DNA from: Chlorokybus atmophyticus
Taxonomy: Eukaryota > Plantae > Mesostigma and Chlorokybus algae
Assembly: GCA_009103225.1 (NCBI GenBank)
Contig: RHPI01002090.1
Location: 308,625 to 372,624, forward strand
Length of the DNA stretch: 64,000 nt
Direction of reading: 5' to 3'
Shown: one piece after another, positions 1 through 64,000 of the stretch
Layout: every line of letters starts with the position of its first letter
Numbering within the stretch: position 1 is the stretch's first letter
Position numbers and translations under genes: made by a program
Notes under the pieces: generated by a model
What the model saw: the letters and a program-made list of their open reading frames with translations, nothing else
Told to the model about the DNA's origin: nothing
Databases searched by the model: none

Positions 1-1442
1 GCATGAGCCTTTGCAGAGTGAGCGATTGACATCGGCACTTACACCACGTCATGCGTGAGTAAGCAGGTTATCTGCAAGACATGAAGTCGTGATGCACGAC
101 CATCCTCGATGAGTCAGGCTGCATTGTGCAGAAACTTGCATGCACATTGTGGCATGCATCAATAAAATGATCAGATGAGTATCAATAATGAACTTGATGT
201 GGTCAATTGCAGGAGAACACTGCAGTTGAGTGGGAGTCACAGCAATGTGCATGCCATTTACGGTGACCGTGCATGCTGGTGTACATGCAGGTTTGGGCAC
301 ACCCTTGTGTGTGACAACATGTGCATGAACGCTAGTGTGCGCGCTTGTGCATATGCGCATCTACATGTGACATGTAGAGTGTTATTACTTGGATAAGTGC
401 ATGGGCATGTCGCTGTGCGCGTGCACGTCCGTTCATGTTTTGCATACTTCAAGCCTTGGGTATTTCGAATATTTTAAGAGCTTGCAATCAACAACCCTCC
501 TTGGCAATAGCTCTTGCGGGCATGTTCCCATCTGGCGCTATGATGGCACTTCAATGCCAGTCACCTCACCTACATTGTGTCAAGGCGAAGGTTGAACCCG
601 TCACTGTCCTCTTTTGGTAAGGTGACAACATTTGCACGTGCTTCAATAAGCACAACAAGCTTGAGGCAAAACACATGTCGCTTGTGTCTTTGCACAGTGA
701 CTGGTACTTTTTTATGCTAATTTAAGTAACATCGATGCTTAGCAAAGTGTAACTTGACACAAATAGTCAATCAAGCGAACCTTTTGCACACTTGTTGATT
801 ATAATGTTAATAAGGTGCGTACTAAACTTCACTTTTTGATATTAAGCTTTTCATTAATTATAGCACTGCGTAGCAAATTGCTGAGATAAATGTACATATC
901 AATGTACATCAATTTGCGTCCTTGGTGTTAATAGCAAGTACATGTAGGCTTTGATGATCAAGTGGGGTTCGTGGCCATTTACAATAATTCTGTTGATGTA
1001 TCCAATTAACTCGGGTTTTACAATGCTCACGTTGAGCAAATAGGATCGGCCATGCATGAAGCGCATGCATACCCTAAAAGTGCAAAGGGCGAATTGTAAA
1101 TCCGAAGCTTGTCCACAACGGATATCCAAACAAATTCATGTTAAACAGCATCTCTTTTTGCAATTAACATCGAGCACCATAACCGACCTGCTTGCCTTTT
1201 TCAAGAACATTGTGATGCATGGAGATTGCGGCGGCGAGCTCAAGATAACGCTCTTGCATGTTGATTGTCTATCAAGAACACAATTACTGAGTTTATTAAG
1301 TGTGATGCTCAACATCTGCACAAAGAGATTACATAACTGCTACGCACTTATGAGCTGGCATTTTCAAGAATACATTAAGCCTACCTAGACAGAAAATAGT
1401 CACCGTGTTTGACATGTTGTAAGACGATACATGCGTCAAAGC

Positions 1443-1588
1443 GCCCACCGTGGCCTTTTTGAAAAATGCACATACCTTATTTACAACCTGCATACCGGTA
1501 TCTATGGGCCATAGAGCCCACCGTGGCCTTTTTGAAAATTACACATACCTTATTTACAACCCTGCATACTGGTATCTATGGGCCATAG
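1443..1588. repeat. Tandem duplication, 2 x ~73 bp, upstream of the kelch gene
   Basis: gcccaccgtggcctttttgaaaa...ggtatctatgggccatag at 1443 and again at 1516 with few differences. Each copy ends in ctatgg-g-ccatag, which contains TGGGCC. Confidence 0.9.
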
Positions 1589-1822
1589 TTTCATGATAGT
1601 GTCAGGTGTGTAGGGAAACGCCTCGCTGCGATCGCTGGACACCTACCCCCGCAAAATGGCGCTGACCAGCGGTCAGCTCCGCCTGTGCCCCACGCCGGGG
1701 CCGCAGTGACGGTGGCGCCGGCGGCGGCAGTGATGGCGTTGAGATGCAGCTGACGTGCGTACCTGGTATTTGCTTGTTGTCCGCCAGCTGTGACTGGTGT
1801 AGGAAGGGCCATCTCTGCAGCA

Positions 1823-4215
1823 ATGCGCACGCAGCGCTCCAGCTGCTCGACTACATGGCCATGGCCGTCTGCCGACGTTGCGTGGGCTGCCCTACTGCTA
1901 GTTGTGGTCTGTGCAACTACTGGTGTTGCCGCCCAGTTTTCTCTCTACACAGGTAAGTGCGTGCTTGCTTATTAAACTCGACTGTGCTTGCGCTCGCCTT
2001 ACAACCAGCAAGTACAAGCTCGACATGCTGCTGCTGCAGGACCCCGCCTTGGCACAGGCGTGATTGAAGCGTCCAGTGCGCCTTGCGGCGGACGTCTAAT
2101 CATCGCCGGTGGATACGAGTACGGTACGACGCAGCAGCAATCTCTTCCAAAGCATCAAGTTGTTTGCCCTGCCAGTGAAGCTGTACATGACGTTGCCTTG
2201 ACTTGTTCTGCTCTCCCCCCCCCCCTTTTCCCCCCTGAAAGGCAGCAACTACACTGACGGCAACAAGACTAGTTTGTGGGACCTAAACAAGAATTCGTCA
2301 TGGACACGCGGCGCAGACATACCTATAGTAGGTGGTAGCAGCATTGCGTTGTTCGCCTCGTAGAGATGCAGCACATGCATGTCATGCGGCTGGTGTACTG
2401 GCAGGCGATGTCACATGGTGCCTGCGTCTGCGTCAACGACACCACGCTTGTCATCATAGGAGGTAATGCGCAAACTTGTTGTGACTACGCAAGCTGTGCA
2501 AGCACGTCAAGCAAACTGTGCGCGCTACGCACAACAAGCCCAGCTTGACAAGCACTGCATAGGTTGGAAAGCATAGCGTGTTCATGCATGCTGTCACAGT
2601 AACTGCGTCACAGCAGCCATGTAAACCATACTGATCGCCCTGCGTTGACTGTCTTCGTTTGCAGGCTTTTCGAAAGTGATAGTTCCTGGAAGTAATGTGG
2701 CCCTTAGCAACGTGTGGGCATATGACATAAAGGCTGACAGGTGACTCCGTACACATGTACTGCAATCTGCTGCTGCTCTCGAGCCAACACAGCATGCCCA
2801 CCGGGGGGTGGGGGGGTGGGGCATGTACATCAAAAGTGCAAGGTTTGACGCGATACACATGTGATAAGAAACTGATGCCGCCAGTGCACGCTTGCAGATG
2901 GTTGGCATGGCCAAGTCTTCCTGCTGTGCGAGGAGCGGGCACAGCCTTCATCATACGTGGGAGAATCTACTTTGTCGGCGGCGCCATCGGTCCTACCGAG
3001 GCACATCAACATGCACGCAGCAGAGAGTGTGTTTATCAGTCCGTCAACAACCAAGCATAACTACTGTTATTGTGTCTCAGGACGCTTCAACGGGCGACTC
3101 CACCATTGTGTGGTCTCTGTCCGTCGCTGGTGCAGATGATTCCGCAGGTTGGGTGTTGGAGGACGCAACAAATACGCGCCCTTTGAACCATCTTGGAAGC
3201 GCTGTGGTGAGCAACAGTGCCTACCTGGTGGGAGGTCAGCAGCTGTGGACAAATGACACAAGACAAATCGAGAGCACGGTCGTCCAGCGATTCGACTCCA
3301 CATATCACACCTTTACGCCGGTTACAGACCTCCCCGACCACACTTCCCACACTTCCAGCAACACCTTTGCCCTCAATGGTTTCGTGTTTGTCTTTGGTGG
3401 CACCACCAATGGCCGGCTGGGTGGCTTGGCAGTAACTTCAGTTCTCGCTTACAGCATACCACTCAACAGGTAGAGCTCAAGGCTTGTGTATAACACAGTG
3501 TATGGTTGGACAATCATGCCGCCCTCTTATCCAGGTGGGCCAAGCTTGGAACAGCGTTGCCGAGGCCCGTGGTGGCGCCCGTAGCGCAGTACTGTCCGTC
3601 TGCGGGGATGGTTGTGTATGTCAGCTACACCTACACGTACATTGTGTATGCAGCAAGCCTAGAGTCCGCTGCAAAAGCCGCCTTTGCAGGTAGCAGGCAG
3701 GACAACGCGTGTTGCATGCAATCCATGTGTGCGCATGCAAGGTGCTGGCTGTCCTGAGCTCTATTGTTGCAGCCCCACCGCCTTCACTGCCGCCACATTC
3801 ACCCCCAGCACCTCCGCCACCACCACCAACCTCGCCACGGCCGCCACCTCCACCTCCCCCCCAACCACCGTCATCTCCCCCATCAAAACCCTCACCACCC
3901 CCGTCGCCACCTCCGCGACTACCAGCCCCACCACCCCCACCACGTCCTCCACGTCCTCCTCCACCTCCACGTCCACCTCCACCTCTTCGTCCACCCCCAT
4001 CACCTCCACGACCTCCGCTATCACCACCATTAGTGTCACCTCCACCTCCTCTTCCACCTCCACCACCCTCAACACCACCACCTTCACCTCCACCTCCTTC
4101 TCCACCCCTCCCACCTGACCCTGCACCTGCGCTTGAAACGGGACCCGGCACTTCCCCAACAGATGCCAGCGCGCCTCCCGTGCCGTCCGCGCAACCAGCA
4201 GCAGGCCCCCAATGA
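1823..4215 (+). CDS. Secreted kelch-repeat (beta-propeller) protein with a C-terminal proline-rich extensin-like tail; multi-exon
   Basis: Exon 1 MRTQ...WAALLLVVVCATTGVAAQ is signal-peptide-like and followed by ag|gtaagt. Kelch GG motifs: RLIIAGGYE, LVIIGG, IYFVGG, AYLVGG, VFVFGG. Last exon carries SPPP/PPSPP repeats (ORF 3709-4215). Confidence 0.8.
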
Positions 4216-4787
4216 GCCTCGGGCGAGGATCCCTCAGCACCTGCCCCTTATGACGCAGGTGCTCCTGCTGGCCATAACTCTTAGCCCACATATACGCCTC
4301 CTTCATCAAGTTGAAAGCGCTTACAATGCTTGTGCTGAGTGTTTAGCATCACACGTGCATGTAAAGGTGCAAATAAAACACTATACAGCTTCATGCATTG
4401 ACGCTATTATGCTATTAGCATCAGGGTACCACTGATACTATGTTATCACTTTTAAATATAGCCATCTTACTTGTAGGTTATTGAGTGTGTTGTTGATACA
4501 TACGACACATTTTAAGCGCGGCCAGTAAATCGCCTTACCGTCACTCGCTGCTATGTGGTAAGGAAACAACACACTCGCCTAGGGGCTGCAGCTGTTAGTA
4601 AGGTGAAGTTCTTGCTGCGCCGTTGTGTTAGGCTAACACAACGGGTCCAGTGATGTTTGGTAGCCATTTTCTCTGCTTGCAGCAGGAGCAACATGATAGT
4701 ATGTTGAGCAATGTTTGACAAACTATCTTGGCATGATAGTTAACGCTGTTTAAAAGTACATTATACTTTGATGTTGGTTAATGCAGC

Positions 4788-4910
4788 AGAGAGAGAGAGA
4801 GAGGGAGAGAGAGAGGGAGAGAGAGAGGGAGAGAGGGAGAGAGGGGGAGAGGGAGAGGGAGAGGGAGAGGGGGAGAGGGGGAGAGGGAGAGAGAGAGAGA
4901 GAGAGAGAGA
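4788..4910. repeat. Pure purine (GA/GGA) microsatellite, ~123 bp
   Basis: Uninterrupted A/G tract seen directly. Confidence 0.95.
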
Positions 4911-5689
4911 TGCCTCAACAGGCAACACTTCTCGTCGCGGATGCATTGAAAGCTGCAATTTGCAAGCAAGATGTGATGGTGGTGTGGTGGTTGTATTAAC
5001 AAGGATTGTTTAAAGGACACCAGCAGCACACAATCTGCCTTTTGCACCTTTACAACGCTTCTTACTTGATTAATGTGCACATGTATCACCACGCGTGTGC
5101 CCGCGCGCACTCATGCATGCACGAACATGGTGAATCCGATGACGGCGCAGTGAAGTGCCTTCAGAATGGCAAAAGTTGAACGATTAGATCTCTAGAGACA
5201 GCTCATGAACGCCTTGCTCTTATAGAAATCAATGTTATTGCTGCGCAATAAGCATAGAGTCAACATCACTGAATGCGCTATGCATATGAACTGGGCACAT
5301 ACTCATCACGAAGCAACAACCAAGCTGTAGTGATAAGCGCTTATCACAGCAGCTAGCTTGGCCACTGCGCGGTCCAACTGTCAATGCCTTCTCGTCCCTC
5401 TTCTTCTCCCACCACTGTCAGCGCCGCTGCTTCAGTGTCAACAACAGCAATGTAGCCAATTTTAGGTATGCCTGCTGCTGGCATTGATAGTGGTTGGCGG
5501 AGTGGGTTGGAGGAGGAGGAGGGTAACCGCGCCACCTACAACTTTGCGTTGAGAGGTGGCGGGTTGAGGTTCCTAACACAACTTCGCACAACCTACTTGC
5601 ATCATGTTCGTGCGATTGTGTTTGTGCTCATATATATAGTAATCATTGGAGTTCATATATACACGGTGCAGTATCTGTTTTAGATTAAT

Positions 5690-6900
5690 GTCAAGTACAT
5701 GTGTGCATGTCGCGCGTAAAAAAGGTGTGATTCCATGCAATAATTCACGTCTTCATAGTGATTGTATAAATGGTTTACGCGCGCACTGTAAAATGCGCAT
5801 GCAACAAGTGTTTACAACTTGAGAAACATTACAAATTCTACCAATCAATGGCACCCATTTCAGACATGATTTGTGGAAAGAATTGCGACCTCTTTTATTA
5901 AGTGTGACTATAATAGGGGAAGACCGTACATTCTTATGTGTACAAAGATTATGGGACATGAAAGGCGTTCATCATGAAAAGTGGCCTAATTGGCCAAATT
6001 ATAATTAATGCGCTGCACCGGTAGTCTGTTGTGAACTTGCTTTGCAAAAATGTCAGTTTTGTTCTGTCTTAACATCGGAGTCTATTGTTGACTCAAAATA
6101 GGACTCCAATGATCGGAGTCCTACAACGAGACCAGCCTTGCTAAAGGCAGTGCAGTAATTGATTCTCTGCCAGCAACACACAGTCCCCTCACGTGATGTT
6201 GGCGGCATAGGCAGGGACATCCGCTCTCACAGCGGCGGCTGCGGCGGCGGCGGTGAAAACACATGCGTCGCAATGGGCTGCAGGGAACCTTTAAGGCGGG
6301 ATCGTCTGCCTCTGCGGCGGAGGTAGCGGCGCCACAGAAGGAGGTAGAGGAGGAGGAGGCGACGCAGGGGCAGCAGATAGGCTAGGCGGTGAGTGTGTGT
6401 AAGTCGGATCGAGTTAGATAATGGATTGAAAAACAAGTGCAGGAAAGTTAAGACAGATTCAACAGTCAGATCTAATTTAGACTACTTACTCAACGTTTGT
6501 TTGGAGCACCAGGATGTCATTCGCTCATTCACCGGTTTTGAGTGTTTTGAGAAAACCCATCAGGGAATGCGTGATTTTTAATGTGGACCACATGCCAACA
6601 ATATCCCATCAATGGTACTTTGCAAAGCAGTAATAAACGTGAAAAAAGGACTATACCACACCTGCACGTTGTTTGTGTTGTATCCGTATTCCGGTTGCTG
6701 CGAGTAGTTGGTGTGGGTAGTTGATGTGGGTGCTTACTGTCGTTATTTAAATTGAAATGGCTTTTGGCTGCGAAAGTCAATATGTGACTTTCGCTCATAA
6801 GTACAAAGCAAAAAGCTGTTACTTTTGTGGGCAATGGTACGCGAAGTTACCAAATCGCTTTGATGACATCAGTGATAAGCACAATGATGTTAACAAAAAA
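5690..6900 (+). pseudogene. Degraded duplicate of the promoter, exon 1 and intron 1 (possibly exon 2) of the gene starting at 9810
   Basis: Collinear similarity to ~9410-10480: gagtcctacaacgagaccagccttgc, ctcacgtga..ttggcggc..agg, a poly-Glu exon and a g|gtgagt donor at 6388/6389. The relic exon (6273-6388) is frameshifted and has TAG at 6383. Outer boundaries are approximate. Confidence 0.7.
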
Positions 6901-9809
6901 GTTTAACTTTTGCCAAGTGTAAGAGCTTTTTGCTTGTAAGTAATGCATATGGTATGTGCAACTTGCATATCGCTAGAATGTGCTCAGTAATTTGGCTGCA
7001 ATGGATGAAGGGCTTTTGAGTCACCTTATTGCAGACATTACTTTAAACATGTTCGTTACTAATTTAAATTTCATTTCGTAAGCAACGTACAGCAATTTAA
7101 TCATGCATGCTTTGAACGCTGCGTCCCTCCAGCACATATATAGAGGACTGATCATGCATGATTGACATGCGCTCAACTGTCATCATTTGATTACACCAAA
7201 AACACGACCCGCATATACATGTGTAATTTGATAATTATTATTATTAATAAAATACACATGTATGTACTAATCATGTCACTAGTTGTTCGTCGACAATCGA
7301 TGCAGCTTGCAAACCATACTGTCAGCATGTGGCATTGGCATTGCATATTAACTTGTGCATACACTTGACAAGGACTCATCGTGTATCAAGTATGTAGGCT
7401 CGCAACGAAATTGGGGAAGAGGAGCCCAGTAAAGATGTATAAACAGCAGTTTTAAACTCTCTCGTTGTGCAACCATCTGTTCGGTTGTAATGCACGAGCA
7501 TAGAAGATCTTATTGCATGCAACCACTATATCAAAACAGTGAACAATGGCCGAACAATTTGGACTTGTTGCTTAGATAACGTTAAACAGCATAAACACAT
7601 GGCAGCTTTTGCGTGTTGTGCCACAGCAATAGCGCTAACAAGTCTCTAGAGTCTTGCATTGGGTCCTCCTTTGCCAACCGGCAATGCACACCTTAATAAG
7701 TAACTGTAGCTTCACCGTCTTGTCATGTGCATCTGCCCGTGACAATAGCTGTCAACCGCACCTAAAATGCCGACATCAATTCCTCCTTGGCATGTCTAGT
7801 GTCTCGTCGTAACTTACGACGACTACTTTTGAAAAGTAATTTCATCTCGGTAGTGGCACACAGTGTGTGCCACTACCGAGTGTGCCAAAAGTACGAAATC
7901 AAGTGTATTATACCTGACCATAATGTGCGTCACAAGAAGTAGAAACGGGCATGCTTTTATTTATGTCAATCTCACCTTTGCCTTACGATGTGCAGGCGCT
8001 CTTCTTGTTCATGACAATAAGAAACATCTGCATATGCTCTTATTGAATCGGGCATGTCTAAATGAAGCATAAATTTGAAATTAGTGCATATCGTAATTGA
8101 GCTCGTAATGGATGATTGCAAACTAGCGATGTTGTTTGAAGAAGTTTAGAAAATCCTGGTTGCGACATATTATACTACTCGTGCATGGTTTACTTTTTTC
8201 GGTTATTACAGTCGCAATCACGCCATTAGTGATTTTGATAACTTAAATATTGATTTGCGTTCAACACCAGTTGTGGGACGCTACATTTGCGATTGCAATA
8301 ACATCATTCCAAATGCAAATATAATGGACATCGGCGCCTTGTAACGTCGGCGCCTTGTAACGCCGGGCTATGGCAGCAAAGCAACATAGAAGGAGCCACA
8401 TGTGTCATATATGCCCCATCCCATATGTTACATCGGCGTTTAGAATAATGATAATACAAACGCAGATGTAATGTCCCTGTTGTATAGATTTGTATTGTAG
8501 ACATATCGATTTGGATAAAGTTGATAAAAGCGTGTGTACAGCTTAATTTCTTTTCAAAACGCAGTCGCAACCTGTGTCTGCGGATGTCAGCCGCCGAGCG
8601 AGGGGGGAGGGTGGGTGGGTGGGTGGGTGTGGGTTATGCGCCATGCAGCATGGCGCTTGTAAGCCTTGCTGAGCATCATCAAACATCATGAGAGCGCTGA
8701 TGCGATGGCGCATCATTGACAAATAGTGCGTCGCGGCGTTAGCGCAGTTTGTACGCTGCAGATTACACTTTCTTTATCGCCAAAGTCCGCGGCTGACACA
8801 TTTCAAGTGTCAAAGAGTCTCTCTGCTACTGCCTGTACTTGCGCGCATCCGCATATCGCCTTGCACGTCGTCAGTAGGATACGTATCTGCACGTGCAAAA
8901 CAGCTTTCATGTATGAAACTATTGAAGATTACCACTGCATCGTTTGTGTATAATGTAAACTGAAATACGCTTTGAGCGCAGCCTTTTACAATGGAGGTTT
9001 CATTAACGATACACGTATAACATGTTTTAGTGAAATTTTCACTCATTTCCCATGGAATAATGCTAAAACTTGTGGGAAGAACTTTGTGCGTTTTTGCATC
9101 ATTCAATCATATTGTAATTTAGCGTGCACAATGTTGATCTTTCTGTGCTTCAACAGTGGAGTGCTTTATGCATTCAATGCATAATGTGCATACCAAGCAT
9201 TGTTTTTGCTACATGTACCATAAAGCATAGTTTTCTAAAACTTTTATAGACTTTGTACATACACAATCAGTGCTTGAATCATTGATAGCAATTGTTTAAA
9301 TTATCATGCGATACGATATCATCCGCTTATCACATCACCCTTTCTTCTGTAAGCGAAATCGACTATCGTATATGAGTTTGAGCAGGGTGTAATGCAACAC
9401 TATATGTTAATGCATAAAGTGCGTGCATGTAACGCGCGTGTATCGATATTTGCTCTGTACAACATTTACATGTCTATAATCATGTTATAACATGTTGACA
9501 CATGCATTACTGCGAATGCAGCATGAAGGAACTGTACATTCTCATGTGCACAAAGATCTTGTGGGACACGAAAGGCGTTCATCCTGAAAAAAGCGACCTG
9601 ACCATAGCTTTTCAATAACTCAGCTTTAGTCTGTTGTGCCACTTGAAGTTGCTTTCCATTAGAGTCAGTGTTGTGCCGACTCAACAACGACGAGTCCTAC
9701 AACGAGACCAGCCTTGCAACAAAGGCATTGATTTCCTGCCTCACGTGACGTTGGCGGCGTAGGCTAGGACATCCGCCATCACAGCGGCGGCGGCGGCGAA
9801 AGCAGAGGG

Positions 9810-10871
9810 ATGGGGTGGAGAGGGGCGTCGAAGCGAGATACGGCTGCTGCGGCGGTGGAAGCGGCAGCGCCACAGGAGGAGGAGGAGGAGGAGGCGGTGC
9901 AGGAGCAGCGGAGGGACTACGGTGAGTATATGAGTCCAGTCGAGGCAGATGATAGATCCAAGATCCGACAGGCAGTGCAGTGAAAGTTGGATGGCTTCGA
10001 CTGCAAGTGGTTGTTTAACTTGTCACCCCACGTTCTTTGTTGAAGGCATCGGGTATGTCATGCGCTCTTGTCAGATTGAAGAATGTCTGGAAAATTGTAC
10101 CAGAAGATAATCAGGAATTGCGCGTGCTTTGCTCTTGAACACATGCCATGAATGCTGTGCAATTGAGCGCCAGGCGAGAGGTTGCTTTGTACACCAACGT
10201 ACCCTCCTTCCGCGTCTTGTTGGTGTGTTGATGCAGTTGACAAGTTCGGCATCCTGCTTGTGCTCCTGTTACTCCAACTTGTCACTTGTCAGCTGGTGTA
10301 CAAGTATCTAGCCATTCAGGAATCTCCTCTCAACGGTCGCAGCACCAGAGTCACTCAGTTTGTCACAAAAGCCAACAGTTGGGAGCTTCTTGCCTCTGAG
10401 TATGCGCTGATGCACATAGATGACTTTGACACCGAGCCGAGCACAAGCGACCACATCGAAGGCATCCTCCGCACCAGCCGCGACAGAGTAAGTACCAGTA
10501 GCATAGGCAAGTCTCGTCACCCTGACACCACCAATATACGCAACCCCCAGGTCTCGTCTTCCGTCTCCGCCCTCCTCTCCGCCGCCCGTTCCTTCCGCGT
10601 CCTCCTCCTCGACGACCTCTCCTCTGCCACCACCACCTCCTCCTCCTCCTCCTCTTCCACCTCCTTCTCCTCCTCCTCCTCAATCCTCCCCTCCCGCGTC
10701 CTGGCCTCCCTGACCCTCGCGTCCTCGCGGCTGCTGCGCTGCAAGGGACGCGTCGCGGAGGAGGTCGAGAATTGCGTGAGAGAGTGCGCGGCGCACGCGC
10801 CGAGGGCGATGGTGGAGAGGGTCGGGACACTGACGGAAAGGGTGCAGGAGTGAGTGCGTGTGTGTGTGGGT

Positions 10872-10906
<35 letters not shown>

Positions 10907-11522
10907 CAAATTGATCGTGTAGGTTGGAGGAGGAGTTGCAGAGGGTGTCGGAGGATCTCAGAGCTGCGGATGAGAGAGCGGGGCTGCGGGTCAGGACGGT
11001 GAGTTGCATCTTCCAGCCTTTTTCCTGCATTTGTGGCTGCTGTAATTCTTTCACCGTGCATGGCGAGTATGTCACTCTCCCTTCTCTCTCTCTTCCAGGT
11101 CAAAATTGCGGTGCGGTGGCTGTGGCTCGGCACCCTCCTGCAGGTAAGCTGCACACAACCGTGTTGTTCACTCTTTCTGTTGCCGCTAGCTGCTGACGAA
11201 ACAACACTGGCCAGAGAAAGAAAGCCCACTACTGGAGCGTCCGCCGCGCCCAATCCTTTCGCACCAAGGTCAGTCCCAAGTAGTTATCCACTTACAACAT
11301 ACAACAACAACAATAACAACAACGACAACAACAACATCCCCATCTCTCTTCTGCCCCCAGCTCAAGGCCTCCCAGTACAAGTCGGTGCGTCTCGAGCGCG
11401 AGGTGAAGCACCTGGGCAAGCTGCTGCGTGCAGCCACACGCAAGGAAGCCGCCCAGCAACAGCAGCAGATGTACCAGCAGCAGACACCGCTGTCGCCGAT
11501 GGCGTCTCCTACCCAACAACAA

Positions 11523-11602
<80 letters not shown>

Positions 11603-13663
11603 GCAGCAGCGGCCACAATCGTCGCAGTCGCCACAACAGCAGCAGCAACAGCAGCAGGCGTTCTCGGCTAGCCGACACTCGCCCGATCCTCCCTCGCCCA
11701 AGGTAGGAGCAACACGCGAGTTGAGATGAGAGGGAAGAGCCTAAGTGTTCTTCTGTATGTGTGTGTGTATACGTGTGTGCACGCTCGCACTCGCACATGC
11801 ACAAACACCAGACACACAGTATCTGGAGTGTGTATGTGTTCAAAGGTTGCACTTGTTCTCGTTGCAGTACCGAAGGTTGGATTCAGAAAGGTCAATGCCC
11901 CATCGCTCGCTTTCAAACTCTCCGTCTCCGACACCGCGCGGGTTTGGACACACCAGCAGCTTTAAGCACGCTGACGTAGCTCTCGACACCCCAACCAGCG
12001 CAGCCCCCAACACCACCACCAGCAACGCCCCCACAATCACTACAACGACCAGCGGCAACACAACCCACCACGGCAACAATGTCACTAAGCACCACATCCC
12101 CCCCCTCAATCTCCTCTCCGGCAACGGTACGCCAACACCTAACCAATACCTCCAGACACCCCCCCAACACCCCCCCAACACCCACCTAACACCCCGCCAA
12201 CATCAACAACCACAACCACAACAACTACTCATCAGGTCCGTCGCCAAGGGCACGTCTTGCGGCGAAGCGTGCGTCTTTGGGCCGTGTGCGTGGCGGTCTT
12301 CCCGCCACGCGCGAGGTGGGCGTCGGGACAGCTACCTCCACCGCGCCCTCCCCTGAGTACGGCGTGGACGGCACCAATGGCAACACGCCCGACCTTGTCA
12401 CGCGCGCGGGTGATAGCGAGGCGAGTGACGATGATGTGTGTGTGTGTGGAGGGATGGATGTGATGTTTGTTTGTGTTGCAGGATTTGTTTCAGGAGAGGT
12501 TGTTTGCGCCGATGCGGCTTGAAGTGGACTTGCGAGGGGAGGAGGGGATGACGTTGGGCGGCGAGGGAGGCACCTTCGCACAGGTGTGTACACATGTGGG
12601 CTGCTACTACTTGTGTTTGTGTACATAAATCTGCAAAACTATTCTAGACAAGCAGTGAATGCCTTGCCACACATTTGTATATTCACAAATACTGACTACT
12701 GATTGGTGAGTAGGCACGCGCGCGTGAGACCCGCATGGAGCTGATGAAGGCCCTCCGCGCAGCTGTGCTGCGGTCGTCAACTTCACGTACACCTCTTCTC
12801 ATCATCACACCTCACCTGCTTACCTCTCAACATGGTTCTCTCATGGTTGTTATGTGGGTACGTGTGTTGTGCAGTCAGCGAGAGCGTGCCGGGACTATTG
12901 CCAGCGCTGTTGTCCGCGCGCCACGGTGGCGCGGGTACGGACGGGGACGGAGTTATTGGCGTGAGTGTGCCCGACCACGCGGGCGCTAAAGACGTGTACA
13001 CGCGGCATGAGGTGCTGGACATGCAGCTGGCGCACTCGCGGCGACTCCACCTCATGCACACGCTCTTTGAGTAAGTAAGCCGGCTGTTCATTGAGCTCAC
13101 TCTGACCTGATGAGATAAGTGGTATCTTGGAAGTAGTGTATGTGGTACCCATCCCCCTTTTTGCTTGTGTGCAGAGAGAGGTTGAGGGTACTACAGGAGT
13201 TTTACAGGCAGAAGCTGTTGTACGCACAGAGGATGGCGCGAGACAAGGTGAGAGTGTGTGTGCTGGTATGTGTTTGTGTGTTTGCGTTGTGTACTTGACT
13301 GGATGGCGCATGCTTGCAGTTGAACATTGCAACCAGCTTGAACGCGAACGCCAGCAACGGCGGGCAGCACTCAGCGGCCCCAACGCCGCGCGGATCTGCC
13401 ATGTTTACACGCCGCTCGCCCTCACCATCTCCCCGAAACTTCAACAATAACAACAGCAACGACTCAACCCCACAATCGTAAGCCACACACGCACACGCCC
13501 ACCCACCCACTCACGAACGAGACAATGTGTGCATTCCCACCTTTCCGCACTCATCTCACCCCTTTTTACGGACAGGACTCCAAGGAACCAGCGGCTGGCG
13601 CTTCTGGGGAGCGGAAGCTCCGTGCCGGGGACACCGCGCGTGCTTCGGCAGCATTTCAAGTAG
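9810..13663 (+). CDS. Uncharacterised coiled-coil/low-complexity protein with Ser-rich and polyQ tracts; multi-exon
   Basis: Spliceable exons: MGWRGASKRD...EEEEEEAVQEQRRDY|AIQESPLNG...RDR|VSSSVS...VQE|LEEELQRVSEDL...|VKIAVRWLWLGTLLQ|LKASQYKSVRLEREVKHL...polyQ|YRRLDSERS...|...ERLRVLQEFYRQKLL...|...VLRQHFK*. No family recognised; internal exon phases around 12400-12760 are uncertain. Confidence 0.55.
10855..10905. repeat. Intronic (GT)n microsatellite
   Basis: Seen directly. Confidence 0.9.
11514..11609 (+). repeat. (CAA)n coding repeat, ~31 Gln with one His
   Basis: Near-pure CAA run in frame with LEREVKHLGKLL. Confidence 0.9.
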
Positions 13664-14352
13664 ATAGCGCTGCGATCTAATCGCTGAGAAAGTTGTTATG
13701 AGTTGTGCGGGGGGAGTTGTGGACTTGAGGTCAGGGGATGATGGTCAAGTCCTAATGGCAGTGAGTGAGTTGAAGAGCAGTGTTTGGGCTGCTCGTCCTT
13801 GCAGATTTCCACGCGCACGAGCAACACTTCAAGACCAGCAGACCGCTCGCACGCACATGTACATAACTGAAGTTGTTCTGCTATGGGATTGGGTCAAAAG
13901 TAGTCGCCTGCTGCCTCTTGCAAGGGTCATGCGATGAGTTTGGGTGTGGGCAATGTGGGGGCAACCCTCCACATGGCGTCGCTTCCGAGTGCTTTGTGAT
14001 CGCACCCACACCCACACCCACACCCACGCAAGCACGCATGCGGTTTCCCTAGTAGTAGCATTGCCGGCACTCGGTGCCACAGTAGCAACTTTTGCTGCCA
14101 CTCATCTACCTCATTACTTTTGAGAAGAAAGGACTTGTGCGCCTGCCAGCCAGGAATAGCCTGGAGCAGCACACATCTTACGCACACCACCACCATTACC
14201 ATCATCATCTACATCACTCCAGCTCTCACCTCCACCTTGCTCCGCTACAAGAGGTGTCCATTCCATGCATAATGTCTTCCTATACCCTATGCCTTGAGCG
14301 TGTAGCTTAGCTTTGAGCCTAAACAAGGACCGGCAGTTGCATGTGCTTGTGC

Positions 14353-16570
14353 ATGGCGGCGGTGGCGTTGACGGCGGCGGCATTGTCGTGCAGCTACCGC
14401 AGCTGCCACGTGGCTGCGGGGGAGCGGCTCCGGCCTGCACAACCGCCTTCTTCAACGTGCTGGCGCCGTCGGCGGCGGCGATGGCTATGGCCATCGCTGC
14501 AGAACGGTCTCACAGCGGCTGCTGCACCAGCGTTCAGGCCAGTCCAGGCCAGGCGGGAGGGAGACCGGGCGGGTCCCTCACCATCTGCTGCAGCTGCTGC
14601 TGCGAAAGAGGAGGAGGAGGAGGGGCAAGGACGACAACCACAAGGAGGAGCAGCAGGTCGACCTCGCCGCCGACCTCGCCAACCTCGTCCGCCAGCGGCG
14701 GAGAGGGTGCTGGGAGCGTTGCTTAGAGGCACGTCTACCCCCGTGGGACAGTACCTCGCTGAACCCTCGAGCTTCCTTCACCGCATGGACCCCAGGCTCA
14801 AACAGGTGATTGTAGAGCTATGCATGTGGCAGAGTTGATTGGTAATTGCGCATGCAGTGCAACACGCGTGGGGAGTTGCGTTGCAGTCATCATGTAATGT
14901 GCAGTCAGTAGTAGTCAGTGCTAGTTTGTGCACAAGTTAGCAGGTTCACTGTGCTGGGTTTTTCGTGGAAGCAGGGGACGCGCCTCGTATGCCGAGCAGT
15001 TTCATCAATACTTGCTGTTGCAGCCAAGACGCACTCCCTACCATGCAACCAGTTCGATACGGCATGTGCATGCGCACATGTCGCCATTGTTTTTACAGCG
15101 TACCAATGAAACGCTCTCCAGTCACTTGGCTTTGTTGATTGACAATAGCACCATGTTTCACTTCTATGGCAACGGTTGGCGATTGCTTGATCTTGTGCAT
15201 CACACAGGCATGGTTGGTCGCACTGGTTGTTCTCCCCTCCAGAGCAGATCTGCCGATCCGCATCGGCGTCGCAGTAGCCGTAGCATCTCTCACAGGTTGG
15301 CGCAAATTAAACTTGTGTTTCCCATGCGTTCACCAGTTATTTGACAAGGTGGTCTGTATGCCTGCTTACAGTCTCACGTTGCCCGTGAGCAGTGTGGGCA
15401 CTGCCGCCACGTGTGTGGCGGTCGCAACTTGGACCACTCGTGCTGATCATCGCACTCCTATTCTTTGGCACCGCCTTCGGCTCAGACGGTGTCCCTCCCG
15501 TTTGGCAGGTACAGTGCCTCTTTTCTCCTGGTATCATGATAGTTGCACTTTCTGGCATACTCACTCCGGTGCGGATCACAACAGCCGCGCACGCCACCCG
15601 CAGCGCTGGAAGGCTTGCCAGAGCTGCCTAAGACAGGTGCTAGCTCGCACATTCTTGCGGAATAATTAAACAACAAGTATGTACACACCCTTGCTTGCAT
15701 GCACAGACGCTCAAGGTGGCTTGCAGGATATCAATACGTCCTGTTCACTTTTGGACCCCTGCTGGTCACGCGCAGGGGCCTCTCTTTTGCAGCGTCAACC
15801 AGCGCCCTTTCATTCACAGTATGGTTGCTGCGTACACTGGTCATGCCAAGGTGTCCAATCAATAGTTTGACTCAATGTTCCATTGCACGCAGGTCTTGCA
15901 GAGCGCCACATTGTGTCTGGCAACGACCACATCCGAGTCGCTGGCGGCTTCCCTGCGGTGGTTCATGCGGCCCCTGCAGCTCGTGGGCGTGCCGGTGGAC
16001 GAGCTGTCGCTTGTGCTGCTGCTGGGACTCCGCTTTACTGCACTTGTGTTTGAACAGGTGCATGCTACTTTACTCAGCCACATGCTGAACACGTATGTTG
16101 GCCTTTATATATGTTGGCCTTTATGGACACGGCGGTGGCAGGTCAGGAGCATAGTGCTTGGTGCTGTATCACGAGGCGTAGACTGGAAAGCCCTCTCACC
16201 ACTTGAGACCGCCGATGGTAGATACTCTCTCACCGTATGATATGGCAGCTGGCATGCATTGGTCTTAACCATTTCAACTCTGCTCTCTATGCAGTGCTGG
16301 TGTCCCTGGGCGCGCGGCTGTTTTCCAACCTCTTTGCAGATGCAGAAAACATTGCTCAGGTAAGCCTTGTCACGCAATATATGTCAGCTCTGGTACGCAA
16401 CTTGTTGTCACATGCAGGCAATGGTTGCGCGAGGGTTCAAGGGCGCGAAACAGCACAATGTGCACCTGCTTGTGCGCTTCAAGTTGTCATTCATTGACTA
16501 CTTGAGCCTGATGCTGCTGGTTGCATTTACGCTCGCAACAGTTGGCGTGCCGCAGCTACCGCACTTGTAA
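14353..16570 (+). CDS. ABCI12: Plastid ECF-transporter T component (EcfT/CbiQ family, ABCI12-like); multi-exon
   Basis: Transit-peptide-like N-terminus; GQYLAEPSSFLHRMDPRLKQ; ATTTSESLAASLRWFMRPL...DELSLVLLLGLRFTALVFE; AMVARGF motif. Confidence 0.88.
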
Positions 16571-16701
16571 AAGGAAACAAGCTCGCAAAGGAGTGATACC
16601 AATCTAGCAGGCCCCTTGCAAACGCATGCATAATGCAAAGGCCACGCATGCACCAAAGGAAGTGTTTCAATCTTTTCTGTTTCAACATCTGTTGAACTGA
16701 G

Positions 16702-18256
16702 TTATGATTTGGCCTTCTTCTTGCGCGGTTTACTCGCGCCGCCTGCTGCTGTCCGCCTTTTTGCCCTGTAACAGTCAACATGCAGTCTTGAGTGACCTGC
16801 AGCCAATACATACACACTGACACAGATTGATCATACAAGGATGACGCGTACGCCGTAGGTCGATGCAAGCGTCCCTCATTAGCCATTCCATCGGCGTCCT
16901 CATCATCTGCCAAGCAAGCATTCAACAGAGGTTTAAGTCAGCACATCTTCAGTGCCTAGGCAAACCAGGCTGGCGGGCACTCGATGACACGTGTTGCACA
17001 CTTGGACACAAAAGAACTCAGACGATGTTGTGTGTTATACACCCGCCGTGCATGCGCGCTTTTATTGCGCATTTACTGTACACCCTTATTGCACGCAACA
17101 CCCACCTGAAGATGGTTCCTCCTCTGCAACTCCCTCCATGGCTACTTCTTCACCGTCAGGTGGCTGCCAGTCTGGGCCGCCGCTGCTCGTGGTGGTTTGC
17201 GGCTGCGTCTCACTGTGCGAAGCCGCTGCAAACAACCACAACACGTCACGGAGTGCACGGAGTGAGGTAGATGAAGAGCAACTAGTTTAGTGCACTTGCT
17301 GCTGTGCCTTTTGGTAAAGCTGAAGGCATGACCAAGAGGTAGAAGATGACAACCAAACACAACATACCGAGTGCCCGCTGGTACTTTTTGCCTGCCAGGT
17401 GCTTTGCGACGGCCTCCGGCTTTGCGTTGACAAGCTTGCCAGTGACTTTACAAACCAACATGCCACTGCCAGCGCAACAGGGAACGACACATCAAACCCC
17501 CATTCCCAACCTTAAGGGGTTTATACGGCAGCAACCCCATCTGCTGTGTTGGAAGGCGTGCCCGTGCTATTGACAAACAAGGCGTCACCGATACAATACA
17601 CAAAACAAGTTCGAGAGTGACTTGAAGACACAGTGCAGTATGAACAGTGTTTTCAAAAGTCTACCACTAGTAGTGTACTGTACTGTACTGTCTGTGAGAA
17701 TATGGTGTGTTGCATGGCGGGTTTGGAGCGGAGGGGCCTGGTCTCTGCTATAGTGTACGAACTCCGCATGTTGCCAGAACATGCATTGACCAAAAAGACA
17801 TGTGAACAGCAGCAGCAGCAGCAAGCCACACAATCCGAAACAGTGTCTGCACTCACGGTTTGTCCGACGACACGTCGAAGTTGTCTCCGTACTGGTTGAC
17901 CGCCTCCGCCCTCTCCCTGGCTTTGGCGAAGTGCCTCGACTGCAGGTGCGCCTTCACTGCGCCGGCGTCAGGCGGCATCTCGTGCCCCGTAAGACGGCAT
18001 CTCACCTTGCCATTGCTCGTCTGCAGAAGGTAAGTACGTCATGTCAATTTGCTTGCTTGCTGCTTGCTGCTTGCACGCAAGCACGCAGGCAGTCCAGGCC
18101 AATCCAGTCCAGGCAGGGCTGTTCCCTTGCCAGGCCAAAACTAGCCTGAGACTCCGCCGTGGCCAAGCGCATGCATGTCAGCGTGAATAATAAAGCAAGT
18201 GAACACACCTGCTCCAAGTAAGATACGTGCGTGGCCAGCAGCTGCGGCAGCTCCAT
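16702..18256 (-). CDS. SURF2: Surfeit locus protein 2 family; multi-exon
   Basis: NGKVRCRLTGHEMP...HLQSRHF and LVCKVTGKLVNAKPEAVAKHLAGKKYQRAL; acidic stretch followed by a basic C-terminus (KPRKKKAKS*). Confidence 0.8.
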
Positions 18257-18420
18257 GCTTCCGGGCATCACCGCCGCCGCTACCGCCACCTCCACCGCCG
18301 TCGCCGCCACTACTTCCTTTCCAATAGATATCTTCACCATTCATTTGCAAAGAAATAGATATCTGTCACCTCGATGCCTCCATATCGAGCCCTCTCTCAA
18401 CCCCAACAACCAGCATAAGC

Positions 18421-18429
18421 AAACCCTAA
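18421..18429 (+). promoter_or_regulatory. Telo-box-like AAACCCTAA in the SURF2/RPN7 divergent promoter
   Basis: Exact motif seen; function inferred from plant telo-boxes. Confidence 0.45.
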
Positions 18430-18839
18430 GCTGACGTTGCCTGTGCTCTCCAGGCGGTGGCGGCTTTGGTGGTCGACGGGTGGTTGCGGTGGTCGGCGTT
18501 GCTTCTGGCTGGTACTGCTGCTAATTCGTTTAACTTGTTCCTGAGAGTACAAGGGTAGCTACCCTATCAGGAGCTGGTTTGACACACTGCAGCAGTGCAC
18601 TGAGGTTCGTTGGTCCGTTTTGTGTGTTAACCCCCTGCATGGCTCTTGTCTTTCTGAGGTGTTAGTGAACATTAAGCAGTCATTAAGTTTTGCAGCCGCA
18701 TTTCCTGTCTTTTGAGCAGCGTTTGATAGTATGATTGTCGTGGCCATGAACGTTGAAGCGGGTTGGTCGATTATGCGTTCAGATACTTCTTCTGTAGCTT
18801 GATTTTGCTCTCTAAATCGTGCTTTTTAGAATCACCACC

Positions 18840-20969
18840 ATGGCGGAGGACGCGCCCATGGAGACGGTGGATGCAGAGGTTGCGATTCCTGTTGATCCCA
18901 TGCTTGAGTTGGCGCACCTGCGGTTCGCCCTGAAGAGACCAGACTTGCCAGTTAAGGAGAAGAACAGGTTGCAGGAAGAGTTGAAGACAGCAGTCATCAA
19001 TGGAGGTGAGTAGATCATGCAGACGCTGTGTTTTCGTCAGGGACTCTAAGGTTGGTTTAATTGAACAGCGGCTGCATGGATGTGACCACAGGTTGTGCGT
19101 AGCATCCATATTGTTGACCTTGTGTTTGCTGCCAGCCAAGACGCCCCTGTATAAGCTGTTTGTTGAGGAGTTTGGGTGGGAACTGCACGCAAAGCAGCTG
19201 GAAGAGCTTGAACAGAAGAATGCCACAGATCTGCAGGCCATTGAGGACAAGTAAGCAGCAGCTTAATGTTGAGGATGATGTTATGCTTTTCTATCAGTCA
19301 TTGTTTTGTCAACGCTTAGGCGTATGATATTGCATGAATGCGCATGTGACTGCTATACCCTATGTGAAGGCGTGTTTATGAACACTGAAGGTTACCTCAA
19401 TGCTTGACAGAATCAAAGATGCAGAAGAAAACCTTGGGGACACCGAAGTGCGCGAGGCACTACTTGCAAAAGCCGAGTATTTTGTAAACATTGGTGATAA
19501 GGTATGCACGACGTAGCAGGACGCACAGCTCAGGTTTAGCGTTGCAGTTGTGTGCATCATGCAGGTTGCCTAAGTCTATTTGTGATTGCGTCCTCAGGAC
19601 AAAGCGCTTGCAGCTTTGCAAGTAACAGAGGACAAGACCGTCGCTGTCGGCCAGAAGATGGACCTGGTATTCACAGTGTTGCGCGTTGGGTTGTTCTGGA
19701 TGGACTTTCCGTTGATACGACGCAATATAGAAAAGGCGAAGAGGTAATCCTTGAGCTCGAAGGCATGCTAGTCACGCTCATTGCTGATGCAGCGTGCATT
19801 CACTGTTGTAGGTGTTTTGTATAGCACACCATTGAATCTGAGTTACGACACGTTGGTGATTGAGTTCAAGTAGTGCACAACAGGACTGCGGTAAGTTGCA
19901 ACTGACACTGCCTGCCTTGTGCGCGTAGCCTATTTGAAGAGGGTGGAGACTGGGAGCGCAAGAACAGGCTTAAGGTGTACGAGGGGTTGTATGCAATGGC
20001 CATCCGAGATTTCAAGAAAGCAGCAGGGCTCTACCTCGATTCTGTCAGCACGTTCACATCATATGAGCTCTTCCCGTACAACACGTTCGCTTTCTACACA
20101 GTGATCACGTCCATCATTTCTCTAGACCGAGTATCACTCAAGAAGAAGGTAAGTTTCTGTGTGAAAGCTCTATGTGTGTAGCAGTGCGTGAAGAAGTTGC
20201 TCCCTGCAGGTTATTGACGCTCCAGAGATCCTGGCTGTGATCTCAAGCATTCCCCATCTCGGGGACTTCATGAACTCCTTGTACTTCTGCAAGTACCATC
20301 AGTTCTACCGCTCACTCAGTAAGTGCATAGCTAGCAGGCACCATGCCGTCGTTGAATACAAGCCAGGCACCAATGCAGTTGTAAGGGAGGGCGGCGGACC
20401 TGACCTGTTGTGCTGCAGTTGAGATAACCGAGGCCATCAAAGCAGACCGTTACCTGCGGCCGCACGTGCGTTACTTCATGCGAGAGGTGCGCGTTGTGGC
20501 GTACTCGCAGTTCCTTCAGTCGTACAAGAGCGTCACCCTAGCATCCATGGCAGCTGCATTCGGAGTTACCGTTGACTTCCTGGACAAGTAAGCGTGTGTT
20601 CCGGCTAGCGCAGTGTATTCATTTGCATAACCTCATTGGCTGATGTCTGAGCTGTGTAGTTATCATCACAATCATGCTTGAAGCCAGCATCTTTTGTGCT
20701 TCTGCCATGACGAGCACCGAGGCAGCCTTTGCACTGGTGAAAGTTTGAAGTTGGCAGGGGACTGAGGCCCTCATGCGTTGTTTGCACTTCGCAGTGAGCT
20801 GTCCACGTTCATCGCATCCGGCAGGCTCAATTGTAAGATTGACAAGGTTGGAGGAGTGTTGGAGACAAACCGCCCTGACGCCAAGAACGCCCTTTACCAG
20901 AATACAATCAAGCAAGGAGACCTGTTGTTGAACAGAGTGCAAAAACTGTCGCGAGTCATTCACTTGTAA
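18840..20969 (+). CDS. RPN7: 26S proteasome lid subunit RPN7/PSMD6; multi-exon
   Basis: [21 protein letters not shown]; [17 protein letters not shown]; FTSYELF; [15 protein letters not shown]; [46 protein letters not shown]. Confidence 0.97.
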
Positions 20970-22011
20970 ACAAGCCATGTAAAGCGGATGCTGCCAGTTG
21001 CTTTCCTGCATGGTGTCTCTGTGAAAGTGCACAGCATTTGCTATGATAGCTTAATTGGTGGACTGCGATAACAGCGGTCACACGCGCTGCGGCATGACGA
21101 TACACATCAGCAACAAACGTAGTATGCTATGTGGTAGTGGGGAGTGGTAGAGTTTGCTTGCGCGTGTTGTAGACAGCATGTGGATGCACATCAGATAAGC
21201 GTATCCACAATCTGCAGCTGAGTACAAGGGAGCAAGTAGCGAGCCTCTTGCACAAAGTCTCACAGTACGCATACCAATACTCTGTGATCAGAACGGGTGA
21301 ACTTCTTGTGACATGAGAAACCGCAGCACGGTTGACATTTTTTACGTCCAATCCAAGATGTGGATGGTTTCAATACATATTACATGCGAAGGATGCAGCC
21401 AAGCAAAACACAACCACAGTGTGCATGACGATGAAGAGAGAAAACGAGGCACAGTGCTAAATGAATGCGCCATTGATCAGCTCACAGGCTGCAGGCAGGT
21501 GCGTGCATTGCGACACTTGCCGCTGTCTTGGTTCTATACAAGTAGACCTGGTTTGCTTTCAAGCACATGCAGCTTGTTGACTTTGGAAGTGTCAACCAGT
21601 ATACTGTAGCAACCTGCCCTGGGGCAGTTGCAATGAGCGCTGGTCAGAACGCACCACTCGTGTGCCACAAAGTACCTGAAAACTGAACCACTCCTACATA
21701 CATAGGCATTCTAGTAGGGCAGATGCAAGTATGCGCGCACACACACACAGGCACAGTCTCAGAGCAAGAAGACAGCAACAACAAACACAACTACAAGCAA
21801 CGGGGGCAAGAAACTATGCTAGGTACTAAGTGCATGCAGCTATGTGCAATGGTGGCGGGCAAGTTACCAAGCTGAGGCGGGCTCAGCAACCGACCTGAGC
21901 ACACATGGGAGATACATGTATGGACAGTTCAGTCACTGTCCCACACGCTCACTAGCCACATGCGGTCACCCGCACTTGAAAACTGCTCTCGTTAGGCCGT
22001 ATGCATCCCAA

Positions 22012-22079
22012 TGATGACGATATGTTGCATCAGCACCACCATTGATCAATGGTGGTGCTGATGCAACATATCGTCATCA
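22012..22079. repeat. Perfect 68-bp palindrome (34-bp arms, no spacer)
   Basis: tgatgacgatatgttgcatcagcaccaccattga|tcaatggtggtgctgatgcaacatatcgtcatca, checked base by base. Confidence 0.97.
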
Positions 22080-22388
22080 AAGAAAGGTTGGGAGGGAGGG
22101 CCCGGGTCACTCACATTGTGTGCTGCCGCAATCTCTCATTAGCATGGCAACAATAACATAACACCAACACTGCCAGCAACACGGTGCTTGTTGCAATGGC
22201 ATGGCACATGTCACAGTACATCTCAGCACCTAGCATTACTGGCTGACGTGCTGTGAATGTCGTGCACTGCGCTCGTCAATCACTTTACAGCCGACACAAA
22301 CACAACACAGATTCTGGGCACCGACATCGGACGTTGGCTAATTGGCGGCAGTAGTAGCGGTGGCGGCATTGGCGGCCTGGTCTGAGAG

Positions 22389-23550
22389 ATGGGCGGGCTG
22401 CCCGTGTGGCTGGTGGTGGTAGGCCTGCTGCGACTGCTGGCCGTCGTCCTTGGCATCCTCAAGCCAGAGACCGTGCGGCAGCAGGTGTTCCCCAACACGC
22501 CCGGTATGTTTGTGCACGCGCATGCACACGCACATGGACGGTCGCCCTGCCTCGCCTGGCTTCGTGTGCGACATGTACTGCGGACTTGCTGCAGACGCGA
22601 CAGCAACTGCGCAGCACGCGTGCATCCGGCACGCATCTGCAACAGCAGCACTTTGCATGAGCCAGGGATAGCGCACGGTGCGGCATCGGAAACCTTGCAT
22701 TGTGTACACATAGTAAATGTATGTTGACAGTTCAGTTATAACAATCTGCTTGCGCAAATTTGACTCGTAGGCATTGAACAGCAACCGCCTGTTTATGCAC
22801 GCGAATATGGGTGCGCAGGCGCTCCTGTTCCGCCCCCTGTCTCTCACTCCCAAGCATGGTGTCGAGTCAGTTCAGTCGGTCTCTGTTTGACAACATGCCA
22901 GCGCCTACGCAACAAGCATGAAGTCCGTTGTAACCCTATTGTCCCTCATGCAACACAGCGCGCATGGCTTCTCAATTGTGAAGCAGCTCGTGCACTTGTT
23001 GGCATTGCTGCGCAGGTGCACGAGAGCATCAAGATCCTACTGTACTGACAACAACATATGATGCTGTATGTATATACGCCCTGCCCACTTTCCATGCGTA
23101 CACTTTATATCTTACAGCCCACATTGATAGCAGCAACCGCGTGTCACCATAACAACATCTGTTCCGCGCAGTGACGGGCACGCACGCCAGGACATTTTCT
23201 GCCTGGACGTTTACCACCTGCATGCTGTGCATGCTATGCGCCTCCGATATGCACTCCAGGACGATATACTTGGCGACATTGCTGTCGTTTGTGATCGCGC
23301 TCGTTCACCTGGGGTCCGAGTTTGCTGTCTTCAAGACAATGTCAGCAAGCACATTTGCTTCACCAGGCATTGTGGCAAGTGAGTACTGCGTGAATCACTC
23401 GTGTGCAACATGCATGGTGCAGCAAGCATCATTGTACCAGGTTGCGTTGCAGTTGCCTAAGCTGCAATTCTGCGTGCTTCTATGTCAACAGGTGTCTCTA
23501 TACTCTGGATGCTGAAGGAGCAGAATACATACTTGCAGTCCGCAAAGTAA
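22389..23550 (+). CDS. ERG28: Ergosterol biosynthetic protein 28 family; 3 exons
   Basis: MGGLPVWLVVVGLLRL...|VTGTHARTFSAWTFTTCMLC...IYLATLLSFVIALVHLGSEFAVFKTM...|SVSILWML...*. Confidence 0.9.
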
Positions 23551-23794
23551 GGTTGTCATAAAACTAGGTTACAATAGGCTAGCACTCAGCCACCATCGCA
23601 CCATTTTGGTGTTTCAGTTACCTTGGAATGCTATGACTTCATAGACACACAGGAGCGAGTCGCGCACTGTGTTTGTACATGCGTTGGGTGTCACACATCA
23701 GTGAACTCAGACAAGAACAGATGTCACACGAGTTGGGCTTATGTACACATGCCTGTGCGCTATTTTGTGCTCTAACGTTGTGTTAACCAACAGC

Positions 23795-26700
23795 CTAGTC
23801 AAAGATCTCCTGACGCTCAATCAAACTGTGTTGACTGCAAGAGCATTTCACGTAGGTTAGTCAGTACAGTTGCATGCAAACCATTTGCGCATGGTTGCAA
23901 TAACAGGTTAATGGTTGTGCAGGCACTTACTTGTCATCTTTGGAAACTCTCCAGTAATGCTGCGCATGCTCGCGCTGCCCGATCATGTGTGCAAACTTCT
24001 CGTCGTGCGTGATCACGATGAGCTGAAAGTTGGTCTGCTCCCTTCGGGCGTTCATGATGCTGCAGACAGTAAGCTGTTACGGGAGGCTGTAGAAATTATT
24101 CACCTGATTGTTAGCGCTGGACATGCACACACACGCGCAGTTTACTTGAGAAGGGCCGCAGCCAAGCTTTCCGAGTTTGCAGCATCCAGGTTTGTTGTAG
24201 GCTCATCCAAAGCCAGTATGCCACAGTTGAGACAGAAAGTCTCCGCCAGGGCTAGCCTGATGATCAAGCACGCCAACACCTGCAGGCCACATGCAGTTGA
24301 TGAGGTCACGGACAATTAAACACCGTGGTTTCCCCATGTGTTGTGCACTCACCTTCTGCCCCGCACTGCACCGTCCTCGCATGTCAAGCTCAGCATCACC
24401 GCTCTTCATCACCACCTATGTTTGCAAACAAGTCAGGTGTGCACCATCAAGTGGGGACATGCTGCGCTAAGGCCTACCCTGTAGTTGTAAGAGCGCTGAG
24501 CTGCATTGTCGTTATCTGAGCGGATGGCAATGGACTCAATGTCCTGGCCGCGATACGTCTGCTGCCACAGCTCATGGATGATCTTGTTAATTTCAACCAT
24601 CTTGTTGCTGTGGTAGGAGAGCAGCGCCCTGTAATAAGCAAGACACATCAACAAATTAGCACATACTCATGAGCTGTGCGCTGAAGAGGTTGGCATGGCC
24701 ACATCAGCAAATAGCATACTTGTCCAAGGCTGAATAGTACTTGTCAAGGTCTCTGATGGCCCTCTCTGTGGTCTAAAATTTGCAAAATTGATGTCAGTGC
24801 AATGCCCTCCTGGAGCGAATGCCACTGGGACAGCCTTTGCCGTTGCAAACAGTAACACTGCAGCTTAGGTAAGGTGCAATGCACGACTTGCGATGAGGAT
24901 ACCAATCTACAGAGGATAGCAACCTTTACAGCTTGTTGTTGACGATCACCACTACCATGATGAAATACTGGCACAAACAGTCATAGCAGCTCACCTTGAG
25001 CTGAATCATCTGGTTGCGATGTCTGCGATCAATGTCTTTGTACTGTGACGCACCTAGTTCCCTTTGGTTCTTCAGAAGGTTGCTTTCGTATGCGCTCAGT
25101 GTACCGCGGTTGCGATTTTGCTGCAGCAGTGAACAACGAGTATGCAGCACTCATGGATGCAAGGCAAGCCTTTGGCTGATGAATCCCCAGATTTAGCGAG
25201 TATACCTCATTCCGAAGTTCGTCCACTTCACGCTGATGGCGTTGTGCCTTATGGGTGAAGTCGTCAACCTCACCAACTTGCTGGATGGTATTGCGCTTCT
25301 GCTCGATTTCACTACTGATCCTCTCAATGTCCTTCTTCATTTTTACATATGACAAAGTGTCATCGAGACACCGCTTCAATGAGTCTTGCTGCGACAATTT
25401 TTTTTCTTCTGCCTGCAATGCCTCCTGAGTCTTCTGTATGCGCTCTTCCAGTTTGTCCTGCTCCTGCATGCTGGCGGCGATGTCGGCTGAGATCTTCTCC
25501 AATTGCGCCTTCTTCCCGCTGCGCTCAAACCTGTTCCCACGTAGTATATCAGCACTTATTGCAAACCCACGACTATCTACTTAGCAAGAGTGGTAACAGG
25601 TCTTACTCTTCAACTGATGACATGATGGCCTTTACTTGATCCAAGTCCATTGCCAGCACGCGAAGCTGGTGCTCTTGCTCGGCCTCCAGCTTCTGTGCTG
25701 ACGAGCGTGCTTGTTCACGCTGCCGAGTGAGGCTGTCTTTCTCACGTTCAATTGGAGCGAGGTTGGCTGTTAGTTGCTGCACACAATGGCATGAGCAACG
25801 ATGGCATACGTCCACTTACTCAGATTATCAGGTGCATACAAGCGGCACACCTGTATCTCATCTCGTAGGGACCTCATTTGCGTCTGCAACTCGACTCTCA
25901 GCTTCTTCATGTTCTCTAGCTTCTCGCGTGAAGCATCCAGGCGTTCAATTGCTTGCACTGCTTGCCTAAGCTCAGCCTCCACATTGAGCTTTCGTCGCTC
26001 CGCCACATCTTTTTTGCGTTGCAAGTCTTGCCTTTGCCTATCCTCTACCACCCTGCCAAGAGCATTCCAAGCCCACTCAACAAGTAACCCAAAAGTTCAT
26101 CAACGTGAGGCAGATTACAGGCCTTACCTCTGTTCGCGAGCAGCGTCCAGCTCGGTTGTAACCTGCTCCTTTGTACGGCTTGCAGCAGCACCGGCACCCA
26201 ATCTTGCCTCCTCATCCTTCACCCATCTCTCTAGCGCATCGGTCTCCTTCACAAGCCGGTCAACATTTTCCGCCTCAGCTGCCAGCTTGGTGCATTCTTT
26301 CAACTCGTAGGAAAGCATGTCAACCTCGCCTTGCAGCTGCAACGAGTTCATGCGAGTCAATCACAAGCAAGGCAGGCAGGTGTTGCTTGTGAGGTGTACA
26401 TGTGACTGGTACACATACATCATCCAGGGTGCTTCGCAATTCGTCGCATTTGGCTTCCTTGTCTTTGAGAACTTCAGACTCCAAAGTGATCTCCTTCTGC
26501 AGCTCCTCGGACTGCAGCCACTTTGGCCTCGCGTCCATGAACAGCGCAACATCGCGCTCCAACATTGCAATGCGGTTGTTGGCGTCTTGCATCATGCGAG
26601 GCATAGCACGGTTCTTCTCCTCTTGCTGAACAGAGCAGAGATTGTCATGCCCAAGGTATATGGTAGTGCAAGCTGTTAACAATCACTGCATGCATTCTGC

Positions 26701-29700
26701 AGAACCACACCTCGAGCAGCGACAACACACAACATTACTACTAAGCTACTACACTCATACAGCCTCTTCTCTGGCACACAGGAAGGTATTACCTTGGAGC
26801 AGAACTCATGCACTTGCGAAACGTCAGCAAAGGAGCGTTCACACAACGGACATGCGTGCTGCTCGCGGGCTTTGCGAGTGAACCCAGCAGAAAGCTCCTG
26901 CAATGCTGACAGCATGGACACCTCACTGCAAGCAGATGCGCAGTTAATCCTCTTGCAACCATCGCAAGGCATTACAATTTGCCAACTGATCACTGCAAGC
27001 TCACTCACTCCTTGTACTCCTGCAGCTGCGCCTCAGCAACAGATTTGCCCTCTTCCAACAACTGAACAGCCGTTGGGTCGTCCAAACTTGTTAGACTTCG
27101 AGAAAAGTAATCTTGCAAACTCCCTATGCTGCCCTCGACAGTAATGCGATTGCCTGCAATTCCAAATTGCCTCAATGTCACAGGCGCTGCCATGGATACT
27201 TGAGAACTTGAGACCCTACTGACAAGGGGGATGTATTACTTTGGAGAGTTGCCTGCAGGTCAGCCACCTTCTTGCCAAGTGCTCGAATCTCATATTCAGC
27301 CATAGAGAGCTGCGTGCGTGTGGTTTGCAGGCTGGTTTCTTTCTGGTCCTTCTCTCTCTGCTTCTGACTGCAAAACAGACAAGATGGTGAGTCATTGCAC
27401 AGTGCTCGTTTGCTATGTTGCTACCTCAACACTCGCCTCAGCACGCGCGAAACAGCTGACTTGAAGTCCTGAGCTGAGGGTGTGACGCCGAGCAGATTTT
27501 CAGCAGAACCTTGCGCCCGCTCCATGCTGCAACAGCGTGTTGATGTTAGTGCGATGCACGCAGCGACAGTAGCAACGAAGCTGCAACGACGTCTTAGAGC
27601 GCTGAGTACATCGTAGTGTAGCTCTCCTCCTTCTTCAGCGCTTCAGCTCGTTTGACATCAAGCTTGACGTGCGCCTCCGCTTGTGCCATCATCGCACTGC
27701 TCTCATACTGCAGCTGCGTCTCCAGCTCCTGCAGCTCGCTGATCTTCCTTGTCTTTGCATCAATCAAGGCTGCATAGTTGGTTTTCTCAAACTCGTCCAC
27801 TTGTCTTTGACACTCCAACTCCTGTGACAGTCCCACCCGACATGAGGGGCTGCTTTAACTGAAAGTATGCAGCAGTAGCATACATGTTGGCCGCTTGGAT
27901 TCAAATGGCAGGCTTACCAACCTTTGACCGCTTTGTTCGCACTGCTTCTCGGCAGTCTACTTCTGAGAAGGTGGAGTTGTCAAGATCTTGCTCCAGCTGC
28001 CGCAGATTGCGCTCCTTTTCAGCCTGTTGTAAGAAATGAGAGATCCGCTACCTACGCAGCATCACCTACTGTGGTAATGACCACTTCAAAGCATCCATAT
28101 TCATACCAGCTGCTGCTGCTTGTGCTTGATGTCAGTGTTTGCTTTTGTGTTCTGCTCTGTAGCGCCATCTATCTTGGCTGAAAACTCGTACTCCTTGCGC
28201 CGATGAGCGTCCTGAGTAAACATACAACAGGGCTCAGCAGCGCAGGATGTGCACAATGCTTTTGGTTGCAGGCAAACGTGCATGCCTACCTTGAGTTCTG
28301 TCAAGCCTTTGTTGAAGGCCAGCAACTTAGCATCAGCCTGCCTTCTGAACTCGTTCAGCACGCTGTCTGACAACGGTAGCTTGTCTGCACGAACACTACC
28401 GCCCAGATGCTTGCTGGATATCTGTTGAATGGAGAGGTCTCTCTGCTGCTTCTGTTGACCATGAGCCTGTGCGCAAAGGGCGTGTTTGAGCCTGTGACAA
28501 CTACCACGCATGGGCAACACAGCAGTTATAGGGACACACGCAAAGTTACAGCTACACGGCACAGAGCGCGGCTTACCTCAGCCTCAGCTTGCAACTTGCC
28601 CTGCTGTTTCAGCTTGTTCTCATAAAAGGTTTTGCGAGCAGCAAGCTCTATGCGGTCGTCTCTGAGAAGCGATTCCTGCTTCCCAATTTCCAACTTGAAC
28701 GCCCGCAAAGCACCTTCGAACTGTTGAATCTCGTTGATCAGCTCCTCCTCAGTTTCTGCAAACGCCCAGACTTGTCAGCTCAAATGCATGCCCCATAACT
28801 GTGCATCCCCACACCACATGAAGTGCCCGCACTGACAATTTTGCCGTACGCCAGCTTGATTCATACATGACGTGCCCACTTGACATTTAGCAAGCAGCAA
28901 CAGGGTCTCAAAGCCCCCCAAGACTCGCCTGTTGGTTCGCCATCATCCTCTTCTCTGAGCGGGTTCTGGCGAAGAACCTCCCAGAGGTTCGTGCGTTGGC
29001 GGATGAGCATCGTCTTTTGGGCATCCAGGACTTTCATCTCGTCCTGTAGTGCCTTCACACGCCTGATTTTGCCGTTGTACTCTTCGGCACTCTTGGAACT
29101 CGCACCAATCTGAGCCTCAAGCTCACGAATCTGGTTCCTCAGATGCGTGATTTTGGTAGTATCGTCTTCTATACTCGTTCGGTACTGTACAAGTACATAC
29201 CACGACCTGAGCATATTTGTTTACAGCCGCGATACAATTGTAGGAACAGGCGTACAAGCAATAATGCTGACATGTGTCATGCACAGGTGCAGGTAGTCAC
29301 AACCTTTTCTGCTTGGTCTTTCAAAGTCTGCAAGTTTTGCAGCTTGAGCTTGAACTCTTTTACATCGTGCGTATGCTCGGACTTGAGCTTCTTGATAGCC
29401 TCCAACGCCTTTGTATACCTGCCGTACACTTGCTGATTTAATACAAACACAATAGCTGTGCAAGCATCGGATGTAAAGAGACCTCATGCGCACCTTGTGG
29501 AAGAGAAGATGTCGTCAAACTTCTTTTTCAGCACAGCAGCTTCTGCTAACGGCCAGTTTGCCTCGTCTTGGTGCACAAATATGACGTTCTCCAGTATGGC
29601 CTTTGGAACACCCATCAGCATGCCTACTTGTCTGTCCAAGTCCGCGCAGCGATAGCTAAGCGCCGTTTTCTATGGGTGTATGTTAAGTTGTAAGTAATAA

Positions 29701-30642
29701 TCCGTTGTTACTTACAATTATAACATATTGTAAGTGTGATCTGCTTACAACTATGGCGTAATCCTGCATACGCAATGAATCAAGCACAACAGGAATCAGG
29801 TACCTCATTCAGCTCATTGTACGTCTGCAGGATGCTTTCAATAGCTTTGTACTCCATCTTGGAGGCCTTCTGTGTCAATTGAAAAGACCGAACGCAGACA
29901 ACCGGCTTGCCACTGATGGATCGGAATCGAAGTCGGATCTGCGCCTTAACCTCTGTTTCTCCTGCAATCTGTGGCATATCTCAACATGCAAACTACACAA
30001 GCACGTATGCCCACAATCAATTGTGTTGGCACATAGAACTAAGATGATAAGCATATGTTATATGTTATGTGTGCCCGACCAGGTATGTAACTGGATGCGC
30101 CTAACTGTTGAACTGGTTGTTGTGTGTATTCAGATGTATAGCCACCAACAGGTCGCTATGTTTTGAGTCTGTGGTGTTGACCAGACACATAGCAACCGAT
30201 TGGTGGCATTGACGCTTTCTGTGCAGAACAAGCTATGTTTGCCAAGCATGAGGCACCAGCTGAGAGTGGGATAAAGCTCAGGGAGTCGTACCTTCGGGTC
30301 ATGTATAAACGTCTGACCGGAGCGCGCGTTGGGTGGAAGCTCCCCGGTGCACGCTTGCTTGAGGCACTCAATAACCGTCTGCAACGACAGGTTGCTTGCT
30401 AGCTTCTTTGTTACTTGTGCATGCAACGCAGCACAATCAAACATCGATGTTAAGAGAAGGAAATACTGCCACTTGAAAGTCGAGCAAAAAACTGACAACC
30501 AGACTCGCTTGTCGCTTACCGTTTTGCCGGCGCCATTTGGACCAACAATCAGCGTCAGAGGCTTGTAGAACTCAATGACGCTTTGATTGTTTGGGCTAAA
30601 ACTTCGAATGCCCTTGATGAGCATCTTGTCGATGGTGGCCAT
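23795..30642 (-). CDS. RAD50: DNA repair protein RAD50; many exons
   Basis: Walker A GPNGAGKT; CPLC zinc hook; signature [12 protein letters not shown]; Walker [11 protein letters not shown]; H-loop LIVITHDE; long coiled coils. Confidence 0.98.
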
Positions 30643-31022
30643 CTTGTCAACAGCATCACACTAGCACTGACACCCTGCCTTTGCTTCAAGCACACAACCT
30701 GCTGAAGTGAACGAACAACATGCTTGTGACCAAACTTTCGACTTTGTGGCAACAGGGAAAAGGAGGGCAGGCTGACAGCAACCAATCGGGCAGCATGCAT
30801 GCTGCAGTCAAAGCCACACCCAAGCCTGCCGCAGTTGTGGGGATGCAAGCTACAACCTCAGCTCACGCAGATTAGTACCTGCAGGCGAATACCAACACCG
30901 GTGGTATGTCTCTTCCGTCAGGACCGGCCGAAGATGCGACCGCCGCCCCCACCACCAACGCCGCCGCCGCCGCCACCTCCACAGCGCATGCACTGCCTCT
31001 AGACGGTCTGACGTTGCCGTAA

Positions 31023-31770
31023 ATGGCGCCAAGTAGTAACGTGGTGACTGGCAGGCGACTTGAGTTTGCACAAGGAGCACTGCGCCTGGAGCAGTGTTTT
31101 CCCTGCGTGGCCTACTCAATGTACTTTGCCCACAGCTGCGCTTTCGTGCTATCATCACCAAAGCAGACCAAGCATGTAAGGACGCACCTAGCTTGAAAGT
31201 GCTTGTGCCAGGACATAGGTGCTCTCTGTGCACTCATTGGCAAAGTGCATACGTATTGGTTCCGGTGGGTGAGTGGGTGGGTGGGTGCGTAAATGGGAGG
31301 GTCCTGGGTGCGGGGGCATGCGGGTCGGGGGCATGCGTATCATACAAAAGCGATATGTGAGGGAGATGTAACACAGAAGGCAAGGCATTGTCTATGCACC
31401 CGCACACTGCGCTCATGAACTGTTCTGTGTCAAAGCTGTTGGTCTCTCCGTTCAATGGGGAGCTGGTACGCACATACGTGTCACGTAATGTGAGGCTGAC
31501 AGTTGCACCAGGCTTGGCTGCAATTGAAGGTAAGCAGTAGCTAGCTTGGCTCAACCATGCCTTAGCAACTCCATGTGTTGAGGATGCACATCAGACGTGT
31601 AGTGCAGCAAACTGCACAGTGATATGAGACCTGTTGTCGCACAATAGACAACAAGTACAGTGAACAACAAGATCAGATCAGAAGCATGCAGTTCCATCAC
31701 AACTTCAACTCAAGTAACAACTGCGCAGCACTACTTATTGATCAAAGTTCTAACAGCAGGTCCACGTTAG
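31023..31770 (+). CDS. Possible small hypothetical protein; multi-exon
   Basis: ATG at 31023; open exon ...VAPGLAAIE ending gaag|gtaagc at ~31529; a following exon open to TAG at 31768. No homology recognised. Confidence 0.25.
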
Positions 31771-31850
31771 CTACATGCAAGTGGTCAATGTGTCTGGTAG
31801 CTGTAGAAGGCCATGACAACACATGGGGGTCAGCACCTTTAGCCAGCCCT

Positions 31851-33251
31851 CTACATGGCACAGTATTTGCCGTCTTTGCCAGTGTAGATGACACCATCTA
31901 GCTGCAACTGCGAACCCAGGGCATGCATGTTAGGCATGGGTAATGTTCTTCACTGTGTTGGGAACCGCTGCTTGCAGGTCAATGAGCCAGCACTGCTGTC
32001 TCACAAGCAGCCATTGGCGAGCAACAACGCAGCCTACTTACTTGGTCGAGTGCAGCCTTGATATGCGAATTGAACTGGGGAAAGGCACTTTGTATTTCGG
32101 CTTCACTGCATCCCGGACAATCAGCTATTTTCGCTGCCAACTTACCAGCAACCTCCTCGAGTGTCACTGCAACCACGCAGTTAGTGCTGCTCTGCTGCAC
32201 ACAAGTGGGACAGCTCCTCAGGACGACCGGACTGCTTACCTGGCTCTTGCTTGGGTGGCCTGCGACTCAACTGTGGCACCATGCTGCGTTGCACATGGAA
32301 CCGGCCTAGTTCGGCAGGTTTGTGGTTGACTGCCTTTGCAAACAGCTCTGCAAAGTAATGTTCCTGTGCAAGGATGTGCAAGGATTGCTGTTGAGGAACA
32401 CTGTGCAGTGTAATGCAGCTCTTTACTCAGCCTGGAACCAGAACATGCATAACACCATACCCGGTACAGCTTGACTATCTCAAGTTGTCGCAGAGTTTCG
32501 TAGTTGTCCTCCTTGACATCAATACTAACAGTCAGCCATGTCAGTCTTTGCAGTAGTGCAACAAGCTGAGGCTTCCACAATTGGCCCGTTCAACCATGTG
32601 TGTAGCTGCTGAGCACGTTTAGGGGAAGCGTGCTCACCCATATGCGAGAAGGTACCGCTCCGCCCTGGCAGTACTTGTAGCAATCTCCAACGACCCAATG
32701 AAGTCCACTAGCATGCCAACAACTGGAGGGATGGGACGGAATTGCAACACCTTGAATGGTATCCGCACGCGCATTACAGCCGTTGTGTCGTCTGCGCAAG
32801 CTGGAGTCACCTCGATTGACCCTCACAGGCAGTGCGCTTATTCCATCACATAGCGAGGATCACTGACTCAATGCGCTACAGTAGAGACACTCATGAACGA
32901 GAATCCCGTACCCACGAGCAAGTCCGTGGAGTCAACGTCATTGTGCAGCCCAACAACCACTCCAAGCAGCCTGTTGTCATGACATGCACATGTGTCAGCC
33001 AAGCACCACCGGCACACAGAGATGCGAGCATCAAGTGTGCAGCTGAACATTGCGGTAGGCATCGATTGCAACTTGGGTCTGTGCGTATGTCATTGCGGGA
33101 AAATACCGGAAGAGTACCTCAAACGCTTGAATGTAAACACAGGCCGTCCTGCCTTGAAAGCGTCCCCAACTGCTTCCGCAGACAGGGCGTCTCTCGCCCA
33201 CAGCTTGCGGTGCACCGCAAGCTGAGCAGCACCGTCCTCAGCCTCCGGCAT
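31851..33251 (-). CDS. STN1: STN1-like / RPA32-family OB-fold protein with C-terminal winged helix; multi-exon
   Basis: LLGVVVGL...ADDTTAVMRV...VGMLVDFIGSLE (OB-fold pattern); DNYETLRQLEIVKLYR; terminal LQLDGVIYTGKDGKY. STN1 versus RPA2 is not fully resolved. Confidence 0.6.
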
Positions 33252-34144
33252 CCTTTCCCAGCAGCCACATCCGGCAAGCCCGGCGTCACCTCACGACAAT
33301 GCCAAGCATGCCTTCCACGCGCAACAGCTCGTGCAAGCGGAAACTGCAGCTGACAGCCCGACTAACCCACTCAGCCCTCCCAACCTAGATTCCTCAAGCC
33401 CGTTCCTCTATCGGCATTCCGCCTCCGCCACCACCACGACCGCCGCCGACGGCACCCACGACCGACGCTTCACTGCAAAGGGCGGGAGAGCAGTGCGCGA
33501 CGCCACGTATGCATCTCGCGAACTGCTGTTACGTTAACTCAGTGCTACGAGGCTAACAAACGGGAAACTTCGTCACTACAGCTCGGGTTGACTGCGCCAC
33601 TGACCGTGTTGTCCAGCTGCGATCCGCTGTCAACGCACCCTGCGCCGGTTAAGAATCTCAGTCAGTGTAAACCACTTGCTGTGCTTAGCGCAACAAGCGC
33701 AACTTGGACTTGCTGGTGGCGGCAGTGGCGGTGGCATTGGCGGCGGCGAACGTTGTATTGGGCCTGCGGCGTGCACATAACAGGTGTGTTGCTGTAATGT
33801 ACATGCTATACGCGTGTTAAGCAGATGTGCAACGTAAGCTAGCGCTGTTGCACACAGCTACCGGTTGGTCGATCTACACTTCTGGTTTTGCATGGCTTTT
33901 GTCGAGAACATATGTGGGCGACCTATATTTCACTTCGTTGCGTATTAACATCATCGTGTGTTGCAAACAAGTGCATGCCGTTCCTTTGCATGGGACCATG
34001 CTGACCTAATGCACTTGAACATGGCAATGCTGTGATGTGTTGAGCAAGACATTGCAGTTTCAGGTTGTACTTGTGTATTGACGCTATCTGTAAGCAAGAC
34101 TGGTCGTCTGAAGCGATTTGTTGGTTGAAGTACAGACCTCAGCT

Positions 34145-35867
34145 ATGGCGCTGGTGACAGCCACCACTGTGTCTGCGCCGCTGCTGCTCCGGTCCAAGCA
34201 GACAGTGGCGTCATGCCGCAAGCAGCATAGCCGCCAAACCTTATGTGCACAGCAAGGCAGCGAGCATGACGGGAAAGTGTGCACAAAGCCAAGGTCTTCA
34301 GAGCTGAAGCTGTTGAGCACCGCACCCGTGGTTGGAGTTGCTGCAGGTGCCGGATTTGCACAATTGCTAGTTGTTTGAACAATTGCACAGTACGCCAGTG
34401 GAAACAACAATGTTCCTCACAACGAATCTGTCCTTACAGCTGGTGCTGTCACAAGCTTTCTTGCGCCATATGTGGAACTGGTGAAGGCACAGAACTACCC
34501 GGACTGGCTGATCCACTGGGGTCATCCAGGCAACATGGTAATTTGCTCGTGGAGCATGGCGTGCTCTGATTCAATGACATGGTATAAAATCATAAACATT
34601 ATCGTTTCCTCAGGCTGTCGTCCTGCTTGCTATGGGTGGCTATGGCTCGTACTTAGGCTGGCAGATTCGCACCAGCGGAGATCAGGTGTGCCTTGTTACA
34701 ATGTTACTTGTGGTTTTCAGCCGTCATGAGAGGTCTCTGCACTCATGGATGTTGTTTACAGGCCTGGATTGCCAAAGCAAAGGACTCGCACCCTAAGATC
34801 ATGGCAGGAATGTTCTTCTTCTTCGCTGCTGGTGCAGTTGGCGGGCTCACCTCGCTGCTCACCCAGGGCAAGCCTTTGCTGGAAAGGTACAGTCATGGGT
34901 GCCTATGATACACATTGCACCTTTGGTTGTAGCAGGTTGCCCATGCTTTAGCATGAGTTCTGACCAGACTGTGGTTTTCAGCCCGCATGCTTTAACGGGA
35001 TTGGCGGGGCTGTCACTTCTCGCAGCACAGTCATTGTCTCCTCTGCTGTTTCAGGTACAAGACTGTACATGTCAGTTAGCATTCATGCATGGCAGGTGCA
35101 TTGGCAGTTGTCGGGTTGCCGGGGATTCTGCTGCTCAGCAGTGTTCCACAGGAGCCCAAGCTGCAGTACGCTGCTGCGAGCGCCGTCTCTTCACCATCAA
35201 GCCCTTTGAGCTCTAGGCTAGCTTTCAGCAGTGGTTCCTCGCTGTACCGCTCGCAATTTGCTCGCGGCAGTGTAGCTAGCAAGGCGGTGAGAGGGTCCTC
35301 AAGCGGTCGGTTTAGCAGCCAGCGCGGGCTGCGTGTTGTGGCTCGGGCAACACCGTCTAACCGTGATTCAATTCTGTCCGATGCCATCCAAGAGCCCATA
35401 GCATTTCTCGGCGGGCTGTTTGCGGGTCTGTTGCGCCTGGACCTCAAGGAGGACCCACTCAGGGAGTGGGTTGCCGAGACTGCTGAGAAAGCAGGAGTTG
35501 AGCAGCCTCAGTCAACTGTTGTTAATGATAACGATGAAGACGAGGGGCCCGTAGATATTGCCATTGAGTAGAGTGAATATTCTGCTCCACATTGCAGCAG
35601 CCTGCAGCTATTTCCTGGGCTTTTCAGTCAGTGAAACAGACGTAGTCTTGGAAACAGCAGGCCGCTTTGTACACTCCTTGTAGAGTTATGTGCAATTGCG
35701 TGTGTTCATGTACTAGTATTTGCGCTGATGCTTTTGTTGTTTTTATGTGTCGTGAGCAGGAAAGGCCGGAGTTGCGAACTGCACACGCCTTCCTGGGCTC
35801 AGCGACAATGGCCCTTTTTGTCGTGCATGCCGTATTTGGCCTGCAGCTCGGCCTCAGTCTGCCTTGA
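34145..35867 (+). CDS. Plastid DUF4079-family membrane protein; last exon 35760-35867
   Basis: PDWLIHWGHPGNM|AVVLLAMGGYGSYLGWQIR; HPKIMAGMFFFFAAGAVGG; PHALTGLAGL; last exon ERPELRTAHAFLGSATMALFVVHAVFGLQLGLSL. Confidence 0.85.
35089..35571 (+). CDS. UPF0426-family plastid protein (At1g28150-like), nested on the same strand in the last DUF4079 intron
   Basis: Uninterrupted 160-aa ORF; Ser/Arg-rich transit peptide ending VVARA; conserved EPIAFLGGLFAGLLRLDLKEDPLREWV...DIAIE. Confidence 0.85.
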   Translation: MAGALAVVGLPGILLLSSVPQEPKLQYAAASAVSSPSSPLSSRLAFSSGSSLYRSQFARGSVASKAVRGSSSGRFSSQRGLRVVARATPSNRDSILSDAIQEPIAFLGGLFAGLLRLDLKEDPLREWVAETAEKAGVEQPQSTVVNDNDEDEGPVDIAIE

Positions 35868-36842
35868 GGCGGACTTTTCGTATTGCTGGTGTCGCAGTTG
35901 ACAGGGCACATTGCCCAAAGTCAGTTATTGTTGTTGTTGTTAATGTTTTGCAGGGTTATTGCGATCATACTGGTAGACACCTCAATTTGCACGCCATCAG
36001 TGACAACCTCTTAAATTTTGTGCCAATCGTGCACAGACATGCGCCGCAAACTCTGTCTCGATACAGTCAAGTCTGAATGTCATTTGCTTTTGTGCCCAAC
36101 AATACACGACAACCGCACAAACAGCCCCACAGTACACAATGCACCCACTACTGCACTACTCTCACACCATCCCCGCCAACCAAATTTTGCTCCGTCATCA
36201 GCCTTGACGCTGTGCGTGTGCTGATCGCGGCTGCCATAGAGTGCACACTTGCATGTCCATCGCAACAGATTAGTAATGAGAAACATATACAGATATAGTG
36301 TACAGGAAATTGTAGGCGCCATTGCGTGCATGCATTATTGCAACACACGCGTTTGAACATGATGCACAATGCACATTGACAGCGCATGTCAACATACTCA
36401 CCTACTTTACACATGTTCGACCACCGGGCTACCTACCCTACGCACTCTGCTCCTACCCCACCCTGTTAGTCATGCCAGCATGCATGTGCAGCCCTTGTTA
36501 CATCATCGCCACCACGCACTCTATCGTTCGTCCTGCCGAGAACTTCCTGTTGGCGTGCCGTCGCTGTCCTGCGGGGGGGCGGGCGGGGGGGGGGAGGACC
36601 CCAACAATTGTGTACAACAAGTTGTGGTTGGTCTGCCACACTGTAGCAAAAAGTATTGTCAAGTCCAAAACAGAAAAATAGCACACCTCGTGTACATTAT
36701 ATAAGCACAGAGTATGGATATTCGCCTAGCAACAATAACTGTTCAGTTCCCAGCCTCGCTGGTTAGTGCTGCTGGCTTCACGTCTGTACAAAACAATACC
36801 AAACAGTCATGTCCAGTTATTACCAGGTCGCATGCCAACAGC

Positions 36843-38436
36843 TCACAGTGCTTGCTCAACGTTGACAGGCAAAGTGTCCAGACCGAAAAACAAAACAGTA
36901 TCAGCGTCTACCACAGCACACATCAATGGTGCGTCCACTGCCTGCTCTGTAGCATGCAGAGCGGGCCATAGCGGTATGCAGTCATCAGCCCTGCAGCGAC
37001 ACCAAGTGAGTCAAACAACGGGGCTCCCCACAGCGGGATCAATGCGTAGTCACAGCATGCTAGCGTAAGGAAAACGGGGCGTCCCGCACAACAAGAGCCG
37101 CAATGCACCGCCGTTCTTGTGTTGCACACAGGCACACGCACTGCATACATACCTGCATATGCAGATCCAAAAGGCTGGTGGGCCAGGGTTCCGCTTGCTG
37201 AAATGCGCATCCGGTAACCAAACGCCATACGCCAGTTTCATGGCTTCCGCCTCCCTATTACGTACGGCGTTGGCCGCATGCTGGCGAGGATCACAGAAAG
37301 GATGCAGGATTTCTGCACATTGGCGTAAGTACGCCGCCCATACATCCTGACCCATGCAATGCTTGTTGTAGACTTCAACATGAATATTCGGCATCCATGA
37401 CAGCACATGACGCAACACCGTGTTGACTTCTGAGCAGCAGCACAATGCAAACAAACATAAGCAGTCTCCAAAACTTGTCTTTCTTACCCTTGCAAGCATG
37501 GCTTACCATCCAAACTGAGGACTGCTGCAGAGTCCGTGATGGCGTGCAGGTGCTGCTCCTGAAGACCACGATGAGATTGCCTTGAGTAACGCAGCAAATG
37601 CAACTGATAAGCCTGCTCTGTAGCAGTGAATGCTACTGCGTGACAAGCGCTTGTGGTTGGGCTTACCGTTGCACTAGTTTTTGCGACAACAAAATACTGA
37701 GCATTGCTGACTTCAGCCTCGGATTCAGCAGTGACATCTGGTGTTATCTGCTCCTTCTGTTGTGAAGTTACACCCTTTGGTACCCATTGCCCTCGCCGGC
37801 CCACGACATAACCAAGCTTCCTCAAATGGGAGTACACTTGATAGTGCTCAAGCGGAACACCTGGACACCCCAGGTGAGAATCCTACATGCATCTTCCCTT
37901 GCAACAAGTAATGCAATACAATCAGATTTGCTATAACACTCCACATCGAGAGCTCCTGCACAACAACACAAACCTGCACTCAGCATGAGCCCAAACGCTT
38001 TGTGCACGGACACTGTGATGGATTCCAGCAACAGTGTGAGGCTTCCCGTCTCCACCATGTGCCTGTGGAATTGTTGTGTCAGCCATGCTGGCTCGATGCA
38101 CACTGCACACTTGTTTGTATGCAGTCGAGCGCTTACACTGCTTCTTCAGGGTAGCAAAGAGAAACACCGTTGCGAGAGAAGCCGACGGCGTGCCACTGCG
38201 AGCCACATACGCTTGTCAACTCTACAAGCGCCAGATCGGAGCGCCACACGCCTATGGATGTTCGCTTCCTGTAATCAAACCAGTAATGTTTAACACCTTC
38301 CAAACAGCAAGTTCAAACGCTAGCATTGCAAGTATGCATGCTCTCACCGTGCGACTCTTGCGTCATTGCAACTGCTTGATGCAGACTCGCTGTCATCTAC
38401 AGCCTCAGCAGCCTCCTCTCCAGTACTCGACACCAT
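36843..38436 (-). CDS. TSEN54: tRNA-splicing endonuclease subunit Sen54; multi-exon
   Basis: SIGVWRSDLALVELTSVCGSQWHAVG...YPEEA; VYSHLRKLGYVVGR; AYGVWLPDAHFSKRNPGPPAFWIC; PLMCAVVDADTVLFF. Confidence 0.85.
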
Positions 38437-38540
38437 GCCTGCCAAGTGCTTATCATGAGCATTGACAAAACCGAAAGCAACTCTGTCATGTGCAAAGGAC
38501 AAGACCAAATAACTGGACCGAATGGGGATGTGTGCACATA

Positions 38541-39189
38541 CTATGGCTGGTTGGCTTTGGGTGCGATGTAGTAAGGAGGGGACGTGCGTTGCGCAAGGCT
38601 CAGCAGCTCCTGGCGATCCACAGCAGCGAGAGAAGTGTCCGACTGCTCCTCCTCCCGTCTCATGCGAAGCGTGTACTGCTCCTCCAGCGGACTCCACATA
38701 GGCTCTACGCCCGTCGTGTCCAACTCATCAATGCAACGCACTGCAACAACAATCAACTCAGAAACAGAGACCAGAATTCCTCAACGTCTTGCATGTCAAC
38801 ATATGCAACTCATCGGCACAATTGGTGCACAGCATGACGTGACATGACATGACACGACAGTGCGAGCAGCTTTGCGTTGCCCACGCCATGGACAACGTGT
38901 GAGTGAAGCAAGTCAATGCGCTGGCTTAAACAGCGCAACAATGCTCAACAATCGGCTGTGAACGTCTGCTTGTCATTGTAGTAAGACTTTCCCAGTGTCT
39001 CGCTCAAAACACAGGTTACTGCTTACCAAATTGCAGCAGGGACTCCAAGTCTGGGCGGAGCGCCTGTGTGTCTTGGACGGGCAGCGCGGCGAGCCTGGCT
39101 AGCTTGGTGAGGTCGGGCGTGTCCTTGACGGGGACGCTCTTGGACAGCAGTGAACGCACGGCCCAAGTGGCGCGGGGCGGGAAGGCCAT
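38541..39189 (-). CDS. gatC: Glu-tRNA(Gln) amidotransferase subunit C, organellar; 2 exons
   Basis: PDLTKLARLAAL...LESLLQF|VRCIDELDTTGVEPM...LRMRRE...RQELLSLAQRTSPPYYIAPK. The start codon is uncertain. Confidence 0.8.
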
Positions 39190-40272
39190 CAATCAGTCGC
39201 CTGAGCAGCATGCACACCCGCCCATCATGCACAGACGCACACATTCAACGCTGAGCGCAGCTAACAAGGAACAAGGGCAGGCACCATTACAGCCAACCAG
39301 GTGAAGCAGGCAAAGTAGGCATAGTAGAGAAGGCACAGAGCTGCTGTGAGACCGTACCGTGCCACCACCGCCGCCGCCGTTGTCCCAACTACACGTCGCC
39401 AAATGCGAAAACGCATAGCGTCAGGAGGGTTTGCAGCGCGTCATCGTCGGCGTTGTCGTTGTTTGCAAGCTTGCGGGCTGCTTGCGGGAGCTGATCGGGT
39501 TCATGGTGGGCTGGCCTGAGCTGAAAACGGGGTGTTGTGGAGCGCTAGGCCTACAAGCGTTGGCCAACACAAATCTCTGCACTGCTTCATAGGTGAGTCA
39601 CGCTGATCAGCAACATGCACGTGCGTGATGAATGCTGCTTCGATGAGGGGGGAACAAATGGCCGACGGTCAAGGCTGTGGCATTCTGTGCATGTCACGCA
39701 TGTGTTGAAGCCATCAGCATTTATTCGATTGACTTGCATGACGCTGGGTTTGTGGCTGTAGTATTGTGTGGTTATGACGCTGTCATTGAGCGTCATTGCG
39801 AGGCTGTGTCACGCAGCACTTGCCGATATATATGCTCGTCCCCTTCCCCTCCCCTTTGCCCCTCGCTTGCCTCCAATGTGCCCCCCCCCCCCTCCCCCAA
39901 ATAACCAGACCAATGCACATCCAGTTCAAGAAATTAGTTGCTGAGATGCACACAACTTCTTACTGGCAGTTGGACTGTGCTGTTGCCGGTCTGCAGTGGC
40001 TCAACATCAGTGTGTGATACACGCTATGGTCATTGTGTTCAGATTGACTGTGCAAGGGAGGGAACACAACAGCCAAGTAGTTGCGGCGGTTTGTCTGGTT
40101 GCACCAAACATGGCAGGCACACGCTAGGTACGGGCTGAAGGTCTGCAGCTCAACATACCGACAAGTGCGGGCTTGCAGACCATGGAGCAGATGAAACATA
40201 GCTTACGAGTACTATGGATTCCTGTCTAAGTAACTCGCGACAATGCATGCAGATCCAGCCTACGCAGTCAGC

Positions 40273-43200
40273 ATGCGAGCGCGAGCAGGCTGGTGGCAGG
40301 GCAGCCTGCTTTGCTGCTGCTTGACAGCATGTTGGTTGCACGCCTCGCACTGCACACATGCCAGCGCTACCACCAAACCGACTGCGGATGTGTTATACGA
40401 GGAGGCCATGCGGTACGCTGCTTGCTGGAGGCTTTGATTTGTGGATTGCACAGGCACAGGACAGACTGTAATCTGAACACTGCAATGTGATCGTGCCAAC
40501 ACCACTTGCACAACAGGCACAGGGCTTTGCGAGACACGCAAGCTGCTGAGCAGTCGCTTGCAGAGCTGCGTGAGGCTGCGGAGAGGCACGAGGTGAGCTA
40601 TACACACTCCTATGCGTGCGCACGCACACACGCATATGACTTTGTCGAGCCTCACTTGTGAAGTGTACTATACTTCTGCACACAGGCCGGTGACGGCGTG
40701 CAGCAAAGCTTTGAGGAGGCCGCACGCTACTATGCGGCTGCGGCGAATGCGGGGGACGTGCAGTCGCAAGAAGCAATCGCGTTTATGCATGCAACTGGTG
40801 TTGGGGTTCCCAGAGACATTGCAAAGGTAGGACAAGCATGAAGTCGCACACAACAATGCAGCAACCTACTCACAATATTTAACTTCTCGTTCTGGTTAAC
40901 AAAGTTGGCTCGTCATCCTCGTGCACAAGTAATGCGCTCTGCCTGCAGGCTGTTGTGTACTGGCACTTTGCTGCGCCGGATGGCTCTTCCCTATCGCAGA
41001 TGGCGCTAGGCTATCGATCCAGTCAGGGTCTCGGCCTTGCAGAGTCTTGCAGACATGCCTTTGTTCACTACCGCGCAGCAGCGCAGACAGGTGTGTGTGA
41101 TGTCAACTTCTGGTGATGTCAACTTTTGCTGCTGTTGTAGTACAACACATGTGTTGTACAACGGCACACGCATTGTACAGCACAACAATAACAACAACAT
41201 ATACAACATGCGTGTCGTTGTACAGGTTGTGTGTTGTTTTGTGGTGGTGGTGTTGAAAATCAACCACCTTACCATCAGTTTGCTCCCAGTTGCCTCAGCG
41301 GCGGAGGTGCCCGGAAGGCTGCCGCTGCCTTACAGGCGGGTCCGCCTCGCCGCACAGTCGGCTCCGGGCTACTACTCCAGCACCAACGAGAAAGAACTCC
41401 TGCAGTTTTATGAGTACAACGCCGACATGGGCAACACCGACGCGCAGGTGTGTGGATGCGGCTGTGTTGTTCCAATTCACCCAAGCAGTTTTCATGGCAT
41501 GATGCAATGTCATGCTTCCTCCACTGTTGAATTGAACACAATGTGAGTAGGTTGCTATCGGCGAGCTTTTCAGCAGAGGTTCTAGCGAACTGTCGAGAGA
41601 TACCAGCAAGGCGCTGTACTATTTCAGACAGGCTGCAGCTCAGGTAGGTGCCTTTCAATGGGATGTCATTACGCACATCCTAACGAGAGAAGTTGTAAAA
41701 TGTGACCTAGTTTTGATACGCGGGCAACATGGCAGGGTGATGCAGACGCCATGGCACAGGTTGTCATGAAGTGATGAGTAGCAGTGTCGAGCTGCCCATG
41801 GTGGTGGTGGTTGTGTTCTAACATGTTGGGGTGTTGTATTGCCACCAGCTCGGCACGATGTACGCGCACGGCCTGGACGTGGCTGCAGACAACGAAACTG
41901 CGCTCGAATATTTCCGGCAAGCTGCAGAAAAGGCGAGTCATATGACGCGTCTCATGCGGGACAATGAGGGTGTTGCAAGCCACTTGTATCTCAAAATGAA
42001 CTGTTTTGCAGTCAAGTCCAGCGGGGCTTTACGGCTTGGGCATGATGTACTACGAGGGCAGAGGCGTTGATATCAACACGAACGTCGCGATGCACAACTT
42101 CATGCAAGCGGCAAAGCTGCATGAGCCCAACGCACTCTACCGACTCGGCATGATTTCCTTAGGTGCCGTACAAACAAAATGACACCTAAACATGGCTGTA
42201 TATACGCATTTGTCACATGTAACTCGCTCCTCAGATGGTGCCGGCACAATGGAAGCGAGGCATGCAGGAGCAGCGCAGCGTTTCATGGCAGCGAGTTCGC
42301 AGGGGCACCTGCCATCCATGTACCAGCTGGCCCTGCTTCAGTTTCAAGGGCTGGGCGTCCCGGCCAGCTCGTGCTCTGTGGCAGTGAAGCTACTGAAACA
42401 GGTGCACATGTAAGGGTTTCCCTTGACTGCATCACCGCCGACAATTGACTGACCATTGGGCAGCCCGTGTGCAAGAGTTTCTGTTCTGTTTGGTAGGTTT
42501 GTGTGCTGATGATAAAAGCACAAGCAGGTTGCGGAGCAAGGAAGATGGTCGTCGAGCATACACGAGGCGTACAGCGCGTACACTGCTGGGAAATATCGCA
42601 TTGCTCTGTACCTGTACTTGAAAGCTGCAGAGGCTGGTTACGAGGTGCGCATTGCATTCGGTGTGTCTCACATTATTGTAGTGTTGTGTAGCTCAGTGGT
42701 ATGTTGCTTGCCAGCAGTGCTTGCTTGACTCGATTCGTGCCTGTATTCGGTGTGTGGTTGTTATAGCTGGCGCAAAGCAATGCTGCGTGGATGCTGGACA
42801 ACGGCTACGGTGAGAGAGACATCCGGGTGCGACCGTCCCCTTCATCGCTGGAGCGGGCACTCTACTATCATGCGCGCTCTGCAGATCAAGGCAGTGTCCA
42901 TTCCCTTCTGCAGGTCTGGGGCAGATGCAACATTTTGCATCTGGCAACCCATGTCTCTTTTATTGTGTGGTCTACTTGCGCACCAAAACGAGTGTGTGCC
43001 AGCACTTGCTGAGTATTGCTGTGTACTTTTCAGATTGGGGATCATCACTTCTATGGGCGGGGTACTGGCATCGATGCTACCAGGGCATTCTCTCTGTACC
43101 AACAGGTGCCACTGAGTTTTGAGAAATCACGACATTGCAAATGTGGCAGTATGTCGGCAATAGCGGTCTTGACATTTATTCATGCTTCTTCAAACAGGCG

Positions 43201-43524
43201 AGCATGCTAAAAAGCGCGCAGGCGCACTTCAACATGGGCGTCATGCACGAGCACGGTTGGGGCGTGCCGCAGGACTTTCACCTCGCCAAGCGCAAGTACG
43301 ACGAGACGCTCACAATGAATCCAGGCGCCATCCTGCCTGTCTACCTCGCGCTCGCCAAATTGCACGTGCATTCATATGTCGACGCCCGAGACTTGTGGTG
43401 GGTCGGCGACCGCCTGCTGAACCTCTTTGACAAGCACGACAACTTCGAGAGCATCATCATACTCCTGCTGGTGCTGCTGCTGACCATTGTCATGTACAGG
43501 CGCAATAACTTAGCACAGGTCTAG
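40273..43524 (+). CDS. HRD3: ERAD component HRD3/SEL1L (Sel1 repeats, C-terminal TM); many exons
   Basis: Signal peptide MRARAGWW...; Sel1 repeats (AFMHATGVGVPRDIAKA, QLGTMYAHGLDV, GLGMMYYEGRGV, AHFNMGVMHEHGWGVPQDFHLAKRKYD); C-terminal IIILLLVLLLTIV. Confidence 0.93.
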
Positions 43525-43698
43525 TGTTGACAAGTACAGAATCAGCCGGCAGTTGAGCTTAAACCAACTGTCAGACTCTTGGTGTGCTGAGACGCCATAA
43601 ATCTATATTGCCACTGCCAATAACACATTGTCTGTGTAGCCACTGGATGACACGCTACACGCTGGAGCACAGGCTCTTGTCATAGTAGACTGTTTCAG

Positions 43699-45417
43699 TC
43701 ATGTTGGCGCGCGTCTTCTGATCAACTCTCTAGAGCGCATGTCTGCCTGCCAAGCATACAACGCAAATGTTTGTTTGTTACACGAGTGTCTGCGCGCAAG
43801 ACCACAAACCAACCTGGCGAATGGGTTCAGGCACACGATACCGGCAGCAGAGCGTGACCAGCTTGACTGCCGTCTGTAGTGAGAGCCGGTGACCCACCGA
43901 CACAAACAGCGGGCGGGCGCTGCCAGGGCAACTCCGCAAAGCCTGAGCGAGAGAGCACAAACACACACTTGTCAACGTGGCCAGAGTTCATGCGGGAGCG
44001 AGAGAGCAAAGACACGCGGCGATGCGGAACATTCTGATTCACGCACCGCACCCCACGTGCGTCCCGACTGGCCGATGAGAGGGAGCCAATCACCCGCAGC
44101 GGATGTCTCCCGCGCAGCTCGCGCTTTTACGTCCACAGTTGTCAGCCCATCCAGTTGCAGAAACTACAATAGCACAGTGGTGTTCAGGCTGTGATGCTGC
44201 GAGGCTATCGCTGTGCACTGCAAGAAGCACACAGCAATATACGTGCATTCTTGCCAACTCCTATGGTTGGAATGTCTGCGAGTATGCCGAGCTGGCAAGC
44301 CAGTCCACAGCCTGGCAGGTCAAGTTGTTTAAGCGACAACAGAGGGTTTAAGGTAGCTTATAGCAACCATCAACTGTACAATGTGTGTCATCACTGTCGG
44401 TTGTACCGACTGCCTCTCTCAAACAATAGATGCTTGACTGCTTACCCCGTGGGTGTAGAGTCCCGTTCCCGTCAACCATAAGCACCTGCATGCGGCCATC
44501 AGCGCAATCAGAGTCAGACATGCATAGGTGATGATGACATCGGAACCGATAAGACAAGTAGCTTGCAGACCTGCCTGAGGCATGATGGCGGGTTGACTTG
44601 CGCGCAGCTGTGCGAGCAGTGACAAAAGCACTGGGCACTGCAAAGGCAATGAAATGAGAATGGCACCAATACTCAGCGGTTACACTGTGCCATGTGTACG
44701 TGTATGCGTGCAAGGGGGACGTGCATGTTTGCATACGGCTAGGAGGACATCTGGGCGGTTGTCTCCGTGCTAATGTGTGAGTGGGCATGCGTGTAGATGC
44801 ACGTGGCTGTGCAAGAGTATGTGCATGCCTGTCCCTGCACGAGTGCGAGCGCAAGCGTATGTGTACGCGAGTGTCTGTGTGTGCATGCGCATGTGTGGCA
44901 TGCACTGCAAGCAACCTGGCAAGAGTGCGTGTACCTCCCGGAAAGCCAGATACCCGGCAACATAAGGCGCGGTGATCTGCACGGACTGCATGACCTCCTG
45001 AACAACCTGCCGAGGAAGACGCAACGTACTCATCACACCTTCGACCACCTCCACCAACCCATCCTACCACAAAACACTCACGTGACCTCCTTCCCACCTC
45101 CATCGAAGGGTACTCCAGCACAACAAGTGCCGCGCACGCCATCTGGCCACTGGACATGATGCCGCTCTGGTCGTCGCTGTCGCCATCGAAGCTCACGTCC
45201 ACTCCGCCGATGTACCGCAGCGGCGGCAGGTGAGGCGCCTCCTCGGCCGTACGCCAGGGAGGGCGCCAGGGGACGTCGTCATGCTCGATGACTCGCGCAC
45301 GAAGCTCGTCCTGCTGACTGCTTGGTGGTGACAACAGGGTTTGCGAGTCAGTCTGATGTGCAGTGCTTGCTGTCAAACACACACATGCACACATACGCGC
45401 GCACGCACACGCGCGCA

Positions 45418-45466
<49 letters not shown>

Positions 45467-46046
45467 TCCTAGACGTGCCCGTGCGAGCACCTTCGTGCAC
45501 AAACATACACACGCACGTGTGTTCATGCGTACGCGCATGTTGTATGAAGCACGTAGGTGTGCTGCATGTGTGTTGTGTTGCGCGTCTGCTGTAGTCACGG
45601 TTGGCATGTTTGTGATGGCTAGCAGCGTAGTAGCTGGCTTATAGCTTTTTGCAAACCGGTAGCTCAGCAGACTGCTTTACCGCTTGTCAGCACTCTGTGC
45701 TTGCTCCACCCGCTAGTACTGCTATTGCTGCTGCGCTTGTGAGATTAAAAATGCGGCCAGCTTGAATGCTTTGCATGTTTCCATCCATGTTCACCACAAC
45801 CAAGCAAGTTGAGAGAGTGACAAAAGTCGTTCAAGGCGGCCGCACAGGCTGTGTGCGGCACAGCACCACTCTTGTGTTTGTCTTTGCCAAAGTGCTTTTA
45901 CTGCTCACTGGACTGGACGCAAGCTAGGCAACCCACGCGCAGGCACACAACAACGACAACGACAGCCATGCCGAGTCGTACACACTGCACCTTCGCCACA
46001 GGTTGAGCTGGTCGTCCAGCAGGTCGCCGCCGACTCCGGACGCCAT
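43699..46046 (-). CDS. ENDOV: Endonuclease V; multi-exon
   Basis: YIGGVDVSF; [11 protein letters not shown]; [35 protein letters not shown]; PEPIRQAD. Confidence 0.95.
45418..45462. repeat. Intronic (AC)n microsatellite
   Basis: Seen directly; another (AC)n lies at ~46505-46541. Confidence 0.9.
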
Positions 46047-46495
46047 GACGACGCTAACGCCGACACTACCGACAACTGCCACGTCATCTCACCCAAGTGT
46101 GAATCGTCGTCATCAACATCATCATCAGCACCATCATCAACATCTTGGCATGCAAGCAGCTTGAGGCGGCGGCGGCAGCGGCGGTGGAGGTGAAGGTGGA
46201 GGTGGCGGCAGATAGCGACGCAAGTGCCTACCTGCTGTTAAGTCTGCAAGTGCGGTAACCCTGATCAGACTTGCACAGGCAAGGTGTGGAGAGCATGCGT
46301 GCTGCCCACGTCTCCCTGTGCATGTTGCGTGCATGCTGGCAAAAAAAAGTTGCCTTTGGAACCTGTCGATCTGGCACCCCATGCTGCAGTTCTCTTCGCA
46401 TGTTGTACGTGTTGCTTAGACTCCACCGCAACGTGGTTTTTAGCCACCCCAACCAACAGCTACACACACACGCATGCATGTGTCCACCCTCTCAG

Positions 46496-46544
<49 letters not shown>

Positions 46545-46673
46545 CTTCCTCAGCGCAACGCAATCTCTCACCCACCCACCCACCCACAGGCACACGCGCC
46601 GCACGCAAGCACTCAGTCACAGGAGTTGAGTTGAGGTCGTCGTTGCTTGTTGCTCTTCCCCCCTGCTGCTCAG

Positions 46674-47978
46674 ATGGCCGCTGCCAATATCGCCCTGGTG
46701 ACGGGTGCCAACCGCGGGCTTGGCTTCGAGGTCGTGCGGCACCTGGTGCAGCGACAGCCAGTGCTGCCGGCGGCAAGAGTGGAGTCGTCTCTCGCAGAGC
46801 TCGAAGAAGCAGTCAAGGTACTTGTGTGCATTCTGCCATGGTTGCAGTTGCAAACTTACTTACCTGCTCATGTCAAGTCATCTGCGCAACATCAGCTGCT
46901 ATGCTGTCTCATGTCATTGCATACTCTATGCACTGGTTGCTAGCTGTGAACACAGACTAGCATTGCTGAAGGTGTTCCACTCTCTTACCAACATCAGGCG
47001 GAAGGTGGGTCCCAACAGACAGAGCACAAGTTGGTGGGGAGGCTACAGCTGGACGTGTCGGATCCAAAAAGTGTCTCACAAGCCGCGGTGACCATTCAGC
47101 AGAAGTACAGCGGGCGGGTGTCCACACTGGTCAACAACGCAGGCATCTTTCTGGTGAGTGTCCGGTGTGGCCTCAAGAGACATGCAGGACAGCTTGGGGT
47201 TATGTTGCATGCAGCTATACAGTTATACACATCAAGACTTGCAGGATGGGTGGGACCAAAACACTTGGGACGAGTCCATGCGCACCAACTACCACGGCAC
47301 TATGAACCTGACTATGCAACTCCTTCCACACTTGAGTGATGGAGCCAGGATAATAAACGTCACATCTGGTACGCACGACACGTAGTTGTCTTCCTCTTGT
47401 CTCTTCAAGCGTGTTGCCAACTACACTGCTGCTCAGGCTATGCGCGAAGGGAGTTTTTAAGCGCCAGCTACCAGAGGCAGATTGAGCAGGCCAGCACGCT
47501 GGAGGACTTGGCCAACATCAAGTTTGACGCCAGCGACCAGAAGATGTCTAACGGCGCGCATGCGACTTACAAGCTCACGAAAGCGATGGTGAACCGAGCA
47601 ACGCAAATCCTGGCGGATGATCCAAAACTGACCAGCAGAGGAATTTCGTGCAGCGCAGTTGATCCTGGCTGGTGCAGGTGCATTACTTGTGTATTGGCTG
47701 TGGCATGCAATTACTGCCAGTCTGCTGGCAGCAGAGCATGCTGTGTGTACTTGCTATCGTTTTACCAGGCTGCAGTGCGCTGCGTGTGCATGACATGTTG
47801 GGTTGTGAGATGTACGACAACTTTGGTGGTTCTCACGTAGTGCAGAACACGTATGGGTGGCCCGTCCGCCACGAGAAGTGCGAAGCAAGGAGCTGATTCG
47901 ATATTGTACCTATGCTTGCATCCCAACCCCATGCCCACCGGTGGGTTCTTCTTGGATGGGAGGCCTGCCCGTGTTTGA
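46674..47978 (+). CDS. Short-chain dehydrogenase/reductase, carbonyl-reductase (CBR1/neomenthol DH)-like; multi-exon
   Basis: ALVTGANRGLGFEVVR (TGxxxGxG); LVNNAG; NYHGT; IINVTSG; YKLTK (YxxxK); DPGWCRTRMGG. Confidence 0.92.
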
Positions 47979-49026
47979 AACCTTTGGCCCTCTGCGTGGT
48001 TGTAGCATAACAACGGCTGAGCCATGTTGCATAGCCACTGTCAGTGTGCGTTATGCAACATGCAAATCATGGCAAGGGCGTTGGTGCTTGTGTCAAGGCT
48101 CATGTGTGTATTGAAAACTATCAAGCTGGTGTATGTGAGATGTAAGCATTGGCTCAGGCTCCGTGTGCGTTCAATCCGCACAATTGGGACAACAATCATG
48201 ACATGCCGCAAGTTATTGAACGGAGACTGGAAGAGGAAATTGCACATTGATGATGCAATTTGCTTATGGTTAACATGTGCACGTGCTGTGATTGACGCAT
48301 ATACTCACTTTCTGCATATTTTACACTTGCTTTCATGTTGCTTGCACCTCGCTGGCATTCTGTTGATCTCTACAAGTTTACTATGCTGCAACCGTTAATT
48401 ATATCAAATTGTATTCCCGGTGATTTTCATTTAGAATACAAATACAAATTGTGTATCAATGTTAAAACACAATGAAGCCGCTTAAAAGTGTTCAGTCGCA
48501 ATGCCAAAACATATCGACTTTTGCATAATATGCTCAAGTGACTCAATAAAATATGCATATATATGTTAAAGACACATATATTACATTTTAAAGGTAACAA
48601 TGTATTATAATCACGCGCTTCATTATCATTAAAAGTAAAGCAGACATAAAAACGTGTATTAGCAAAGAGGTAATAAAGATGCGTACAATTTCAAACCCGT
48701 TCATGTAAATATCGCATCCTCGTATATGTTAACAGAATTCCTTGCGGATGCCGTTCAACGTGTGTGTGTTTTTTCAGCAAGGTATGAAAAAACTCATGTA
48801 CGTCGCAAAAAATCATCAATATATATTATATATTATATATTGCAGTCACATGGCATTGCATAACGTTATTGTTCAACAACGAATATAACATTATTATAAA
48901 TTACTTATCCAATCACAAGAGCTTGTTATAGCAGCTTATGTTCAGTTAGACGCAGCAATAGTATATTGGTTATTGCATGCGAGAAGTGGGCAGACTTGCA
49001 TGGGCTCATGCATGGATCATCAATGG

Positions 49027-49100
49027 TGAATTACCAATGGTGGCATGGTAATTCATGCCGCATGAATCATGCGGCACGAAGGCGGCATGAATCATGCCGC
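49027..49100. repeat. Three adjacent inverted repeats upstream of NSE4
   Basis: tgaattacca..(9 nt)..tggtaattca; tgccgcatga-a-tcatgcggca (49056-49076); gcggcatga-a-tcatgccgc (49082-49100). Confidence 0.9.
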
Positions 49101-49485
49101 AACTTTGGTTGTTAACTCATGCCTTGATTGCTGCGTCCATGCGGTCCCCCTGCCGCGCGCCCCAAAGTCGCGTAACGGGACACGCCCCTCGCTTTGCAAT
49201 TCGTAATTGGGGGAGCGCCGCGCACCGGCCAAACAGAACCGAAACATGCTCGCCGTCGGCTCCGACCGTCGCGCGCCTTGACCGACCGGAGCTTTGAATA
49301 TTTGAATACCGGAGACAAATATACAAAACCGCTTTCTCGCACAGGCGGGAAGACCAAACCGACCTTGGTTGGTGTCCTTCCCCCCCAGTCTTTCACCCCT
49401 TCGACGACCAGCGTCAAAGGCTCATGATGTGACATTCCACTCAGTTTGGTGTCCTACTAGGGGTTGGAGTTGGCACCAGAGTTCG

Positions 49486-49494
49486 AAACCCTAA
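49486..49494 (+). promoter_or_regulatory. Telo-box-like AAACCCTAA upstream of NSE4
   Basis: Exact motif, followed by GCT as at 18421. Confidence 0.4.
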
Positions 49495-49684
49495 GCTCAG
49501 CTTGCCGTTTTGCCTCAGCGTGTGTGTACTGCTTGGCTTGCTAGAGAGGCGGCGACGGTGGCGGTGTTGGGTGCGGCGTGGAAGGGAGGAGGCCTGGTTC
49601 TGGGGGTGTGGTGGATTGAGGTTACTGGCCGAGAGCTGAGTGTGTTGTGTGTGGGGTGGCTTCCCTTTCCGCTCTGCTCACGCC

Positions 49685-51688
49685 ATGGCGGTGCCGTCCG
49701 AGAAGGACGTTGATGACGCCATGACGGACGTGGACAAGCGGCGAAAGCTGCGTCAGGACTTCAAAGCGCTAGAAAAGCGCTTTGAAGGTGAGGTGCATTG
49801 TTGTGGTGTTGTTCGTATCGCCATCGCTCTGTCGTTGAGGCGAAACTCTCATTCTCTAGGTTAACAATTAGAACCTGCTGTGACCTGTTATGTCACGCTT
49901 TGAGTAGCATCAAACAGGGACACAGCAGCAGGCGGGTCAACATCTTGCGGTCGTAACAGTTGTCAATTTGTACTTGCCGCACAAGTGACACATTGTACCT
50001 TCAAGGGGCACACGTTGTCGTAGTAACGCTGTGCTGTGGTTTGTAGACGCACAAGAGGGAAGGCTTGACCAGTCCCAAGACTTCGCAGACTACATTTCGG
50101 CAAGCATTCAGCAAGCAGACCAACTCCATGCAGGTGAGTGGCTATTGTTGCCTGGCACGTTGTGTTTTGTTCAGTTTTAAAGTAAGCTGCTTACGCCAAT
50201 GCTTATCAGTCTTTTCACTTGCACGTGCATGGTCAGCCTGGATGTAACACTTTTCACTGCACTGACCTCAACAGACGTTGTACACACAAGGGAGCTTGCG
50301 ACAGACATTGATATGTTTTGCAAGATTGCCAACTCCGCGTTGACTCACTACAAGCAAGCACTTCAGGTCAGCTGTAAATACTGACATTGCGCTGCTCGCA
50401 AGTGCAGTGTGTCGTAGATGTAATCTACGACTGACTGGATTCATATTGTCATTGCAGAAAGGCGGCACACAGCACAGTCCAGCCCAGGTCATCACCAAGC
50501 TCAAAGAAAGATACGCGGCCTGTGAGGAGGGTTCCCAAGAAGGTGACATTGATTGGTTTACGCTCGGCCGCGATGCGTCACTGCTCTTCAAGACGTTCAC
50601 TGCCCCCTGCACAATGTGCGTACACTTGTGCCGTGTTCTTGGAGGGCGATGTTGGTTGTGGCTGTAGGCAGTGCACACAACTGACTGGTTTGTAAACGTT
50701 GCTACGTGAGAACAGGCACGGTCCCATGGACCTTTTGCCCAAGCCCAAGGCAGTGCGCCAGCGTGCACAGCGGACAGCTCTTGCTGAAAAGATCGCGCCT
50801 GGCCAGGTAGCATTCGTAGTAGATCTGACCGCAACACATAGCATGTACAGGACTGTGTGGCCAGCACATACTACGCGTTGTGCAGTGCTACCAACTGTGC
50901 TAACACCAACATGCTCCTGTCACTCACTCACTGTGTGGTGGATTTGGCAGGTCACAGCCACAGACGCTTCCAACAGAGAGAAACAGACGGATCGCAATAT
51001 GTCAGTGATGGTGAAGCTGTTGAAGAGCAACCCAGACGCGCCTGTTGTGAAAGTCATCAACAACCCGCAGTCCTTCGCCCAGACTGTGGAGAACTTGTTC
51101 ACTCTCTCCTTTCTGGTCAGAGAAGGGCATGTACAGGTTCGGAAGAACGATGCCGGGATTCTCATTGTTGGTGAGTGCCACGCAGTTGTGGTGAGTGATT
51201 TGTACAGTGTACGTGCCATGAAGTACTGACATTGCATGCGACTCGGCAGCTTCAGCAGAGCCACCCACCAAGGCTGCTGGTGGCAAGAAGGTTGAGATGT
51301 CGCAGTGTGTGATGCGCCTGGACATGGCAGACTGGAAGGTACTGATTGTGTCTAAACAGGCCACACTTCCGCAAGTGACCCGCCACTACTGCAAGTGCAT
51401 ATTCTGATGACAATCGTGCTTGTGCTTTGTCACCAACACGTGTGCTTGCAGATGCTCCAAGCGCATAATGTCGGTAGCCTGGTACCGCATAGATCAGGCG
51501 TTGTGACGGATACCGAGGACCAGCAGGGCTGCATCCTGGAGGAGGAGCACCACGCACAGCAATCCACACGCAAGCGTCGCGAGTCGGGTAGAATGCATTC
51601 TCGTAATCGGCTAGTAGAGAATAGTCAAAGTAATGAGGAAGAGTACGAGGAGCAAGAAGGGTCTCCTTCCAAGCGAAGGAGAAGCTAG
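49685..51688 (+). CDS. NSE4: SMC5/6 kleisin subunit NSE4; multi-exon
   Basis: RRKLRQDFKAL; VVHTRELATD; IDWFTLG; TMHGPM; EKQTDRNMSVM...INNPQSFAQTVENLFTLSFLVREGHV; QCVMRLDMADWK. Confidence 0.92.
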
Positions 51689-52689
51689 GAGCTGCTTTGC
51701 TTTGTGTGTACATATATTACTGACCTACTACTCCCCTAGCCATCCGCCATATTCAACTTGTGGTTGCTATGTCTTGCAACTTGCACATTTGACAACTACA
51801 CAAAAGCATTGTGGCGGCACCAGTTGAGGTTCATAGCAATCTCATGACCATATGTACTCACAAAGACATGCGCCTACAACCTCGTACTACCTGCAATCCC
51901 CCAACATGAGGTGTCGTGATGCTCATTGATTCTGTGGCATAAGGTGATATGGTAGGGTGTGCCTTGTATAGTTACCAATCAACATTGTTGCCATCTTGTA
52001 CTTGCAAAGTAGCAGCAATATCACTAACAGCCATGTGCAACAGTGCATAGCATGCAAACAACTTATATGCGAATTGAACAAGCCATAATCAAGCGACATA
52101 ATTCATTCAAACATTAATTATGTTAACCAGCACGGCAACAACACATACACATAGTTTGTTTTACTGTGTATGCTATCTATTTGCTATCATTTTGCATGTG
52201 CTACCATGCCATATACACGGCGTGCCTCCAACACCAACACAGCATAACGGCCTACAATAACGTTAGGGCAACAGCAAGTCAAAGCCGCTCAAGCCAGTGC
52301 CACATCCGTATCCGTAGTATAATGGCATGAACATGATGGATGTCCATCGTCATAGCCCAAGATGGATAGCTTTGGTGTAAATGGATTGCGTATAATAGAT
52401 AACCGTAAAGAAAGGTGGAGCTAGCATAATGGCTTAAACAACTACTAAGGTACTAAGTGCATAATCAGTATCACACATGCATGCAGTAAGTCACACAAGG
52501 ACGCGTTATCCTGCACGGTTTACAAGCACCTTATTGAAGCTTCATGTGCAAAATTGCATATTGGCAAAAAGAAGAACACATCCACAAATCAATAATTGAC
52601 AAAGATGTAAAGTAAGACAACATTTCAGAAAGCAGTATGAACAAAGCGCCTTGAATGATGATGCGTAAGCACCGCCCCCCCCCCCCCCC

Positions 52690-52716
52690 NNNNNNNNNNN
52701 NNNNNNNNNNNNNNNN
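52690..52716. other. Assembly gap (N x 27) inside a poly-C tract
   Basis: Ns flanked by C homopolymers. Confidence 0.99.
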
Positions 52717-53470
52717 CCCCCCCCCCCCCCCCCCCATCCGCGCTTTGACTTTCATCATACACCAATATCATCATCACTCAGTATGCCGCAAAGCCAGTGA
52801 CAATACTACTCCGCATAGTCTACTGCCTGACGTCGTCAATAGCTGTCGCTGCACAAGAGGTGAGTAGTGTAGCATGCTACACTACTCACTTTTCATCTCA
52901 CTTTTGCTGCGGGTTGGGGACACATGTTTCTGGTACTGCGCTTGCATTGCAGCCCCTTAAATTTGAGTATGGCATATGTACAAGATGCGCGGGAGTTGTG
53001 TGTTTATGGCTATCATGTGACTGCTCGATGCGTGGGTGTGTTTACGTTGGCGCATGAGTTATGTGTACACAAGATGCAACGGGGATGTGCACGGCATGGT
53101 GTTCATCCATAGATGTACCTTATGCTCTTCATACTTCCCTGCCCTATTGTAATACACATCTTTAAAACGAGACAAGACGTCATACCACTGATTCGCTTGT
53201 GACATCAACAATTTCGTTGCTTTATGCACAATTTATTGTCAACAGCTTAGCCATGCAAATTGGCAATTTGCCACTGACTCAGTGGCACGGACGCAAGTTC
53301 CATCAGACACGCGATCTTGGGACTTGCTATCACACGCATGGTCACTGAACACTGCTCCAAGTGATCACTGAACGCGGTCGTATAACCTCAGGCCGATTTG
53401 GGCGACTGGGTCAGGCCGGACCAGGCCAGGCGGCGGCGGCGGTGGGGACGCAGCGCAGAGCTGCGCGTGC

Positions 53471-54443
53471 ATGGAAAGCCCAGCAGACTTTTACGCACGG
53501 TTGCTGTCCGGTTCGGAAGCGGGCCCAGGGCCCAGGAGCTTTCCGCAACTGCCGCCGGCAGCCTCCCGCACGCAGAGCGCAGCAGCAAGCCACGAAGCTG
53601 GCAGCCGGGGCGCAAGCGGACGCCTGCTTCCTGCGAGTGCTGCTAGGCCTACTACTGATTCTACAGCGGGGCTTGGACGGAATGGAGGCGGAACACTTGA
53701 GAGCTGGGATGGAGGAGGAGGAGCAAACGCTGACGGGCTTGGCCGGCAAGTGCCTGCGTACAGCATATCCCAGTCGAATGTTGGGTACAAGGTAACAGAC
53801 GCTCGTGCGCCGCAACTCGTGTGCCGCTGGCCAAACCGCTTGTGCGTGTGCACTTCACGTTGTGTGTGCGTGTGTGTGTGTGTGCGCACGCTAGCTAGAC
53901 AAGTAACTGATAGATATGCACAACTCGACGATCACCAGGATAGCATGCATAGCTGGTAGTAGTTGCATAGACAGTCAACTGAGCGTTCCCCCCTGTGCTG
54001 TTTGCATACCCCATGCACACATGTTGACTGTTGTGCACCTGCAGTTGTTGAAGAAGGCAGGTTGGAGCGAAGAGCATGGGCTCGGCGCGGGCGAGCAAGG
54101 CAGGCTGCAGCCTGTTGTCCCGCAAATGAAGGCCGACAAAAAGGGAATTGGCGTGACGATAAAGAAACCAAGTGTGGATGCAGACAAGGTACTGCTGGTA
54201 CTGCTGGTATTAGTATTCGCACGTATTTTTATAGCTCAAACTGAAACGGTGCATGCGCAGGCCAAAAGGAAGCGCAAGCGGGTTGGCGGGGTACGCAAAA
54301 AGGACGACGATGACGAGGTGCCTGAAAGCGTTGAGCAGCGATCCGAGCGTCGCAAAGCACTCGCGCATGCCGAGAAAGACAAGCTCAAGGAACAGGCCAT
54401 ACGCCAGTACCTTGCGTACGCGTTTGCACCGGACAATGTTTGA
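53471..54443 (+). CDS. G-patch domain protein; 3 exons
   Basis: ISQSNVGYK|LLKKAGWSEEHGLGAGEQGRLQPV...KKGIG matches the G-patch consensus. Confidence 0.88.
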
Positions 54444-54618
54444 TTTTTACAGCCATGTAGAGAGACAGGAATACTGGTTGCTATGCTATAACCTCTATCA
54501 ATTAGTGCCCACAGTGCCCGCAGAAGAAGCGAGCACTGCCCATTGTAACACACAGTAACGTATGTACAGCTATCTGGCATATGTAAGCTGAGAGAAAGCC
54601 CACTCCCATCTGAAGCAG

Positions 54619-56413
54619 CTACCAGTTCAAGTGGTTGTCATCATCGGGGTCGCGGAGCTCCTCGTAGTACACGTCTTCCATCTCTATGGTATCCTGCAGG
54701 CACAATTTGGTGGGTCATCAAGAGTATGTTGACAAACAACAGCGCAGAGTTTCGGTAAAGCAGTGTCACCATGAAGAAGTCAGCCAAGAACGTCATGTAA
54801 AGCAGCGGCGGATAGAACGCGTAGTATGCGAAGTTCATCAGACCGTACATGCTGCGCAAAGCATAGCACAGGGTTGGTGTGATCAGGCATGGATATCACT
54901 GCTTAGGACACAGCTGCGCCTGAATCTGCACTCAGGCTTGGCAAGGAGAGCGAGACTTACCAGTAGCCGAACGGCACGCGAATGGCAATCAAAAAGCTAC
55001 CAAATGACAGACCCGCGTAGAGCGAGAATAGCACGAGGACGTAGCGGTAAAACGCCGGGCGTGCTGCATTGTTGCATAACGGTCACAATTACTTAGTATC
55101 ATACACCGCAAGCCATCAGCAGCTTAAGAACAAATGTGACAGGACACCGCTCTCACAAAGAGCTAACCTGGCAGACGATCGCGCCATCGCGTGTGCGGGA
55201 GCGCTAGAATGGCCAGGTACACCAACGCAAACACCAGGGAATGGAAGAACCAAAAGCCCCACTTGGCCCACGTGTCTTGAGCCGCCACGCTCTCATCGCT
55301 AACGCCTACTAGAAACAGTTGCACCCCGAACCCGAATATGTACACAGCCTGCAGCACAGCCACACTGATTAAAACAAAACACAGCCATGAGGTGAATTAA
55401 CAAACATGCCCATACCTTGATCAAGGTGTCGGCAAAAGCAATGGCCCCAGACACTGTCACTGTGCGTATGAGCGCTTCTCTTCCCGATGTGAGGTATCCC
55501 TGTGAGAGGAACACCACCACGGAGACCTCCAGCAGGACAAGCCCGAAGCGCGTGAGCAGCCACAGCGCGTTGTACAGATCCGTAGACGCTGCGCTGCTAC
55601 TCGGCACGGTTTGCCACATTTGTACAACACACCTGCCAGTCGCGTGTCACATCCCAGGAAGTCTACGCATTGTGTACAGGGTATGTCAAAGTGGTGTATA
55701 TCTGGTGCAAGTAAGACAGTGCATGCGTACCGTAAGAGATTGAGCAGGCAGACAGTCCACAGGAAGGCATAGTATGTCGCCATGATGTGCGACTGGCTCT
55801 GTATGAGCCGTTGCATGGACTTGCGTGCATTGGACACAAGGAAGCATACGAAAGCCACCGTTGGCAACCCCACCTGCATGTGCCAGAGACACACTCATAC
55901 ACACAGACAGGCTTCTGATGGACCCACAACTAGCAGTTTCCATTGATTGCCGCATTCAGCACCGGTTATTGGCGTAGAGCAGGCGGTAGCCTCTGGCATA
56001 TCGTAAACATAGCACATACACGCCAAAGTTCTGTTCGCTTAAACAAGGCACGCGTTGCGTAACGTGCGTTGCAGGACGCATACAATATGTTATGCAGCTG
56101 GTGCTTGCCAGAATGAAAAGGCGGGGGGTTGCAGCCTGAGCAGCAGGCTCGGCTGCTGCAACTTGTGTGAAGACGGACTCGTATGAATGCAGCATTTCAC
56201 GTCCGACATCTGAATGAGTCGTTTCCAAACAACCGAGGCTAGGCGTACCAGCAGGTCGTATATGACAATGTGGAATTTGCTGCTGTGCGGGCTGATCAAG
56301 TTGAGGCAGAAGGAGCTGGGCATGGCTGCTGCCGCCGCCTCCGCAGGACCAGAGGCGTTTGCGGCGGCATCCAGCAGCAGCCGCCTCGCCAGCAGGCAAG
56401 GGCCGGAGTCCAT
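54619..56413 (-). CDS. TPRA1/GPR175-family 7TM protein (Arabidopsis CAND2/PMTR1-like); multi-exon
   Basis: PTVAFVCFL...KLQSQSHIMATYYAFLW-type motif (seen as RLIQSQSHIMATYYAFLW); LWLLTRFGLVLLEVSVVVFLSQGYLTSGREALIRT; RDRLPARPAFYRY; YYAFYPPLLYMTFLADFF. Confidence 0.88.
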
Positions 56414-57435
56414 CACCGCCGCCACCACCGTCGCCGTCAACTGCAGCCCGCCCCAGTCAAACAGCCCACATCACGCTGTGACCTGCCTCCTTCCCTCACC
56501 CCAACATCTCCGCCACCGCCACCGCCACCGCCACCGCACGCAACGGCAGCAGCATGCTGTGAGCGCAGTCGTACGCAACGCAAAGTTTGCGTCGCAAACA
56601 GTTCGTAAATGCTGACGCGTGACAGTGGTGAACGGTGGCGCAGTGAATAGTTGCCACCACAAAGAGTCGACGCCGCTGAAGGCTTCGGGTTGTTTGTAGG
56701 CTGGGGTTGTGACGGAAAGACTTGCAACAGCTGTGCGCTAGCCGCAAAATTATTTCTCATGCTGCCGTGGCATTCTTCGTTGTGAATGAAACAAGTTGTG
56801 ATGCTTGGTTGGCATGACTACGGATGCGAAGATGCATCAGTGGTCATAATGGAGGCCGCGCGGTTACGCCGTGCAAAACGCTTGCCATACAGGAAGCAGT
56901 TTCTCACGGGAATGAGAGTGAAAAACCGTGAAGACTACAAGGAAAACAAGTGTGTGCAGAAGGAAGGTCACCACAGCCTACAACTTGTGAATGATCACCG
57001 CCAGCGCAGTATACTTGCGCTTGTTTAGCCTACATGCGGAGTGTACGAAAGGGGCTGCTGTGTCAGCATGCACGCATGTACAACAGATAATATGCTAGAT
57101 CGTGTTATGTCTGAAGAATGCACATTCCTTTGACGATGCCACAACCTTTGTTACTTCTACTACTTCTGGCTGTACTGCTCAGGAAAGCTGCTAATGCATC
57201 GATAGCTGACACAACGTAGCAACTGCTTAATTCACTTTCAACTAGTCCGGAACAACGCTAATGCCCTTGTATCAAAACAAATGCAATCCTCATTAACTAG
57301 CACACTGCCGTGTGCGCATGTGATTGCGTGCCTAATGTTACAGACCACACAATGTGACCAACCCCTACAGTCGTGCTGCCATGTGCCTAAACCACTAGCT
57401 TCACGTCACCCAAGCAGCTTGCGCGTACATGCCAG

Positions 57436-59282
57436 TTAAAAGTGCATGTTGTTGCCGTGCTGCGATCCGCCTGTTTGAGCGGCGGCAAGGGGGTTTGTTG
57501 AACTTGTTGCGGCATTACTCTGCAGGTGCTCGGCGCCAAACACAAATGGTTGATTCGCCGGCAAGCTGATCTGTGCACCAAAACTGATTGTTGAGCCCGC
57601 TCTGTCTAAGTGAGAGTTACCAAATGCTGGGACGGCTGGGGGTGGTTGCGCGTTGCCAAGTGCCGCAAATGGAGGAGGAGCCCCAAGCTGCTGCTCTTCA
57701 AACTCCTGTAACTGCTTCGCGTGCTCTGCAATGGTTGGACAATCAGAGTCAACGCCAACACCTTCGAGACACTGTCACAGAGTATGCCAACAACAAAACA
57801 CCCTCCTGTACGCAGCACAACCAGCTGCGCATGTTATGTTACACACAAGATGTGACAACGGTTTTGCTTACCTGGAGTGATGTTTGTGGATGGCTTCAGC
57901 TCCTTGATATACTGGTGGGCTTGCGGTAGTCGCCACCCTTTGTGAACAATGAGGTACGCGATCACGACAGCGGGGGCTCGCGAAACACCCGACATGCAAT
58001 GCACGAGGACCTTTTGTTGAGAGATCCGAATCTCCTCTGCGAGGTACAACGACGCTGGTGAGGTCGCATACAACAGGGCTATAAGTGCCTTGCGAGCCAC
58101 TTACCTATGGCAGCAATGGCCTCCTGAAGTGGTAGCAACTTGGCTTCGCTGCAGGTATAGTATTTGAAGGAATTTCTGTACAGGTTCTGGCAGGAAGGCA
58201 CAGTCTGCACGACAGGCATAGGACGTAGAGTGTTGATTGATGGCGAATAACGCTGGCAAGCAAGCCAAAGCTCCCTACGGTCAATGTACGACAACGAGCA
58301 CTGTGCTTAGGTTGCATTGACTGGACGCCATGGGCACTCACATTTACAATGTTGGTGATGTTGAGTGCTTTGAGGACATCACTGCGTGACGCATGGTCGA
58401 AGGACCCCAAAAACAAAAATCTCGGCAGGATCTCTGTCGGCAAAGCGCTTGCAATGGATCCTTTGGATGATGAGGCAGGTTGCGGCTGGTGTCCACACAC
58501 ACCACAGGGCTCCCCGTCCTCGTACCTACCACAACCAACAAAGCCTTGCATTAACGTTATGCAACTTCATTCCTGTCACCATTGAATGCAAACGCAGCAT
58601 ATGAGCAACGCAGGTGGCACCACATTCCATCCACAGGTGCAGCGGCTGCAGCACTCATGCGGGACGTTGTCTGCCTCATGTGACGTATTTATTACGCACG
58701 ATCAACAATGCTCGAAGGCAGGCTTCATATCGATTGAGGCTCAGAGCAGCGTGCACAGATGTGCGCTACAGCCAGATGCAATACCAAGACATACGACCTA
58801 CTAGCACACAACGTACATACAGACAGCTAGCGGCGACGTTGACTTGGGGTTTAGCAATACTTACCCATGTCGTAACGCAATCTATCTGAGCGATGGCTGG
58901 GCGTCAGTGCCTGCCCAGTGATAACATTGCTGTAACCAGCTACATCCCAGTATTTGTGATGTGCTCGCGCTGTATGCAACTGACCACTGGACCATGATAA
59001 ATTGAACTGTCATCGGTGTTGTTCGCTTGATCAAAATTTAGGCCAGCTGAAGCATGTTACCTACAACTGACTCTGCTCATGATAACACGGTACCCATCGC
59101 CAAAACAACCCGACTTGCAGACGCTTGGATGCAGACGCTCAATTGTTCACGAATAAACAATCCATGAGAACGATATGACCGTCGTAAACCCTTCCACGCA
59201 CAACAGCTTCACATAGACGTGCAACTCACCGATGGTAGTGGCCGCAGACAAAGCAGGGGTTCTCCCTCTCCCGCTTCCGCAT
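57436..59282 (-). CDS. IBR5: Dual-specificity (MAPK) phosphatase IBR5-like; multi-exon
   Basis: MRKRERENPCFVCGHYHR|YEDGEPCGVCGH matches the IBR5 N-terminus; PTEILPRFLFLGSFDHASR; catalytic VHCMSGVSRAP. Confidence 0.92.
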
Positions 59283-59556
59283 TCTAAGCCTGCCACGCCA
59301 GCAGCAGCTACCACGACCTAAGCTCTCCAACCAGCCTGTCTGATCCACCTCCACCTCCGCCTCCGCCTCCGCCTCCGCCTCCACTGCCGCTTCCGCCGCC
59401 GCAGCGCCAACGCAGCACTGGCTTTGATTTGCCGCAACCGCAAGCAACAGGCGTGCAGCTTCTGCCGCTCAACCCTACATAACGTTCGCTTCAATGCCGC
59501 TGCTGTACACCGACTCACCCAATCAGTGCAGCTAACGTTTAAGTGCCTCAGCTCTT

Positions 59557-59565
59557 TTTCCCGCC
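59557..59565 (+). promoter_or_regulatory. Canonical E2F site TTTCCCGCC in the IBR5/FAN1 divergent promoter
   Basis: Exact consensus about 130 bp upstream of the FAN1 ATG. Confidence 0.55.
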
Positions 59566-59693
59566 ATTGCTAAAGCTGCTACGGCTGCTTGCTGTGAGCT
59601 CGCCATTGGGGTGGTGGCGGCGGCGGGGGAGGCTGCAGTGTGGAGCCTCCCCCCTACGCACTGTCAATTCCCACAGTGTGATTTTGCTTCACC

Positions 59694-62600
59694 ATGGCTG
59701 GGGCGCAGTTGCGCGGGCTGGAGTCGCTGCGCAGGGTGGTTGGTCCGAGACGGACCAACACTACAGCAGCAAGCTCTGCGTCCAATTGGCAGGTAGGCAG
59801 TCGTTGGTTGTCACCTGCAGACTCTTGTGTTGCATACTGTATCAATGCATCAACCAGAGGGGTTAACTAGGAACGGTGAGCTGCATTGATGGATACAGCA
59901 CTTTAGTCAGCTTGGAACTGCGGAAGCAAGTCGACTTACACCATCGATTGACTCATTCACAGGCATTGTCTATGCCTTATGAACAAATACTAATGCACAG
60001 ATGGCTTGATAGTCTCATGCAGTACAAAGTATAATCATGTGGACTGCCGACCACATTCCTGTTGGTGAACATGAAGCATTGGACGATGTAGAGACATTTT
60101 GCAAGACAACACACCAATGCTGCCTGATAAACTTGGCTTTTGCATGCACCTTAACAGGGATAATGTGATTAATGGATGACGACTACCTGTATATACAAAG
60201 CCGAGCATGCACTCATAGAGAACACACACATTTGCTTTCAAGCTCAGTGATTCTCTCTCCCAGCAGTGTTGCAATCAATCTACCTGGCTTTGGCGAGTCA
60301 TGTGGTACCCTACAGCATTATAGTCCATATAACGACACTACAAGGCCTAATACAGATAGTGCACTGGTTGCTCAATTTGTATTGTCTGTTCAGATTGAAC
60401 ATGCACAACTAGCGAGTGGTGCAGAGGCTACCGCATTGCTGCATCGGCGGCTGTCTGGTGCCTCGGCTTCAACCTCCGCTTCGTGTGCCAGCTTTTTAGA
60501 CGTCGGGGGAGCATTTGCTCTTTGCCCAGTCTGCAACAAGGAGCTGCCTGAACACCCGATTGCAGTCAACGCACATATAGGTGACAAATGTGTTTGTGTT
60601 ACATAATTTGTCAAGAGCATGTCTTGCCTCTGCTGTAAATCAAGGGCATGTCCTGTCTGGCTGTACATGGAAAATAATGCCATGTTAATCTGCCCGGAAT
60701 CGGCATACGCAGATGCGTGCCTAGCCCTAAAGAAGTGCCGCCGCCCATTGCAACAAATGACGTTGCTGCAGTTCACCAGCATCCGCAAACTGAAAGAAGT
60801 AGTGGTCTCAACAACTCTTCAGGACACTATGCCACCGACGGACAAAGTTACTACCACATCAGGGCTTGTTCCTCTGACATCCGCGGTTGTAGGCCGCCGG
60901 TTTGCTTCAACAGCTGCCGTGTCAGTTGGACAAGTGGTGTACGCCAAAAGAGAACCAGACAACCCGCAAGACTGCAATGCAATACTGGTATGAAGGAATG
61001 AGATGGGTTTGATTGGTACGTGCGTAATGTTTTACCGCTGATTGAATGTTATCAGGTTGTCAATGAAGATCAGGAGCACTTGGGGCACCTACCCGCACGC
61101 ATCGCACAGATCCTTGCCCCTCTTCTCGATGAGAAGCTGTTCGTTCTGAAGGTACCATGCGTTATCAATGGACATACACGTTGTAACAGTGATTGTTAGC
61201 CGTCTACATGAGTACCTGTTTGAAATGAGGTATAATGCACAGGGCGCAGTAATGTCCTCCAAAGCTGCAGCGCTGCAAGTGCGATTTACACCGGAGCTTA
61301 CACATACAGCGGCAAAGTCTCTAGCACCAGTGGAAGAAAGTTGGCGTGAGGTTGTCAACAATGTATCAGAAGATCTTCTCATCGCACGCGCTGCCGCAAA
61401 CTTCCAAACACTACTCAAGTCTGTCATGTCCAACGATGGTCATCTGTTGATTGAAGCCGAGCACAGGCTACTTGGTCAGTGCCTCCTCATGGTGCCTAAC
61501 GTTGTGCATGCTTGACCAGCTTGACAAACGTTGCTGCTCAGGCAAATACTTTGAGCTCTCGGCAAACGCGCAACGCCTGTTTGTTCGTGTCTTTCAGCGG
61601 AAAGGTCAGCAGGAACTCCTACAGGCAGCACCCTGTGCCAGTGTCTCAGGCAGCAGCTGCAGTAGCAATGCTGATGAACATTGCGGCTGGCAGGCCCTTG
61701 GTTTCGTGTAATTAATCTTATGGACAGCTACTGTGACATTGATGTGCGGGCTGCACTACAAGAGTTGACTGGTATGTTGTAGACCTACATCTTGTACGTA
61801 CAGTGGTGCCTGGCTTGTGCACACGCTGCGTGTTGTGGAATTGATTGGCGTGCTACGCAGAGCAACACTTCTTCCGTTCTTCCACGACCGCTGATGTGGA
61901 AAGCGTGAAGGATAGGTTGGCAGTTCTGTCTGTTGCTGAGTTGCGTGACATAGCGACAGCCACTAACTCCTTGGTATGTGGCCTCCATTCCTGTCAGCTC
62001 CATTCCTGTGATGTCTGGCATTGCTGCATGCACAGTGGCAGCTGCTGACTGTGCAAACATGACGCGTGCACAGAAACGCGGCGACATCTCCAAGGCACTA
62101 AAAGAGCAGCTGCAGACTGCAATTGCTCAGACAGGCCGTCAACAAGGGCCTGATGCATATGCGCAGTACGTCACAGCATTCGTTAATGTACTCTCTTGCA
62201 TATGGCATCAACGCCCATTCGGTGGCTGAGCTCAATAAGTATTTGACAGGCACTCAAAACATTTGCCCGTTGTGTCCCTGGCACATCATCTCTCTCAGTC
62301 ACACCAGAAGTGTATTGATGGGAATATTGTTTGCTGTGCAACCGAGGTAAATCTGCACGCAGGAAAGGCGTTGAGACACTACTGCAGCAAACCGCGGGCT
62401 GCTGTACTGCCATTGATGCTGGTGTCAGCGTTTTGATGCAACGCATGCAGGTAAGACCCTGGCCTCCTGCATGCTGCCTTGCCCTCCTACATTTGCAGGC
62501 ATGACTCCCTATGATGTATCGCAGAGGTTGTTCTTCTGCAACGAGCACCACGACCTCTCCACGTTCTTGCTGGTGGACATAAGAAAGCGGAAATACCCGG

Positions 62601-64000
62601 CATACAAGTGCAACCGCACGCGATCTTCATTTCCTGATCGTGAGATTTTGCTGCGCTACGAGCAGGTAAGCAGTTATAGCTGATCGTGGTGTGTATGCCC
62701 CAATGAATGACAATGTCACCAATTGAAGTCCTTGCAACATGCATTTACTTCATGTGACCCACAGGCCCTGGAACGCGGATGCCATGTCAGTAGTTTGTTG
62801 GAAAGCATGGCACTGACTGACGTCCTGCCGCACACTGAGAACTTCCTTGATGAAGCTCTGCATAGCCTGATATGTGCACCTTCCAAAAGCGCATACAATG
62901 ACTACCCTTTCCTGGCGCGGTTCACCGCTGCGTGGGTGGACGCTCTGGTGCTGACTTGTGGAGTGTCGCTGCTTGAAAGGCACAAGCAATTTGACCGCGC
63001 CATAGAGTTGTTGCAGGTAAATGCATCACATTGTTGTGAATATGCACATGTTGGTTGTCAATACTGGGGGAACAGATTGCTGGTTACAACTATGACGTGC
63101 TCAATGCTACTGGCAGGCATTGCTACGAGAGCAGTGGTGTCCTTCCAAGCGAGGTCATTGGTGGGAGCGCCTATGCATTGACCTGCAGCATGCCAAGGTG
63201 TTGGTTGGCTGTCAATCAGCCTGTTGGGTATTGCTAGGCTTGCCCTGCCTGCTGAAGTGTCGGCATGTGGCAGGGCCCAAAAGCCAGTTTAGAGGTGGCT
63301 AAAACCGCCCTTCAAGACAGTTGGGTTCGAGGAGGCTCGCGTGTCGCTCTCGAACGGAAAGTGGCACGACTGACCAAACGCTTCAGCCCCTACTCCACTA
63401 ATCTTTATCCTGCCGCATTACAACCTCCATGCACAGAGGTAGGCTGCACATGCTGCACTCGTTTCATGGGGCTATGCGTATGGTACCAACATTGGTGTCC
63501 AGCCTTGACTGTTACAAGGATGTGCATATGCTTGCAACCGAAATGAACACATCTGCGTAAGCCCCCCCACTCTTCTCACGCACATGCACATGCACAATAA
63601 CGCCCGCCTCAGTCAAACTTGCCAGCCAGTTTACTCAATGAATCGTGCATGGTGCAGCGCATCTCATTTCATCTGCTGAGTTTACAGGTGCAGGTGACGT
63701 CAACCAGCTACCACGATGTTGGCTAATCATCCTCTTTCTGCAGGTAGTACTGGAAGGTCGTCCACTCAACTGTGTTGTTGGCATGAAAAGCCTGTTCTTT
63801 GGCTTTGATGACTCCATGTGCAGTGTTGAGCAGCTTGCGCTACAACACTATGCAAGGTACAGTATCTACATGGTGAAAGCAGTCAGTGATGCATGTACAC
63901 ATGTATTCATGCCTGACATGCGAGTCAAAACTGCCACACTCATAGCCAATCTCTGTACAGCTCTGAAGCAGGCGACTGGCAGGGTTGCCATTCGGAAAGC
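59694..64000 (+). CDS. FAN1: Fanconi-associated nuclease 1, plant-type (UBZ, HIRAN, SAP-like, TPR); 3' end beyond the window
   Basis: LRGLESLRRVVGPRR N-terminus; CPVCNKEL...NAHI|DACL (UBZ); VVGRRF...REPDNPQDCNAILV...LGHLPARIAQILAPL (HIRAN); QRLFVRVFQRKG; RGHWWERLCIDLQH; CSVEQLALQHY. Confidence 0.93.

Follow-up and report, generated by a model that had tools for sequence, protein, structure and literature searches.

GatC and Sen54 of the green alga Chlorokybus atmophyticus are co-transcribed as one cis-spliced nuclear RNA. The two genes are located on the minus strand of a 64,000-nt stretch of contig RHPI01002090.1 (GenBank assembly GCA_009103225.1, positions 308,625 to 372,624 of the forward strand), which we refer to as the window and from whose first letter all positions are counted. 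We propose that the locus is a nuclear bicistronic gene, in which one spliced GatC–Sen54 mRNA probably provides both proteins through scanning ribosomes and Sen54 is reached via leaky scanning. The kind of gene is known, as a polycistronic nuclear mRNA of green algae; the lineage, the gene pair and a spacer that splicing reduces to 1 nt are new.

The first cistron is GatC, the gene for a small subunit of the organellar tRNA amidotransferase. Its ATG is found at 39189-39187 and its TAG stop codon at 38543-38541, and two coding exons specify a protein of 120 amino acids. The exon that carries the start codon (39027..39200; start context GATTG-ATG-G) ends at 39027 with TTTG|GTAAGC, and coding restarts at 38740, past TTGTTGCAG. 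The last GatC coding exon (38542..38740) terminates in the TA of the stop codon and, on its own, matches the Pfam GatC family PF02686 with 25.2 bits against a curated cutoff of 23. The spliced GatC ORF is identical to an annotated Chlorokybus protein (jgi/Chlat1 Chrsp26S08860, eukprot), which is the sole close database protein. A full HMMER scan returned 74 library matches at E<=0.001; wherever a source name or a precomputed Pfam assignment is available, the match is a GatC. In an alignment with nine eukaryotic GatC proteins, the Chlorokybus protein displays the usual N-terminal WSV motif, the GVEP core and the Y-x-x-A-P-K end, and it stops five residues past Y-x-x-A-P-K at the usual C-terminus, like its relatives. 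Homology thus identifies the first ORF as a genuine conserved GatC family member. When thirty of the 74 matches were looked up, seven GatC relatives could be placed on contigs and Sen54 was downstream in none of the seven, a set that contains no known streptophyte alga and several contigs too short to tell.

The second cistron extends from an ATG at 38436-38434 to a TGA stop codon at 36845-36843 and encodes a Sen54 homologue of 287 amino acids in seven coding exons. Homology searches were performed exon by exon. The exon at 38137..38268 matches the Sen54 N-terminal domain PF12928 with 25.9 bits against a cutoff of 24, and its best PDB match is human TSEN54 residues 81-117 (E 0.001). The exon at 37667..37860 finds human TSEN54 residues 154-194 as its best PDB match (E 0.011), collinear with the 81-117 match, and the search of the PDB with the C-terminal exon gave no relevant match. 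The ATG at 38436 is the sole in-frame ATG that keeps the conserved N-terminal domain. On the strength of these matches, the second ORF is assigned as a genuine conserved tRNA-splicing endonuclease subunit Sen54. A first-pass annotation of the window had placed GatC and TSEN54 on the minus strand at the same positions, in agreement with the sequence and with the Pfam and PDB matches. It had also described both products as acting on tRNA, which is true of the two families to which the proteins are assigned.

The transcript structure was derived from four public Chlorokybus runs, which were compared with window positions 36400-39700 as assembled contigs, not as single-molecule reads; such contigs drop rare variants and give no transcript starts, ends or abundance. 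The contigs derive from RNA because every intron is absent from them, the kind of run being otherwise only guessed by the index. In the run of a 2021 study (X1), one contig of 1627 nt extends from about 39392 to 36491, carries both ORFs and crosses nine GT-AG junctions. In that of an independent 2013 study (X2), one contig of 1400 nt extends from 39181 to 36663 and likewise carries both ORFs, with eight GT-AG junctions. Both contigs are 100% identical to the window, and the junctions that they have in common agree, all being GT..AG on the minus strand. The single spliced RNA that the first-pass annotation had expected for the two genes is therefore seen in each of these runs. X3, from a diverged Chlorokybus lineage, yielded only short pieces (95% likeness), which at the GatC intron junction carry a diverged tail that finds no match, and no contig of X6, also from a diverged Chlorokybus lineage, matched 36400-39700.

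The exons joined by script amount to 1626 nt, compared with the 1627-nt X1 contig, and all nine introns are GT..AG. Upstream, the transcript can be followed as far as a 5' UTR exon at 39358..39392, which forms the first ~36 nt of the X1 contig, contains no ATG and is joined by a GT-AG junction to 39200. The 5' UTR intron that is removed here (39201..39357, 157 nt, GT..AG) is represented by a joint 39199>39357 in X1 only. The exon with the GatC start, which is present in the X1 and X2 contigs, is followed by a 286-nt phase 1 GT..AG intron (38741..39026; joint in X1 and X2), by the last GatC coding exon and by the spacer intron (38439..38541), the third of the pre-mRNA. The first Sen54 exon (38348..38438), supported by the contigs and the script, consists of a G that completes the TAG, a C that constitutes the spacer and the coding sequence from the Sen54 ATG. 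It is followed by the exon with the conserved N-terminal domain and by an exon at 37974..38062, which is present as an X2 piece and is implied in X1 by the flanking joints and a gap at contig positions 633-722; its flanks are GT-AG. Next are the TSEN54-matching exon at 37667..37860, covered by the X1 and X2 contigs, and a micro-exon of 52 nt at 37507..37558 (51 nt between joints according to the aligner) with GT-AG flanks and joints on both sides in X1 and X2. The exon at 37153..37312 is included in the X1 and X2 contigs, and a short X3 contig spans the next junction. The last exon (36491..36990) is documented by contigs and sequence and holds the Sen54 stop codon and a 352-nt 3' UTR. The mature RNA of ~1.63 kb is thus composed of a 5' UTR of at least 46 nt, 120 GatC codons, a single C, 287 Sen54 codons and the 3' UTR; ORF1 occupies positions 47-409 and ORF2 positions 411-1274 of the joined exons.

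The intercistronic junction is formed by an intron with an unusual anatomy. In the genome, the GatC stop codon and the Sen54 ATG are separated by a spacer of 104 nt; the intron at 38541-38439 (GTATGT...TGGCAG) is 103 nt long. Its donor, TA|GTATGT, begins on the G (38541) of the GatC stop codon, so that the donor G doubles as the last stop-codon base, and its acceptor, TTGGCAG| at 38440-38439, lies 2 nt upstream of the Sen54 AUG. The decisive joint, observed in both X1 and X2, connects 38541/2 to 38437/8 (38541>38437) with 103 nt skipped and one base ambiguous. The spliced junction reads CCA-UAG-C-AUG-G (CCA TAG C ATG GTG in the DNA alphabet): the first G of the next exon rebuilds UAG, and the spacer becomes a single C. 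The GatC stop codon is TAG in spliced and unspliced RNA, and the GatC product is the same either way. Sen54 is in the +1 frame relative to GatC, and in the spliced RNA its frame extends no more than 20 stop-free codons upstream of its own ATG. Thus, by means of a donor within one stop codon and an acceptor 2 nt from the next start codon, splicing cuts a 104-nt AUG-rich spacer to one base and leaves both proteins untouched. Of the four AUGs in the unspliced spacer, that at 38539 opens a frame of 17 codons, and those at 38489, 38462 and 38456 lie in a common frame that overruns the Sen54 AUG to 38397. Because the overrunning AUGs are removed with the intron, its excision clears the way to Sen54 for any scanning-based route.

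Does the joint RNA represent the main product of the locus? In the bins 38398-38508 and 38509-38619, the depth is 97.0 and 191.6 in X1 and 6.44 and 12.7 in X2, which equals the depth of the spliced contig multiplied by the fraction of the bin that it covers. The summed bin depth is the share of the spliced contig alone; the 103-nt spacer is therefore free of any other assembled contig in X1 and X2. Separate Sen54 mRNAs starting on their own, or GatC mRNAs with their end in the spacer, should have contributed sequence at this place. Moreover, assembled sequence reaches the first Sen54 exon solely from the GatC exon in both runs. As far as assembled contigs can tell, this argues for, and does not prove, dominance of the bicistronic form over separate GatC or Sen54 mRNAs. 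A search of the spacer for AATAAA, ATTAAA and TGTAA found none of them; TGTAA occurs close to the 3' end of the X1 contig, at a distance of 7 nt (36502-36498). On the other side of the locus, a divergent neighbour is transcribed from the plus strand. Its first seen exon (39422..39592) belongs to a separate X1 contig that ends at 39422 and leaves at 39592, where GTGAGT follows; the depth of this contig is 63, compared with 269 for the GatC–Sen54 contig, and the exon ends ~30 nt from the GatC–Sen54 5' exon. The head-to-head gap upstream of 39392, common to the plus-strand neighbour, is the only evident promoter region for GatC–Sen54.

How might Sen54 be translated from the second position of this mRNA? 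A single promoter region upstream of 39392 gives rise to a pre-mRNA with nine GT-AG introns, and removal of the spacer intron rebuilds UAG and leaves the ORFs 1 nt apart. Scanning ribosomes would then produce both proteins from one mRNA. The start-codon contexts differ between the ORFs: the GatC AUG has T at -3, and the Sen54 AUG is flanked by A at -3 and G at +4. Each of the four AUGs upstream of Sen54 in the spliced RNA is preceded by a pyrimidine at -3 (T, T, C and C). Three of them are located within ORF1, all in its last coding exon; T, C and C occupy their -3 positions, and none is followed by G at +4. Two of the three are in-frame Met codons, and the third starts an out-of-frame ORF of 7 codons. 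The weak ORF1 and strong ORF2 contexts fit the leaky-scanning model of green-algal bicistrons, and chlorophyte bicistrons exhibit the same pattern. As a point against pure leaky scanning, four weak contexts out of four are expected by chance with a probability of ~0.06, about once in sixteen. GatC is likely to be translated from the first AUG in its weak context (U at -3), and a fraction of 43S complexes would leak past this AUG and the three weak internal AUGs to arrive at the strong-context Sen54 AUG. Splicing would be needed for Sen54, as it clears the four spacer AUGs, three of which share a frame that overruns the Sen54 AUG. Post-termination reinitiation over the 1-nt gap may serve as a second route besides leaky scanning. 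A further point against it is that the AUG-depletion signature of leaky scanning is absent from ORF1: one out-of-frame AUG is observed, compared with 0.91 in codon shuffles, which is no depletion and not significant. Six further exon junctions lie downstream of the GatC stop codon, a position that by the usual rule would be expected to elicit nonsense-mediated decay.

Leaky scanning and reinitiation are the live options that remain for Sen54 translation, with leaky scanning ranked ahead of reinitiation, which is a serious second. It is conceivable, with appreciably less probability than leaky scanning carries, that the same mRNA yields Sen54 mainly by termination-reinitiation, whereby the 40S subunit would be kept after UAG and restart 1 nt downstream and the intron would serve to join stop and start. 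The 1-nt spacer after splicing speaks for such a mode, as does the ability of post-termination 40S subunits to restart at nearby AUGs, cited in the green-algal bicistron literature. In Chlamydomonas, ORF2 is well expressed from synthetic bicistrons whose ORFs are linked by a 6-nt TAGCAT junction, a result that their authors credited to reinitiation (PMC5144980). The three internal AUGs of ORF1 would also hinder leaky scanning, and translation from the two in-frame ones would still lead to the same UAG. However, reinitiation efficiency drops with ORF1 length, and the 120 codons of GatC are long in this respect. Furthermore, in vivo mutagenesis in two chlorophytes revealed an ORF2 output inverse to the Kozak strength of ORF1, the opposite of what reinitiation predicts. 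A more speculative reading, which we regard as rather doubtful, is that the spacer intron is a splicing-operated valve: GatC would be made from every transcript and Sen54 only from spliced ones, regulated intron retention would set the GatC:Sen54 ratio, and UAG-C-AUG would operate via coupled termination-reinitiation, which natural algal bicistrons are not known to use.

Other explanations dispute the joint mRNA itself or its role. The spanning RNA may be real but a read-through or conjoined transcript, with Sen54 made mainly from a separate monocistronic transcript or ORF2 left untranslated. This is unlikely. A rare separate transcript could have been dropped from contigs, which show no transcript ends, but in both runs the assembled RNA enters the first Sen54 exon from GatC only, and the 103 nt upstream of the Sen54 AUG, in which a 5' UTR of its own would have to be, are devoid of contigs; the ATG at 38436 is also the only one in frame that retains the conserved N-terminal domain. 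The first-pass annotation had recognized the 104-nt spacer and the GTATGT that starts on the G of the GatC stop codon, both of which are present in the sequence, and had predicted a stop-splitting intron of 59 nt (38541-38483) that converts TAG to TAA and leaves 15 in-frame sense codons, with a readthrough GatC–Sen54 fusion as an option. Its donor at 38541 is the one used in X1 and X2, and its arithmetic is correct for an existing GT donor and the AG at 38484-38483, one of five AGs in the spacer. However, no joint to 38483 occurs in any of the four runs, and both studies use the acceptor at 38439 (AG at 38440-38439), making the intron 103 nt rather than 59 nt. The spliced contigs rebuild TAG instead of creating TAA, and the string of 15 codons exists in the DNA but falls inside the removed intron. 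An in-frame readthrough fusion is excluded in the observed mRNA because splicing places the ORFs 1 nt apart in different frames. In the alignment, the ends of the GatC homologues fall within 0-20 residues of the same position, and no conserved extension is present. Contigs could miss a minor isoform, and on this ground we leave the 59-nt intron only a very small chance. Still less credible is an assembly chimera of two adjacent transcripts. A contig over two genes does not by itself prove a single transcript, but the link in this case is a canonical GT-AG junction from a GatC coding exon to the first Sen54 exon with 1 nt of ambiguity, not an overlap of untranslated ends; the same junction recurs in two studies and needs both exons in one pre-mRNA. 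A trans-spliced operon of the nematode or kinetoplastid type was considered as well and does not fit, as both ORFs are retained in the assembled RNA and a cis-splice links them.

The preferred reading, a bicistronic mRNA with Sen54 translated via leaky scanning, has several implications. Chlorokybus is an early-branching streptophyte at the base of the land-plant lineage, and such loci would push the bicistronic layout deeper into the green lineage. The GatC–Sen54 locus offers a clean natural test of leaky scanning versus reinitiation. Another question that it poses is how nonsense-mediated decay is evaded by an mRNA with six exon junctions after its first stop codon. For annotation, the GatC and Sen54 gene models belong to one transcription unit. 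Our full-text literature search found no report of nuclear polycistronic mRNAs in Chlorokybus, and a search for intercistronic or inter-ORF introns retrieved nothing relevant.

The closest known systems are the polycistronic nuclear mRNAs that have been documented in chlorophyte green algae (Gallaher et al. 2021, PMC7896298; Duenas et al. 2025, PMC11892635). The published bicistrons combine a short ORF1 and a weak ORF1 Kozak context with a strong ORF2 Kozak context, and leaky scanning was demonstrated by mutation; their medians are 291-600 nt for ORF1 and 40-260 nt for the spacer (PMC7896298; PMC11892635). GatC–Sen54 resembles them in that two unrelated conserved ORFs, each with its own start and stop codons and out of frame with each other, reside on one mature, cis-spliced, capped-type mRNA. 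Its ORF1 is comparably short at 363 nt, and the weak ORF1 and strong ORF2 Kozak contexts recur. In contrast, the host is a streptophyte, the spacer is 1 nt long and made by splicing, and the GatC ORF1 is not AUG-poor. In addition, the chlorophyte bicistrons have Iso-Seq or proteomic support, whereas GatC–Sen54 is known from assembled contigs. The pair is absent from the readable supplementary lists of Duenas 2025, which contain no 'amidotransferase', 'Sen54' or 'endonuclease' (PMC11892635).

GatC also shares a transcript in an animal, the dicistronic DNApol-gamma35/GatC mRNA of Drosophila (FlyAtlas 2, PMC5753349). There, too, GatC is one of two distinct proteins from one transcript, but the partner is a mitochondrial DNA polymerase accessory subunit and the organism belongs to another kingdom. 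The synthetic bicistronic vectors of Chlamydomonas provide a parallel for the junction itself, with a stop-TAGCAT-ATG arrangement (Onishi and Pringle 2016, PMC5144980). A few unstructured bases between stop and start suffice for ORF2 expression in those vectors, and the natural junction described here is TAG-C-ATG. Unlike the Chlorokybus locus, the vectors are engineered, have no intron at the junction and carry long ORF1s, and their mechanism is debated. In human MOCS1, alternative splicing removes a stop codon and fuses two ORFs (bioRxiv 10.1101/429183). Splicing at the end of ORF1 sets the relation of two ORFs in a bicistronic transcript in both cases, but with opposite outcomes: MOCS1 loses the stop codon and its ORFs are fused, whereas GatC regains its stop codon and is kept apart from Sen54, which remains in another frame. 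Viral stop-start termination-reinitiation sites, such as the UAAUG and AUGA overlaps of caliciviruses and influenza B, rely on an upstream element complementary to 18S rRNA. The GatC stop codon and the Sen54 start codon, like those of the viral sites, lie within a few nucleotides of each other, but they do not overlap.

The minus-strand GatC–Sen54 unit faces a plus-strand neighbour, whose first exon (39422-39592) lies opposite the outermost exon of the unit (39358-39392, minus strand). Because the outermost assembled ends of the two transcription units are separated by ~30 nt, a very compact bidirectional promoter is suggested. The first exon of the neighbour ends in ...TCATAG and is followed by GTGAGT, and the stop of an ATG-initiated ORF inside this exon falls exactly at the exon end. 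On the 3' side of the GatC–Sen54 unit, the chlorophyte-type poly(A) signal TGTAA is found at 36498-36502, 7 nt upstream of the 3' end of the RNA contig from the 2021 study that covers the whole unit. A UGUAA-like signal may thus also operate in Chlorokybus, a streptophyte, although this is a hint from a single case and contig ends are not equivalent to poly(A) sites.

Sen54 intron 7 (37559-37666) is 108 nt long, a multiple of three, and is free of in-frame stops, so a transcript that retained it would encode 36 additional residues with the frame intact. In GatC, the intron position seems to be conserved in the diverged Chlorokybus lineage represented by the public run X3, given that a short X3 contig joins the beginning of the last GatC exon (38712-38741) to a 29-letter stretch similar to the end of GatC exon 1 (39027 onward), from which it differs at several bases.

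GatC relatives from other organisms are found in two further arrangements. In environmental assemblies from a compact-genome eukaryotic clade, GatC is positioned head-to-head with the gene for a Tpt1-type tRNA 2'-phosphotransferase (PF01885), another tRNA-splicing enzyme (contigs L003, 5083-6570; L004; L005; L012, 2592-5017; and L013). The gap is ~80 nt in L003-L005 and, measured between the called genes, ~480 nt in L012-L013, and the other flank is occupied by a sugar transporter. This arrangement is counted as a single observation because it represents one conserved synteny block. In three Logan RNA-type contigs of a GC-rich eukaryote from a single study (ERR63496xx; L006, 92-1661; L010, 107-1676; L011, 103-1321), a GatC ORF of 169 residues precedes a second, overlapping frame on the same strand, which encodes an RNA methyltransferase of the SpoU/TrmH family. 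The methyltransferase frame is already open within GatC, and its first in-frame ATG is located ~190 nt upstream of the GatC stop. This layout could reflect a frameshift, a fusion or another bicistron with GatC as its first cistron.
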